64,000 bases of DNA from an uncultured Acidobacteriota bacterium (GTDB taxonomy: Bacteria; Acidobacteriota; Thermoanaerobaculia; Thermoanaerobaculales; Sulfomarinibacteraceae), in assembly GCA_963823445.1 (NCBI GenBank), contig CAWGLT010000016.1:11743-75742 (forward strand). The letters run 5' to 3'. Made by a program: the position numbers and the translations under genes. The notes beneath the pieces were generated by a model. It was given only the letters and a program-made list of their open reading frames with translations. It was not told the origin of the DNA and did not search any database. Positions 1 through 64,000 of the stretch are shown piece after piece. Position 1 is the first letter of the stretch, and the number at the start of each line of letters is the position of its first letter.

Positions 1-3000
1 TCGCGCAGGCCGGCACCCTGAACAACGTCGTGGCCGGGAACAGGATCGGAACCGATGTGAGCGGCCTCCTGGCGATCCCCAACGGAACCGCGAGCCTCTC
101 ACGCGGAGGGATCTGGCTGGGCAGCGTCGCGAATCGCATCGGCACCAACGAAGACTCGGTCTCCGACGAACTGGAGCGCAACCTGATCTCCGGTAACAAC
201 GGCACCGGGATCCTGGTCAACCTTCAAATCGACTCCGCGGCGGTCCCAAACCTGATCGCCGGCAACTACATTGGCGCCGACGCCGGCGGTCTCGCCGCCC
301 TGCCCAACACCGGCAGCGGCCTTTCGTCGGTCGTTAGCCCGACCTTCAACTACGTGATTCGCGGCAACGTGATCTCCGGCAACGGCGGTGGGGGGATCAC
401 CATCGGCGGTCTCTACCAGGCGGTCATCACCGGCAACCTGATCGGTGTTGGATCCGACGGCACCACGCCGATGGGCAACACCGGCGGGCCTGGAATCTCC
501 ATGGGAGGCAGCGACAACCAGATCGGGGGCGCGGCGCCCGGCGACGGGAACACCATCGCCAACAACAGCGCGGACGGCGTCGCCCTCCTGAGCTGGGTCC
601 GACGCACAAGCATCCGCGGCAACCGAATCTACGCCAACAGCGGTCTCGGAATCGACCTCAACGACAACGGCGTCACCCTCAACGACGCCGGCGACGGCGA
701 CACCGGCGCCAACGAGCTGCAGAACTTCCCGGTCCTCACCGGAGCGACCAGCTACGCCAACGGCGAGACCGTCATCCAGGGGACCCTCGACAGTCTGGCC
801 GGCACCACCTTCACCATCGACATCTACTCCAGCGCCGCCGCCGACGGCAGCGGCTACGGCGAAGGCGAGACCTATCACGGCGCCGCGCAGGTCACCACCG
901 ACGGCGGTGGCCTCGCGATGTTCGAGGTCACGCTTGCCGGAGTGACCATCGCGGCGGCTCGCTGGGTCGCCGCCACCGCCACCGACCCGGACGGGAACAC
1001 CTCCGAATTCTCGCTGGCGATCGGGCCGACAGGAGGTGTCCAGGACGTGCCGATCACCGGTCTTTCCGCGCTGGTCGGCACGCCGGTTTACGTCGGCACC
1101 GCCGCCGCTTTCAGCGCCGGCGTGGCGGCGGGGACCAACGTCTCCTACCAGTGGGACTTCGGCGACGGCGGCATGGACGTTGGCGCGTCTGCCCAGCACA
1201 CCTACCTCGCCGGCGGCGAGCACACCGCCACCGTGACCGCCAGCAACTCGAGCAGCAGCGGCCAGGCCAGCCTGAACGTGATCGTGATCGAACCGGCCAA
1301 CGTCAACGGCGTGGTCTGGTACGACAAGGACGAAGATGGCTTTTTCGGGCTCGGCGAATCGAGCCACCTGCATCCCGGCGGGGCGGTCGTCACGGCGACC
1401 CTGGTCCAGGACCCGCAAGTGTCGGTCAGCGACGTCAGGGACAACAACGGGTACTACCAGATTCTGGTCCCCCAGGCAGGGACCTGGGTGGTGGCGGTTG
1501 ATCGCGATCTCTGGCATGCCACCAGCCCGAACCCGTTCTCGGTGGTGGTAAGCACGGATGGCGGGGTCAGGATCGACTTCGGCATGAACCTCAATCCGTC
1601 ACCTGGCACCGGGCGCATCAACGGGCGGGCCTGGTTGGACGGCAACGGCAGCGGCTTCCCGGACTCCGGCGAAACACCGCTGTCTGGCCTGACGGTGACC
1701 CTTCGGGACGCCGGCGGCGTCCTGTCAACCAGCACGACGGATGGCGCCGGCTGGATCAACATTCCGGCGCTGGCTCCGGGCACGTATTGGGTTGACGTCG
1801 CCGCCCCGGCCGGCGTCTATCCGACCATTCGCACCAACATGGTCACAGTGGTTGCGGGTTTGGTAGTCAACTCCCACGCGCCGTTCTCTCTAGGCGGCGG
1901 CGTCAGCGGCCAGGTGAATGGACAGTCCGGCGTGGGGGTCGGCGGCGTAGCCCTGACTTTGATGCCCGACAACCTCCAAGTGACCACCGCCGCGGACGGT
2001 GGCTACAATTTCGCCGGGCTCGCCGCCGGGGACCGCACGCTGCACATCGACCCGGGGCCGAACTTCGTCACACCGGACGGTGTCGAGCAGCGGCTCGTGC
2101 CGGTGGTTCTGAACAACGGGGCGGTGGAGAACTGGTCGTTGCTGCGCAGGGGGCGGCTGATGGTGAAAGCGACCCAGGTCAACAACGGGCAGGTGCTGCC
2201 GGTGGGCAATATGTTCTTCGAGCTGCTGCAGAGCGGCACCGTGGTGGATTTTGTCATGACGGATCTCACCGGGCAGGCAGTGATCGACGGGCTGACCCCG
2301 GGAACCTACACCGCGCGCCCGTTCGCCGCGGCCGTCCTCCCAGGCTCGTTGGTCAATCCCGCCGAGCGAACCGCCACCGTCACCTACGACAGCGCCGCTA
2401 CGCTCGCCTTCAGCTTCAACCTGGCCCGTTCCGTCAGCCTGCACTGCCGCCTGGCCGGCGAGTCGCCGCCGAATGGCTTCGCCTGTCAGTACGAGATTCG
2501 CAACAGCACCGGCAGTCTGATAGACACCGGGGCGCTGACTGCAGCCAACCCGTCGACAACGCTGTGGAACCTGAATCCCGCCACGCTGGGGGTGCACCTG
2601 ATCCCCGACGTGGGCGTGCCAGGGCAGGGGTCCTGGCCCACCCACAGCCAGGTCGTGGTGTTGGATAACAGCACCCATGCCCACGTCTACTACCCGTTCA
2701 ATCCCGCGAATCCACAGACCATCAACGGCTACGCATTTTGGGACCGTTGCGTACCGGTTGGCATCCGCGGCGGGTCGGGGACGTGCAACGAAACCAACGC
2801 CGGCAGCAACAACGGTCTCACCGTCACCCTCGAGACGGCCGCCGGAGCCGTGATCGCCACGACCCAAACCAGCAACGGCACGGGGTACAACACCGGCTAT
2901 TTCGAGTTTCCCGACACGCCGATTGGTGCGTACCGGGTGGCGATCGCCCTGCCCCCCGGCTACACCGCAACAACGGCGACCCAGATCGCGGTGACCTTGG

Positions 3001-6000
3001 ACGGGGTCGCGAACTCAGAGCAGCTCGCGTTCGGCTACCAGCGGGTCGAGAACGGCCTCATCACGGGTCGGGTCTTTGTCGACATGGACAGCAACGGGCA
3101 GTACGGCGCGGCCTGGGACGACGCGCTGGCCGGGAAAGCGATCACCGTTACCACGGCAGACGGTCAACCAGTCGCCAACCTCACGACGGCGTCCGACGGG
3201 TCTTTCAGCTTGAGCCCCGTAGGAGGGGGTAGCTATCGGGTCAGCCTGGATCATGCCAATCAGACGATCACCAAGGCCGCGGCGGTCCTCGACAGCAACG
3301 TCGCGGCGGTGGTCGAGTTCCCCCTGCCGCCGCTCACCACTCGACCGCGCGTACTCGTGTTCGTAGACAGCGACAACAATGGGGTCGTGGATGAAGGCGA
3401 GCAGCGCTTGTCCGACGTCTATGTCGACCTGCTCGGTCTGCCCTGTCGCGAGACTGGCGCGCTTGTGCAAAACGGTCGCACCGACGCCGGTGGGCTGGCC
3501 GAGTTCGACACATTACCCAACGGAGACGGCACGGTATGCGCGCGGGTCAGCGCGGGTCTGGGCCCCGAGCTGTACCCGGCCAGCCCGAGCGGGGTTGTCG
3601 TGCACCGCGGGGTCGGCCAGCCGGTTCCTCTGTCGGTACTGGTTGCCGGTACGTTGCGGGTGCGACTCTTCTGGGATGCCAACGGCAACGCCCAGAAAGA
3701 CGGCGGCGAGCCGCTGGTGTCGGGCGGAACAGCGACGATCGCCGGTACGACCCAAGCGGTTGCCTCGGGGGGGACCACGTTTCTCCTGCAGCCTGGGAGC
3801 TACGACGCGATGATCGTCCCGCCCGCGGGCTACCTTCCAGGCACATCATTGCCGCTCGTCGTCGTGGTCGAAAGCGCCACGGCACAGATCCTGCCGGTTC
3901 CCCTGCGGATCGAAGGCGGAATCGGCGGCGTGGTCACGAGCCCGGATGGCGTCGGCGTCGGCTTGACCGTCGAGCTGGAGAACCTGGCAACCGGCCAGAC
4001 GCTGGCGACCACCACGACCGCGAACGCGGGCGGCGGCCTCTCCACGACCACCTTCGCCTTCAACAACCTGAACAGCGGCACCTACCGGCTGCGGCTGCCG
4101 GTTCCGCCGGCGGGCTACAAGGCGGCCAGCGAACCTCTGGTCAGCTACGTCGCCGGGGCTGCGCAAACCGAGAACCTCGCGCTGATCTACGCCGGCTCCG
4201 CCGGCGGCCGGCGCTATTTCGCCTTTTATGGGGGACCGGCGCCAGGAGACAGCCCTAGGAGGCCCGTCGCGCTGGTCGATCTCAGCAACGGCCAGGTCAT
4301 CACGCAGGAGGCGTCGCCGGATGGTGTATTCCTCTTCGACGGCCTCCAGGGCACCACTCCGTACGCGCTCACCGTGCCCAACCTCACTGGATACAAGGTC
4401 CACCACGCACCGGGTTGGTTCATGGCGGGGGCGCAGAACGTCAGCCACGACGTAGGAACCACTATGGCGGGTAACGTCTCGGGTTTCGACAGCCTCTCGG
4501 CGACCGTGTTCTACACCCAGGGGAACACCAGGATTCCGATCGGCGGCGTGCTCGGGATCTACTACGCCGCGGTGGGAGGCAGCTGCGACGTTGCCAACCC
4601 GACGGTGCGTGAAGCGGGCTACTCCGACGCCCAGGGGAAGATCTGGTTTCTCGACTACGAGGGCAGCGGGGATGGTTGCGCCCGCATCGTCGACGTGTAC
4701 GGATTCTCCGATTCGGAGCCGTATCTGATCAGCTGCGACCTGCCCGGTGCGACCTGCAGCGACGCATATGGAGGGGGCTACTCCGTTCAGCGGGACTTCG
4801 AGCTGATCCCGCTCGGGGCTTCTGATTTCCACATCAATGCGGTGACGGACCTTTCGTGGTCAGCCTTCCGCGACGACAACGGCAACCGTGAATGGGATGC
4901 GGTTGAAACTGGAATCCAGGGGGCGATGTTGACAGGTGGATCCGCGACCGCCACCAGCGGGCCGGATGGGACGGCCGTGCTCGCGGGTCTGCCCCCGGGT
5001 ATCCACAGCGCAACGATCACGCCGCCGCCCGGGTTCGAGGTCAATGGTCCGACGGAGCGGACTCTGGCGCCTTCAGGGAACAGTCTGCGCCTGCCGCCCA
5101 TCCCGCTCCGTCCGGCTGGGGTGACCACCCTGACTGCCTTCGTCGACCTGGATGGAGATGGCCTCCTCGGGACGATCGAGCACGGTCTGGGAGGCGTCGT
5201 TTTCGACCTCAACGGGCCGGCATCTGCGAGCGGAACCACGCTGCCCGACGGCCGAGCCATGCTCGCCGGGTTGCCGGACGGTGCGTACACCGTGACGGTA
5301 ACTCCACCTGCCGGGTTCGCACCCGCGGCACCGTTCGCGCTGGTCCTGCTGAATGGCGGCGCGGCCGCGGCGCCGCTGCGGCCAGCGGGCCTCGTCAGCG
5401 GCATTCTGTACGAGGACTGGGATGGGGACGGGACCCGCCGCCACGACGAGCCGGTCCACCTGTCGCCGGTTGACCTGACGCTCGACAACGGGAGCGCGAC
5501 GGTGGCCGGCCTCGCCACCGCCGGCCAGGCGATCTTCACGGGTGTTGCCTCCGACAGCTACATGCTCACTTCCCCCTTCAGCCTGGTGGAGTCCACGGCG
5601 GTTGTGGTGCCGGCGAGCGGCAGCCTGGGTGTTGGGCTGCCCATCGTTGCGCCGGGAAGGGTGCTCGGCACTGCCTGGCTGGATGCCGACCAGGATGGCG
5701 TGCGCGCGCCGTGGGAGACGCCGCTCTCTGGCGTGTCGGTGACGGTGGCAGGCCAGACGGTCACGACGGACGACGACGGTCGGTATATCGTCTTCGACCT
5801 CGACCCCGGCACCTACAATCTCACCGTCGCGCTGCCCAACGGCCTCACCGCGACGGTCGGCCAGGCGGTGGTCGGCGCAGGGAGGGGCGCGGTCGTCCCC
5901 ATCGCCGCCCAGGCCGGCGCGGACATCGTCCTGCTCGCCGTGACCGCGGATGACGGCGACGTGTCAACGGTTCCCGGCGGCACCGTCACCTACACCCTCG

Positions 6001-7734
6001 GCTACTCCAACTTCGGCACCGCCGGTGCGGCCGGGGTCACGATCACCGAGATCGGTGCCCGCGCACACCACCTTCGCCGCCGGCTCGAGCTCACCCGGAT
6101 GGGTGTGCACCCCGGACATCACGGCGGGCAGCGTCTGCACCCTGGCGGTGGGAATCGTCCCGGCCGGCGGCGTGGGCAGCGTCGACTTCGCCCTGACCGT
6201 GGTCAACCCGGTGCCGGCGGGGGTGACCGAGATCTCGAACACGGCCGCGATCGACCACGACGGCAGCGGCGGCAGCGACCCCGACCCGTCCGACAACACC
6301 GCCACCGACACCACCCCGGTCGAGGCTGTCCCCGACCTCACGGTGATCAAGACCGACGGCGGGGTTTCGACCGCAGCGGGCGCCACCCTCGCCTACACCT
6401 TGAGCTTCGCCAACCACGGCGACCAGGGCGCCACCGGGGTCGCCCTCAGCGACACGGTGCCGGCGAGCACGACCTTCGACCCGGGCTCGAGTTCGCCGGG
6501 ATGGATCTGCTCGCCGGACGGTTCGGCCGGCAGCGTCTGCACAAACCAGGTCGGGACCCTCGAGGGCGGCGGCGCGGCAGGCGCAGCGGCTTTCGCCGTC
6601 ATCATCGACAACCCGGTGCCGCCGGGAGTGACCCAGATCTTCAACACCGCCTCGGTCGCCGACGACGGAGGCAACGGCGCCGACGCCGACCCGTCCGACA
6701 ACACCGACACCATCGCCACCGACTTCGACTCCACCCCGCCCACGGTCGCCAACCTCGACTCGGTGTCGGGCACCGGCGACGGCCGACTCGAGGAATGCGA
6801 GACCGCCCATGGGATCTCGATCTCGAGCTTCGTGGTCAGCTTCAGCGAGCCGGTCCAGGATCTCCCTGGGGACACCGGACCCGACGATGTGACCAACCCG
6901 GCCAACTACCTGGTCATCGGCGCCGGGGCCGATCACGAGATCGACACCTCGGTCTGCGGCGCGGTGCTCGGCGACGATCTGGAGACGGCGATCGCGAGGG
7001 TGACCTATGACCAGGGCACGACCACCGCGATGGTCGATCTGACGCGGGCTCTCGACAGCTCGCTGTACCGGGTGCTGGCGTGCGGCTCGACCACCATCGT
7101 CGACCTCGCCGGGGTACCCCTCGACGGGGACGGCGACGGCGCCGGCGGCGACGACTTCGCCCGCACGTTCCGGGTTGATCGGAACAACCTGCTCGCCAAC
7201 GGCCACTTCGACTGCTCGATCGAGGGCTGGACGATCGACGAAACGGTCTCGTTCTCGGTGCTGTACAGCACGCTGGATGCCGACGGCTCGACCCTCTCCG
7301 GTTCGGCGGCGGTCTCGCTGCCCACCGCCACCGGAAACCCCGAGAGCTTCTCCCTCGGGCAGTGTGTGCCGATGGCGGCCGGCTCGCTCGCCGCCATGGA
7401 TCAGCTCCTGCGGGTGGACGCCGCGCCGGGGGTCACCCTCGATCACACCCTGGAGTGTGAGTTCTTCGCCGACCCGGCGTGCAGCGGCACGAGCCTGGGG
7501 ATGTCCGAGCACTCATCCGTCGTGTCCGACACGGCGGGAGTCTGGATTGTTCTGGAGCTTCTTGCCGCCGCACCTTCCGGCAGCCTCTCTGCGCGGTGTC
7601 GATCGACCCTCGCCACCAGCAACGGTTCCGCGTTCGACGCGCACATGGACCACCTCCTGCTCGAGGTTCTCCCGCTCTTTGCCGACGGGTTCGAGTCGGG
7701 CACCACCGGATCATGGTCCCACACCTTACCCTGA
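1..7734 (+). CDS. Giant surface/adhesin-like protein (parallel beta-helix, PKD, SdrD-B/Cna-B-like repeats, DUF11-like repeats, C-terminal FADGFESG tail); 5'-partial; apparent +1 frameshift near 6053
   Basis: Frame is open from the window edge. It has GNxISGN repeats, the PKD motif YQWDFGDG and repeated GxVWxDxDxDG modules. The frame switch at GAG-ATCGGTG-CCCGCG joins ORF 30..7010 to ORF 5950..7734 (VPAHTTF matches the later repeat TVPASTTF). Confidence 0.85.
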
Positions 7735-7902
7735 TGCCGGCGCAAGGTTGTCTCGTGGCACGTGCCGATGCCAATTCGCCAGATCGTCCGCGGGCTGGAA
7801 GACGCCACCACTCCTTGCAGCGCGAGCCCACCGCGGGGTTCGCGATAGTCAAGGCGCACCGGGACGAGCAGCCGCGGACCAGGACACGGATGCGGGAGCG
7901 GC

Positions 7903-10900
7903 CTACTCCTCAATCACCTCCAAACGGTGCCCCGCGGAATACGCCGTAAACTCCGGCGCGTACATGCTCTGGAGCGTCGCCGGGCCGACCTTGAAGGCGC
8001 CGGCCATGTTGGCCCTGAGGCGGTACTTGAAGGTGTACTCGCCGGCCGGGAGCCACTCGAAGAAGAAGTTGGTCCCCGAGTCGCGCACCTCCTCGTACCA
8101 GCCGATCCCGAGATCCCACTTGTACTGCGAGTGGAGCGTCTCGGGCTCGAAGCCGGCGCCGCGCGGGTCTCTGAGGTGGACGTACTCGGCGGCGTGCTTG
8201 GCGCTGATCGAGAGGTGGACCTCGATCTGATCGCCGGGCGCGAGCTCCTCGCCGTCGGCGAGGGGACGCAGCACCCAACGGGCGCCGTCGTTGAACCGGC
8301 GGAAGTACTGCCGGGTCACGCCGAAGAGGTCGCCGCGCGCCTCCTCCGGGAGCTTCTCGGTGGAGAAGTGCCAGGTCGCAGAGGCAAAGGCGAAGCCCTT
8401 GGCCTCCTTCTCGACGACGATGGTCGACATGGTCTTCGGATCGACCTCGGGGCCGGGGACGATGACCCGGTTCCGGGCGCCGGTGTACTCGTCGGGCGAA
8501 AAGACCATCTCGGTTCGCCGCGGTCCGATGATGACGGTGGCGTCTTCGCGGACACCGAGGCCGTCTTCTTGTTCGAGATAGTGGACCAGGGAGGAGATGA
8601 CCTCGGCGGTGGCGCGGGTCGACTTCCAGTGGTTGAGCTTCTTGTTGAGCAGCAGCCACTGGACCATCCCGTGCCGGCGCTCGTCGGTGGGATCGAGCTC
8701 GCCCAAGACCCTGAGCGCGAAGGCGTGGGTCTCGATGGTGTCGTTGTACCAGAGCCAGGCGCGGTCCTCGGGCGCCCAGTAGGTGCCGAGATCGCGCTCG
8801 GTCTTCGCCGAGTCCATGACCGCGTCGAAGACGAGCACGGCGTCGTCGTGGCGGCCGGCCCGCTCGAGGGTCAGGGCGAGATACCCCTTGAGAAGGGGTG
8901 AGTGGTCGCGCCAGTGGCGGAAGCTGAAATCGAGCATGGTTTTGCGGTCGTCGGCGGTGAAGACCCCACCGGTCCAACTCTCGTCCGGGTAGTTGGAGAG
9001 CACGAAGTTGAGGTAGGTGACGAACTCCCAGCAGCAGTCGAGGCCCACCATCATGTTCACCATCTCGTCGAGATAGTGGCGGTGCATATAGGCCCAGGCG
9101 CGGATGACGACATCCTTGGGCGCCTCGACGCCGAACTCGAGACCCTTGGAGAAACCGTAGAGGATGTAGAGGGTCATGTAGGGCGACGGCGGCCCGCCCG
9201 GCCACCACGGGAAGGCGCCGAGGGAGGTCTGGGCCTTGACGAGCTTGGCGAGGGCGGCATCGCGCTCGGCGCGGGCGACCCGCGGGTCGAGGACCTTGAT
9301 GAGATCGTCGGCATCCTCGGTCCCGCCCCGCGAGGTCCGCAGCCAGGGCGTCTCCTCGAGGGTCATCTTGCGGTTGGGGTCGGTGGCGTCCCAGGTCTCG
9401 TAGCGGACGTCGCGTTCGGCGAGCTTGGCGGCCATCTTCGCCACCGACGGATAGTCGTCGAAGACCCCGGCGACGATCCCCGACGAGAGGAACCGGTTGA
9501 GGGTCTGCTCGGTGCACTCGTAGGGGTAGTCGACAAGGTACGGCAGGGCGCCGAGCACCGAGTAGAAGAGCTGGGCGTCGACGCTGACCACGAGCTGGTC
9601 GTGGATGAGGCTCGGATCGTCGTCGGCCGCCATGTCGGCGAAGCTGAGCTCGCGGCGGTCGCGGTCGCGCAGCGTCACGAAGCGCGACTGGGCGAGGTGC
9701 ATCCGGCCGGGCAGCACCGGCAGCGGGCGCAGCTCGCCGTCGGAGAAGGCGCCGGCGCGGGCGGTCGCCTTGAAGGCGACGGTGCCGACGCGGGCCGGGA
9801 CCCGCACCGGGAAGGCCAGATCGGCGCCGCCGCCGGGTTCGACGGTGAAGGGCACGCCGGTCGTGTCGGCGGCGGTCAGGCCGAAGAGGGGCCGGAGATC
9901 CTCGCCGGTCTCCGGATCGCGGATCTCGAAATCGAGTGCGCCGGTGAACGCATCCTCGCCGGCGTTGTTGACGACGACCTTGATCGCGGCCTCGTCGCCC
10001 TCGCGCAGGAAGCGCGGGAGATACGGCCGGACCATGAGCTCCTTGACGCTCCGGGTCGTCCGGTGGGCCGAACCGCCACGGAGGTCGCGGGTCACGGCGT
10101 GGAGCCAGACGTTCCACTCGGTGACCGAGTCGGGCACCTCGAACTCGATGACGGCGGCGCCGTCGTCGTCGAAGAGCAGATGCGGTTGCCAGAATGCGGT
10201 CTCGGAGAAGTTCGAGCGCAGCTCCATGGGGGCTTCGCCGACGCCGCCGCCGGTGGCGTCCTTGTCCTCGCCACCCTTCCCAGGAGCCACTTCAGGTGTT
10301 TGCCACTTCGACGGTCGATCTCGACTCATCGAATCGGCCCCACGGTCTTCGTCCATCGCCGCCGACGGCATGGCCTGGGCCATCATCTCGCGGCCGTCGG
10401 CCATCTCCATCTTGGCGGCGTAGAACCGCCCGCGTCGTCCCGGACCGCCGACGCCATAGCCCGAGATCTCCTTGAGACGATCGCCGCGCAGACCCGGGTA
10501 GCCCGGAAGCGGAGAGAATCCCCAGCCCCCCTGCCACACCGGCGAGGCCGTGCCGAGGCTCGACCAGGCGATCGAGACCGCCGTGCGCGTCGGATAGAGG
10601 GCGAGCGGACTCGGCGGCGAGTGCGGCGCGAAGATGTCGAGGGAGCGGTCGTACATATAGGCGAGCAGCTCGGCCGATGCCGCATCCACCACGGACTCGT
10701 CGTGGCCGCGGACGGTGACCCGGAAGGTCTCGGATGTTCCGGGCCGCAACCGGTCGCGGAAGGTCGCGAACTCCAAATCGAGCTCACGATCGGTCCACGG
10801 CACCATCACCGTGGCGCTCTGCTGCATGAGCTGGAAGTCGCGGACGAGGGTGAGGGTGACGCCGAACCCGCCGCGATCGGCCATGGTCACGGGAAGCTCG

Positions 10901-13900
10901 ATGAGCCCGCTGCGACCGGGCCCGATCTCGCGTTGTTCGAGCCGCCGCCCGTCGCGGAAGATCTCGAGGACCATCTGCTGCGCCTTGAGCCCGGTGTGGA
11001 CGAGCAGGCGCGCGGTGCCGCCGACCTCGACCGACGATTTCTCGAACCCGATCACCATCGGCAGGCTGACGGGGGTCCGGCGCTCGCCGACCACCACCAG
11101 CTGCTGCGCGGTTTCATATGTCGCACCGAAATCGTCCTTCGTGGTGTAGAGCAGGCGGTAGGCGCCGGCGGCGACCCCGGGGAGATCGATCTCGGCGGCG
11201 CCGTCGTCACCGTGGCTCAGCGTTCCGGCGGCGACCTCGGGGCCCGCGGGCCAGGCGGCCATCACCGCCCGGTGATCGTAGGAGGTGTCCCACCGCGCGC
11301 GGAGTCCGTCGCCCTCGCTGGCGTAGTCCTCGTAACCCGGTCTGGAAGGCCGGGTCAGATCCGCCGGCATCACCGCGTCGTCCGGTTGCTCGAGGCGCAC
11401 CAGCCGCCACGCGGCGGAGCCGGCGCGCGGGCTGCCGTCGAGATCGCTGCGGACGACGTTGAAGGTCGCGGGCTCGTCCTGGGTGAGAAAACCGAGATCC
11501 GAGGCGATGGCGGCCTCGACCGCGACAAAACCGAGGCGGAAGCTGCGGTCGGCCGAGCGGGTCTCGCCGCCCTCGTCGGTGACGTCCACCGACAGCCGGT
11601 AGCGGTAGGTCACGCCGTCGGCGGCCTCGCGCTCGTCGGCTGCGGGGGTGAAGGCGATTTCGAACTCCCCTTCGTCATCGAGCCCGCTCTCACCCGAGGC
11701 GACGATCTGGCTCTCGCTCTGCGGCGATGGATACCACCAGCCCCACCACCAGGGGTAGACCGGCTCCCGGGTCACCCGCCAGCGGACATCGCCGGTGACC
11801 ACCGGGAGGCCGAAGTAGTACTGGACGCTGCCGGCCAGAACCGCCGGCCGGTTGAGGCGAAGGGCCTCGGGGGGGTCGCCGATGGTGACCTCGAAGGTCG
11901 GCCGCTTGTACTCCTCGACCCGCACCGCCGTGTCGCCGCCGAGGGAGGTCTCGCAGCCGCCACTGACCGAGCAGCCGCCCGGCGGGAATCTCGAAGCTCG
12001 CGGAGGCCGAGCCGAAGGCGTTGGTCTCGAGGGTGGTCTCGGCCACGATTTCGTAGTTGGCGTCCATGAGGCTCACCGAGATCGCGGTCCCGGGCAGGGT
12101 CCGGTACTCGATGTCCTCGCCGCCGCCGCGGTAGGCCACGACCTTGAAGTGGAGCTCCTGCTGCGGCCGGTAGACCGAGCGATCGGTGTAGACGAGCGCG
12201 GCGGTGTGGGCGGAGCGCTCGCTCTCTGAGTACTGCCAGAGCCCCCTGAGGTCGTACGCCAGGTTCTCGCCGTCCCGGGCGAGGAGGAAGTGGCGTTCGC
12301 GTCTCCAACCGCCCGGGCTCAACTTCACCCGGCCGTCGGGGCCGGTGGTCCGGGTCGCCACCGCCCGGTGGCCGTTGCGCCAGTCGAACCGGAAGAGCTC
12401 GACGGTGACGCCGCCGAGGGCCTGCCCGCTCGAGCCCGAGCGCGCGGTGATCTCGTAGCCGCCGTCGGCCTGCTCGGTCACCAGCACGAGATCGGTGAGG
12501 AGGAAGTTGCACGCCAGGATGAGGTTCTGGTTCTCGGAAAAATCGCGCCGCGGCGAAGCGACGATGAGATAGGCGCCGGGCGAGGAGATCGGCGGCACCG
12601 AGTAGCTGAGGTGGGAGCGATAGTCCGGGCTCGGCGGCAGGATGTGGGTCCACTCCGCGACGGGCTCGGACGCGGCCATGATCTCGGGGACCTCGCGGTG
12701 CCCCGGCAGCAGCTGGTGGTCCTCGGCCGAGGTGATGGCGTCGATGAGATCGTAGGGATAGGCGCGAAAGTACAGGGTGTCGAGGTTCGCCGAGTCGATC
12801 TGGATCGATCTTCGGCCCTCGCCATCGGCGGTCATGACCTGGATCGCGTAGCTCGGCGCCTCGATGGCCGCGACCGTGTGATTGCAGCGCTCTCCGCCGA
12901 TGGACTTGGGGTGGCGGTCGCGGCCGGCGACGGCGGCGGCGCGGGCGCGGATGAGCGCATCCGGGGCGTCCTCGGCGCGGATGAGCTCGGCGAGGAGCGA
13001 CTGCCCCATGGACCACCACTCGTAGCTCGGGTCGAAGCCCGCCTGGGTCGTCTCGAGGCTCTCCCGGATGGCCAGCCGATCGTGCCGGTTGGAAAACGCG
13101 GCGTTGAAGCGCCGCAGACGCTCGAGCCGGGCTTCGAGGGCGGCCTCGGGCCGAGCCGACGACGCGTGCCACGCCTCGAGATCGTCGAGGACGGCGCCGA
13201 TCTTGACCAGCGGGTGGAGTTCGGGATCGGCGAGATCGAGGACGGCGGATTCGGCGGGGCTGCCGGCCAGGAGGGCCGCGAAGTCGATTCTGAACACGTC
13301 GTTGCTCTGGTCCGGCCGCCACAGCGAGGTGTCGGCGAGGAGCTCGGTCCAGAGATAGCTCACCGCGTCGCGCAGGGTGCCGCGGATCCGCGGCGGGAAG
13401 TCGTTCTGGTCGATGTACCGGGCGAGCGCGCCGATGCCTTCGTCGCCCCAGCTCCCGCGTCTCGCCCAGAGCTCACCGAAGGCGCGGTTGGACTCCTCGA
13501 CGATCTGATCGACATCCCACTTCTTGAGATCGAGCTCGGCCGTGGTCTCCACCCGCTCGCGTTGGCGGATCTCCCACGAGTAGGCGTGGACATAGGTGAC
13601 GAGGGAGTGGGCGTAGTAGAGATCGAGCACCGCCCGCGAGACCTCGTCGTCGGGCCACGGCTCGTCCTTGAGGAAGCGCACGGCGGTCTCGTAGCCGTGC
13701 AGCGCGCTGCGCAGCTTGACCTGCTCGACGATGGCGCGGGTCCACTCCGCGGCGTCGTCGTTCGCCGCCGCGCGGACGCGGATGGCCTCGACGAGATCGA
13801 ACGCCGCCTCGTACTTCTGTTCGTTCTGCAGACGTTGAACTTCGTCCCAGTTCAGCTTGACCTCCTCGGAGACCGTTTGACCCGCGGGGGCCTCCCCATT

Positions 13901-14011
13901 GTCCCCCGGCCCGGCCGTGACCTGGAGACCGACGACGCCGAATGCCGCGGCGACGAAGAAGAGAACCATGATGATCGGAGCCGAGCGACGGGGGGTGTGC
14001 ATGTTCTGCAT
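7903..14011 (-). CDS. Bacterial alpha-2-macroglobulin (split by apparent +1 frameshift near 11950)
   Basis: Contains YTDRSVYRP (MG2), RVEEYKRPTFEV, RSNFSETAFW, thioester motif YPYECTEQ and C-terminal SMYAPEF. ORFs 11690..14011 and 7903..11925 join if one base is removed. Confidence 0.92.
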
Positions 14012-14085
14012 GGCACCAGTTTAGACACAGCCGCGCCGGATAAGTTCCACGGTGGTCGGTCCACGTCGCCTCGGCGACCCGCTCA

Positions 14086-14126
14086 TCCCGAAAGACCGCG
14101 CCGGGAACCGGCGCGGTCTTTCGGGA
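14086..14126. repeat. Perfect 19-bp inverted repeat with 3-nt loop between divergent genes
   Basis: TCCCGAAAGACCGCGCCGG-GAA-CCGGCGCGGTCTTTCGGGA. Confidence 0.85.
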
Positions 14127-14166
14127 GAACCAACGCTTCAGATGAGCGTAGAATGTCGGGAGAGTC

Positions 14167-14664
14167 ATGCGGTTTCTTCCTGCACTCCTCATCGCCCTGG
14201 TGGCGCTTCCGGTTGCCGCCGAGGACGGTTTCACCCTCGGCCTTGCCGAGATGGATTTCGCCGCGGAGACTCCCGCGGAGACACCGGAAACCGCGGTCGC
14301 CATGGCGGCCGGCGAAATCCCCCCCGAACGCGCCGAGGTTCTCGCCTTCACAGCGGCGCTCCGGCCGGTGAGCGGCAAGGAACGGGTCCAGGCCTTGTGG
14401 AACACGGACATGGCCAGGGTCCACTCCGCGCTGGCGGCGCAACACGCCATGCTCGGTCGTGAAGGCCTGGTCAACGGCGGTCGGATGGCGGGAGTCGGTC
14501 TCGGAACCGCGGGGATCGGCGACGGCGACCCCAACGGCGCGCTCGGGATGGCCCTCGGTCGCGCCAGGTGGGCCGAGATGAACGCCAATCAGAAGCTCCA
14601 GGCCGGCATCGAGGCGACGATCCTCGGCGCCCTGCTCGCCTTCATGATCTCGAACGCCGATTGA
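14167..14664 (+). CDS. Hypothetical exported protein
   Basis: Signal-peptide-like N-terminus MRFLPALLIALVALPVAA, hydrophobic C-terminus and host-like codon usage. Confidence 0.7.
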   Translation: MRFLPALLIALVALPVAAEDGFTLGLAEMDFAAETPAETPETAVAMAAGEIPPERAEVLAFTAALRPVSGKERVQALWNTDMARVHSALAAQHAMLGREGLVNGGRMAGVGLGTAGIGDGDPNGALGMALGRARWAEMNANQKLQAGIEATILGALLAFMISNAD

Positions 14665-14714
14665 CGACAACCGCAGCGCTGTGAGCCTCCGCGTCCTCCT
14701 GCTACCATTCGGCC

Positions 14715-15338
14715 GTGGTCAAACCGATCCTGATCTCGATGATCGTCGGCGCCCTCGCAGGTCTGCTCCGGGCCGTCCGGGTCGGCGACCGCGAGGCGGA
14801 GGTGGTGTTCAAGACCGCGGCGTCTCTGTTTTTCGTCGTTCTCGGCGCCACCGCATGGCGCTCCGGCGATGCCGTCGCCACCTGGCTCGTCACCGGCCTG
14901 GTCCTGTGCGCGGTGGGAGACGTGCTGCTGATCTGGGACCGCAGCTTCGACTTCGGTCTCGTGAGCTTTCTTCTCGGTCATGTCGCCTACGTGGCGGCGT
15001 TTTACGCCGCGGCGCCGATCACGGACTGGCCGCGCTGGATGCTGCTGCCCATCGCCGTGGTGAGCGCCGGCGCTCTCCGGTGGTTGTGGCCTCACCTCGG
15101 CCGCCGCTGGATCTCGGTGAGCGCCTATGTCGCGGTCATCACGATCATGGTCTGGGGCGCTCTGGCGGTGGCCGCCACGGGGATCCTCGGCCGGCTGATC
15201 GCCGTCGGCGCCGTGCTCTTTTATCTCTCCGATCTCACGGTCGCCCGCGACCGTTTCGTCAAACCCGACTTTCTCAACCGCGCCGTGGGTCTGCCGATGT
15301 ACTACGCGGCGCAGATTCTCATCGCCCTTTCGGTCTGA
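14715..15338 (+). CDS. YhhN/lysoplasmalogenase family membrane protein
   Basis: Multi-TM protein with GDVLL, GLVSFLLGHVAY, GAVLFYLSD and YYAAQ motifs. Confidence 0.88.
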   Translation: MVKPILISMIVGALAGLLRAVRVGDREAEVVFKTAASLFFVVLGATAWRSGDAVATWLVTGLVLCAVGDVLLIWDRSFDFGLVSFLLGHVAYVAAFYAAAPITDWPRWMLLPIAVVSAGALRWLWPHLGRRWISVSAYVAVITIMVWGALAVAATGILGRLIAVGAVLFYLSDLTVARDRFVKPDFLNRAVGLPMYYAAQILIALSV

Positions 15339-15353
15339 GCGGGAGCCAACACC

Positions 15354-16676
15354 ATGCGATTTCTTCGACTGCCGATTCTCTTTCTCATGCTCGCCCTGCC
15401 GGTCGCCGCCCAGTCGACCTGGGAGAGCCACACGCGGACCGGCGAGTACGCCTATGCGGTGGGCGACACGGCTCGAGCCGAGGCCGAGTTCCGCGCCGCC
15501 CTGACCATCGCGCAGAAGCTGCCGCCGCCGGATCCACGCCTCGAGAAGACCCTCGGTGACCTCGCGCGGCTCTACGAGCACGAAGGCCGGTTCGCCGAAG
15601 CCCTGCCCATGTACCAGCTCCAGGTCGCAGCCGTCGACTACCGTCTCGGCGGCGAGACGGCGGAGCTGCTCGCTCCCCTCCTCGGGCTTTCCCGCGTGGC
15701 CATGCACTCCGGGGATATTCCGGCCGCTGAGGACGCCCTCCGGCGCTTCCGCGCGGCGGCCGCCGCGACCGGCGGCGCCGACCCCGGCCAGCGCTGGGTC
15801 GCGCTCGCCATGCTCGCGCGAACCTGCACCCTTCAGGGGCGGGACGAAGAGGCCCTCGAGATCCAACGGGAGGCGATCGCGGTCCTCGACGAGGCGCACG
15901 GCCCCACCGAGATCGAACGCGCCACCGCGCTCGAGTCCCTGGCCCAGATGGAGCTCCTCCACGGCAGCGCCGACGCGGCCGAGGCCCTGCTCGTCCGCGC
16001 CGCCGAGCTGCGGGCGGCCGGTGAGGAGGGCGGCGGAGTCGCCGGCATGCTCACCGCCGCCGCCGGCACCGCCCTCGGCGCCGGCGAGATCGACGCGGCC
16101 GAGCGGCTGGCCGCGAAGGCCCGCGAGGCGGCAATCGCCGAAGGCCTCGATCTCATGCCCATCGACACCATCCTCGCCGATGCCTCGTGGATGCGGGCCC
16201 GCCGCGGGACGGACAACCTCGGCGACCTCTATCTCGGCGCCTCGCCCGGACCCGAGCTCGATGTCGCCTACGACCGGCTGATGAAGGTCCACGGCGCGGT
16301 CGATTCCGAGACCGATCCCGCCATCACCCGCGAGAATCTCGCCCGTCTCGCCCAGGTCGCCGCCCTCCGCGGGGAGGTCGAGGACGCCGCCCACTGGCAG
16401 CGTCTCTTCATCGATCTCCAACGCGAGCTCACCGGCATCGACTCCGCCGAGACCATGGCGTCTCAGGAAAACCTCGTCGGGCTCTTCACCACCGCCAACC
16501 GGATCGACAAAGCCGCGACCGCCAACGCCTGGCTCATCGCGACGCAGGAGCAGGCGTGGGGCGAGTCGAGCTCAAGGCTGCGGCCCGCCCTCGAGCGCCA
16601 GCTCGATCTCCTCACCCGGGCCGGGCTCAAGAAAGACGCCAAGGCGGTGAAGAAGCGGCTGAAACAGCTGCAATAA
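15354..16676 (+). CDS. Exported tetratricopeptide-repeat protein
   Basis: Signal peptide plus kinesin-light-chain-like TPR repeats (LGDLARLYEHEGRFAEALPMY). Confidence 0.8.
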   Translation: MRFLRLPILFLMLALPVAAQSTWESHTRTGEYAYAVGDTARAEAEFRAALTIAQKLPPPDPRLEKTLGDLARLYEHEGRFAEALPMYQLQVAAVDYRLGGETAELLAPLLGLSRVAMHSGDIPAAEDALRRFRAAAAATGGADPGQRWVALAMLARTCTLQGRDEEALEIQREAIAVLDEAHGPTEIERATALESLAQMELLHGSADAAEALLVRAAELRAAGEEGGGVAGMLTAAAGTALGAGEIDAAERLAAKAREAAIAEGLDLMPIDTILADASWMRARRGTDNLGDLYLGASPGPELDVAYDRLMKVHGAVDSETDPAITRENLARLAQVAALRGEVEDAAHWQRLFIDLQRELTGIDSAETMASQENLVGLFTTANRIDKAATANAWLIATQEQAWGESSSRLRPALERQLDLLTRAGLKKDAKAVKKRLKQLQ

Positions 16677-16842
16677 TTCTCAATTCTGAATTCTTAATTA
16701 TGAATTGCATAGCAGCGCCTCGAGCAAGGGATGCGATGCTATTCCGAATCGACTTTTGAGGCCTCGGTCTTGGAAGCCATCCCAGCGGTCCATTGAAACC
16801 GTGCGATGGAAATTTAGAATTGAGAATTCAAAATTAAGAATT
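16674..16842. repeat. AT-rich heptamer (AATTCTN) arrays arranged as inverted arms between convergent genes
   Basis: Left arm TAATTCTCAATTCTGAATTCTTAATTATGAATT; right arm AATTTAGAATTGAGAATTCAAAATTAAGAATT. Confidence 0.8.
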
Positions 16843-17613
16843 GGTCTGCAGCGTCGCCTGCAGATCCCTGAGCTTCGCCTTGATGAGCATCACGTTGTCC
16901 GGTCCCATGCGGAGGAACTGACGCTGGGCGCCGCTGAGACCCTCGAGGGACTCATCGACATAGACATAGGTCACGACCTTGGGTTTGAGAATCGGGTCGC
17001 CGCTCGGCGGGTTGACCTCGAGGAGCTCTTCGAAGGCGGCGTCGAGACGTTCCGAGAACCGGCTCCCCGGAGGAGAGATTTCGGCGTAGGCATCGTCGAT
17101 GAGGGGTTCGAGCTCGCGGTACAAGGCGGCGGCCCCCTCGGTGTCGAGGGAAACAACGATCTGGGTGGCGAGATCGTACCGGCCGTACGACTTCGGATCG
17201 ACGGTGATCACCTCACCCTTCTTCACTACCTCGAACTTGCCCTTGGGCCGCATGAAGTCGAGCTGGGTCGTCGGGCTGATGCCGTTGCCGATGTTGTCCA
17301 CCGCGGCGACGAACCGCCGAACCAGATCCTCGTTGGCGAGCCAGGCCCCGAGCTTAGGGTGGGCCGAGAGCTCGCTGACCAGCTCCCGAATGACCACGTC
17401 GGAGGTCCGGAGCGTGGTCCCCTGGAGGCGCTCGGACAGCCGTTCGGCCAGGCTCGGGGTCGGACTCGGCTCCGGCACCGGGGTCGATACCTCGGCGATC
17501 CGGTCCGCGGAGTCATCCTGCAGCCCGGGCCGGATCCAACCGAAATAGACCACGGCCACGACGACGACCAGGGCGGCAAAAACCGCAACGTATGTCTTGG
17601 TGCTCGAGTTCAT
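16834..17613 (-). CDS. DUF3014 family membrane-anchored protein
   Basis: N-terminal TM, LVRRFVAAVDNI, SYGRYD and LEGLSGAQRQFLRMGPDN motifs. Confidence 0.85.
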   Translation of the reverse strand: MNSSTKTYVAVFAALVVVVAVVYFGWIRPGLQDDSADRIAEVSTPVPEPSPTPSLAERLSERLQGTTLRTSDVVIRELVSELSAHPKLGAWLANEDLVRRFVAAVDNIGNGISPTTQLDFMRPKGKFEVVKKGEVITVDPKSYGRYDLATQIVVSLDTEGAAALYRELEPLIDDAYAEISPPGSRFSERLDAAFEELLEVNPPSGDPILKPKVVTYVYVDESLEGLSGAQRQFLRMGPDNVMLIKAKLRDLQATLQTNS

Positions 17614-17797
17614 TCTTGCCTCCCGTCAACGATCCGAATCAGAAGATCTCTTCAACTGACTATACGCGGTCTCAGCGGCGCGTGGTTCAGACTACCCGGA
17701 ATGCCACGGGAATGCGTCGTCGCCGATGAAACCTTCGTCGGGGCCGGAAAGCCATGGGTCGTGGGCTTTGGGCCGGCAAGGGCGACGACGCGACAAT

Positions 17798-17962
17798 TTG
17801 AAACACGAAGAACACGAAGGACCACCAAGGTTTCACCAAGCATCGAAATACTGACCAGGGCTCCCTCTGAACCGGAGCGCCGAACCATGCCGAAAGCGTT
17901 GCGATGAGCCAGAGATGACCTTTGTGGCTTCTTAGTGGGTCTTTGTGTTCTTTGTGTTTCAA
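17798..17962. repeat. 165-bp element with TTGAAACAC...GTGTTTCAA ends and nonamer-repeat arms (copy 1)
   Basis: TTGAAACACGAAGAACACGAAGGACCACCAAG ... CTTTGTGTTCTTTGTGTTTCAA. Confidence 0.75.
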
Positions 17963-17988
17963 ACTCGGACGTGGAGGTCCCGACAAAG

Positions 17989-20865
17989 CTAGCGCAGCTT
18001 GAACCTGGCGATGACCGGGTCGTGGTCCGAGGCTCGTGCCGAGGCGGGGAACTCGGAGTTCACGTGGATGACCTCGATCTCGGCGCCTTCGGCGAGGGCG
18101 GGGCTGACGATGATGTGATCGAGGAGCTGCGAGTTGCCCTGGAAGACATAGTTGTATCTCTCGGCCTCGGGCAGCCGTTTCACGAGGTTCACCAGGGGAT
18201 CCGCGGCGAGCTCTTCGACGGGCTTGCGAAACTCGAAGTCGTTGAGGTCACCCAGCACGACCATGCGCACCGTGGGATCCGCGTCCAAGAGGTCGTCGGC
18301 CAGACGCCGGATGAGGGCGGTCTGCGCTCCCCGTTGCTCCTCCGACCACCGCACCGGCGGCTGGCGTCGTCCGAACGGGGAGTCGTCGCCACCCTTGGAT
18401 CGGAGGTGGCAGACGACAAAGAAGAACCGCCGGCCATCGACTTCGAGCTCGACGGCGAGGGGCTTGCGGCTTTTGGAGAAAGCGGCATCCGCCGAATCGA
18501 CGAGGGCCGGGTTCGGATGGAGACGCGGTCCCGGCACCACCGTCGCGGTCCCGGCGCCGGCAAACCGGTCCTCCACCCCGGCGCGACCCGGGTCGAAGAG
18601 GAGCGCGACCCTGATGTTGGCCCCCGGTTGCCCGCCATCGGCGTTGTTCACCGGATCGATCTGACGCCAGTCGTAACGCGGACCACCGATGCCGGCCACC
18701 GCGTCCACCAGCTTGCCGAGGGTGCGCTCGGCGCTGACGACGCCGTCGTCTTCGGCTCCGGTGTCGTCCTGGATCTCCTGCAGCGCGAGGACGGTGGGGG
18801 CGCCCAGATGATGCACGATGGTCCGAGCCAGCGCCGTGAACCTGGCCTCGTCGGAACCGGCGAAGAGATTCTCGACGTTGAAGGTCGCCACGGTGACGTG
18901 GTCCGCATCGGCGAGGAGGGTCGTTGCCGCCGGCTTGACGGGTTCGCGGCCCGCGACCATCAGAGGCGCGGTGTTGAGAAGCTTGTACGCACCGTAGGAG
19001 TAGTGGAGCACGCCCTCGATCCCGCCCGACAGGCGGTCGCCGACCGTCACCGCCGGGGGGTCGTCGACCAGCCCGTCGCCGATGATGACCCTTTCAGGGT
19101 GATCGTTCTCCGGCTGGATGACCACGCCCCCCCGCCCGCTGCGCGGCCGGGAGCCGGCGCCGTGATCGGCGAGCACGACGATCTCGCCGTGGTTCGAGGT
19201 CGGACCGACGACCACCGCGTCGTCGATTCCCACGCGCATGCCCTCGAGACTCTCGTAGAAGTCGATGGCGTCGGACTCCGGCTCGAAGATCGTCAGCCCG
19301 TCGTCATCGATGATCGGTGTCGGAATCGGGCGTCCGCTTCGACCCATGACCACCGGCGGCGGCGGTTCCCGGTCGCGATCGACGATCTCGAGCCCATCGG
19401 CGACCAGGCGGGTGACCGGCAGCTCCATCCGCCACATCGGTTCTTCGACCCGGCCGCTCAGCCGAAGACCGTCGCCGACGACGACCGGCGGCAGACCGTC
19501 GAGGGCGGTCACGAAAAGCCCCTCCGAGGTCGCGGGATCGCCATCGCCCGGTGTCTGCTGGATCCAGAACGCCTGCCCCCTGCTCTGGCCGAGGATGGCG
19601 GTCACCGTGCCCTCGACCTGGCGTACGCACCGGCCGACGAGAGACGAGACATGATGGGCGCCCTGGATCTCGCCGATCGAGGCGTTCGGTCTCGCCGTCG
19701 TCGTCGCGGCGACGCCCGACACGGCGAGGACGAGCAGTTGATTGTCCTGGACATCGGGCTGGAAGTTGTTGTCCGCCACCATGACGAGGGTGGGACGGCC
19801 ATCGGCCGAGAGCGGCCCGAAGGAGAGCCCCTCGAGATTGTCGGGGTCGATTCCGAGACCCGCGAGATCGACCACGAGGCGCTTGCCGACGGGGTTCACC
19901 TCGGCCGGCATCGACTCGACACCGGTGATGTCGTCCCCGGTTGCAAGATCAGCGAGGAAGATCCGCACCGTGTTCCCGACGCCGGCCGAGAACGAACGCT
20001 CGACCACCAGCACGCGACGCTCGTCGAGGGCGAGAATCTCGGAAACACCGATGGAACGGTACGCCGTCGGCGGACGCGGCTCGTCCGGCACCGCCTCGAC
20101 CCGGTAGGCGCGTTCGGCGACGGCGCGCCGCGCAACGGGGTCGAAGACCAGCAGCCGGACGAGGGTCCCACGATCGAGGTCGGCATCGGGACCGTCCTGG
20201 ACGAGGGCGCTTTCCACCGCCGCGATGATCCGGGAACCGTCCGGGGTCACGCTCAGACCTTCGAACCCGTGGTTGGACCTCACCCCCCGGCCATCGGCGG
20301 GAAGATAGGCCGATGGGATCTCGAGCTCGTGGAGCATGAACCCATCGAGGCGAAAGGCAATGATCCGAGGCGGAACCGATCGGTACGCCTCGCCCTCGGT
20401 GGCGACCCACAGAGTGCCGTTTCGAGCCAGGGCAACCGCCTCGGGGTCGAGGTCTCCGTCGGCAAAGGCCCGACCACGCTCGTCGCGCAGGGTGATGACC
20501 TCGAGCGGTCGGACACCCGGTCCGTCGAGTTCGAGCTCGAGGGCGTAGACCCGGGGTGGGGCGAGATGGCCCCGGTCGTCGCTGAGCGCATAGAAGAGAC
20601 CGCACTCCGGGTCATAGGTCAGACCCGAGAGCCCACCGAGGGGGACCTTTGCATCGACCAGGTCAACCGGCAGTTCGATCTCGGCGACGACGGACGCGAC
20701 GCTCACATCGAACGCAGGTGCGGGCGCCGCCGAGATCAGCGCGACGAAGAGAACGACCGGGCGTGCGCGCCTCAGGGCGAAATGTCCGTTACTCGAGGGC
20801 GTGCTCGAGCTCGTCGAGCACAGCCTGCTCGGCCTTGGAGATCGCACCCAGTCCGAGGAAACCAC
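17989..20865 (-). CDS. Esterase-like-phytase domain fused to OB-fold and endonuclease/exonuclease/phosphatase (EEP) domain; true start probably near 20775
   Basis: Phytase-like motifs GGLSGL, ALSDDRG, DPEAV, NHGFEGL and DNLEGL...DNNF. Nuclease motifs IGEIQG, ESLEGMRV, ATFNVENL, ALQEI, GDLND and SDHDP. Confidence 0.87.
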   Translation of the reverse strand: MVSSDWVRSPRPSRLCSTSSSTPSSNGHFALRRARPVVLFVALISAAPAPAFDVSVASVVAEIELPVDLVDAKVPLGGLSGLTYDPECGLFYALSDDRGHLAPPRVYALELELDGPGVRPLEVITLRDERGRAFADGDLDPEAVALARNGTLWVATEGEAYRSVPPRIIAFRLDGFMLHELEIPSAYLPADGRGVRSNHGFEGLSVTPDGSRIIAAVESALVQDGPDADLDRGTLVRLLVFDPVARRAVAERAYRVEAVPDEPRPPTAYRSIGVSEILALDERRVLVVERSFSAGVGNTVRIFLADLATGDDITGVESMPAEVNPVGKRLVVDLAGLGIDPDNLEGLSFGPLSADGRPTLVMVADNNFQPDVQDNQLLVLAVSGVAATTTARPNASIGEIQGAHHVSSLVGRCVRQVEGTVTAILGQSRGQAFWIQQTPGDGDPATSEGLFVTALDGLPPVVVGDGLRLSGRVEEPMWRMELPVTRLVADGLEIVDRDREPPPPVVMGRSGRPIPTPIIDDDGLTIFEPESDAIDFYESLEGMRVGIDDAVVVGPTSNHGEIVVLADHGAGSRPRSGRGGVVIQPENDHPERVIIGDGLVDDPPAVTVGDRLSGGIEGVLHYSYGAYKLLNTAPLMVAGREPVKPAATTLLADADHVTVATFNVENLFAGSDEARFTALARTIVHHLGAPTVLALQEIQDDTGAEDDGVVSAERTLGKLVDAVAGIGGPRYDWRQIDPVNNADGGQPGANIRVALLFDPGRAGVEDRFAGAGTATVVPGPRLHPNPALVDSADAAFSKSRKPLAVELEVDGRRFFFVVCHLRSKGGDDSPFGRRQPPVRWSEEQRGAQTALIRRLADDLLDADPTVRMVVLGDLNDFEFRKPVEELAADPLVNLVKRLPEAERYNYVFQGNSQLLDHIIVSPALAEGAEIEVIHVNSEFPASARASDHDPVIARFKLR

Positions 20866-21364
20866 CCGCCGCCTTGGCGATGGCCGTGGTCCTCGTCATC
20901 AACCGCTCTCTGAGCTCGTTGCCGACCACCGAATCGAGGCGCTCCTCGATGGCGTGGGCGTACTCCTTCCAGGTGGCGAGGAGATCCGGGCCCGGTTTGG
21001 TCTTGAGCCAGTTTTCGAGCAGCTCGTGGTTCGCCGATCCCGGTTCGATGCCGCCCTCTTCCGCCGCCTTGATGATGGCCTCGCGCTCCTTGTCCTGGAT
21101 CTCGCCGTCGGCCCAGGCGACGGCGACCAGGGGCACGAGGCTCAGCGCGGCCATGGCGCTCGCTTCGATCTCGAGCTCGATGAGGGCGTCGATGAGCGCT
21201 TCGCTCTTGATGTTCGCTTCTTTGAAAGCCCGCCGTTTGGCCTCCACGGCCTCCGCTTTTTTCATCTTCTCCAGGAGCCGGGCGTTCTCCTTGGCGAAGA
21301 ACGAATCCTCGAGGGCTTTTCCTGATTGTCTCAGACCGGTCGCGTCCGGACGCTGCATGCTCAT
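20789..21364 (-). CDS. TerB-like domain hypothetical protein
   Basis: VPLVAVAWADGEIQDKERE motif and AKAAGGFLGLGAISKAE; GGAGAG RBS upstream. Confidence 0.75.
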   Translation of the reverse strand: MSMQRPDATGLRQSGKALEDSFFAKENARLLEKMKKAEAVEAKRRAFKEANIKSEALIDALIELEIEASAMAALSLVPLVAVAWADGEIQDKEREAIIKAAEEGGIEPGSANHELLENWLKTKPGPDLLATWKEYAHAIEERLDSVVGNELRERLMTRTTAIAKAAGGFLGLGAISKAEQAVLDELEHALE

Positions 21365-21541
21365 GTGGCTCTCTCCTTCAAAAATAAGGCGTCATAGGGT
21401 CGGTCTCGCCGCCGTTGTGAATTATGCCACAACCGATGCTCGGATAGCGGACGGTCGGGCCGGCCCTCATCCGGGCATCTTCCCCATTGACAAAACAGCC
21501 GTCGAGGTCGTCACGAGACCTGAAACCAAGATCTCACCCCG

Positions 21542-22489
21542 TTATTCGGATCGCTGGGTTTCACGGATGTGGGCGTAGTTGAGTACCGCAACAAAGAGAC
21601 TGCCCCCAATGAGATTGCCGGCGAGGGCCAACCCGATGAAACGCGCGGACTGGCCGAGATTGAACTCGGGCGACGCGAAAAGCGCGGCGAAGATCTCCAC
21701 CGACCCGGCGATGGAGTGGTGCAGCCCACCCATCCCGATCAGAAAGGTCACGATGAAGATGGACACGATCTGGCTCATCCCGCCGGGAGTGGCCAGAACC
21801 AGCCAGGCGCCCAACGCCATCAACCATCCGGCGAGGATGGCGCTGACGACGAGCGCCGAAGACGTCGGCTGTACCAGATGACGACCGATCTCGATATAAC
21901 CCGCTCGGGCGCCGATGACCGGCTCGGCCAGGGTGAGGAGCCCGGCGCTCATCGTCGCGCCGATGAGGTTGCCGACGATCACGATGCACCACAGGCGCAA
22001 CAGCTTCACGACCCCCGCTTTGCGATCGAGAACGGGATAGACCGCCGTCGCGGTGTGCTCGGTGAAGAGCTCCGCGCCGCTCATCAGGCAGATCACGAAA
22101 CCCAGGGGATAGACCAGCGAGACGAGCATGCGGCTCAGCGCCGCCGAGAAATTGAACGGCTCGACGGTCACGGTGGCGACGCCGACCGCCATGGCCGTGA
22201 AACCGAGAATCAGTCCGGCGGCGATGGATGAGAGACCGAGCGACATCGCCGGCCTATTGAGCTGCTCGAGCCCCTCCTTGATGGCGGCGACGAGCACGTC
22301 GTCCGGGTGCCGCTTGTGCTCATCCGTGCGCTTGATGATGACCGGAACGAAGCTCCGGTCTTCCTCGATACGCTCGGCCTTGCGTTTCTGGCGGGTCTCC
22401 ACACTGTCGTCGAGCGAGCCGATTCCGCCCCCTCTATTCACGGCGTCCGGCCCGGCCACGCCGTCGTCCCGACACTCGTCGTTCTTCAT
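21542..22489 (-). CDS. Formate/nitrite transporter family protein (YfdC-like)
   Basis: ELFTEHT, GNLIG, LAGWLMAL and HHSIAGSVE motifs; GGAGAG RBS before ATG at 22489 (the ORF can extend to 22567). Confidence 0.9.
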   Translation of the reverse strand: MKNDECRDDGVAGPDAVNRGGGIGSLDDSVETRQKRKAERIEEDRSFVPVIIKRTDEHKRHPDDVLVAAIKEGLEQLNRPAMSLGLSSIAAGLILGFTAMAVGVATVTVEPFNFSAALSRMLVSLVYPLGFVICLMSGAELFTEHTATAVYPVLDRKAGVVKLLRLWCIVIVGNLIGATMSAGLLTLAEPVIGARAGYIEIGRHLVQPTSSALVVSAILAGWLMALGAWLVLATPGGMSQIVSIFIVTFLIGMGGLHHSIAGSVEIFAALFASPEFNLGQSARFIGLALAGNLIGGSLFVAVLNYAHIRETQRSE

Positions 22490-22709
22490 GTGTGCTCTCC
22501 CTGAAGGGTTTCCACGTTCCACGATTGATCTGTCTTCGGTCCCATCATGGCAGGTCGTTTCATTCAATCGGTTTTGACACCCGGATCATTCCGCCGAGGG
22601 ATCGGCCCCCTGCGGCCCCACTCAGCCGTGAAGGGGCCGCGGACTGGCGCCCCCGGCTCCTTCCACGTAGAATGCGCCCTCGTCGGCGCCTGCCGACCCG
22701 GGAGATAGG

Positions 22710-25283
22710 ATGCCTCACGACAGCTACGATCCGCACACCATCGAGCCCAAGTGGCAGGAGATCTGGGACGAACGACGGGCTTTCAAAACGGCCTCCGACC
22801 CGGCCGAGCTCGCCGCCAAACCGAAGTTCTACGTCCTCGACATGTTCCCCTACCCCTCCGGCGCCGGTCTCCACGTCGGTCACCCCGAGGGCTACACGGC
22901 CACCGATGTCGTCGCCCGGATGAAGCGGATGCAGGGCTTCAACGTCCTCCACCCCATGGGCTGGGACGCCTTCGGCCTCCCCGCCGAACGCGCCGCAGTT
23001 CGCGAAGGCCTCCACCCCGCCGACATCACGAAACGCAACATCGACACCTTCCGCCGCCAGATCAGACGCCTCGGCTTCAGCTATGACTGGGACCGGGAGA
23101 TCTCGACCGCCAGCGCCGACTACTACCGCTGGACGCAGTGGATCTTCCTCCAGCTCTACAACAAGGACCTCGCCTACATGGCCGACGTCCCGGTCAACTG
23201 GTGCCCGGCGCTCGGCACCGTCCTCGCCAACGAGGAGGTCAAGGACGGCCGCTATGTCGAGACCGGCGATCCCGTCGAGCGCCGGCTCATGCGCCAGTGG
23301 ATGCTCAAGATCACCGAGTACGCCGAACGGCTCCTCGACGACCTCGAGGGTCTCGACTGGCCGGAATCGGTCAAGGAGATGCAGCGCAACTGGATCGGCA
23401 AGAGCCGCGGCGCCGATGTGGTCTTCAAGATCGCCGACAGCGACCGCGACTTCACCGTCTTCACCACCCGGCCCGACACCCTTTTCGGCGCCACCTACTG
23501 CGTCTTCTCACCCGAGCACCCGCTCGTCGCCGAGATCACCACCGACAAGCAGCGCCCGGCGGTCGAGGCCTACATCAAGGAAGCGGCGCAGAAGTCCGAT
23601 CTCGACCGCACCGATCTCGCGAAATCGAAGACCGGGGTCTTCACCGGCGCCCACGCCATCAACCCGGTCAACGGTGAGCGCGTCCCGATCTGGGTCGCCG
23701 ACTACGTCCTCATGGGCTACGGCACCGGCGCCATCATGGCGGTTCCCGGCCACGACGAGCGCGACCACGAGTTCGCTCGCGAGTTCGACCTCCCCATCGT
23801 GGAAGTGGTCTCGGGCAGCGACCGGCCCATCGAAGAAGCGGCGTTCACCGACAACACCGACGGGGTAATGGTGAATTCGACCGGTCCGAGCGGCTTGAGC
23901 CTCGACGGGCTCAAGGTTCCCGACGCCATCGCGAAGATCACCGCCTGGTTGGAAGAGCGCGGACTCGGCACCGGGCGGATCCAGTACCGTCTCCGGGACT
24001 GGCTCTTCTCGCGCCAGCGCTACTGGGGCGAGCCCTTCCCCATCGTCCACACCGACTCGGGCGAGGTCGTGGCCCTCGATGAGAGCTGGCTCCCCGTCGG
24101 TCTTCCCGCCATCGACGAGTACCGCCCCACCGAGGACGGACGGCCGCCGCTCGCCCGCGCCGGCGACGACTGGCTCAGGGTCGAGCTCCCCGATGGCCGG
24201 ATGGCCACCCGCGAGACCAACACCATGCCGCAATGGGCCGGCAGCTGCTGGTACTACCTGCGCTTCATCGATCCGCACAACGAATCCGAACCCTGGTCGA
24301 AGCAGCTCGAGAACTACTGGATGCCCATCGACCTCTATGTCGGCGGGGTCGAGCACGCGGTTCTCCATCTTCTCTATGCCCGCTTCTGGCACAAGGTGCT
24401 CTACGACTGCGGCTGGGTCTCCACCAAGGAGCCTTTCCAGAAGCTCTTCAACCAGGGGATGATCCTCGCCTACTCCTACCGCGACTCGGGCGGGAAATAC
24501 TATCTGCCCTCCGCCGTCGAGGTTCGGGAGGACGGGACCGCCGTGCTCAAGACCACCGGCGAGGACCTCGAGAGCCAGATCGAGAAGATGTCCAAGTCCA
24601 AGCTCAACGTCGTCAACCCCGACGACGTCGTCGCCGAGTACGGCGCGGACTCGATGCGGCTCTACGAGCTCTTCATGGGCCCCCTCGAGGTCCAGAAACC
24701 GTGGCAGATGAAGGGCGTCGAGGGCGTCTACCGCTTTCTCCAACGGACCTGGCGGCTGGTGGTGGACGAGAAGACCGGCGAGCTCAACCCGCGGCTGACC
24801 GCCGCGCCCTCGAGCTCCGAAGCCGAGCTCGAACGCACCCTGCACAAGACCATCAAGAAGGTCACGAGCGACACCGAAACCCTCCAGATGAACACCGGCA
24901 TCGCGCAGATGATGATCTTCGTCAACGAGGCCACCACCGCCGAGACGCTCCCGCGGGACACGGTCAAGGCGTTCCTCCGGCTGCTCTCGCCCTATGCGCC
25001 GCACCTCTCGGAAGAGCTGTGGCGGCGCCTCGGCGAGCCCGACCTCATCGCCCACGCCGAGTGGCCGGGCTACGACGAGGCGCTCTGCATCGACGACACC
25101 ATCACCGTGGTCATCCAGATCAACGGCAAGCGACGCGACGAGCTGCAGGTGCCCAAGGACACGCCGAAGGACGAGCTCGAACGGCTCGCCCTCGCCTCCG
25201 ACCGCACCGTGAAGTACATGGAAGGCAAGCCCGCCAAGAAGGTCGTCGTGGTGCCCGGAAGGCTCGTCAACATCGTCGTGTAG
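22710..25283 (+). CDS. leuS: Leucine--tRNA ligase
   Basis: [14 protein letters not shown] (HIGH-like), FTTRPDT editing motif, SRQRYWG and KMSKS. Confidence 0.98.
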
Positions 25284-25318
25284 ACCGCCTCGAGGCCCCG
25301 AAGACAACCCGCCCCATC

Positions 25319-25694
25319 GGGGTGCCGGGTTCGGCATTGTGCCGGATCGACCACCCGGCACGCGGTGCGCTGCGCACAATGCCGTACCGGGCTCGGTGCC
25401 TGGCTCTCTTTTCGCCGCGAAAAGGTGCCTGGCACCGCTCCCATCGCGTTTCTACAGGCTCTTGCAGGCCGCCGGCGTCCCATCGGCGGGGTCGCAGCAC
25501 TTCCACACCACCCGCGCGACCACGCCGATGGTGCGACGCTGGACCGCCGAAGGCGGACCGGAAGGCCGGGGCCGTGAGAACCGGGAACAGTGGCAGCTGC
25601 CGGGGCAGCGGCAGCGTCCGGAACAGCGACAGCTGCCGGGGCAGCGTCCGGAGCAGCGACAGCGGCAGCGACAGCGGCAGCGACAGCGGCAGCG
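25319..25694. repeat. Composite intergenic repeat (two hairpin modules plus GCAGCG/ACAGCG hexamer run), copy 1
   Basis: GGTTCGGCATTGTGC...GCACAATGCCGTACC and CCATCGGC..GGTCGC...GCGACCACGCCGATGG hairpins recur in the same order at 27716..28035. Confidence 0.75.
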
Positions 25695-25830
25695 TGAGGC
25701 TGCCCCGGTTTGGTGGACACCATGATGGCTGTCGCCGTCGTAGAGTCTGTGGAGGCTGTGGGAAAAGGGGCAGGGGCCCCGTTTTCCACAACTCCACAGA
25801 CCGTCGGCCAAGGCCCGAAAGGAGAGGATC

Positions 25831-26136
25831 ATGCCTCGGACGCGTCGACCATATCCGGCCGAGTTTCGGAATCAGATCGTTGAGATGGTGCGCGCTGGTC
25901 GCAAACCAGTGGATCTCGCCAAGGAGTTTGAGCCATCGTTAGGCTCGATCAGAGCCTGGGTCCGGCAGGCTGATCTTGACGAAGGCATTCGAGAGGACGG
26001 TTTGACGACCGAAGAACGTGAGGAGCTTCGGAGGCTCCGTCACGAGAATCGTGAACTCAAGAAAGACCGTGAGATCTTGGTAAAAGCGGCGGCCTGGTTC
26101 GCTCGGGAGACCGGCTCGGAGCATACGAGTTCGTGA
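25831..26136 (+). CDS. IS3 transposase OrfA (HTH plus leucine zipper)
   Basis: YPAEFRNQIVEMV...EREELRRLRHENRELK. Candidate -1 slip site A-AAA-G at 26082-26086; the -1 frame is open into orfB. Confidence 0.93.
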   Translation: MPRTRRPYPAEFRNQIVEMVRAGRKPVDLAKEFEPSLGSIRAWVRQADLDEGIREDGLTTEEREELRRLRHENRELKKDREILVKAAAWFARETGSEHTSS

Positions 26137-27014
26137 AGACAAATCAGGCCTTTGAAACCGCCAGGATGTGCCGGCTGCTGGGTGTCTCCACTAGCGGGTA
26201 CTATGCCTGGGGAAACCGGAAGCCGTCGAAAAGAACCGTGGAAGATACGGCGCTGACCGAGACGATCTCAGAGATCCACGTGTGGTCCAGAGGCACATAT
26301 GGCTCGCCACGAATCCATGCCGAGCTTGCTGATTGTGGCGTGAGAGTCGGACGCAAGAGAGTCGCCAGACTGATGCGTCGTGCGGAAATCCAGGGCGTGA
26401 CCCGTCGGAAGAAGATATTCACTACCAGGAGAGACTCGACCTCGAGGCCGGCGCCTGATCTTGTGGATCGGAATTTCACCACCAAGGGCCCCGACCGGCT
26501 CTGGCTCTCCGACATCACCTACGTGCCGACCGACGTCGGACCCATCTACCTCGCGGTCGTCCTCGATGCGTGGAGCCGACGGGTGATCGGATGGTGCATG
26601 GAAAACCACCTCCGGACCGAGCTCGTGCTCTCAGCTCTCAATATGGCTCTCGAGCAGCGAAGACCATCAAACGTCATCCACCACTCCGACCAGGGATGCC
26701 AATACACATCGATCGCTTTCGGAAAGCGCTGCCTCGAAGAAGGAGTTCGACCGTCCATGGGCTCGGTCGGAGATTGCTACGACAACGCCATGTGCGAGAG
26801 CTTTTTCGCCACCCTTGAGTGCGAACTCCTCGATCGGACCAGATTCGACTCTCACTCAACCGCACGCCGCGAAATCTTCAGCTTCATCGAAGGCTGGTAC
26901 AACCCTCATCGCAGACACTCCAGCCTCGGATATCTCTCACCCGTGAACTTCGAAAGGAGACATCTCTTCATCCGTAGGAGTAATAGCGTTAACCTGTCCA
27001 CAAAAGCGGGGTAA
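26133..27014 (+). CDS. IS3 transposase OrfB (DDE/rve domain)
   Basis: WLSDITY, HHSDQGCQY, DNAMCESFF and YNPHRRHSSLGY; GTGA overlap with the orfA stop. Confidence 0.95.
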   Translation: MKTNQAFETARMCRLLGVSTSGYYAWGNRKPSKRTVEDTALTETISEIHVWSRGTYGSPRIHAELADCGVRVGRKRVARLMRRAEIQGVTRRKKIFTTRRDSTSRPAPDLVDRNFTTKGPDRLWLSDITYVPTDVGPIYLAVVLDAWSRRVIGWCMENHLRTELVLSALNMALEQRRPSNVIHHSDQGCQYTSIAFGKRCLEEGVRPSMGSVGDCYDNAMCESFFATLECELLDRTRFDSHSTARREIFSFIEGWYNPHRRHSSLGYLSPVNFERRHLFIRRSNSVNLSTKAG

Positions 27015-27017
27015 CTT

Positions 27018-27674
<657 letters not shown>

Positions 27675-27715
27675 CGGCAGATTCCGCCCCGGTCGGAGGG
27701 AAAGAAGCCTCCCTC

Positions 27716-28035
27716 GGGGTGCCAGGTTCGGCATTGTGCCGGAACAACGCACCGGCGCCTCATCACGCTGCGCACAATGCCGTACCTGGCTCCCTCGGAG
27801 AGCGCCTCGAGGTCAGTTCTCCCGGCAACGAGGCAGGCCGTCGGCGTGCCATCGGCGTGGTCGCAGCCCTCCCCGCTTCCCCCGCGCGACCACGCCGATG
27901 GTGCGACGCTGGACCGCTGGGACGCCAAAGCGTCCCAGCGGTTCAGAAGGCCGGCGACGAGGGCAGGTCCCGGGGCAGCGTCAGGAACAGCGGCAGGATT
28001 CAGCGACAGAGACAGCGTCCGGGGCAGCGACAGAA
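27716..28035. repeat. Composite intergenic repeat, copy 2 (diverged direct repeat of 25319..25694)
   Basis: Same two hairpin modules followed by a CCGGGGCAGCGTC..GAACAGCG tract. Confidence 0.75.
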
Positions 28036-28082
28036 GCCGAGGCCGATGAACGCGCTCATATCGTCATCCGCCACGGCCGTCG

Positions 28083-29480
28083 TCACTTCGAGGGCAGCCT
28101 CACCGTGACCACCAACCCACCCTCGGGGTGATTCGCCGCGCCGATCTCACCGCCGTGCGCGCGCACCGCCCGCGCGGCGATGGCGAGGCCGAGCCCGGCC
28201 CCGCCCGACGAGCGATCGCGCGCCTCGTCGACGCGGTAGAAGGGCTCGAAGATCCGTTCGAGCTCGTCGCCGCCGACCCCGGGACCGTGATCGCGAACCG
28301 TCACCCGGACGCCGTCCTCTTCGCGGTTGAGGTCGACCTCGACCGCCGATCCGGGCTTTGTGTGGTGCACGGCGTTGCGGAGGACGTTGTCGAAGGCGCT
28401 GCGCAGCAGCATCGGCCGGCCGGAGATCCGGCAGCCGTCGCCCGCCTCGAATCGGACCTCGGTCCCCGCGCCGGCGCCTTCGAATCCCGCGTCGCCGACG
28501 ACCTCGGCGAGCAATGCCGCCAAATCGAGCTCGTGAGCGTCGTCTCCGGTGTTGCCGGCCTCGAGCCGCGCCAGGAGCAGCAGCTGCCCGATGAGGTCAT
28601 CGAGCCTGCCGGCCTCGCGCCCGATCCGGTCGAGGGGTCCGGCGGCGGCCTCACCGGCGCGGGACCGCGCCAGCTCGAGAGCCACGACGAGTCGCGCGAG
28701 AGGCGACCGCAGCTCGTGTGAGACGTCGCGCAGCAACCGCTGCTGGGATTCCACGAGACCTTCGATGCGCTCGGCCATGGCGTCGAAGTCGCGCGCGAGC
28801 TCGCCGATCTCGTCCCTCCTTCCGGTGACCCTGCCCTCGACTCTCGCGGTGAGGTCGCCGTCGCTCAGCGCGCGGGTCGCGCGCCGAAGCGGCGCAACCG
28901 GCGAGCTGAGGTACCGGGCGAGCCAGAAGCTCAGGCCGCCGACCACCAAAAAGAGCACGCCCAGGCGCCAGGACAACGCTTTCGGATCGAGCAGGTTGAC
29001 CAGCCGTGGAGGGCTCTGGTGGGCCGCCACCACGGCGAGGCTGCGGCCGTCGGGGTCCACCACCGGACGAGCCACGAGATAGAGCATCCCCGCTCGCTCG
29101 GAGATCTCCTCGCCCGCCGACCGCACCCGATCGGCGATGTCGACGACCTCCGGCGGCGTCTCGGCGCCCTTGAGCTCTCGACCCGTCTCGTCGAGGATGA
29201 AGACCCTGGCGGGCGTCATCCGCCGTCCGGCTCCGCTCCCCGATCCATGCCCGGGTCCGCGCCCGCGCCCGGGCGGCATGCCGTCGACACCCACGGCCTC
29301 GATGTGTCCGGCGGCGCGGTCGACCGATGACCGGACCCAGCTCTCGGCGTCCCGGTGCCAGTCGTCGAGCCCCGGCCGCGAGCGGGTGAACAGCGGCGAG
29401 GTGACGACGAGCACCACCACGACGACCGCCATGGCGAGCCAGAACCAGAGGAAGATCCGGAGAAACAGGCTCCGCATCAT
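28083..29480 (-). CDS. cpxA: Sensor histidine kinase, CpxA-like (2 TM, HAMP, HisKA, HATPase)
   Basis: MRSLFLRIFLWFW, DEIGELARDFD, DVSHELRSPL, NVLRNA, DHGPG and GGAGLGLAI. Confidence 0.85.
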   Translation of the reverse strand: MMRSLFLRIFLWFWLAMAVVVVVLVVTSPLFTRSRPGLDDWHRDAESWVRSSVDRAAGHIEAVGVDGMPPGRGRGPGHGSGSGAGRRMTPARVFILDETGRELKGAETPPEVVDIADRVRSAGEEISERAGMLYLVARPVVDPDGRSLAVVAAHQSPPRLVNLLDPKALSWRLGVLFLVVGGLSFWLARYLSSPVAPLRRATRALSDGDLTARVEGRVTGRRDEIGELARDFDAMAERIEGLVESQQRLLRDVSHELRSPLARLVVALELARSRAGEAAAGPLDRIGREAGRLDDLIGQLLLLARLEAGNTGDDAHELDLAALLAEVVGDAGFEGAGAGTEVRFEAGDGCRISGRPMLLRSAFDNVLRNAVHHTKPGSAVEVDLNREEDGVRVTVRDHGPGVGGDELERIFEPFYRVDEARDRSSGGAGLGLAIAARAVRAHGGEIGAANHPEGGLVVTVRLPSK

Positions 29481-30169
29481 CGCCTCCCGCCCGGGCGTGA
29501 ATACTGATACCCGACGCCGCGGACGGTCTTGATCCTCTCGCCGCCGCCCGGGGCCGGCCCGAGCTTGCGGCGGAGGTTGGAGATGTGAACATCGAGGGAA
29601 CGATCGAAGGCGTTGGTGCGGCGGAAGAGCGCCGCCTGCGACAGCTCGTCGCGGCTGACGACGCTTCCCGCCGACCGCACGAGGACCTCGAGGATCGAGA
29701 ACTCGACACCGGTCAGGGCGATCTCAATCCCGGCGACGGTGACGCTCCGCGTCCCGAGATCGACGACGACATCGTCGACGCCGATCCGGTCGCCGATCTC
29801 GGGCTCCGCCGAGGCGCGGCGGAGAATCGCCCGCATCCGCGCCGCCAGCTCGCGGGGGTTGAACGGTTTCGCCAGATAGTCGTCGGCGCCCATCTCGAGC
29901 CCGACGATGCGATCGACATCCTCGCCCTTCGCCGTGAGCATGAGCACCGGCACCGCCGAGGTCTCGCGGAGCCCGCGCAGGACCTCGAACCCGGTGAGGC
30001 CGGGAAGCATCACGTCGAGGATGACCAGGGCGTACCCTCCTTCGAGCGCCTGTCGGAGCCCGTCTTTGCCGTTGTGGACCGCACTCACGGCGAACCCCTC
30101 ACCGGCGAGATACTCGGAGACGAGCTCCGCGAGCTCGACATCGTCATCGATGAGCAGGACTTCGTTCAT
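29477..30169 (-). CDS. cpxR: OmpR-family response regulator, CpxR-like
   Basis: LLIDDD, LDVMLP, GADDYLAKPF, DRSLDVHISNLRRKL and IKTVRGVGY; coupled to the kinase and divergent from a CpxP-like gene. Confidence 0.88.
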   Translation of the reverse strand: MNEVLLIDDDVELAELVSEYLAGEGFAVSAVHNGKDGLRQALEGGYALVILDVMLPGLTGFEVLRGLRETSAVPVLMLTAKGEDVDRIVGLEMGADDYLAKPFNPRELAARMRAILRRASAEPEIGDRIGVDDVVVDLGTRSVTVAGIEIALTGVEFSILEVLVRSAGSVVSRDELSQAALFRRTNAFDRSLDVHISNLRRKLGPAPGGGERIKTVRGVGYQYSRPGGRR

Positions 30170-30210
30170 GCACCGATGCTAACCCACGTCGCCGAGATCG
30201 GCGTATCTCG

Positions 30211-30232
30211 TTGACATTTCTTAAGCTTTCAC
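30211..30232. promoter_or_regulatory. Possible CpxR-type direct-repeat site / -35 box in the divergent promoter
   Basis: TTGAC-ATTTC-TTAAG loosely resembles TTTAC-N5-TTTAC; TTGACA is present. Confidence 0.3.
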
Positions 30233-30371
30233 CACGCTTCCTAAGGCAAGACCGGTCAACAATGAAGGTGGCGGTGGCGTACATTCCGCACCAGGACAAC
30301 GCCGCACCCGCGGCCCCGTCCAGAACCGAACGAACGCCGCTCCAACGGCAGAAACAGCAAGGAGGCACGAC

Positions 30372-30932
30372 ATGAAAGCACGAACCCTCATCCTCACCAT
30401 CGCGACCGCGGCATTGATCGCCGCGCCCGCAGCTCTCATCGCCCAGCAGGGACCGGGCGGCCCGGGCACCGGGACCTGCGACGGCACCGGACCGCACGGA
30501 GGCGGCATGGGACCGCAGGGAGCCGGCATGGGCGGCCCCCACGACTTCGGCGGCCCGGGTCTGCTGCGGATCTTCAACCGCGTCGCGGAGAGACTCGAGC
30601 TCACCGCGGACCAGCAGACGCAGATCGAGGCCATCATCGAGGCCCACCGCACCGCGACCCAGGGCCTGCGCGATCAGTCCGCCGCAGCCCGCGCCGATTT
30701 CCGCGAGAATCACGGCCCCGGTGACTTCGACGAGGTCGAGTACCGCACCTTCTTCGAGGCCCAGGCCGAGATCCAGGTCGCACTCCACCTCGACGGGGCC
30801 CGCGCCACCGCCGCGGCCTGGAACATCCTCACCCCCGACCAGCAGCAGGAGCTCCTCGAGATCCTCGAGCTCTTCCGCGACGGCCGCGGCGGCCCGCGCC
30901 ACGGCGGCGGCAAGCGCGTCGGTCAGAACTAG
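30372..30932 (+). CDS. Spy/CpxP family periplasmic chaperone
   Basis: Signal peptide, Gly/Met/His-rich linker and two LTxxQ motifs (LELTADQQ, ILTPDQQ); AAGGAGG RBS. Confidence 0.9.
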   Translation: MKARTLILTIATAALIAAPAALIAQQGPGGPGTGTCDGTGPHGGGMGPQGAGMGGPHDFGGPGLLRIFNRVAERLELTADQQTQIEAIIEAHRTATQGLRDQSAAARADFRENHGPGDFDEVEYRTFFEAQAEIQVALHLDGARATAAAWNILTPDQQQELLEILELFRDGRGGPRHGGGKRVGQN

Positions 30933-30948
30933 CCCGCTCTGCAACCAC

Positions 30949-30975
30949 GGCGGCCCCTTCCCGGGGCCGCCTTTT
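30949..30975 (+). terminator. Rho-independent terminator
   Basis: GGCGGCCCC-TTCCC-GGGGCCGCC-TTTT immediately after the stop codon. Confidence 0.75.
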
Positions 30976-30981
30976 CGTGGT

Positions 30982-31135
30982 CTCGAGGTCTTGAGGTTCT
31001 GGGGTCTTGAGGTCCTGGGGTCCTGAGGTCCTGAGGTCTGCGCTGAGGCTGTCGCTGCCACTGTCGCTGCCGCTGTCGCTGCCGCTGTCCAGTCGCTGCC
31101 GCTGTCCCAGACGCAGTCGCTGCCGCTGTCGCCGT
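30982..31135. repeat. Octamer (GAGGTCCT-like) then hexamer (GCTGTC/GCTGCC) simple repeats
   Basis: Direct read; the hexamer tract is the reverse complement of the one at 25600-25694. Confidence 0.8.
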
Positions 31136-31237
31136 CCCGGACCCGCCACTGGTGACGGAGGCGCCGACCTCAACATCGACATGACCGACGAGGGCCGGCG
31201 CCAACGGCTCGCGACGCGCCCCCCCGGCGGGTCGGTT

Positions 31238-31262
31238 GCGGGGTCTGAAGACCCCGCCTACA
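31238..31262 (-). repeat. Single GTAG-type REP palindrome of a different class
   Basis: Minus strand reads TGTAGGCGGGGTCTTCAGACCCCGC. Confidence 0.65.
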
Positions 31263-31428
31263 GTTCTGAAGCCCCGAGAGCGGTGAGGTCGAAGGGGGAA
31301 GGAGTGAGCGGCAAATACGATGAAGCTCCTCACTTCCCGGAAAGGTCGGTTGACTCTGTTCAGCCGTCCGTTGGGCCCGCTTCGGCACCATCCCGGAGAG
31401 GCAATGTCATTCAGGTCCGAATCGCTCC

Positions 31429-31477
31429 CCACTCACTCCTCACTCCTCACTCCTCACTCCTAACCCCTAACTCCTCA
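31429..31477 (+). repeat. Heptamer (CACTCCT)n repeat
   Basis: CACTCACTCCTCACTCCTCACTCCTCACTCCTAACCCCTAACTCCTCA. Confidence 0.8.
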
Positions 31478-31664
31478 TCGACAGCGATCGCGGCCATCCG
31501 ACCGGCCGGGACCCGGACCCTGGGCAATCGTTAGATGCTCTCGCACCTGAAAAGGTGTAAACATATGGTAAATCTCATAATAATGAAACACTTGCGCCGC
31601 CCTTCCGTAGAAGCTCGGAAAGGAGGCGCCGGTGGGTGCTCACAACGATCGACGGGGTTCGAGG

Positions 31665-33867
31665 ATGTCCCGGGGAATCCGCCTTTTCGGGGCGGTCTTT
31701 CTCTTCGCTTCGTCGATCGGCGCGGTGGAACCGGCTCTCCGGATCCCACGGATCGAGGAGCGCATCTCGGTCGATGGCGTCCTCGACGAGGCGGCTTGGG
31801 GCGCGGCCTGGTCCATGACCCTCGACTACGAGGTCGACCCCGGTGAGAACACCCCCCCGCAGGCGGCAACCGAGGTCTTTGTCTACCACGACGCCAATCG
31901 GCTCTATGTCGGATTTCGCGTCGACGATCCCGAGGCCGGGGCCATCCGCGCCCATCTCGCCGACCGCGACAACTTCGGTCCCGACGACGCCGTCGGGATC
32001 GTGCTCGACACCTTCAACGACGAGCGCCGCAACTATCTCTTCATGGTCAACCCCATGGGGGTCCAGTTCGACGTCATCGAGACCATGGACGGGCACACGC
32101 CCTGGGACGGCATCTGGGCGTCGGCGGCCGCCATCACGGATGACGGCTGGACGGCCGAGCTCGAGATCCCCTTCTCGACCCTGAGATTCCAACGCAGCGA
32201 GACCGCCCAGACCTGGGGGTTCGACGCGGTCCGGATGTACCCGCGCAACCTCTCACACCAGATGGGGTCGTTCGCGCGAGACCGCAGCAACAACTGCTAT
32301 CTCTGCCAGGCGCACAAGATCGAGGGCTTCGCCGGGGTCTCGCCGGGGAAGAACCTCGAGATCGTCCCCACCCTCACCGCCTCGCGCACCGACACCCGCG
32401 ACGAGCTTCCCGACGGCGCCATGGAAGGCGGCGATCCCGAGGTCGAGCTCGGCGCCACCGTGCGCTGGGGCTTCACCCCGAATCTCACCCTGAGCGCCGC
32501 CCTCAACCCGGACTTCTCGCAGGTCGAGGCCGACGCGCTCCAGCTCCGGGTCAATCGCCCCTTCGCCATCTTCTTCCCCGAGCTCCGGCCGTTTTTCATG
32601 GAGGGCGCCGACTTCTTCGCGACGACCTTCGACGCGGTCTACACCAGGATGATGCGGGACCCGGCGTGGGGCCTCAAGCTCACCGGCAAGGAGGGCGACC
32701 ACACCGTCGGGGCCTATGTCGTCAAGGACGACGTCACCAATCTCATCATCCCCGGAAGCGAGAGCTCGGCGTTCACCTCCCTCGATCAGGGCAACACTTC
32801 GACGGTGCTGCGATACCGCTACGACGTGAACCGCCACTTCACCATCGGCGGCTCTCGGCACCAGCCGCGACGGCACGGGCTATCGCAACCGGGTCGCCGG
32901 CATCGACGCCGACATCCGCCTGACGCCCCGCGATCGGATCGTCGCCCAGATCCTCGCCTCGAAGACCCGCTACCCGGATGAGGTCGTCGCGGACTTCGAG
33001 CAGCCGGAAGGAGAGATCGACGACCTCGCCGGCGAGGTGATCTATGTCCACGACACCCGGACCTGGGAGTGGTGGGCGGCCTACTCCGAAGCCGGCGCCG
33101 ACTTCCGCGCCGATCTCGGTTTCATGCCCCAGGTCGACTACCGGCACACCGAGGTCGGCGGCGGCTACAACTGGAACGCCACCGAGACGAGCTGGTACTC
33201 GCGGCTCCAGCTCCTCGGCAAGGTCGCCCACACCGTCGACCAGAGCGGGTTTCTCCTCTTCCACGAGGACGTGGTTCAGTTCACCCTCGAAGGGCCGCTG
33301 CAATCGCACTCGGTGATCCGACCGAGCCGGGTCCGCGAGGGTTACAACGGACAGATCTTCGACTTCAACCGGGTCCGCCTCCACCTCTGCGGCAAACTCA
33401 ACGGCCACAGCCAGCTCTGGTTCAACCTCGAAGGCGGCGGCAAGGTCGACTACGACAACACCCGGCCGGGGGATTTCTTCAACTTCGACGGCGGCTTCTG
33501 GTACCGCCTCGGCAGCCACTTCTTCATCGAGCCCAAGTACACCAGAGAGAGGATGGAGGTGGACGAGGGCTGGCTCTACACCACCGCCATCGGCCAGCTC
33601 CAGGCCTCGTGGCAGTTCAACCCCAGGTGCTTCATCCGGGCGATCATCCAGTACGTCGACAACGAGTTCAATCCCGAGCTCTACAGCGACGGACGCGATC
33701 CGGAGGACCGCGGGCTCTTCACCCAGTTCCTCTTCTCCTACAAGCTCAACCCGCGCACCGTGCTCTTCGTCGGCTACTCGGACAACTCGGCCGCCAACCA
33801 GGACTACGGCTTCACCAAGACCGACCGGACGATCTTCGCCAAGGTGGGTTACGCCTGGGTGCTCTGA
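31665..33867 (+). CDS. CBM9-like sugar-binding domain plus DUF5916-type outer-membrane barrel (apparent +1 frameshift near 32853)
   Basis: Signal peptide, VDGVLDEAAW, WTAELEIPFSTLRF, NPDFSQVEAD, FFPELRPFFMEG and C-terminal FAKVGYAWVL. The downstream frame is open from GTSRDGTGYRN. Confidence 0.87.
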
Positions 33868-34045
33868 CAACTCGTCGAAAGCAATTCGTCGGACGAATTG
33901 CGGTGGCGCTCGCCGGGCTCGCGCCAGTAAGGCCATGCGGCCCGCGGTCGCTCCCGCTCCCGCTCCCGATGCGATGGTAGTGGTGCGAGCGCCAGGGCAT
34001 CATCGAGACCTGGCGCGATCCGAAAGGTGTCACTATCCTTGCTCC

Positions 34046-35911
34046 ATGAACACTCAGAACGTCCTTCCGTTCCCCGGTCCCGAAGGCGACACATGGCAGG
34101 TCGGCATGTTTCTATTTCCGGGTTGGGTCGGCGATGATGACCCGCCGTACCGCCCTCTCATCGCCATCGCTGCCAGCGCCGACACCGGTCTGATCGGCAC
34201 ATCGGACCTGATGCCCCCTGCAGAAGCCGGCCCCGAGATGGCGCAGGCGGCCGTCGAGTCGCTCATGAAAACGATCGGCAGATCCCCGGTGGCCATCGAG
34301 GTCGATCGCCCCGACTTGGCCGAAGCACTGGCGGACCATGGGAAGGCTTGCGGGATCACCGTTTGTTGCCGCGACGACCTGCCCCTCCTTGTCGAGCCTG
34401 TTCAGGAGCTATTCCGTGAACAAACTCAAGACGAGCCCTTTCAGGCGGCAATCGAGGTCCCAGGCGTGACCGTCGAGCAGCTTCGCGATTTCGCCGACGG
34501 GGCCGCGGCCTTTTTGGAAGCGGCGCCCTGGCGGTTCCTCGAATCCTCCGATGTCATCGAGATCGACGCTCCACGGCCCGCCCCCAACGTCCGTTTCGTC
34601 AGCGTCCTCGGCGCCCTAGGAGAGCTGGGCCTCGGCTTCGCGGAGCGCCGCGATCTGATCGAGGGAAACCCCGACGACGACCAGAACCCAATAGACAGAA
34701 TCGCCAATGACGCCATTTGGTCAGTTACGTTCTACGAGCCGTGGGAGGTACCGATCCGCGAGCATGATCTCTGGCTCGAACACGGCTTTCCCACCGGACC
34801 CGAAGGGACCGTGCCCGCCGCCGTCCAGTACGGACCCAAACGAAGGATCCGTCGCGCAAGCCCCAAAATGCTCGCCTTCTTCGAGGGTGTCTTCCGGGCG
34901 CTTGCGGAGACCACCGAGGACGAGATTGACTCCGGCAGGTGGAGCAAGACCGTGGGCACGAGCGCGGGCGCCCTGAGTCTCCAACTGACGCTCCCGGACA
35001 TCCTCGAACCGCCTTCCGAATCGGACCGTCCTCGGTCCTTCAACCCGCTCCGGAGTGGGGCAGCACTGGGGGAGATTCAGAAGCTCATCGATCGGCAGTC
35101 CTTCGAGAGTGAGGACGAGCTGCGAGACTTCCTGGAGACCGAGGTCATGGGCAAGAAGCTACCGGCCACCGAGCCGGAGGGACCCCAAGACGAGGCTCGC
35201 GAACTGGCGTATCAGTCCATGGACCTCCCCGGCCGCCGCGGCGCCGTCCTGGCCAAGAAGGCGCTGAAGCTCGATCCCGAGTCGCCCATTGCCCATCTCG
35301 CGTTGGCGATCCACACCAGCGACCCCATCTCCGCCGTGGGGCACTATCGAACAGCCGTGACTCTCGCCGAGAAGGATCTCGGGCCTGAGGTCTTCGCCGA
35401 CGACGTCGGGCATTTTTGGGGTCTCGTCGAGACTCGACCCTACATGGAAGCACGCAAGGGGCTGGCCGACTGCTTGTGGGCCTCCGGCGACCACCACGAG
35501 GCAGTCGAGCACTACGCCGAGCTCATCCGCCTCAACCCGAACGACAACCAGGGAATTCGCGACCGTCTCGCACCGGCCTTCCTCGCCCTTGGCCTTATCG
35601 ACGAGGCCGACGAGCTGCTCGAAGCGTACGCCGAGGACCCGACGGCCTCGCATGCGTTCAACCGCACGCTGCTCGCCTTCCAGCACTCCGGCGATGCCGA
35701 GACGTCGAGGCACATGCTCGACCAGGCCATCGAGGTCAACCCGCATGTGCCGGACATTCTCCTCGGGCGAGCGATCATGCCGGCCGAGCCCCCAGACGGC
35801 TACACCATCGGCAGCTTCGAGGAAGCCGTCGTCTACTTTCTGAATGCCGACGAAGCCTGGGGCGAAATCGCCGGCGCCCTCGACTGGCTGGAGAGCAGAA
35901 TCTCCGGGTAG
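34046..35911 (+). CDS. Conserved hypothetical protein with C-terminal TPR region
   Basis: FWGLVETRPYMEAR and LNPNDNQGIR motifs of a widespread TPR family; start chosen at MNTQNVL. Confidence 0.75.
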   Translation: MNTQNVLPFPGPEGDTWQVGMFLFPGWVGDDDPPYRPLIAIAASADTGLIGTSDLMPPAEAGPEMAQAAVESLMKTIGRSPVAIEVDRPDLAEALADHGKACGITVCCRDDLPLLVEPVQELFREQTQDEPFQAAIEVPGVTVEQLRDFADGAAAFLEAAPWRFLESSDVIEIDAPRPAPNVRFVSVLGALGELGLGFAERRDLIEGNPDDDQNPIDRIANDAIWSVTFYEPWEVPIREHDLWLEHGFPTGPEGTVPAAVQYGPKRRIRRASPKMLAFFEGVFRALAETTEDEIDSGRWSKTVGTSAGALSLQLTLPDILEPPSESDRPRSFNPLRSGAALGEIQKLIDRQSFESEDELRDFLETEVMGKKLPATEPEGPQDEARELAYQSMDLPGRRGAVLAKKALKLDPESPIAHLALAIHTSDPISAVGHYRTAVTLAEKDLGPEVFADDVGHFWGLVETRPYMEARKGLADCLWASGDHHEAVEHYAELIRLNPNDNQGIRDRLAPAFLALGLIDEADELLEAYAEDPTASHAFNRTLLAFQHSGDAETSRHMLDQAIEVNPHVPDILLGRAIMPAEPPDGYTIGSFEEAVVYFLNADEAWGEIAGALDWLESRISG

Positions 35912-36101
35912 CCAACCCACGCGACCCATGAACCGTCTACCGGGGCCGACGATGCCTCATGAGTTCGGGCACCACTCTGACGGCCGACTCGCCGAAACCC
36001 AGTCGTTGAACACCGACCCATCGCCCCAGTGACCAGCCTGTGGCCCCAGAGACCACCCCATGGCCTCAACAACCAACTCGGCTATGAGACACTCTATGTA
36101 C

Positions 36102-36449
36102 ATGTCAGGAAAGCTACTCCTCGTCCACCTGTCGAGGACCGAGCACCGCGTCATCGATCCCGAAGACATCTACTTCGTGGAGGCTCATGGCGACGAATCG
36201 CACGTCCGGCTCCGAGGCCGCAACCCGCTCGTCGACATCCGGCCCCTCGGAGACCTCGAGCCGATCCTGTCGGCGGCCGGCATCATCCGCATCCACCGCC
36301 AACACGCCGTCAATCCCGCGCGGATCCACACCATCCGACAGCAGGCCGACGGCCGCGATTGGGAGGTCAAGCTCTCACCGCCGGTCAACGCCGTCCTGCC
36401 CGTCGCCCGCGACCGCCTCGCTACGCTCCTAGAGGCGCTCGGCGAGTGA
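36102..36449 (+). CDS. Stand-alone LytTR DNA-binding domain protein
   Basis: EDIYFVEA, IRIHRQHAVN and LPVARDR; no receiver domain. Confidence 0.85.
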   Translation: MSGKLLLVHLSRTEHRVIDPEDIYFVEAHGDESHVRLRGRNPLVDIRPLGDLEPILSAAGIIRIHRQHAVNPARIHTIRQQADGRDWEVKLSPPVNAVLPVARDRLATLLEALGE

Positions 36450-36973
36450 ACCCCGACGACGCCCGGTTGCTGCAGCGCCAGGTCGCCCAGCTCTCGGCCA
36501 ACGGGTCGTCGCTGAGGAACCAGGGCGCACCGGGCGTCGTCGCGGCGGCTCGAAAGGAGCTCGCAGAGGTGAATCTGCTGCTGCTTCCGCGCGCTGGAAG
36601 CGATGAGTTCACGCGTCGCCTCGACGACATCACGCAGAACCTTCTGTGCAGCTTCCCGGCAGGTGCGCAGCACTGGGGCGCGGCCCGAAAAGTCCTGAAC
36701 CACTCCCTTCGCGACTGTCTCTACAACTTCTACCTGCGCGACTGGTATGGCCTCGCCGTGTGCGAGCCGTTCCTCGAACTCCCGCTCGACAGCTACGTCG
36801 CGAAGGGCCTGCACGAGACCGAGAGAGGCGACGACCTGCCCAAATGGTGCGGCGTCAAGTACGTGACGAGCGAGGTGAACGCCCTGTACCAGGAGGTCGC
36901 TTCGGAAGAGGCAGAAAGGCTCGGTATCGAGAGAGTGCACCTCGACCTCCGGTACTGGCAGCCCGCGCAGTAG
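36446..36973 (+). CDS. Hypothetical protein, possibly HhH-GPD/AGOG-like DNA glycosylase fold
   Basis: GTGA coupling to the LytTR gene; WGAARKVLN, ELPLDSYV and HLDLRYW motifs. The fold call is inference. Confidence 0.6.
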   Translation: MNPDDARLLQRQVAQLSANGSSLRNQGAPGVVAAARKELAEVNLLLLPRAGSDEFTRRLDDITQNLLCSFPAGAQHWGAARKVLNHSLRDCLYNFYLRDWYGLAVCEPFLELPLDSYVAKGLHETERGDDLPKWCGVKYVTSEVNALYQEVASEEAERLGIERVHLDLRYWQPAQ

Positions 36974-37047
36974 TGCGACCCGCAGCCTGAGGCTCACCAA
37001 TGACGCAGGGGATCGGGGATACCTGCGACCGTTTCCCCAGGCTCGAT

Positions 37048-37404
37048 CTACTCGGCATCAACCAAGAGGGTGACTGCAGCGCACAGCTCAGCGAGGCAGT
37101 CCGCCTCCAGGTGCCCCATCTGGTTCCTGAACCGCTCGATGGAGACGCAGCGGATCTGGAGTGCGTCGGCGGCGGATTCCTTGGTCAGCCCGTTCAACGT
37201 GCTCGGCTTGACCGCGAGACGCCAATGGTACTGCTCGTGCTTCGGCTTCCACTCGGTCAACGGGACCACCAACCGGACGGGGAGGCTCGAAACCGCGTCA
37301 ATATTCACGACGACGGCCGGCCTCACCTTGGAGGTCTCGGAGCCGCGAGTCGGGTCGAGGTCGACCCACCAGATTTGACCGCGTAGTGGATTGGGATCAC
37401 TCAT
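37048..37404 (-). CDS. mazF: PemK/MazF family endoribonuclease toxin
   Basis: RGQIWWVDLDPTRGSETSKVRPAVVV, VVPLT, NGLTKES and QIRCVSIERF. Confidence 0.93.
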   Translation of the reverse strand: MSDPNPLRGQIWWVDLDPTRGSETSKVRPAVVVNIDAVSSLPVRLVVPLTEWKPKHEQYHWRLAVKPSTLNGLTKESAADALQIRCVSIERFRNQMGHLEADCLAELCAAVTLLVDAE

Positions 37405-38584
37405 CGGGGAGAAGGTCTCCGCCGAGGAGCGAGATCCACTCGTCGTCTTCGAGGTAGTGCTTCCTTGCACGCTGGGCTTCGATGGCCAGGAGGCGGCTGC
37501 GCTCGGCCGGCGGCAGCTTCAACAGGTCGCGCCGCGCTGTCGATTCGTCCTCGACCGGCTCTTCGAATCTCACGCCCATGATCTCTTCGGCTTTCTCGCG
37601 GGTCAGAGCGCCTTCGGCAACAGCACGAACAGCTGCGCGAAGCGACCATTGGGGATCTTCCGGTTCCAGCGGCCAAGGTTCCTGCTTCTTCCACCCTCGC
37701 GCGTTGATCTGCTTCCAGAGCTGCGAAGCCTGATGGGTGTTGATGATGTCCAGGTCAGTGAGCCGGTAGATGAGCGCCTGGATGCTCATTCCGTACTTCT
37801 GCTTGAGCAATGCCAACTCGAAGAGCGAGACCTTCCTCCGCTTGCTGCCCACATCCTTGCGGACGAGGTCTGCAGGGGCGAGAAATGCCGCCCCGAATCG
37901 AAACGCGGCCTTTTCCTCGTCGACATGCCTTGTCTTGGTCATCACCAGATGGCCGAGCTCGTGGCTCAGGTTCAGGCGCTGGCGGTCGCCGTCGACACCT
38001 TTCCTGCTCACAACACCGACCGCCTTGATGCTCTCGCTCTCATCTCTGGCGACCGCAGCCAGGCCGTCAAAGTCCTCCTCGGTGTCGATCACCATCACGT
38101 GGATGTGGCGCTCCTCGAGGACGTCGGTCACGCACGCGATCGGATCCGACCCCAACGACCACCTGCTCCGAACGTCGCCGGCGATCTCCTCACATTCCTC
38201 GAGCGAATTGGGAGAGTACTCGGCCAGGGGAATGCAGCTTCCGTTGGTCTGCCCGGCGGCCTCTTGAAGCACAACCCGCTGCTCGAGCATCCGCGACACG
38301 AGGTTCCCGACGCGATACTGCTCCTTCTTCGCCAGTCGGCTCGTCCGGCGGTAGGCGAGCACCTCGACATTCACCGATGGTGATGCCAGGAGCTCTGACG
38401 CCTTCACGCCGAAGACCCGTGCCAGGGATTTCAAGACGAGCGGCGACGGCGACATCAGTCCCCGCTCGTACTTCGAGATTGCTTGTTTCGTGACCCGTCC
38501 ACTCGTGGCTGCGGCCAGCTCGTCGAGCGACATCGCCCGCGACAACCGAAACATCCTCAGCCGATCTCCAACCTTTCCAGGCAT
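37397..38584 (-). CDS. XRE HTH - ImmA/IrrE (M78) metallopeptidase fusion with antitoxin-like C-terminal tail
   Basis: HTH (TKQAISKYERG), RQRLNLSHELGH and EEKAAFRFGAAFLAP; GGAGG RBS before ATG at 38584; overlaps the mazF start by 8 nt. Confidence 0.9.
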   Translation of the reverse strand: MPGKVGDRLRMFRLSRAMSLDELAAATSGRVTKQAISKYERGLMSPSPLVLKSLARVFGVKASELLASPSVNVEVLAYRRTSRLAKKEQYRVGNLVSRMLEQRVVLQEAAGQTNGSCIPLAEYSPNSLEECEEIAGDVRSRWSLGSDPIACVTDVLEERHIHVMVIDTEEDFDGLAAVARDESESIKAVGVVSRKGVDGDRQRLNLSHELGHLVMTKTRHVDEEKAAFRFGAAFLAPADLVRKDVGSKRRKVSLFELALLKQKYGMSIQALIYRLTDLDIINTHQASQLWKQINARGWKKQEPWPLEPEDPQWSLRAAVRAVAEGALTREKAEEIMGVRFEEPVEDESTARRDLLKLPPAERSRLLAIEAQRARKHYLEDDEWISLLGGDLLPDE

Positions 38585-38595
38585 GCTCCCCTCCA

Positions 38596-38634
38596 GGTTG
38601 ACAAATATTGCATCAGAATATATTTTTGTCAACC
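38596..38634. promoter_or_regulatory. Inverted-repeat operator containing two oppositely oriented, overlapping sigma70 promoters
   Basis: GGTTGACAAA-N19-TTTGTCAACC. Plus strand TTGACA-17-TATTTT; minus strand TTGACA-17-AATATT with a TG extension. Confidence 0.7.
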
Positions 38635-39456
38635 AATGGGGTTGAGTCCACTTCGGGAAGACTCCCCGAAAACGCCCGCAGGAGTCTTCGAATGGCCAGG
38701 ATTCAGAAACAGTTCGAACAATTCAACCGCGTTGGTCGAAACCGAAGCCGATCAAGAACAACTGCTGAGGGACGGGGCCGCTTGGGGGCCTCGTTTCTTT
38801 CCCCAAGATCCTCGAGAAAAGAAAGGCGATGCAATGGCTGAGGGTGACTTTGTCGAGCTGTGGTTGTGGCAGGCGTTCGGATCACCGATCCACTGTGACA
38901 TCCACTTTCTGGTGCGGCGGGTCGGCAGCTGACCAACCTGAACCGGAACATCTCGCGGAGGGATTCTTTCTACGCGGTATTCCTTGAATTCGACGAAACT
39001 TCGTTCGACTCAACTTCTCATTGGCAATACTATGTTCAGGCGGATTGCCAGAGTGGGGCAACGGGAACAGAATTTTCGTGCTCTTAAACCTCAAAATGTT
39101 CATGTCAGCGAGCTTTCTTAGGTTCTAAAGCCTGGCACCGAAACGTTCGCTGCAGCCGAGGCAACATTCGACCGTTCTCGAATCATTATTCGACTTCACC
39201 TGACAGTTGCGGCGACCGGCGTCGCCCCCCGCGCGGTGGGCGCGGTTTGAAAAGAGAGAAGGGGGCGGAAGGCCCACGGAGCCTGGAACGCGTTCAGTTT
39301 CCGGGGCTCAATCCCTTCGAACACCACGGACGCCTTTACGAAGTCCCGCCCCGCTTCCGGAAACGTTGCTCGTGCTTGCTCTTTCCCACCCTCCACTTAC
39401 TTCGTGACCGGTTGTCTGGGTTGCGCCGGCGACAGCGGCCGGTGCCGTGGCAGCGA

Positions 39457-39550
39457 CCCCGACAGGCTGGAAGCCTGTCGCTCCACAGCGGCCGTTCTGG
39501 GTTGTGGTGGCGACAGTCATCCTGGCTGTCGCCGGTGACGTGCCGGAACT
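39457..39550 (-). repeat. Dispersed, diverged inverted copy of the 134-bp REP unit
   Basis: GACAGGCTGGAAGCCTGTCGCTCCACAG...GCGACAGTCATCCTGGCTGTCGCCGGTGACGTGCC. Confidence 0.85.
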
Positions 39551-39784
39551 TCGCCCACGCCGCAGCCCCCTCAAGACCCCAAGACCTCGTGAAATGCTCG
39601 TGACCCGGCCGCCAGTGAACATCAACCGACTCGACCCTGTCTCAGGAATTCACGGGGAACGAGCGCAGCGAGCTTCCACGGGGATTCCTGAGAACTCCCG
39701 GTTCGCCTTCCGGAAATGGAGGTCCTCCCGGCCGGTGAAGTGATGCTGATATCCTACGCCCTGTCATCCTCTGAGGGAGATTCC

Positions 39785-40399
39785 ATGCGCTACTACTACC
39801 ACCCCGGATCGCCGAACTGCCGCAAGGTGAGCGCCGTCATCGAGATGCTCGGTGTCGAGGTGAAGTACGAGTTCGTCGACCTGCCCAAGGGCAAACAGGC
39901 GAAACCGGAGTTCCTCGCCGTCAACCCCAACGGGATGGTGCCGGCGCTCGTCGACGGCGACACCACCGTCGTCGAGTCGAACTGCATCATCATCTACCTC
40001 GCCGAGAAGACCGGCTCCGACCTCTGGCCCGAAGCGCGCCGGCTCGAGATCCTGCGCTGGATGTTCTGGGAGCAGTCGCACTTCATGTACGCCGCCGGCA
40101 CGGTCTTCTTCCAGAAGCTCCTCAAACCGCTGCTCGGCCAGGAGCCCGACGAGGCCCGGGTCACGGAAGGCGTCGCCAAGTTCCGCCGCCACGCCCGGGC
40201 CCTCGACGATCACCTGAAAGGGCGGGAGTGGCTGGTCGGAGACGGGCTGACCCTCGCCGATCTCGCCGTCGCGGCACAGCTGACCTACGCCAGGGCCACC
40301 GAGCTTCCCATGGACGAGTTTCCCGAGATCCAACGCTGGTACTCAGCCATCGAAGAGCTCCCGGCCTGGAAGGCAACCCACCCCGCCCTCGCCGGATAG
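39785..40399 (+). CDS. Glutathione S-transferase family protein
   Basis: SPNCRKV, NPNGMVPAL, ESNCIIIYL and WLVGDGLTLADL. Confidence 0.93.
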   Translation: MRYYYHPGSPNCRKVSAVIEMLGVEVKYEFVDLPKGKQAKPEFLAVNPNGMVPALVDGDTTVVESNCIIIYLAEKTGSDLWPEARRLEILRWMFWEQSHFMYAAGTVFFQKLLKPLLGQEPDEARVTEGVAKFRRHARALDDHLKGREWLVGDGLTLADLAVAAQLTYARATELPMDEFPEIQRWYSAIEELPAWKATHPALAG

Positions 40400-40511
40400 C
40401 TCTTTGCTGAGCTTCCTGCAAGAGGCTGAGTCGACGGTCGACAGATCCATCGCAGGTGATCCGGTGAATCGTCGGTAGTTTCCGGCGGTGCTCGCCACAT
40501 GGAAGATCGAG

Positions 40512-40676
40512 TTGAAACACGGAGGGCACGGGGAACCACGGAGTCGCCACGGAGAATCGCTCGACTCATCACATCTTCCGGGGAAGTCCCGCAACCCTCC
40601 AAGACAGGGAGAGCCCGGGTCAGAATGGCCGTGCCCCGTGGAATCTCCGTGGTTCCCCGTGCCCCCTGTGTTTCAA
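40512..40676. repeat. 165-bp element with TTGAAACAC...GTGTTTCAA ends and nonamer-repeat arms (copy 2)
   Basis: TTGAAACACGGAGGGCACGGGGAACCACGGAG ... CTCCGTGGTTCCCCGTGCCCCCTGTGTTTCAA. Confidence 0.78.
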
Positions 40677-40789
40677 ATATGGCGCACCGGTATGCAGGTC
40701 ATTTCCTGGAGCCCGCAGCCGCACAAACCAAGAGAGTCCTGTGATGGAACTGTCGACTGCAAACCGGGCCTCTCGACGACGTGGCTCGA

Positions 40790-41713
40790 CTATTTGATCC
40801 GATACCGCGCCACGTCAGGGTTCACACCGGTCGCCTTGTACTTCTCCCAGGTGTAGAAACCGCTGCCGGTCTTGGCGCCGAGCTGGCCCGATTCCACCAG
40901 CCGCTTGAGCAGGGGGCTCGGTTTGTAGAACGACCCGAGCTCCTCCTCGAGGACCTGGCAGATGAAGAGCATGGTGTCGAGACCGACATAGTCGGCGGTC
41001 ATGAGCGGGCCCATCTTGTGACCGAGGCAGTAGGTGCACTTGTCGACATCGTCGACCGACGCGATCCCCTCTTCGATGACCCGGATGGCCTCGTTGACGA
41101 AGGGCACGAACATCCGGTTGATGGCGAACCCTGCCTTGTCCTCGGCCGCGATCTCGATCTTGCCCATGTCGTGGCAGAGCGCGACGACGGTGGCGTAGGT
41201 TTCGTCCGATGTCGCCAGGCCGCGGATGATCTCGACGCCCTGCTGCATCGGCACCGGGTTCATGAAGTGCATCCCCATGAACTTCTCGGGTTTGCCGTAG
41301 GCGGCGCCGAGCCGGGTGATGGAGATTCCCGAGGTGTTCGACACCAGGATCTTGTCGTAACCGATCTCGGCGAGCTTGCGGTTGATCTTCTCCTTGAGCT
41401 CGGGTCGCTCGGGCACGGCCTCGATGATGAGGTCGCAGCCGAGGAGGTCCTCACTCTTCGTGGTGGTGCTCAGACGGGCAAAGGCCTGGTCCTTGGTATC
41501 GCCGTCGATGCCCTTTTCGCCGCCCGATTTCTCGAACGCCTTGACCAGCCGGTCGAGACTGCGACCGATCGCATCGAGGCCCTTCTCGAGGACGCTCGCA
41601 TCCACATCCATGACGATGGTTTCAAAACCGCTCTGCGCCGCCACCTGGGCGATGCCGTTGCCCATGGTTCCGATCCCGATGACGCCGATCTTCTTGAGTC
41701 CGCTCTCACTCAT
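40790..41713 (-). CDS. hbd: 3-hydroxybutyryl-CoA / 3-hydroxyacyl-CoA dehydrogenase
   Basis: GIGTMGNGIAQ, IEAVPE, SNTSGISIT, GMHFMNP and GFAINR. Confidence 0.92.
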   Translation of the reverse strand: MSESGLKKIGVIGIGTMGNGIAQVAAQSGFETIVMDVDASVLEKGLDAIGRSLDRLVKAFEKSGGEKGIDGDTKDQAFARLSTTTKSEDLLGCDLIIEAVPERPELKEKINRKLAEIGYDKILVSNTSGISITRLGAAYGKPEKFMGMHFMNPVPMQQGVEIIRGLATSDETYATVVALCHDMGKIEIAAEDKAGFAINRMFVPFVNEAIRVIEEGIASVDDVDKCTYCLGHKMGPLMTADYVGLDTMLFICQVLEEELGSFYKPSPLLKRLVESGQLGAKTGSGFYTWEKYKATGVNPDVARYRIK

Positions 41714-41857
41714 GCCACGCCTCCCGTTTGAATTCAGCCCGTTTTCGCCGCATCGCGGCAGTGACGGTCATTGTAGCGCGCCCCCCGGCGAGTTTCGTTG
41801 GGCCATCGGCAAGTTGACGCGGCAACGATCTCGGGCTATACACGAGGTCCGGAGTCT

Positions 41858-42481
41858 ATGGTGATCATCGAAATCGACCCCACATATCCCGAGGCGTGGC
41901 TCATTGCCCGTGCCGCGGATGTGCTTCGCAAGGGCGGGGTCGCCATCATTCCCACCGACACCGTCTACGGTCTCGCCTGCGGCATCAGCCACGAAAAGGC
42001 CATCAAGCGGATCTACGCCCTCAAGGACATGGATCCGAAGAAGCCGCTCGCCATTCTGGTCGGCGACATGACCACCGTCGGCGTCTACGCCCGCGGCGTC
42101 ACCACCCCGTACTTCAGGTTGTTGAAAAGGGTCCTGCCCGGGCCCTACACCTTCATCTTCGAGGCGACCGCCGAGGTGCCGAAGATCATGCTTCGCAAGC
42201 GCCGCACCATCGGGATTCGGATGCCGGATCACCCCGTCACCCTGGCGCTGCTCGAAGAGCTCGACGAACCGCTTCTGACGACGTCGGTCCGCACCCCCGA
42301 CGATCGTTGGGTCATCGAACCGGTGGAGGTCGAGTCGACCCTCGACGACCGGGTCGATGTCGTCGTCGACTGCGGCCCGCTCGAGGCCCACCCCTCGACC
42401 GTGGTCGATCTCTCGAGCGGCGAACCGGTCCTCGTCCGCGAGGGCAAGGGCAACGTCGAGGCGCTCGAGTTGTTTGGTTAA
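41858..42481 (+). CDS. TsaC/YrdC/YciO family (threonylcarbamoyladenylate synthase-like) protein
   Basis: PTDTVYGLAC, LPGPYTFI, IGIRMPDHP and PSTVVDL. Confidence 0.92.
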   Translation: MVIIEIDPTYPEAWLIARAADVLRKGGVAIIPTDTVYGLACGISHEKAIKRIYALKDMDPKKPLAILVGDMTTVGVYARGVTTPYFRLLKRVLPGPYTFIFEATAEVPKIMLRKRRTIGIRMPDHPVTLALLEELDEPLLTTSVRTPDDRWVIEPVEVESTLDDRVDVVVDCGPLEAHPSTVVDLSSGEPVLVREGKGNVEALELFG

Positions 42482-42492
42482 TTCTTTTTGTC

Positions 42493-42550
42493 CTCCGAAA
42501 AACAGGGAGGTTTCGGCCGCGTGCGGCCGAAACCTCCCTGTTTTTCGGAG
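42493..42550. terminator. Perfect 28-bp inverted repeat between convergent genes (probable bidirectional terminator)
   Basis: CTCCGAAAAACAGGGAGGTTTCGGCCGC-GT-GCGGCCGAAACCTCCCTGTTTTTCGGAG. Confidence 0.75.
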
Positions 42551-42553
42551 CGT

Positions 42554-43867
42554 TCAGTTCGCCAACCGGATTCCCTTGGCATCTTCTGACAACTGGATGT
42601 CCTGCGGCAGGTGGCGGCCGTTGACCCAGACGATCCGCTGCCGATCGAGCTGGTAGCGCACCCGGCGCACCGCGCGGACGAGATCATCGACGTTGTCCAC
42701 CGGCCGCGGTTCGCCCCAGCCCGGCGGCACGTCCTTCACCGGTCCGGAGAGATCCCAGACGATGAGCGGCACCCTGAGGGCCGTGAGGTAGCTTCGCGCC
42801 GCCTCGACCGAGAAACGGCTCCCGTCCTCACGCTCCTGCCCGAGCAGGAGAATGACGGCGCGGCGTCCATTGCCCTCGGCGGCGCGGATCCCGGCCACGG
42901 CAACGGCGTCCGACATCATCAACGGACCCGCGAGCTGGGATGTCGGAGACGTGCCGATGGTCCCGGTCACGACCCCCTCCGATCCCGGGGTCGGCACCTC
43001 GGAGAACGGAAAGAGCACCGTCGGCGACGACCCCCGGCCGGAGACGACGGGCTCCGGCGACAGGGTCAGAAGATCGACGTCGTCGTCGAAGTCGTCGAGC
43101 GAGCGATTCTCAGACGAACCCCGCCGCGCCTTCTTGCGCCGGCCTGCGAGCTCCGGTTCCATGGCCGCCAGGCGATGAACGACGGTCGGATCGCGAACGA
43201 GCACCACCCTCGCCCCCGGTTTTTCGACCGCCGCCACCCGGATTTCACCCCCGCGGTCGACAAACCACCCTGCCATGGATTCGATGGGCGGGAGCTCGTC
43301 GAGGTCATCGAGGACGACCGCCACCGCGGTGAGGCCCGAGTCGTGCTCGCCCTCGAACTCGGGGCCGAAGACGAGTTCGCGTCGGATGACGACATCGGAG
43401 GAAAACTCGAACTCCGCCGTCAGGACGTGGACCTTTTTCTCGGCAATTGCGGTGAGGTCGATGCGGTACGGCGGCCGCACCTTGAGCTCCCGGCCGTCGA
43501 GCTCGACGAGGATCTTCCGCGGCTTGGTGAACTCGGGGCTCGTCCACGCCAGACGGGCCGCGGTCACGATCCCCGCATCATCTCGAATGGCGACGATCTC
43601 GGCCTCGGCTCGCTGGCCGGGAAGATTGAGGAGCCGGCGGTCCCTGCCGAGTTCCCGACCATCGGCATCGAGGGCCACCGCTTCGAACTCCACCGGAAGG
43701 AGGGTGCGGCCGAAATCGACCCGCGTCACCCAGGGCGGCGTCTCGATCTCGGCGACGATCTCGCCGTCGAGGCGGAATTCGACCCTGGCAACCGGTCCGG
43801 ACACGGTCACTTCGACGTTCTGCACGCCGACGACCAGACCGACGAAGAGACTGAGAAACTCGATCAT
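42554..43867 (-). CDS. Hypothetical protein (N-terminal Ig-like domain, degenerate VWA-like C-terminus)
   Basis: Start at MIEFLSLFVGLVVG; VEFRLDG...PPW and DAVAVAG...RRAVILLL; host-like codon usage. Confidence 0.7.
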   Translation of the reverse strand: MIEFLSLFVGLVVGVQNVEVTVSGPVARVEFRLDGEIVAEIETPPWVTRVDFGRTLLPVEFEAVALDADGRELGRDRRLLNLPGQRAEAEIVAIRDDAGIVTAARLAWTSPEFTKPRKILVELDGRELKVRPPYRIDLTAIAEKKVHVLTAEFEFSSDVVIRRELVFGPEFEGEHDSGLTAVAVVLDDLDELPPIESMAGWFVDRGGEIRVAAVEKPGARVVLVRDPTVVHRLAAMEPELAGRRKKARRGSSENRSLDDFDDDVDLLTLSPEPVVSGRGSSPTVLFPFSEVPTPGSEGVVTGTIGTSPTSQLAGPLMMSDAVAVAGIRAAEGNGRRAVILLLGQEREDGSRFSVEAARSYLTALRVPLIVWDLSGPVKDVPPGWGEPRPVDNVDDLVRAVRRVRYQLDRQRIVWVNGRHLPQDIQLSEDAKGIRLAN

Positions 43868-43898
43868 CGCGGACAGTACGCAGTTCTCATGGGAGAGG

Positions 43899-45065
43899 TT
43901 ACCGGGCGCGTGACGCGACGGCGCCGACGACTTCGCGGATCCGAGCCGCGACCCTCTCCGGCGCATAGTGAGCGCGCCAGACTTCGGTCCCCCGGGCGGC
44001 CTGGCGGCGCGCCGAATCGGCATCATCGAGAAGGCGGGACACCGTTTCCACCCACTCATCCTCGTTTTGGGCCGCCGCGACCGCCGACGGGTCCTCGAGC
44101 CCGGCCGCCGACCAGGGGTCGGCCACCACCGGGACTCCGGCGGCGAGGGCTTCGAGAATCTTGATGGGGACGCCCGAACCGCTCGCCATGGGCGCGATGG
44201 CGACCCTGGCGCGAGCCAGGTGAACTCCGAGGTCCTCGACATCACCGAAGACCTCGATCCCCGGCGCCGATGCGAGCCGTCGGACGGCCGCGGCGGGGCG
44301 GGCGCCCGCGAGAATGAGCTTCGCTGCAGGCTCACGATCGCGAAGCCGCGGCCAGATCCGGTCGGCAAACCACCGAGCCGCGCGGACGGTGGGGCGGTAC
44401 CCGAGATTTCCGGAGAGCAGCACCACCGGTTCGGCGGACCGAGGATCAGCGAGGACGACGTCGGCACCCGAAGCGACCGTGACGACCACTCCGCGGGCGC
44501 CGGCTCCGAGAGCCTGCAGGTCCCTCCCGCTGACCGCGGTCGTGAGCGCGGCGGCGGCAACCAGCTCGGTCTCCCGGCGGCGGCAGCGCTCGGCCTCCCA
44601 GCGGAACACGGGACGGGTCAGCCCTCTCGCCGACGCGGCCGCCCTGTGGTAGTGGAGGGCCATGCAATCGATGGCGTCGAAGATCACCGGCACACCGGGG
44701 TCGATCCGTTTGACGGCATCGGCGGCCCAGCCGCATCGGACCATCTGGACCACCGCGACATCGGGCTTGAAGTCACGCACGGCTCGAGCGACGAGCTTCT
44801 TCCCGGCAGCCGTTGCGTAGAGCCCCTCCTGGGCCGGCCGACCCGCGAGGACAGCGGTGCCGACGCCGATGGCGCTCGCGGCCCCGATTCCGGGAAGGAG
44901 CCGAAGCTCGACATCCCCACCCGCTGGGTCGGCGGCGTCATCGGCCGGCGGGCAGATGAGGAGGCGCTCGTGGCCTTGGAGCGCGTCGAGCCACTGGATC
45001 GTCCGCAGCTGATTCCCCCGCCACGGCGGCCAGGGATATCGGCTCGAGACCAGCAGCAGCTTCAT
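43899..45065 (-). CDS. Glycosyltransferase family 4
   Basis: SSRYPWPP..GNQLR, GSGVPIKILEALAAGVPVV. Confidence 0.9.
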   Translation of the reverse strand: MKLLLVSSRYPWPPWRGNQLRTIQWLDALQGHERLLICPPADDAADPAGGDVELRLLPGIGAASAIGVGTAVLAGRPAQEGLYATAAGKKLVARAVRDFKPDVAVVQMVRCGWAADAVKRIDPGVPVIFDAIDCMALHYHRAAASARGLTRPVFRWEAERCRRRETELVAAAALTTAVSGRDLQALGAGARGVVVTVASGADVVLADPRSAEPVVLLSGNLGYRPTVRAARWFADRIWPRLRDREPAAKLILAGARPAAAVRRLASAPGIEVFGDVEDLGVHLARARVAIAPMASGSGVPIKILEALAAGVPVVADPWSAAGLEDPSAVAAAQNEDEWVETVSRLLDDADSARRQAARGTEVWRAHYAPERVAARIREVVGAVASRAR

Positions 45066-45072
45066 GAATCGA

Positions 45073-46182
45073 TCAAGCCGTGTAGAACCCCGCGATCGCG
45101 TCCACGACCTCTTCGATCTCCGCCGCCGTGAGCTCGGGGAAGACCGGCAGGGCCAGGACCTCGCGACTCGCCTGCTCGGCGACCGGGCAATCCCCTTTGG
45201 CATATCCGAGGTCGCTGAAGCACGGCTGGAGGTGGAGGGGCAGGGGGTAGTACACCGCGCACCCGATCCCGAGATCGACCAGGTGCTGGCGAAGCTCGTC
45301 GCGTCTGGGCGCGCGGATCACGAATTGATTGAAGGTGTGGCCGCGCCGCGACAGGGCGAGGGGAAGACCGAGGACCTTGTCCAGGCCCTTTTGGGTGAAG
45401 AGATCCACGTAGCGCATGGCGTTGGCCCGCCGGCCCTGGATCCAGCCGTGCACGTGCGGCAGCTTGACGCGGAGCACCGCGGCCTGGATGGCATCGAGGC
45501 GGAAGTTGCCCCCCACCAGCGGGTGGAGATAGGGCCCCGACTGACCGTGGACGCGGAGCTCGCGGAGCCTGGCCGCCAACCCGGCGTCATTGGTGGTCAC
45601 CAGACCGCCGTCGCCGAACCCGCCGAGGTTCTTCGAGGGAAAGAACGAAAACGCGCCCATGAGACCGTGCCCGCCGACATACTTGCCGTCGAAGTCCGCA
45701 CCCCAGCCCTGCGCGCAGTCCTCGAGGATCGGAATTTCGCCGGCGGCCTCGAAGATGGCTTTGAGGTCGGCCGACTGGCCGAAGAGGTGGACCGGAACGA
45801 TCGCCTTGGTGCTTTCGTTGATCCGATCCCGGATCGCTTGCGGATCGATGTTGAAATCGACCGGGTCGATATCGACAAAGACCGGTGTCGCGCCGAGCCG
45901 CGCCACCACTCCCGCGGTGGCGAAAAAGCTGAAAGTGGGCAGGATGACCTCGTCGCCGGGGCCGATGTCGAGGGCCATGAGCGCCACCAGAAGGGCATCG
46001 GTTCCGGACGCAACCCCGATCGCGTGTTCGACCTTGAGCCACTTGGCCGCCGAGCGCTCGAACTGGTCGACCTCGGGCCCGAGGATGAAGTACTGGCTCG
46101 CCGCGACCCCGTTGAGGGTCCTTTCCATTTCGTCGCGCAGAGGTTCGTACTGGCGTTTGAGATCGAGCAGGGGGATCGGCAT
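45073..46182 (-). CDS. DegT/DnrJ/EryC1/StrS aminotransferase
   Basis: SGTDAL, PVHLFGQ, EDCAQ, SFFPSKNLG and NFRLDAIQAA. Confidence 0.95.
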   Translation of the reverse strand: MPIPLLDLKRQYEPLRDEMERTLNGVAASQYFILGPEVDQFERSAAKWLKVEHAIGVASGTDALLVALMALDIGPGDEVILPTFSFFATAGVVARLGATPVFVDIDPVDFNIDPQAIRDRINESTKAIVPVHLFGQSADLKAIFEAAGEIPILEDCAQGWGADFDGKYVGGHGLMGAFSFFPSKNLGGFGDGGLVTTNDAGLAARLRELRVHGQSGPYLHPLVGGNFRLDAIQAAVLRVKLPHVHGWIQGRRANAMRYVDLFTQKGLDKVLGLPLALSRRGHTFNQFVIRAPRRDELRQHLVDLGIGCAVYYPLPLHLQPCFSDLGYAKGDCPVAEQASREVLALPVFPELTAAEIEEVVDAIAGFYTA

Positions 46183-46311
46183 GGCGGGACTCCTTGGGCC
46201 TTCTTCGTGACGACGGGCCGACCATCGAGCCGGCCCCGACAGGGTACACGAAACCGGCCGGATTGCGTCTCACTCTGTTAGAATCTCGACCCTACGCGTG
46301 AGGAGGCGCTG

Positions 46312-47637
46312 ATGCATATCTGTGTCGTGGGTACGGGTTACGTGGGACTGGTCACGGGGGCGTGTCTGGCCGATTTCGGCATCAGCGTGACGTGCGTCGA
46401 CAAGGACGAACGGAAGATCAGCATGCTCCTCCGCGGTGAGATGCCGATCTACGAACCGGGCCTCGACGCGTTGGTCGAGAAAAACGCCAAAGCCGGACGC
46501 CTCCACTTCACCACCGATCTCGACCCGGCCATCCGAAGCGCCCTGGCGATCTTCATCGCCGTCGGCACCCCGCCGAAAGAGGACGGTTCCGCCGATCTCT
46601 CGTATGTCATCCAGGTCGCCGAATCCATCGCCGACAATCTCGATGGTTACAAAGTCGTCATCACCAAGTCCACGGTGCCCACCGGAACCGGCCAGCTCAT
46701 CGAGAAGACGATTTCCGAGCGCACCACGAGCAAACACCCTTTTTCGGTGGTTTCCAACCCCGAGTTCCTCCGTGAGGGATCGGCCATCGAGGACTTCATG
46801 CGCCCCGACCGGGTGGTGATCGGCGCCCGCGACCACCAGGCCATCGCCATCTTGAAGGACATCTACTCGCCGCTGTTTCTCCGCGACACCCCGTTCGTCA
46901 TCACCAACGTCGAGTCGTCGGAGCTCATCAAGTACGCGTCGAACGCCTTTCTCGCCACCAAGATCACCTTCATCAACGAGGTCGCCGAGCTCTGCGAACT
47001 CATCGGCGCCGATGTCCACCACGTCGCCAAGGGGATGGGCCTCGACAACCGCATCGGCCCGAAGTTCCTTCACCCGGGTCCCGGCTACGGCGGATCGTGC
47101 TTCCCCAAGGACACCCAGGCCCTGACCGAGATCGCCCGCAAGGCCGGCCGGCCCTTCGACATCGTCGAGTCGGTGGTGGCCGTCAACGAGCGCATGAAGA
47201 TCCGCGCCGTGGACAAGGTCCGCACCGCCCTCGGCAACAACCTCGCCGGCAAGACCGTCGCCATGCTCGGACTCTCGTTCAAACCGGAGACCGACGACAT
47301 GCGGGAGTCGGCGTCGATTCCCATCGCCGAGACGCTCATCAACGAAGGCGCCAGGGTGCGTGCCTTCGATCCCGTGGCCATGGAAAACGCGAAGACCATG
47401 CTCCCGGCATCGGTGGAGTACTGCGACGACTCCTACCACGCCGCCGCCGGCGCCGACGCTCTGGTGATCGTCACCGAGTGGAACCAGTTCCGCTCCCTCG
47501 ATATGGACCGGATCAAGGGAGCGCTCAAAGGCAACGTCGTCGTCGATCTGCGCAACGTCTGCAACCCCGAACGCATGGCGGAGCACGGGTTCGAGTACTA
47601 CGGTGTCGGCAGGGCCAAGGTCGATCTGCCGGTATAG
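46312..47637 (+). CDS. ugd: UDP-glucose 6-dehydrogenase
   Basis: GTGYVGL, KSTVP, SNPEFLREG, GYGGSCFPKD and FKPETDDMRES. Confidence 0.95.
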   Translation: MHICVVGTGYVGLVTGACLADFGISVTCVDKDERKISMLLRGEMPIYEPGLDALVEKNAKAGRLHFTTDLDPAIRSALAIFIAVGTPPKEDGSADLSYVIQVAESIADNLDGYKVVITKSTVPTGTGQLIEKTISERTTSKHPFSVVSNPEFLREGSAIEDFMRPDRVVIGARDHQAIAILKDIYSPLFLRDTPFVITNVESSELIKYASNAFLATKITFINEVAELCELIGADVHHVAKGMGLDNRIGPKFLHPGPGYGGSCFPKDTQALTEIARKAGRPFDIVESVVAVNERMKIRAVDKVRTALGNNLAGKTVAMLGLSFKPETDDMRESASIPIAETLINEGARVRAFDPVAMENAKTMLPASVEYCDDSYHAAAGADALVIVTEWNQFRSLDMDRIKGALKGNVVVDLRNVCNPERMAEHGFEYYGVGRAKVDLPV

Positions 47638-47745
47638 TCATGGCGGCCGGCCCCTGCGGCAGCCCGGCGCCGTGCTCCTCGTTCATTGAGTCGATTCAAG
47701 CCACCACAAACCGTCCACCGTGACGGAGACACAGGAGAAGCCCAC

Positions 47746-48525
47746 ATGACCTTCCGAATGACCATTTCGCTGCTGATGGCCGGCGCGCTCTGCGTCGTCG
47801 GCGCGTGTACCGCCGAAAAACACGACGACGAGAGCGTCCAGAACCAGGCCCAGATCGAGGCGGCGACCCAGAGCCAGGCAGCCGCCGCGGGCAACACCGC
47901 CACCGGCACGGTCGTCGAGACCATGAACGCCGGGAACTACACCTATGTTCGCGTCGACACCGGCGGCGAGGAGATCTGGGCCGCGGCCACGCGATTCGAC
48001 GTGGCCGTGGGCGAGGTGGTGGTGGTTCCCCTGGAAATGCCGATGCTGGAATTTCACAGTGAGAGTCTGGACCGCACCTTCCCCGTGGTCTATTTCACCT
48101 CGCAGATCATGCGCGAGGGTGAAGCCGCCTCTCCGGCCATGCCTCCGGGACACCCCCAGGTGACCGGCGCCATGCCGTCATCCCAAGACAGCCCGAGCCC
48201 GGTGGAGCCTGTCGAACCGGCGGCCGGTGGAGTCACGGTCGCGAAGGTCTGGATCGACACCGCAGAGCTCGACGGGTCCGAGATCACCGTCCGCGGCCGC
48301 GTGGTCAAGTACAACGGCGGCATCCTCGGGACGAACTGGATTCACCTCCAGGACGGCACCGGATCGGCGGCCGACGGATCCCACGATCTCACGGTCACCA
48401 CCCTCGGCACGGCAGCGGTGGGCGATGTCGTCACCGCCACCGGCACCCTGGTCACCAATCAGGACTTCGGCGCCGGTTACACCTACGCTGTCCTGCTCAA
48501 GGACGCCGTGTTGGTCGCCGACTAG
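47746..48525 (+). CDS. Lipoprotein with two OB-fold domains (NrfJ-like)
   Basis: Lipobox VGAC, GTVVETMNAGNYTY, MPPGHP linker, NWIHLQDG and DFGAGY; AGGAG RBS. Confidence 0.75.
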   Translation: MTFRMTISLLMAGALCVVGACTAEKHDDESVQNQAQIEAATQSQAAAAGNTATGTVVETMNAGNYTYVRVDTGGEEIWAAATRFDVAVGEVVVVPLEMPMLEFHSESLDRTFPVVYFTSQIMREGEAASPAMPPGHPQVTGAMPSSQDSPSPVEPVEPAAGGVTVAKVWIDTAELDGSEITVRGRVVKYNGGILGTNWIHLQDGTGSAADGSHDLTVTTLGTAAVGDVVTATGTLVTNQDFGAGYTYAVLLKDAVLVAD

Positions 48526-48846
48526 CCCGTTCTCGTCCAGAAACGGCGGTTTTCGGCAATCTTGGCGTCAATCTGCGGGTTTCCTTGTCCGGCGTACGGA
48601 AGTACGCCTCCGCGCAAACCCTTGATTTCCTAAACCTTGCACGAAAACCGCTCGTTTCTGAATCGAGAACGACGCCGCCCCCGTCCAGGGTTTCTGGACG
48701 GGAACTAGCTCGGACTCTTCACTTCGAGCCGGCGCAATCCTCGATCCGTAGCGAGGCTTGCGCCTGAAATCCGTGCCGATAGTACGATCGGTGGAATCTC
48801 CTTGCGCTTGGACCGACAGGGTGTTAAAACTTGATGTGTTCTCAAG

Positions 48847-49254
48847 ATGAACGTCGTCAATTCCCGAGCCCTGCCGGTCGCGCTCGCGTTGATGTTGATC
48901 GTCAGCGTCCACGGAGTTGACTATCTCGCGGCCTCGCAGATGCAGCCGCGTTCGAGCTGCAACAGTTGCGACTGCACAAGAGAGTGCGGCTGCCGCGGTC
49001 CCGTCAAGACCTGCGGCTGCGGCTCCAAAGGCCTCTCGATCAAAGCCCGCTGCCGGTGCGGGTGCTCGGATCAGATCCACCTCACCGCGGCGTCCTCCTG
49101 GAAGAGCACCCTCGCCCCGGCCCGCCCCGTGGTCGGACCCGACCTCGGGTGGTCCCATGCGCCGGGGTTGGGCACTCCACTCTCGTGGCGGTTGGCCTAC
49201 GAGCACGATCACCCGCCAAGACCCCTCACCGAACAGGTCTCCCAGACAATCTAG
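48847..49254 (+). CDS. Cys-rich exported small protein with HPPR motif (DUF2946/CruR-like leader)
   Basis: Hydrophobic N-terminus, 10 Cys in 36 aa, Pro-rich spacer and EHDHPPR near the C-terminus; lies directly upstream of a TonB receptor. Confidence 0.65.
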   Translation: MNVVNSRALPVALALMLIVSVHGVDYLAASQMQPRSSCNSCDCTRECGCRGPVKTCGCGSKGLSIKARCRCGCSDQIHLTAASSWKSTLAPARPVVGPDLGWSHAPGLGTPLSWRLAYEHDHPPRPLTEQVSQTI

Positions 49255-49481
49255 TTTCGGACATCGCCGACCGTCGGCGCCTGCGGTCTTCCCGGCGGTG
49301 CGGAATCGCGGTCGTTGCCGACGACCGGCGCGAGGCTGAAAGCGGCCGGATCGCGTCGTTTCGGCAAGGAGCAGCGCATTCCGGCATCGATTCGGATCAA
49401 GCGCGGACTCGCCGTTCACCGATCGGAGAACGGGAGCCCGGGCCGGCGAACGGCGATCTCACCCACTCGGGAGGAGTTCAA

Positions 49482-51878
49482 ATGACGTCCATTGAAAACG
49501 CCGTCGGAGCCCGACGTTTCGTCGTGATCTCCGTGCTCGCGCTCGTGTGTTCATCGTCGCTCTTTGCAATCCACCTCTCCGCGGGAGAAGCACCGGCGCC
49601 GGGATCCGTCGCCGGACGGGTCCTCAGCTCCGACGCCGGGTCGACCGACGGCATCGCGGGGATCAACCTCAGGCTGGACGGCGGCGGAGGGGAACACCCG
49701 CAGCGAACGGTCAGTCAGGCGGGAGGGCGTTTCTCATTCACCGGTCTGAAGCCCGGAACCTACACTCTCTCCATCGAGAGCCCCGGTTTCGACACCCAGT
49801 CGACGACCCTCGATCTCCCTGCCGGTGGCGAAATCGTCCACGACTTCACCCTGTCCGCCGAGTTCAAGGAGTCCATCACCGTGACCGCCACACGGACCGC
49901 AAGGGCGGTCGACCAGGTTCCGGCGGCGGTCTCGGTCATCGGCAGCGACATCATCGAAAAGACCCCCATGACCAACATCAAGGAAGCCATCGTCGGCACC
50001 CCGGGCGTCCTCATCGAGTCAAAGAGCCAGGGCTATGATGCGCGGCTCATCATCCGCGGCGCCGGCCTCAAGGCCCGATACGCCATCCGCGAGGTGATGG
50101 TCCTGCTCAACGGGATCCCCATCACCGACCCGGACAGCCTCACCCGGCTCGATTTCGTCGACACCCACCTGGTGGACAGGATCGAGGTGGTCCGAGGCCC
50201 GAACTCCACCCTGTGGGGGATCAACTCCACCGGAGGGGCCATCAACGTCGTCACCAAGAGCCCGTTCGACGGCCACGGCGGCAGCGCCAGAGTCGATCTG
50301 GGCAACTACGGCGCCCGCAACGTCCAGGTGGGATACACCGGCGACCTCGGCGACAAGACGTTCTTCAACGCCAACTTCTCCCGCCGCCAGTCGACGAACG
50401 ACTGGCGCGAGTGGAACGAGTTCGACACCACCCAGTTCACGGTCCAGCCGTCATTCATTCTCGGCAAAGGTTGGGTGTGGGAGAACTTCATCAGCTATAC
50501 CGACGCCGATCTCCAGCTTCCCGGCCGACTCGTCGTCAACGACACCTACCACATCGATCAGTGGACGCCTTACATGGAAACCGGAGTCGTGGAAACCACC
50601 GCCGAACAGTGGAAGCACAACTCGAGGAACTCGGAGATCCTCTTCTTCGGCTCCAAGCTCGTCAAACGGTTCGGCGATGTTCAGTTCATGCCGCTGCTCT
50701 ACCTCAACAAGTGGAGCCACTTCCACCCCGTTACCGCGAAGATCAACGACGCCGACACCCTCGTCGGCGGCATCGATCTCCAGGCGGACTGGGACCACGG
50801 TTTCGGCGTCCTCACCGGCGGCGTCACCGCCCGCATCGACAACCAGGACTCTCAGGCCTACACCTACGCCGATGTTCTTCAGACCCCCGGCGGCCGGATT
50901 CTCTCCACCTTGTCGGACGAACCCGGCGAGCTCATGCAGGATCTCGAACGCGGCACCTCGCTCTATGGCATCTACGCCCAGGAGTCGATGCACTTCGGAT
51001 CCCGCTGGCTGCTCGATCTGGGCCTCCGTGTCGACCGCATCACCTTTGACGTCAAGGGTTACGAGTGGATCGACTACGACTGGAGTAGAGGCAGCTATGT
51101 CGACGGGGCGGGAGAAATCGACACCGTCGAAACCTACACCGCTCTCAGCCCCAGGATCGGCGCGGTCTTCAACGCGAGCGACGCCGTCCATCTCTACGGC
51201 AACATCTCGGGCGGCGCCCAGACGCCGACCTCGGACGAGCTCACCATCAACCCGGATCTCAAGCTCACAACGGTGCAGAACTATGAGATCGGCATCAAGT
51301 CGAGTTGGAGAAACTTCGCCTTCGACACGTCGATCTATTACAGCCCGGTCTTCGACGAGGTCGTCCAGGTCATCCAACCGTTCGGCGAGACCGAGTACGT
51401 CAACGCCGGGGAAACCGAGAAGAAGGGCGTCGAGGTCGCGCTGACGTGGATGCCCGCAACCGGTCTCTCCGTCGGCGGCAGCTACACCTACTCGAACTAC
51501 ACCTACAAGGAGTTCTCCGAACCCGCCTTCGGCACCAATATCGACCGCAGCGGCAACCACCTGCCATATATCCCGGAGCACTACTACTCGCTCTTCGCGG
51601 CCTACGTCGACCCGACCGGGGTTTATCTGCGGGCCACCGCCAACAGCTGGGGCGAATACTGGATGGACAACGCGAACAGCGAGAAGTACGAGGGCTACAA
51701 CTTCGTGACCGACCTGACGGTGGGCTGGCAGAACCACCGGTTCGAAGCCGCGGTGATCATTCAGAACTTCTTCGACCAGCGGTACGCGGTGGAGGCGCAG
51801 AAGGACCTCTACGGGGCCCTGCGATACTCCCCCGCCGCGCCGCGGGCCATTCTCGCCCGCTTCGCCTGCAAATTCTGA
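49482..51878 (+). CDS. TonB-dependent receptor with N-terminal carboxypeptidase-regulatory-like domain
   Basis: ESITVTATRT TonB box, RIEVVRGPNSTLWG..GGAINVVTK plug, NFFDQRY and terminal Phe; GGAGG RBS. Confidence 0.95.
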   Translation: MTSIENAVGARRFVVISVLALVCSSSLFAIHLSAGEAPAPGSVAGRVLSSDAGSTDGIAGINLRLDGGGGEHPQRTVSQAGGRFSFTGLKPGTYTLSIESPGFDTQSTTLDLPAGGEIVHDFTLSAEFKESITVTATRTARAVDQVPAAVSVIGSDIIEKTPMTNIKEAIVGTPGVLIESKSQGYDARLIIRGAGLKARYAIREVMVLLNGIPITDPDSLTRLDFVDTHLVDRIEVVRGPNSTLWGINSTGGAINVVTKSPFDGHGGSARVDLGNYGARNVQVGYTGDLGDKTFFNANFSRRQSTNDWREWNEFDTTQFTVQPSFILGKGWVWENFISYTDADLQLPGRLVVNDTYHIDQWTPYMETGVVETTAEQWKHNSRNSEILFFGSKLVKRFGDVQFMPLLYLNKWSHFHPVTAKINDADTLVGGIDLQADWDHGFGVLTGGVTARIDNQDSQAYTYADVLQTPGGRILSTLSDEPGELMQDLERGTSLYGIYAQESMHFGSRWLLDLGLRVDRITFDVKGYEWIDYDWSRGSYVDGAGEIDTVETYTALSPRIGAVFNASDAVHLYGNISGGAQTPTSDELTINPDLKLTTVQNYEIGIKSSWRNFAFDTSIYYSPVFDEVVQVIQPFGETEYVNAGETEKKGVEVALTWMPATGLSVGGSYTYSNYTYKEFSEPAFGTNIDRSGNHLPYIPEHYYSLFAAYVDPTGVYLRATANSWGEYWMDNANSEKYEGYNFVTDLTVGWQNHRFEAAVIIQNFFDQRYAVEAQKDLYGALRYSPAAPRAILARFACKF

Positions 51879-51896
51879 TCGAGAGGAAGTGCGCTC

Positions 51897-52379
51897 ATGA
51901 AGAAAACACTCGTGTTCATGCTCGCCGCCGTCCTGTCGGTCGCGGCCGCGTGGTATCGCCACGGAGACTCCGCCCACGCCATGGGGATGGTCTCCATCAA
52001 AGGGGGCAGAGCCCTCCACCCCGTCCATCTTCCAGCCGGCAAGGAGCGCTACACGATGGTGGTCACCGGCACCGTCATTCCGCCCTACCGGGGAGACGCG
52101 AGGGTGACGGTCGACGGCGGTGAGCCGGTCCCGTTCATCGTCCGCGGTTCAGACCCCATCATCGATCTCGCGCTGCGCCGCCGCCCAACCTTCGAAGACG
52201 GAACGCTGACCGGACTCCAACCGCGAGACCGGTTCACCGTCTGGGTGGTCATCGACCCGGACGAGCCCATGCCTACGGGCAAACTCGATGTCACTTTCAC
52301 CGACACCGCCACGAACACACCGGTGCTCAAAATCCCGGTCATCTTCGGTGGGGAGGAGGGTCAGCACCATGAACACTGA
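51897..52379 (+). CDS. Hypothetical membrane-anchored/exported protein
   Basis: Signal-like N-terminus, His/Met cluster HGDSAHAMGM and C-terminal HHEH; operonic spacing. Confidence 0.75.
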   Translation: MKKTLVFMLAAVLSVAAAWYRHGDSAHAMGMVSIKGGRALHPVHLPAGKERYTMVVTGTVIPPYRGDARVTVDGGEPVPFIVRGSDPIIDLALRRRPTFEDGTLTGLQPRDRFTVWVVIDPDEPMPTGKLDVTFTDTATNTPVLKIPVIFGGEEGQHHEH

Positions 52380-53211
52380 CGCCGGCGCCGCCACCGCGGT
52401 CTCCTTCTGGTCGAGACACCGGACGCTCATTCTCATCGCCTGCATCGTGCTCTTCCTTCCCCCCCTCGCCGCCATCGTCCAGCTCACGGGAGATACCAAC
52501 TTCTGCGGCCGTTGGTGCCCGCGGATGTTCTTCGCGTGGCGGGAAGGCCAGACCCTGAACGAGTTCCTCATGGGCTTTGTCCGCGCCTATATGGGCGTCG
52601 CCCTGGTCGCCGCGATTCTCGTGACGACCCTCGCCTTCGGGCGCCACTGGTGCAGCCATCTGTGTCCGGTGGCGTCACCCCTCGAGCTCGGGAGCCGGTT
52701 GATCCCGAACCGGTTCAAGCTCGATTTCTCGGCGACCCCGGCGCCGTCGTTCCGCTATGGCTATCTGCTCATCTATCTCATCGCGCCCGCCATCGGGATC
52801 GGCAGCCTGTGCTGCAACTACTGCAACTTCGCCGCGGTGCCGAGGCTCTTCGCCGCACCTTTTTCCGAGGGTGATCTCATCTACTTCCTGAGATTCCAGG
52901 GGGTCGTCAATTTCGGGCTTCTTCTCTTCCTCGGGATCTTCGCCAAGGGCGGCCGGGCGTACTGCAACCTGCTCTGTCCGGTGGGAGCGCTGGATGCGCT
53001 CTCGAACAGGATCGGAGCACGGTTCGGGCGCCGAATCCGGATCGACGAGAACGCCTGCACGAATTGCGGCGACTGTTCCGCCGTCTGCCCGACATGGGCC
53101 ATCGACGTCACCGGACGAACCACCATCAACCAGCTCTCCTGCATGCCGTGCCGGCAGTGCCAGGATGTCTGCCAGCACGGAGCGATCTACTATGGCAAGC
53201 CGGCGGCTTAG
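52369..53211 (+). CDS. Membrane polyferredoxin (NapH/MauN/YccM-like 4Fe-4S binding protein)
   Basis: CxxxCP motifs (CGRWCP, CSHLCP, CNLLCP) plus two CxxCxxCxxxC ferredoxin motifs and several TMs. Confidence 0.9.
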   Translation: MNTDAGAATAVSFWSRHRTLILIACIVLFLPPLAAIVQLTGDTNFCGRWCPRMFFAWREGQTLNEFLMGFVRAYMGVALVAAILVTTLAFGRHWCSHLCPVASPLELGSRLIPNRFKLDFSATPAPSFRYGYLLIYLIAPAIGIGSLCCNYCNFAAVPRLFAAPFSEGDLIYFLRFQGVVNFGLLLFLGIFAKGGRAYCNLLCPVGALDALSNRIGARFGRRIRIDENACTNCGDCSAVCPTWAIDVTGRTTINQLSCMPCRQCQDVCQHGAIYYGKPAA

Positions 53212-53437
53212 CATCGCGGCCGGCGTCCTGGGGGTTTCGGCGGGGCTCGCGCCCTACCTGCCGACCGTCGTCTGCCCGGGGGTCGGGTGCACGTCCTGCT
53301 TTGCATGCTTCGGCGCCGGCGGCGCCGCGGCGTCGGCGTTGGTTGTGGGTCTGATTTCGCGGAAGTTCGAGAAGCACTCCTCGAGCAAAGACGGACCGGT
53401 GACTGCCACCATCAAAGGAGGATCTTCCGAAGGCTGA
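53192..53437 (+). CDS. Small membrane protein with Cx4CxxCxxC motif
   Basis: Two hydrophobic segments flank CPGVGCTSCFAC; overlaps the upstream stop codon. Confidence 0.6.
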   Translation: MASRRLSIAAGVLGVSAGLAPYLPTVVCPGVGCTSCFACFGAGGAAASALVVGLISRKFEKHSSSKDGPVTATIKGGSSEG

Positions 53438-53477
53438 CCCAATCTGAACACCACTCGCGCGCGACCTCATCGACGCG

Positions 53478-55599
53478 TCAGTAGGTCCACCCGGGATGGT
53501 TCTTCCCGTGGCACCTCAGGGTGCATTTGCCGCTGTGCGTCCCGGTGGACAGGTACTCCAGCGTCCCGTTGAACGCAGTGACGACCGAGGTGTCGAAGTT
53601 GATGAGCTTCGGGTTGTGCCGAGGCGTGTGGGTCGTGGCAGACGTTGCACGGCGTGTCTTCGCCGTTGATGTGCTTGTTGTGGTCGTCGAAGCTGGCGCC
53701 GCTGCTGATGCTGGTCCATGAGTGGCACTTGAAACACATGGCGAAGTTCGCCGTGTTGAAATTCGTGCCGTCTGCAGTGACGTAACGTCGCTCCAGCAGA
53801 TGGGGCCAATCCGAACCGTGCGGACCGTTGGCGCCCGAACCACCCGCCGCCGGACCGTCGTCGTTGTTGTGGCAGGTCGTGCAGCTCATGAGGCTGGTCT
53901 CGTCCCAGCCGTTGGCGGTGATGAGTGACGGAACGGACGCGTTGGTGCCCTGCACCGCAACCGGGTGGTACGACGCCTTGGAGCCGTCAAACTCGATCCG
54001 GACGTTGGACTCCGGGAACTGCCGCGGTGTCGGTGGCGACGGGAGATTGGGGCTGTCGGCGTGGCAGCGGAAACAGAGCTCGTACTCGTACGACGCCGGC
54101 CGCACCGCATTGCCCGCCAGATTGACGCCCTGAACCCCCGCGAGCGGTCCCGACGCCGGTCTCGGCGCGGTCGCCGGACCGGGCAGGCTGACCCGGGCCA
54201 CCGCCTCGTGCGGGCCGTGGCAGTCTTCGCACTCGACGTGACGGGTCGTCACGACGGCGGACTCACCCGGTTGGTGGACCTCCGAGGCCAACGACAATGG
54301 GTGGGCCGATGATTTCTGAAAATCGGTCCGCACATCGGCGGTCGCCGGACTGCCATCGTGGCAGGTAAGACAGAGGTTCTCTTCCAGATCCACCTGGAGC
54401 CGAGGATAGTCGCGATCGGTGTCGGCGGTATCGGGCCATCCGTGCGCCTGGTGGCAGCCGGCGCAAGAAGCCGTCTGCGACGAATCCGTGATGGCCGGAA
54501 AGGTCGATCCGTATTGACCACCGGGCCACAGCGCCCCGGTTGAACCGGAGTCGAAATGTGCCGCAGGGGTTGCGGTGTCGGCCAGGGTGTGGCACTCGAT
54601 GCACAGCCCGACACGATCCGCGCTGCGCAGCAACGAACCATCGTCCGCCGGCGAATCGTGGAGCTGATGGCAGGTCATGCAGGCGATTCGATCGTTCGGA
54701 TCGAGGGGCAGGGTCGTGGGCGGCTGGGTGCCCCCCGATGCGGGCACGGTGACGTCGACGGGGTGCGACCCTTCGTGAGCGAACTGGACGACACGGAGGC
54801 CGTGGCAGTCGTTGCACATGGCGCCCTCGTCGTTGTCGATGCGCATGAAGTGGCGGCCTTCGCCGGTTCCCGGCCCACCGTAAGGGGGCGCCGACGCATC
54901 GAAGGGCGCTTTGGCCTGATTGTGCTCGTTGTGGCAGGTCGAGCACATGGCCCGGCCGTCCTCGAGCCGGCCCGACATCTCCGGGGCGGCCGGTGGGAGG
55001 ATCTCCGTCCTGACATAGATCCTCCAGACGTCGCCGGCCACGAAAGACGGCGGCGCATCGGCGTCGAAGAAGCTCACGGTGACGCCTCCGTCGAGAGGAA
55101 CATCAACGCCGGTGGTGAGCCCGGCTCCGCCGCCGCCGAGGGTGTCGTTCCAGGAAAAAGCCGCGGCTCCCACATCTCCGGTCGAGGTCACCGTCAGGGT
55201 GTAGGTCTTGGGGAACCTGCCGGTGAACGCTCCACCGGGCGCGACCTCGCCCGGCGAGGTGTTCCCTGCGTTCGGTTGGATATGTCCCGCCGCCCCTGCA
55301 TCCCAGCGGTGCGAGGTGCCCGACGGAGTCGTCCCCGAGGGCAGCCCCGGACCGGGCAGCGCCTGGTCGGCATCGGCAAATGGGAAGCCCCCCGCCATTC
55401 CGCCGACCACATGGCAGCTCAGACAGAGATTGCCGTTGCCGCCCACGGTGGTGAGGCTTCCACCGGGGGAGCTGTGGGTCGTGTGACAGCTCGAACAGTC
55501 GATGGCCTGCGAAGCATCGTGGGCCGGGTCCAGGCCGTGGGCGGCCGGAACGACCAGAAGCAGCGCCGCCGGGAGGACGAGTCGCCCGTCCCGGAGCAT
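53478..55599 (-). CDS. Large multiheme cytochrome c (13 CxxCH + 1 Cx3CH); apparent +1 frameshift near 53620; start may be 55635 or 55641
   Basis: Heme motifs counted in the translation, with a signal peptide. The shifted frame supplies NPKLINF...CTLRCHGKNH, matching the end of the neighbouring 8-heme paralog. Confidence 0.9.
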
Positions 55600-55609
55600 C
55601 CGCCGCAGG

Positions 55610-56608
55610 CTACGGGATCGATTCAGACCAGGCATGGACATCTCCAGACTCGAACCCGTCGTTGAAAATCGACCCACCCGGCGGCGGGATCGTGAAATCG
55701 TCGAGACCGAAGACCTCGAGTCGACCACTGTTCACCGACGAGACGAAGAGTCGATTGGTGGTGTCGATGACCATTCCGAACGGCGTCCGAAACTGCCCGG
55801 GTCGATCACCGAGACTGCCGATGAACGCCAACTCGGCTCCGGCTCCGTCGAAGACCTTGACGTGCCCCTGGAACGCATCGGCGACGTACACCCTGCCGAC
55901 CCTGTCCCCCACGAGGCCCTGAATCCTGCCGAAGTTCCGATTGCCCCCGCCCTGAGCCCCGAAACAGCGGAGAAAGAGCCCGCTGCGGTCGAAGACCTGA
56001 ACCCGGTCGTTGTTCTGGTCTCCGACAAAGACCTCGCCGTCGGGGCTGACCCACACGGCGGACGGGAAATCGAACTCGCCCGGACCGGTTCCCGACCCAC
56101 CGAAGGAGCGGACCAGTTGGCCGTCGGGACCGTAGACCTTGATGAGGTCCGCCCCGCCGTCGGCGACAAAGACGAGGCCGAGCCCGGGATCCGGGTCGAC
56201 CGCCATATCGGTTACCGCGACAAACTCGCCGGCGCCGGCGCCGAGGGCGCCTGCCGGCTGCCACAGCGGATCGAAGATGTTCACCCGCCCGGTCGAATCA
56301 TCGCTGACGAGAATATTGTCGAAGGCATCCACCGCAACCGCCACCGGGACGCCGAGATCGTGGTGGACCGCGACCACGCCGCCATGGACATCCCGGACGA
56401 CCACCGCGCCCCTCGTCGGCTCGGCAACGTAGATCCTGTCGCCCGAATCCACCGCCAGACGCGCCGGCGCCCGCTGGCCGTGGGGTTCGGAACTCAGGAA
56501 CTCGACATCGGGAGGCGGCAGAACCGGCGTCCCGCCCCAGGCGCAGACTTGCGCGGACGCTGTTCCCGGCGGACCGAGGACGACCGCCGCGAGGACGATG
56601 AGCATCAT
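55610..56608 (-). CDS. NHL-repeat beta-propeller protein with C-terminal IFNDGFESG tail
   Basis: GSGTGPGEFDFP, NDRVQVFD and PGQFRTPFGM; signal peptide; start uncertain. Confidence 0.88.
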   Translation of the reverse strand: MMLIVLAAVVLGPPGTASAQVCAWGGTPVLPPPDVEFLSSEPHGQRAPARLAVDSGDRIYVAEPTRGAVVVRDVHGGVVAVHHDLGVPVAVAVDAFDNILVSDDSTGRVNIFDPLWQPAGALGAGAGEFVAVTDMAVDPDPGLGLVFVADGGADLIKVYGPDGQLVRSFGGSGTGPGEFDFPSAVWVSPDGEVFVGDQNNDRVQVFDRSGLFLRCFGAQGGGNRNFGRIQGLVGDRVGRVYVADAFQGHVKVFDGAGAELAFIGSLGDRPGQFRTPFGMVIDTTNRLFVSSVNSGRLEVFGLDDFTIPPPGGSIFNDGFESGDVHAWSESIP

Positions 56609-56855
56609 CAGACAGAGAGCTCCATCGACCCCGGCGGCGCCAGCTCGATGTGCGCTCGCGAAGCCCGGTCCGCCTTCAACCGCTGATGAGCGTCTCACCC
56701 CGACATCCCTTCTCCAACGCCGATCGAAGCATTGATCGATAACGGTTCCGAATAACGATCTTCGCGAAAGCGCCACCCGCTTTCAGTGCCGCGGATCACC
56801 AACCACCTCGAACCCGCGCGGGTCACGGCGCCGTAACGAGTGGAGTCGCAGGGCC

Positions 56856-57986
56856 TCACTGTCGCCTGCTTTCGGGTCTGTCGTCCGGCCGCGGCGCCGC
56901 CTGGGTGCCTGGAGGATGGAGGCCAAGGCCTCCGTCGCGCTGGGGATCGGCGAACCTGGGTCGACCTTCGGCGTTGAACATCGGCCCGTAACCGAGGGGG
57001 TCGTGATCGACACCGTGGCAGGTCAGATAGCAGCCCCCCATCCCCGCCGCCTCGGAGCTGTATTCGAGCCGCCCCGAGCTCGAGGCCAGCACGCCGGTGA
57101 TCGCGGTGGGTTCGTTGAAGCGGATGAGGGCCCGCCCGGCGGTCGCGCCGTGCGCATCGTGGCACAGGACGCACGCAGAGCGTTGCTCGACGACGTGCAG
57201 CCGGTGATAGGGAAAGGGATCGGAATCGAGGACGATCCTTCGATCGTGGCACTGGTAGCACAGAGCGTAGGAGGCTTCGGATTCCGGCTGTCCGTCCTGC
57301 AGGGAGTAATCGGCGCCGAGCAGCCCCGGCACCCGGCTCCCGTGCGGTCCGCGCGCACCTCGGAGATCATCGTTGGTGTGGCAGTCGGAACAGTTGATGA
57401 GGGAATCCGACGTCAGCGGAGGCAACAGGCTCGGGACCTCGCCGACACCGATGGCGAGAACCGGGTGGAACGAGGGATTCCTCGAATCGAAGAGCAGACC
57501 GATGTCATGGGGATCCGAGACCATGGCCGATCGGGTTCCATGGCACGAGAGGCAGAGATCCGCCTCGCTGGCAAAGCCCCGTTTCGGAGAGGGCTTCTGC
57601 CGTCCGAGGCCGAAGTCGGTTCCGGCCGCCCCCGGGAGTCGGCCGACGCCATGGACACTGTGGCAGTCGACGCATCGCGTTCCGCGGTGGATCACCGGTT
57701 TGACCATCTCGACGCGGATGTCCGCCGGATCGGCGCCGGAGTCCATCCCGAGAGCTTCACGACGGCCGGGCTCGGCGGCTCCCGCCTGGTGGCACTCGAT
57801 GCACATGAGGTCGCTCTCGGTTTTCAACATGGGTGTTCGGGCGGCCCCGTGACCCCGATGGCAGGGCATACAGTCTTCGGCGAGCTTGCCGGGCTCGAAG
57901 TGTTTGCCGAGATCAACGGCTGAAGCGCCCGGGGCGATCAGGAGGATGACCGCCGCGGCCGTTCTCAGGAATGACACGCGATGCAT
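56856..57986 (-). CDS. Octaheme cytochrome c (7 CxxCH + 1 Cx3CH)
   Basis: Signal peptide; CMPCH, CIECH, CVDCH, CLSCH, CSDCH, CYQCH, CVLCH and CYLTCH. Confidence 0.9.
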   Translation of the reverse strand: MHRVSFLRTAAAVILLIAPGASAVDLGKHFEPGKLAEDCMPCHRGHGAARTPMLKTESDLMCIECHQAGAAEPGRREALGMDSGADPADIRVEMVKPVIHRGTRCVDCHSVHGVGRLPGAAGTDFGLGRQKPSPKRGFASEADLCLSCHGTRSAMVSDPHDIGLLFDSRNPSFHPVLAIGVGEVPSLLPPLTSDSLINCSDCHTNDDLRGARGPHGSRVPGLLGADYSLQDGQPESEASYALCYQCHDRRIVLDSDPFPYHRLHVVEQRSACVLCHDAHGATAGRALIRFNEPTAITGVLASSSGRLEYSSEAAGMGGCYLTCHGVDHDPLGYGPMFNAEGRPRFADPQRDGGLGLHPPGTQAAPRPDDRPESRRQ

Positions 57987-58618
57987 AGCTCCCCCGGTTT
58001 CGCGGTGAGAAGGAAATTGCCGTAAGGATCGCGATGGGGATCGTGGCAGGTCGTGCACTGGATCCGATTCTCCTTGTCGAGCTTCGCGACGGGGTGGGTG
58101 CGCATCTCGGACAGCGATCTCAGAGGCACATCGCCCTTGGAGTTGTTGGTCGTGACCAGGTGGTCCGTCACCGTGAAGGAGACCGGGTGATCACCGCTGA
58201 GATCGCGGCCGAGATTCGACTCCGAGGTCGACGGCATGGTCGTGATCCCACCCTGCATCGCGATCCGACCCGACGAGACGGTCGATCCGAGCGCAATCGT
58301 TCCGTCGTGGCAGGACAGGCAGAGCTTCGACGAACCGTTGGGCTGCGGCGCTTCCCCCACGGAACCATAGGCGTCCATGGTCTCGCTCCAGTACATCTGG
58401 TAGCTGCCGCCCGGGTCCTCCCGGTTCCACAACGGCGCCTGGAAAGCGGCATTGTGGGTCGTGTGGCAGAAGACGCAGATCCTGGTCTCGGACACGGCCC
58501 TGACGGCGCCCGGACCGGTCACCGAGAGATTGTGCGCGGTGTCGCGGACGCTGTCCTGGGCCGAGGCCGGAAAAGCCAGCCCGATCGCCACCACCAGGGC
58601 AATTGATAGACGTCTCAT
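57965..58618 (-). CDS. Tetraheme cytochrome c, OmcE-like (copy 2)
   Basis: HNLS, ICVFCHTTHN, PLWNR, CLSCHDG, NLGRDLSGDHP, CTTCHDPH and LCIACH; ATGA coupling to the upstream NHL gene. Confidence 0.88.
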   Translation of the reverse strand: MRRLSIALVVAIGLAFPASAQDSVRDTAHNLSVTGPGAVRAVSETRICVFCHTTHNAAFQAPLWNREDPGGSYQMYWSETMDAYGSVGEAPQPNGSSKLCLSCHDGTIALGSTVSSGRIAMQGGITTMPSTSESNLGRDLSGDHPVSFTVTDHLVTTNNSKGDVPLRSLSEMRTHPVAKLDKENRIQCTTCHDPHRDPYGNFLLTAKPGELCIACHS

Positions 58619-59622
58619 TTTCGGTGATCCCTCCGCCGGTATTGCATGAGTTGGACCCGGCGATTCCCGGTGTCCGCCACGGCCAGACGGCCGCGCCGAT
58701 CGATGGCGAGACCACCGGGCGTCCAGAACTCGCCGGCCGAGAACCCACGGCCGCCGATGACGAGAAGCAACCGCCCTTCCTGATCGAAGACCTGGACCGC
58801 GTCGAAGCGTGCGTCGGAGACATAGAGGTGGCCGTCGGGGTCGATCGCCAGCCCCTTGGCGAGTGCGAAATGACCGGATCCGTCGCCATGCTGGCCGAAC
58901 TGCGACAGATACCGAAGCCCGGCGTCGAATTGCTGGACGCGGAAGTTGAAGGGGTCGAGGACCCAGATCGTGCCGTCCGGCGCTTCGGCAACGGCGGTCG
59001 GAGTGTTGAACTCGCCATCGCCGGATCCGGGTGCTCCCGACCTCGCCACCTCGAGTCCGCTGCTGCTGACCCGAACGACCTGCCCGGCCTCGGCGTCGGT
59101 GATGAGCACGTCGCCGTTGGCGCAGACCGCGATCCCACCACAACGCTGCACCAGGCCCTGACCCACCACGCCGCCGAGCAGCGAGCCTTTGAGGTCGAAT
59201 GCGAAGACCGTCCCGAGCTCCCGATCGGCAACCAGGATCCTGCCCCCATCCGGAGTCGAGGCGATGGCGACCGGTTGCACGCCGTCGGGCAGCTTCAGCC
59301 TCAGCGCGGAGCTTCCGTCGGTCTTGCCGCCGATCACCCAGTTCATCGCGGTGTCCACCACGAAAACCCGGTCGCCGGCGAGAGCCACGGCAACGGGCCG
59401 CGGCAGCGGCAACGTCTGCTGGCGCCTCTCGGCGCCGGCCACCGCGCGGAAGATCCGGCCGAGACCCTTGGGGCGAAACTCGTCGACGACGGCCTGCCAG
59501 GCAACCTCGGCCGGTGCGTCGGCCGAAGCCGGCGGCCAAACCGGGCCGTCTGCGCCCACCGCCGGGGGGAGCAGGCAACCCGCCCCGAAGAGCATCGCCA
59601 GTGCGGTCCGTTGCGCCCTCAT
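58615..59622 (-). CDS. NHL-repeat beta-propeller protein
   Basis: GDGEFNTPTAVA, NFRVQQFD, GEFWTPGGLAID and DTGNRRVQ; PVWP motif after the signal peptide. Confidence 0.9.
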   Translation of the reverse strand: MRAQRTALAMLFGAGCLLPPAVGADGPVWPPASADAPAEVAWQAVVDEFRPKGLGRIFRAVAGAERRQQTLPLPRPVAVALAGDRVFVVDTAMNWVIGGKTDGSSALRLKLPDGVQPVAIASTPDGGRILVADRELGTVFAFDLKGSLLGGVVGQGLVQRCGGIAVCANGDVLITDAEAGQVVRVSSSGLEVARSGAPGSGDGEFNTPTAVAEAPDGTIWVLDPFNFRVQQFDAGLRYLSQFGQHGDGSGHFALAKGLAIDPDGHLYVSDARFDAVQVFDQEGRLLLVIGGRGFSAGEFWTPGGLAIDRRGRLAVADTGNRRVQLMQYRRRDHRK

Positions 59623-61379
59623 CTTCGGTAGTCTCCGGCTCTGATGTTGAACAATCGTCTCACGCCGACCCAGATCCTCCTGTAGCTGCGCCGTTCGAGC
59701 CCCGCCTCTTCGGTGCGCTGCTCTCGGACCCGCGCATAGAAGGAAAGCTTGGCGTAGTTGAACCGCATTCCGAGCTCGGCGAACTCATACGTCCCGATAT
59801 GATCGAAGATCCTGCGTTCCTCGGAACGTACGAAACCGTCGAAGATCAGCCAGTAGGTCGGCCCCCAGCTGATACTCGCCTGCCACACATCGGTCAGGGT
59901 CGGGACCTCGCTTCCGGTCATCTCGAAGCGGTCGGCGGACGCTCCGATGGTCACCGTCCCGAGCGCGATGTTGAGCTGGGCGCGGGCGACATCCTCCTCG
60001 ATCTCGAAACCCCGGTCCACGCGCACCCGGTTGCGATAATCCAAATCGAGCGAGAGCGCGGTCCGCCGGGTCGGCCGGACCTCGAAGATGAGCCTTCCGC
60101 GGGTGCGCCGCCGGTCCAAACCGGCGAGGAACGAGCTCCCGATGGACGGTTCTCCGGTGCTGGAGTCCGGGATCGAAAGCTGGTTGTCGAAGTACTCGAC
60201 CTCGAAGGTGACGCTCGAGCGCGGGAGCTGGTAGCGGACCGACCCGAAAACCAACGATCCGAAGGCCGACTCCTGCTCGAGGCTCTCGGGGTCGGCCCGG
60301 AGATAGGTCACCCGCGGGTAGAGCGACAGCCACCAGCGGCCGTACTGCTTGCCCCATCGCACGCCGAGGCCCGCACGCGGTTGGCTGAGCCGCAGGCCGT
60401 CTCCGAACTCGTTGCTGAGGTAGCCCACTTCGCCCTCGAGAAAGGTCGATCGACCGAGGGGCGCCACCACGCTTCCCGAGGCGTTACCCGTGATGATCTC
60501 TTCGACCGGATCGGACTCGAACCTGACCACCCTCAGATCCGCCCGCAGGTCCCAGAAACCGAGCTGACTGTAGCGATGGCGCAGCTGGTTTCTGAAGAGG
60601 TAGTTCGTCGTCCACGGCGAAAACTCGCCGTGCTCCTGAGCGGAACGATAGATGTTGCCGATGAGATCGGTGTGCCAGTAGACCCGCCCGGTCCGGTTGA
60701 CGTCGATGTCGAGGCGACCGCTGCCGATCTCCTGCTGCAGACCGCCGCCGAAGAGATCGTTCTCCTTCCAAAGGAGTTGGAGAAGGGCATCCACCTTGCC
60801 GACCTCGGCCTGGGTCGAAAGCTCGCTCCACGTGATGTCGTCGTCGCGCAGGGTCTCCGGCTGATCCGCGTTGAAGCTCTGCTCCCAGTGCCGAAGATTG
60901 AGACGGAACCACTCACCGCCGAGGGCTCGGAGGCCGTACCGTTGATAGTCACGCACCCCGTCGACGATCGCACCCTGTTGGAGACCCGTGACATCGGTTC
61001 CCTGGCGACCCGCACCGACTTCGAACGAGATCGCACGGTTGTTGAAGAACCGCAGCGACCCGTCGTAGTAGGTGTCGTCGACCTTGTTGTCCTGCTGACC
61101 GGAGATCGTCTGGTTCGACAGGGTCTTTGCGATACTGGCATCGAAGGTCATGAACCTCGGATCGACGAGGTGCCCGGCGACGGCGGCCCAGAGAACGGTC
61201 TGGAGATTCGACCTGGTTGCCGACTCGCCGGCGACCTCCTGCGAGTCGCTCAGGTACTCAGCCGAGAGACCCAGGGTGAACATCGCCCCGCTCGAGGCCC
61301 AGGCGGACCCGGCGATGCCCCACAGGCAGATCGCAGCGCAAAGCCGGCGGGCTCCGGGGTTCAGAATCTCTCGGCGCAT
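59619..61379 (-). CDS. Putative outer-membrane beta-barrel (porin-cytochrome-type conduit or secretion channel)
   Basis: Signal peptide; alternating amphipathic beta-strands rich in aromatic residues; ends IWVGVRRLF; context within the cytochrome operon. Confidence 0.7.
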   Translation of the reverse strand: MRREILNPGARRLCAAICLWGIAGSAWASSGAMFTLGLSAEYLSDSQEVAGESATRSNLQTVLWAAVAGHLVDPRFMTFDASIAKTLSNQTISGQQDNKVDDTYYDGSLRFFNNRAISFEVGAGRQGTDVTGLQQGAIVDGVRDYQRYGLRALGGEWFRLNLRHWEQSFNADQPETLRDDDITWSELSTQAEVGKVDALLQLLWKENDLFGGGLQQEIGSGRLDIDVNRTGRVYWHTDLIGNIYRSAQEHGEFSPWTTNYLFRNQLRHRYSQLGFWDLRADLRVVRFESDPVEEIITGNASGSVVAPLGRSTFLEGEVGYLSNEFGDGLRLSQPRAGLGVRWGKQYGRWWLSLYPRVTYLRADPESLEQESAFGSLVFGSVRYQLPRSSVTFEVEYFDNQLSIPDSSTGEPSIGSSFLAGLDRRRTRGRLIFEVRPTRRTALSLDLDYRNRVRVDRGFEIEEDVARAQLNIALGTVTIGASADRFEMTGSEVPTLTDVWQASISWGPTYWLIFDGFVRSEERRIFDHIGTYEFAELGMRFNYAKLSFYARVREQRTEEAGLERRSYRRIWVGVRRLFNIRAGDYRR

Positions 61380-62440
61380 TCCCGGACCTCGATCTCCGCG
61401 CCGGCAAGCAACCCCTCTTCGAATTCATCGAGCCGGCCTTGCCGCTTCTCCCTCGTGATCCGCTCCTCCACCGCACCGCGGACGGCGGCGAGCTCGATCG
61501 GTTGGGACGGACGCGTGCTGATCACTTGCAGGACATGATACCCATAGATCGATTTCACCGGATCGATCACCTCTCCGACCTCCGCCGAGAAGACCGCCTC
61601 GTCGATGGCGGGCAGGAGCGATCCCCGGTGGACAAAGCCCATGTCTCCGACCTCATCGTGGAACCGAGGGGGGAGGCTCTCGAGATCGGTTTTCCCGACG
61701 ACGAGCAGCGAGGCGTCCCCTTGGCGGGCTTCTTCGGCAAGCCGGCGCGATCTGCCCTCGGCCTCCCGCCACGCTTCCCCGGTCGCCGACGGGGGTACGT
61801 GAACGAGAATGTGGGTCACGTGGCGCGCCTCCGGGGTCACGTAGTCGCCGCTGTGGATGATGAAATAGACCTCGACCTCGGTGTCGGTTGGCGGGGCGAC
61901 GCTGGAAACCACGAGCTCGTCGACGGCGTCGGCCACCGCGTCCCGGCGGAAGGCCAGCCGGAAGGCCTCCTCCGAGATACCCTTGGTTTCGAGGGCGGCG
62001 CGGTATTGCTTCTCGCTGGTGAATCGCGCCCGCACTTCCTGCCATGCCGCCGCCTCGGCTGCTTCATCGACATCGACGGGGTTCTCATGCGCCCACTGCC
62101 GTTTGAGCTCCCTCAGCACCAACTCGCCGAGGGCCTCGCACCTGAGTTCGGTCTTGCGCTCCTGGGAGATCTGCCGGTGGTAGCTCCCAGCCGAAATCCG
62201 CCCGGCCAGTTCGCGATCGAGCTCCCATGCTTCGAGAGCCCGGCCGTTGACGGTCGCGGCCGGGTCGGCCGGCGCGGCCGATTCCGCAAACGGCGTCACC
62301 CCGGGCGCGACCGAAACGAAGCTCAGGACCGCGCCGAGGATGAGCCTGCCGAGCGCACCTCGCCGCTTGCCGGGAGAGACCCGGGGAAAAAAGACACGGG
62401 AGACGAGGTGATCGTCTCCCGCGTCGCGAGCGTGCGTCAT
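61361..62440 (-). CDS. SurA/PpiC-type peptidyl-prolyl isomerase chaperone
   Basis: AATVNG, HILV and GDMGFVHRGSLLPAIDEAVF...GYHVLQV. Confidence 0.9.
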   Translation of the reverse strand: MTHARDAGDDHLVSRVFFPRVSPGKRRGALGRLILGAVLSFVSVAPGVTPFAESAAPADPAATVNGRALEAWELDRELAGRISAGSYHRQISQERKTELRCEALGELVLRELKRQWAHENPVDVDEAAEAAAWQEVRARFTSEKQYRAALETKGISEEAFRLAFRRDAVADAVDELVVSSVAPPTDTEVEVYFIIHSGDYVTPEARHVTHILVHVPPSATGEAWREAEGRSRRLAEEARQGDASLLVVGKTDLESLPPRFHDEVGDMGFVHRGSLLPAIDEAVFSAEVGEVIDPVKSIYGYHVLQVISTRPSQPIELAAVRGAVEERITREKRQGRLDEFEEGLLAGAEIEVRECAERF

Positions 62441-62453
62441 CAAGGGAATCGGA

Positions 62454-63068
62454 TTACTTCGCGTGGCAACGGATGCACATCAAGCTGCCGGCGGGATCTT
62501 CCACCAGGAGGGACGGGTTGGTCCCGACGGCCCCGCCGTTGTGGACATCGTGGCAGGTGGCGCACTCCACCTTGTTGGCGAAGAGATAGTCCGCGATGGT
62601 TCCATCGGCGTAGGCCGCCGAGGTCGGGTAGAGCTCGGGATCCTGCCCCGCCCCGGTTCCGGCGTTGTAGGTCACGCTGATCGGGTGATCGTTCGACAGA
62701 TCGGTTCCGACCAGGGCGCCGCCGGTGATATAGGTGCTGCCGCTGGTGTTGCCGCCGAAGTTCTCCAACGCAACAGTACCGTCGTGACAGGACAGACATG
62801 CCTTGGAAACATCGGCAGGCTGTGCATCCACCACACCGTTGAGGGTGTCACTGGTGTACATCTGAAAATTGGCCGTGGTCACTTCGTGGTTCCACAGCGG
62901 CGCGACAAAGGCGGTCTCGCCGTCGTGGGTCGTGTGGCACGGCAGACAGATGGTGCCGTTCGACCAGGTCTCATCGCTGAAATCGTGCGCGCTGTTGACG
63001 ATCTGGGCGCTGGCGACCCCCGCCGCCAGCACGACGCAAAAACTCATCACAACCGTTCGCTTCATCAT
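62454..63068 (-). CDS. Tetraheme cytochrome c, OmcE-like (copy 1)
   Basis: HDFS, ICLPCHTTH, PLWNH, CLSCHDG, GTDLSNDHP, ECATCHDVH and GSLMCIRCHAK; GGAGG RBS. Confidence 0.9.
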   Translation of the reverse strand: MMKRTVVMSFCVVLAAGVASAQIVNSAHDFSDETWSNGTICLPCHTTHDGETAFVAPLWNHEVTTANFQMYTSDTLNGVVDAQPADVSKACLSCHDGTVALENFGGNTSGSTYITGGALVGTDLSNDHPISVTYNAGTGAGQDPELYPTSAAYADGTIADYLFANKVECATCHDVHNGGAVGTNPSLLVEDPAGSLMCIRCHAK

Positions 63069-63231
63069 TTTGCCCTCCGTTCTCGAATCCAAAAAAGTCG
63101 ATTCAAACCTCGCCGCCTACGTGAGTCCTCCGCATCGGATTGCGAACGGCCCGCAGTTTCGGTCGAACCTCATCAACACTCTGGAGCGTAATTCTGATCT
63201 ATTCCCAAATCAACGGTTGTGCGAATGAACA

Positions 63232-63247
63232 TGTGACCAGGCGCACA
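63232..63247. promoter_or_regulatory. CRP/FNR-family-like palindromic site upstream of the cytochrome operon
   Basis: TGTGA-CCAGGC-GCACA against consensus TGTGA-N6-TCACA, in an AT-rich intergenic region. Confidence 0.5.
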
Positions 63248-63406
63248 TAAATGACAGGATTTTCGTCATGGATTTGTAATGGACTCATCGAGTAAAGACG
63301 CCGTCTCAATTACATGCTCTCCGATCACGCCCGATGATTCGGACCAGATTGTCGATGGGCGCCGAATCGACACTCCGACCTCGCAGGACGTCATCTCGCC
63401 GGCTCA

Positions 63407-64000
63407 TCACTGTGGTGACCCGAGAAAGCGAAAGAGCTGGATCCGGTGGTTGAGGGTATCGGCGACGACGAGGAGGTCGTCGCGCATGGCGATCCCCGAC
63501 GGCAGAGAGAACTGGCCCGGCCCCTGCCCGGGCTCGCCGAACCACATGAGCAACTCGCCGTCGAGGTTGAACATCTGGACGAGCTGAAACGCTCCGTCCA
63601 CCTCGTAAAGAACGCCGTTGGCGGCGTCGACCGCCAACCCCCGCGGCCGGTTCAGGTCTCCGGGATTGTCACCCGCGCTGCCGAATATCAGATCGAGGTC
63701 TCCGGCGGGATCGAAGACCTGAATCCGGAAGTTGAGGTAGTCCGAGACATAGAGATAACCTTCGTCGTCAAAGGCTGCCGCCACGGGGAAGTTGAACTCA
63801 CCCTCCCGGGGGCTGTGCTCGCGCCCCCCCCAGGTCATGACCGTTTCACCCGTCGCGGTGTCGATGACATCGACCGCGTGGCGCCCGGTGTCGCACACCG
63901 CGATCCGATCGCCGGAGGCGGTCAACGCAACCGATGTCGGTCGTTCGAAGACCGATGCACCGCCATAGGCCATCTTGAACTCGAGGGCCGCGTCATAGGC
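63407..64000 (-). CDS. NHL-repeat beta-propeller protein (5'-partial)
   Basis: GEFNFP, NFRIQVFD, PGDLNRPRGLA, PGQFSLPSGI and DTLNHRIQLF; frame is open to the window edge. Confidence 0.9.
   Translation of the reverse strand, partial: AYDAALEFKMAYGGASVFERPTSVALTASGDRIAVCDTGRHAVDVIDTATGETVMTWGGREHSPREGEFNFPVAAAFDDEGYLYVSDYLNFRIQVFDPAGDLDLIFGSAGDNPGDLNRPRGLAVDAANGVLYEVDGAFQLVQMFNLDGELLMWFGEPGQGPGQFSLPSGIAMRDDLLVVADTLNHRIQLFRFLGSPQ

Follow-up and report, generated by a model that had tools for sequence, protein, structure and literature searches.

Two unrelated exported proteins encoded in the window, by which we mean the whole 64,000-nucleotide stretch of DNA analyzed here, end in the same kind of short peptide, and this raises the question of what the peptide does for the proteins that carry it. 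The original prediction was that this tail is a lineage-specific sorting or anchoring signal, perhaps one that attaches to a receptor by beta-strand addition. The features of the window on which the question turns were as follows.

1..7734, + strand: 3' part of a giant adhesin-like gene with beta-helix, PKD, SdrD_B-like repeats, DUF11, and a CBM-like last domain
6052..6057, + strand: +1 frameshift site that joins ORF 30-7010 to ORF 5950-7734
7675..7734, + strand: tail LFADGFESGTTGSWSHTLP-stop, the end of the giant exported adhesin-like protein and one of 121 profile matches
55610..56776, - strand: exported passenger with an NHL beta-propeller and an uncertain start codon, located between two multiheme cytochrome genes
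55610..55669, - strand: tail IFNDGFESGDVHAWSESIP-stop, directly after a PPPGGS linker

The peptide predicted at the end of the giant adhesin was found at 7675..7734, but it ended ORF 5950-7734, which is out of frame with the giant ORF 30-7010, with a +1 frameshift at about position 6054. One related contig (748 nt, about 95% alike, depth 4.5) had one base fewer at about 6054; therefore, the frameshift is probably an assembly error, and the two ORFs probably encode one exported protein of about 2,800 aa. The start of the adhesin-like gene, with a signal peptide, was located about 670 nt upstream of the window edge. Many frameshift breaks were found across the source genome of the window, that of an uncultured Thermoanaerobaculia acidobacterium (G000; 5.23 Mb, 91% complete), and several tails were on short ORF fragments. 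In the case of the NHL propeller, the tail was in the predicted place, but the linker ahead of it read PPPGGS rather than PPPGG. The best NCBIfam match of this passenger was ScyF, a PEP-CTERM family, and it was below the cut-off. The two genes flanking the propeller gene encoded paired-CXXCH multiheme cytochromes (window 53467-58058, - strand). Elsewhere in the window, a SurA-like PPIase was encoded at 61361-62443, and a bacterial alpha-2-macroglobulin spanned two overlapping ORFs at 7903-14011 (- strand), probably because of another assembly frameshift. An Rfam scan of the window yielded no match.

Copies of the tail were abundant in the source genome. The pattern F.DGFE.G....W occurred 82 times in 104,842 six-frame ORFs, and it was mostly terminal: 77 of the 82 copies were within 30 aa of the stop, and 58 had exactly 18 residues from the first F to the end. 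A profile built from 95 seed tails and used with a threshold of at least 12 bits produced 121 matches, 112 of which were C-terminal, and 0 matches in the reversed ORFs that served as the control. The conserved unit was about 20 aa long, with the consensus [LIV]-F-x-D-[GD]-F-E-[ST]-G-[DTN]-T-x-x-W-S-x-x-x-P-stop. The F, F, E, and W residues were invariant in 95/95 seeds; this was partly due to the selecting pattern, although the W was not selected for. These results confirmed that the tail is shared and has a common spacing. They also agreed with the prediction that it lacks a TM helix and a basic end, as 0/110 tails showed a hydrophobic run of 19 aa among their final 45 residues and only 7 of about 115 C-terminal copies had a K or R within the last five residues.

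The predicted C-terminal position held for most copies, but a few were located directly behind a signal peptide, between domains, or ahead of a TM anchor, which indicated that a free C-terminus was not required. Thus, the portable nature of the proposed signal stood, but the non-terminal copies argued for a non-covalent docking motif and not for a processed sorting signal. In one exported c-type cytochrome-like protein (G000:C18:34575-35642, + strand), the tail was followed by a TM helix and a basic end, which makes this protein a membrane-anchored carrier of the tag. Tails were also clustered along the genome, with 54/124 on contigs C7, C13, and C23 and about 0.8 Mb without a tail gene on contigs C14, C15, C20, and C21.

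The passengers, as we call the proteins that carry the tail, were indeed unrelated and mostly exported. A Pfam match at 1e-5 was obtained for 21 of the 33 passengers scanned, and the matches belonged to exported types of differing families: subtilases, LVIVD, FG-GAP, Kelch, LRR, beta-helix, CAP, LamG, and IgGFc-binding. In a crude test, a signal peptide was detected in 45/59 long tail ORFs versus 715/1,772 other ORFs. The tail itself, as well as the acceptors and intact domains described below, matched no Pfam or NCBIfam model; PDB sequence searches with the acceptor, tail, and neighbor alignments returned chance matches only. A search of the ESM Atlas with the tail as a query returned unnamed clusters of 23-27 aa (0.91 and 0.88).

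Judging from the alignments, the tail is the detached first 20 or so residues of an uncatalogued jelly-roll domain. The tail mapped to columns 2-18 of the alignment in 184 intact copies of this domain. We also identified 58 stand-alone signal-peptide proteins made of the domain minus its tail segment, which we refer to as acceptors. In the acceptors, the tail columns were 0-3% occupied and the mature chain started at about column 23, the next strand; thus, columns 1-21 were vacant in the 58 stand-alone proteins and filled by the motif in the 184 intact copies (alignment A7 was used here after removal of a single mis-cut row). Similarly, the motif was absent from 52 of the 53 homologues that were 106-389 aa long, and nearly all of these consisted of a signal peptide plus the acceptor. 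The acceptor is thus a candidate for the receptor suggested in the original prediction and is consistent with beta-strand addition. The tail is likely read by the rest of its parent domain and not by a translocon or a sortase.

The domain family was large, with 2,817 representatives at an E value of ≤0.001. Among the best 146 new representatives, the strict motif was present just upstream of 141/244 domain copies, and the remaining copies were mostly preceded by a degenerate motif or were signal-peptide stand-alones. The domain was within 40 aa of the C-terminus in 80/123 multi-domain proteins. Collection scans with alignment A1 recovered 3 and 5 loci, and a third-round homologue search recovered 8 proteins. 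Two states of the same passenger were found in propellers: those of genome G129 carried an intact domain and were 44-57% identical to the tail-only propeller of the source genome, with coinciding junctions. At the sequence level, the tail thus evidently arose when an intact domain was truncated.

In the source genome, the acceptor gene (G000:C9:~83180-83813, minus strand) encoded a signal peptide and the domain without the first strand, and the assembly contained at least three frameshifts in this gene when it was judged against an intact same-genus orthologue (L074:1507-2073, minus strand). The reads of four sequencing runs, all from one sample, left this gene uncovered. Acceptor orthologues were intact and single-copy in 4/4 tail-rich genomes and were not found in the tail-less genome G141. 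A variant was observed in L031:1498-2460 (G129) and P0054, which are truncated acceptors with an insertion of about 90 aa behind the second strand. The acceptor gene in G129 followed a tail-bearing gene, and the same genome also contained intact domains, a possible intermediate state.

The modeled intact domain had the beta-jelly-roll fold of PL20 and Cip1. It aligned with the PL20 lyase 2ZZJ (Z 19.4, rmsd 2.6, 200 residues aligned) and with Cip1 3ZYP (Z 16.1, the alignment beginning with residue 1 of the chain on residue 41 of the model), and in both alignments the first residue fell onto model residues 39-41, with the motif included. Foldseek agreed on a ConA-like jelly roll (E 3e-8). Neurotoxin lectin-like domains also appeared among the fold matches and were set aside as generic jelly-roll matches with 7-13% identity. 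The pLDDT of the intact model was 83.6, with 59 (residues 41-50) and 80 (residues 51-60) in the motif region. The acceptor modeled alone had a pLDDT of 93.7, and this confident model suggests that the acceptor may fold without the tail.

The structural account of Cip1 (PMC3764139) places strand 1 at Ile2-Asp4, followed by a loop at Phe6-Trp15, and lists the Asp5 carbonyl, Glu7, a loop at 32-41, and the last-strand Asp206 as Ca2+ ligands; the X122 paper (PMC10916295) describes the same kind of calcium site. The candidate calcium ligands of the domain were conserved (E in 99% and D in 100%), and the ends of the aligned range were in register with Cip1. In stand-alone acceptors, the Cip1-equivalent Asp and residues V51, P56, E59, G179, S199, and R201 were kept in about 100% of sequences. 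R65, E135, and W154 were conserved in intact domains but had decayed in stand-alone acceptors (R65 was kept in 86% of intact rows versus 4% of stand-alone rows), and glycan binding by the acceptor was therefore weakly supported. In intact domains, tail positions 17-18 covaried with the YVxD strand (z 6.0, rank 12; z 4.4, rank 30). This conservation pattern is what a socket retained in the acceptors would look like.

We also examined how the tail and the domain were distributed. In keeping with the predicted lineage specificity, the tail was patchy and lineage-restricted: the strict pattern was found in 16/301 genomes of the phylum, and at least 26 copies were found in only five, all of them Thermoanaerobaculia. 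Among 251 genomes of this class, 49 had at least seven motifs (up to 145 per genome) and 193 had none. The domain was present in 44/49 genomes with at least seven motifs (36/39 of those with at least 20), in 5/9 genomes with one to six motifs, and in 7/193 genomes with no motif. The class genomes are non-independent kin, so these counts overstate the co-occurrence. No domain match was obtained in 5/49 tail-bearing genomes, all of which were fragmented assemblies (180-740 contigs, 91-95% complete). When 31 of the 44 domain-positive genomes were inspected, the truncated form was found in 31/31; in G519 and G523, the match coordinates indicated an intact-type domain. One stand-alone acceptor (L096:7986-8645) was in a 2.0-Mb genome without a strict tail (G301), where it may use a variant tag. 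A relaxed tail pattern did not exceed the control in G301, and this pattern was uninformative in G301, G474, G311, G273, and G141.

Most acceptors were single-domain proteins with no recognizable anchor. Some, though, were fused to a known anchoring module: SLH domains in G267 and G414 (Pfam 5e-12 and 1e-11), SLH-type repeats in G347 and G399, and a dockerin in G311. Moreover, tails and SLH motifs tended to exclude each other. A crude SLH-type motif was present at least twice in 0/39 tail-rich genomes; among the 42 genomes with at least three SLH-type motifs, 38 were without a tail, two had one tail, and the remaining two were those with acceptor-SLH fusions. No SLH domain was found in the source genome, and the controls were matched. 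Family f4 genomes (e.g., G276, G310, and G437) had up to 171 SLH-type motifs each, which is unusually large for a diderm class.

In 22 genomes, the neighborhood of the acceptor gene contained sulfatase-fold genes (14/22), glycosyltransferases (13/22), and Wzm/Wzt-like ABC genes (5-6/22); no secretion genes were recurrent beside the acceptor. A strong terminator followed 20/28 acceptor genes versus 12/92 tail genes, a weak hint that the acceptor gene is stand-alone and well expressed. Acceptor genes and tail genes showed no clear difference in codon bias. Together, the fusions, the SLH exclusion, and the glycan-locus context point to retention of the passengers at the cell envelope.

In three genomes, the acceptor gene was immediately preceded, on its own strand, by genes for an ECF sigma factor and then an anti-sigma factor (G117, L101:7601-8935; G362, L110:812-1974; G366, L105:10204-11589). 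The C-termini of these anti-sigma factors beyond the TM helix contained a weak look-alike of the tail, which was clear in G117 and faint in G362 and G366; even the G117 look-alike scored below the threshold of the tail profile. These three cases suggest that the look-alike tail of the anti-sigma factor may sense free acceptor. A homologous sigma/anti-sigma pair in the source genome (contig C2) had no tail-like end.

That tail and acceptor bind in some way is, in our view, quite probable. A more specific model, which we consider the best supported and reasonably likely, is that calcium-assisted fold complementation docks about 120 exported passengers on one envelope adaptor, with retention. In this model, the first strand and the calcium loop of a lectin-type jelly roll have been split off as the tail, which would bind the separately encoded, secreted acceptor and so complete the fold in trans. 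By analogy with Cip1, Ca2+ would bridge the pair through the tail G/D carbonyl and Glu on one side and an acceptor loop and the invariant Asp on the other. The acceptor would be abundant, and it would be held on the surface or on wall glycan, either directly or via a fused SLH or dockerin module. The split point, the stand-alone acceptors, the co-occurrence, the retained candidate half-site, the SLH and dockerin fusions, and the glycan-locus context were each seen in the sequence comparisons.

Four other explanations were weighed against this model. The one that fared best, and which we still regard as unlikely, is that the acceptor acts in the periplasm as an escort or export adaptor: it would deliver passengers to a secretin-based system and then let them go, and the tail would serve as a secretion signal instead of an anchor. 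The prevalence of single-domain acceptors without an anchor and the two secretin genes in the genome suit this idea. So do the tail-like peptides that inner-membrane proteins carry on their outward-facing part (the anti-sigma factors and the cytochrome with a tail, TM helix, and basic end), which place binding in the periplasm. However, secretins were equally present in the tail-less genomes G141 and G276, the genes that recurred beside the acceptor were glycan genes and not secretion genes, and both the SLH/dockerin fusions and the exclusion with SLH motifs pointed to retention.

It is also conceivable, but improbable, that another partner reads the tail (a membrane kinase, an outer-membrane protein, or an S-layer protein) and that the truncated domain serves some separate purpose or persists as a relic inherited together with the tail. 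The imperfect co-occurrence of tail and domain would be explained in this way, but it would not be expected that the tail and the acceptor are exact complements of one domain or that conservation in the acceptor is strongest at the socket residues.

The idea of a processed sorting signal, cleaved by a sortase-like enzyme that puts a lipid or glycan in its place, is very doubtful. The fixed distance to the stop (58/82), the presence of the tail behind choice-of-anchor Q domains, and the presence of one exosortase-family gene (G000:C4:148593-149024, - strand) are in line with it. The absence of a TM helix (0/110), the scarcity of basic ends (7 of about 115 C-terminal copies), the N-terminal and internal copies, and the lack of a recurrent sortase-like enzyme near the acceptor are not. 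Lastly, the proposal that the tail is a functionless stump of a truncated anchor domain, or folds back onto its own protein, fits its evident origin by truncation but is hardly credible given the invariant F, F, E, and W in 95/95 seeds on unrelated folds (partly an effect of the selecting pattern, the W being unselected), the N-terminal placements, and the up to 145 copies per genome.

The docking model was also compared with known systems. In cellulosomes, many exported proteins carry dockerin, a short portable module that pairs non-covalently with cohesin on adaptor proteins, which in turn may bear SLH domains; calcium is involved. The system described here is similar in having a portable tag, an adaptor that is sometimes SLH-fused, and a predicted role for calcium. 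In contrast to dockerin-cohesin, to which it showed no homology, the proposed tag is no folded EF-hand domain but 20 residues taken from the fold of the adaptor itself, the adaptor has a single domain with no multi-site scaffoldin seen, and the passengers represent the general exoproteome. The EF-hand pair of dockerins had no Pfam match on the tails, and the one dockerin-like protein in the genome was without a tail. Cohesin had no Pfam match on the acceptors, and the intact domain modeled as a ConA-like jelly roll.

In donor-strand complementation (chaperone-usher and type V pili) and in SpyTag/SpyCatcher, a peptide completes a domain that is missing one strand. Unlike these systems, the pair described here would have a jelly-roll rather than an Ig-like fold and a predicted Ca2+ bridge, with no polymer and no isopeptide bond, and unlike engineered split domains, it is natural and present on about 100 unrelated proteins. 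Portable C-terminal signals include PEP-CTERM/exosortase, GlyGly-CTERM/rhombosortase, LPXTG/sortase, and the T9SS CTD. The tail resembles these signals in its C-terminal position and in the kinds of passengers (choice-of-anchor Q, subtilases, and propellers), but it has no TM helix or basic end, forms no 70-80 aa Ig-like domain, and also occurs at N-terminal and internal positions. TIGR04183 (T9SS CTD) had no match at the tails. The PEP-CTERM search, which had no positive control, was blank, and the single exosortase-family match was not linked to the tails or the acceptor. The search for SprA/Sov (PF14349) gave no match in the genome, but no control genome matched either.

Closer in structure are Cip1, PL20, and X122 (3ZYP, 2ZZJ, and 8Q28), which the intact domain resembles in its modeled fold (Z 16-19). 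According to the Cip1 account, an N-terminal F/I-x-D-D/G-F-E...W segment supplies calcium ligands in these proteins (PMC3764139). However, the identity was 11-20%, there was no sequence-level Pfam or PDB match, these proteins are unsplit, and a shared fold does not show function. For the gingipain motifs ABM1 and ABM2, which are likewise short, a role in keeping processed domains together within surface complexes has been proposed (PMC5266723), but they are confined to a few polyproteins and bore no visible sequence relation to the tail. Overall, the arrangement resembles dockerin-cohesin docking combined with donor-strand logic, and the defining features of the families tested failed or could not be matched.

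No description of the tail or of a tail-acceptor system was found in the literature searched, the scope of which excluded subscription journals and bioRxiv supplements. The parts and the mechanism appear unrelated to every family tested, and their newness depends on the binding that we infer. The fullest version of our model is a natural, proteome-wide tag and catcher in which a split surface-anchoring lectin domain provides one abundant acceptor, encoded in the variable surface-glycan locus, and a calcium-locked 20-residue tag on about 100 exported proteins; in some lineages, an anti-sigma factor with a weakened tag copy would sense free acceptor and adjust acceptor transcription via an ECF sigma factor. 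We offer this version only tentatively. If the docking model is true, it would explain an abundant unannotated motif found in 2-3% of genes in many Thermoanaerobaculia and would represent a new mode of protein display in the diderm envelope, replacing SLH domains lineage by lineage. It would also provide a traceable route from an intact anchor domain to a tag plus adaptor, with both states within one class, and the 20-mer and the 190-aa domain could serve as a calcium-switchable affinity tag.

Two further observations were made near the acceptor gene. A conserved exported protein of about 230 aa with a degenerate tail (L112:3408-4166; G000:C9:95404-96165, minus strand; homologues in alignment A8) was located downstream of a cluster encoding an ECF sigma factor, a zf-HC2 anti-sigma factor, and a LiaI-like TM protein in 6-7 genomes of the family. 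The label "cohesin-like" was dropped for this neighbor because neither Pfam nor the PDB yielded a match to it. Upstream of the acceptor gene in the source genome, an element of about 50 nt (L002:8005-8056; G000:C9) matched many unrelated contigs and is likely an intergenic repeat.
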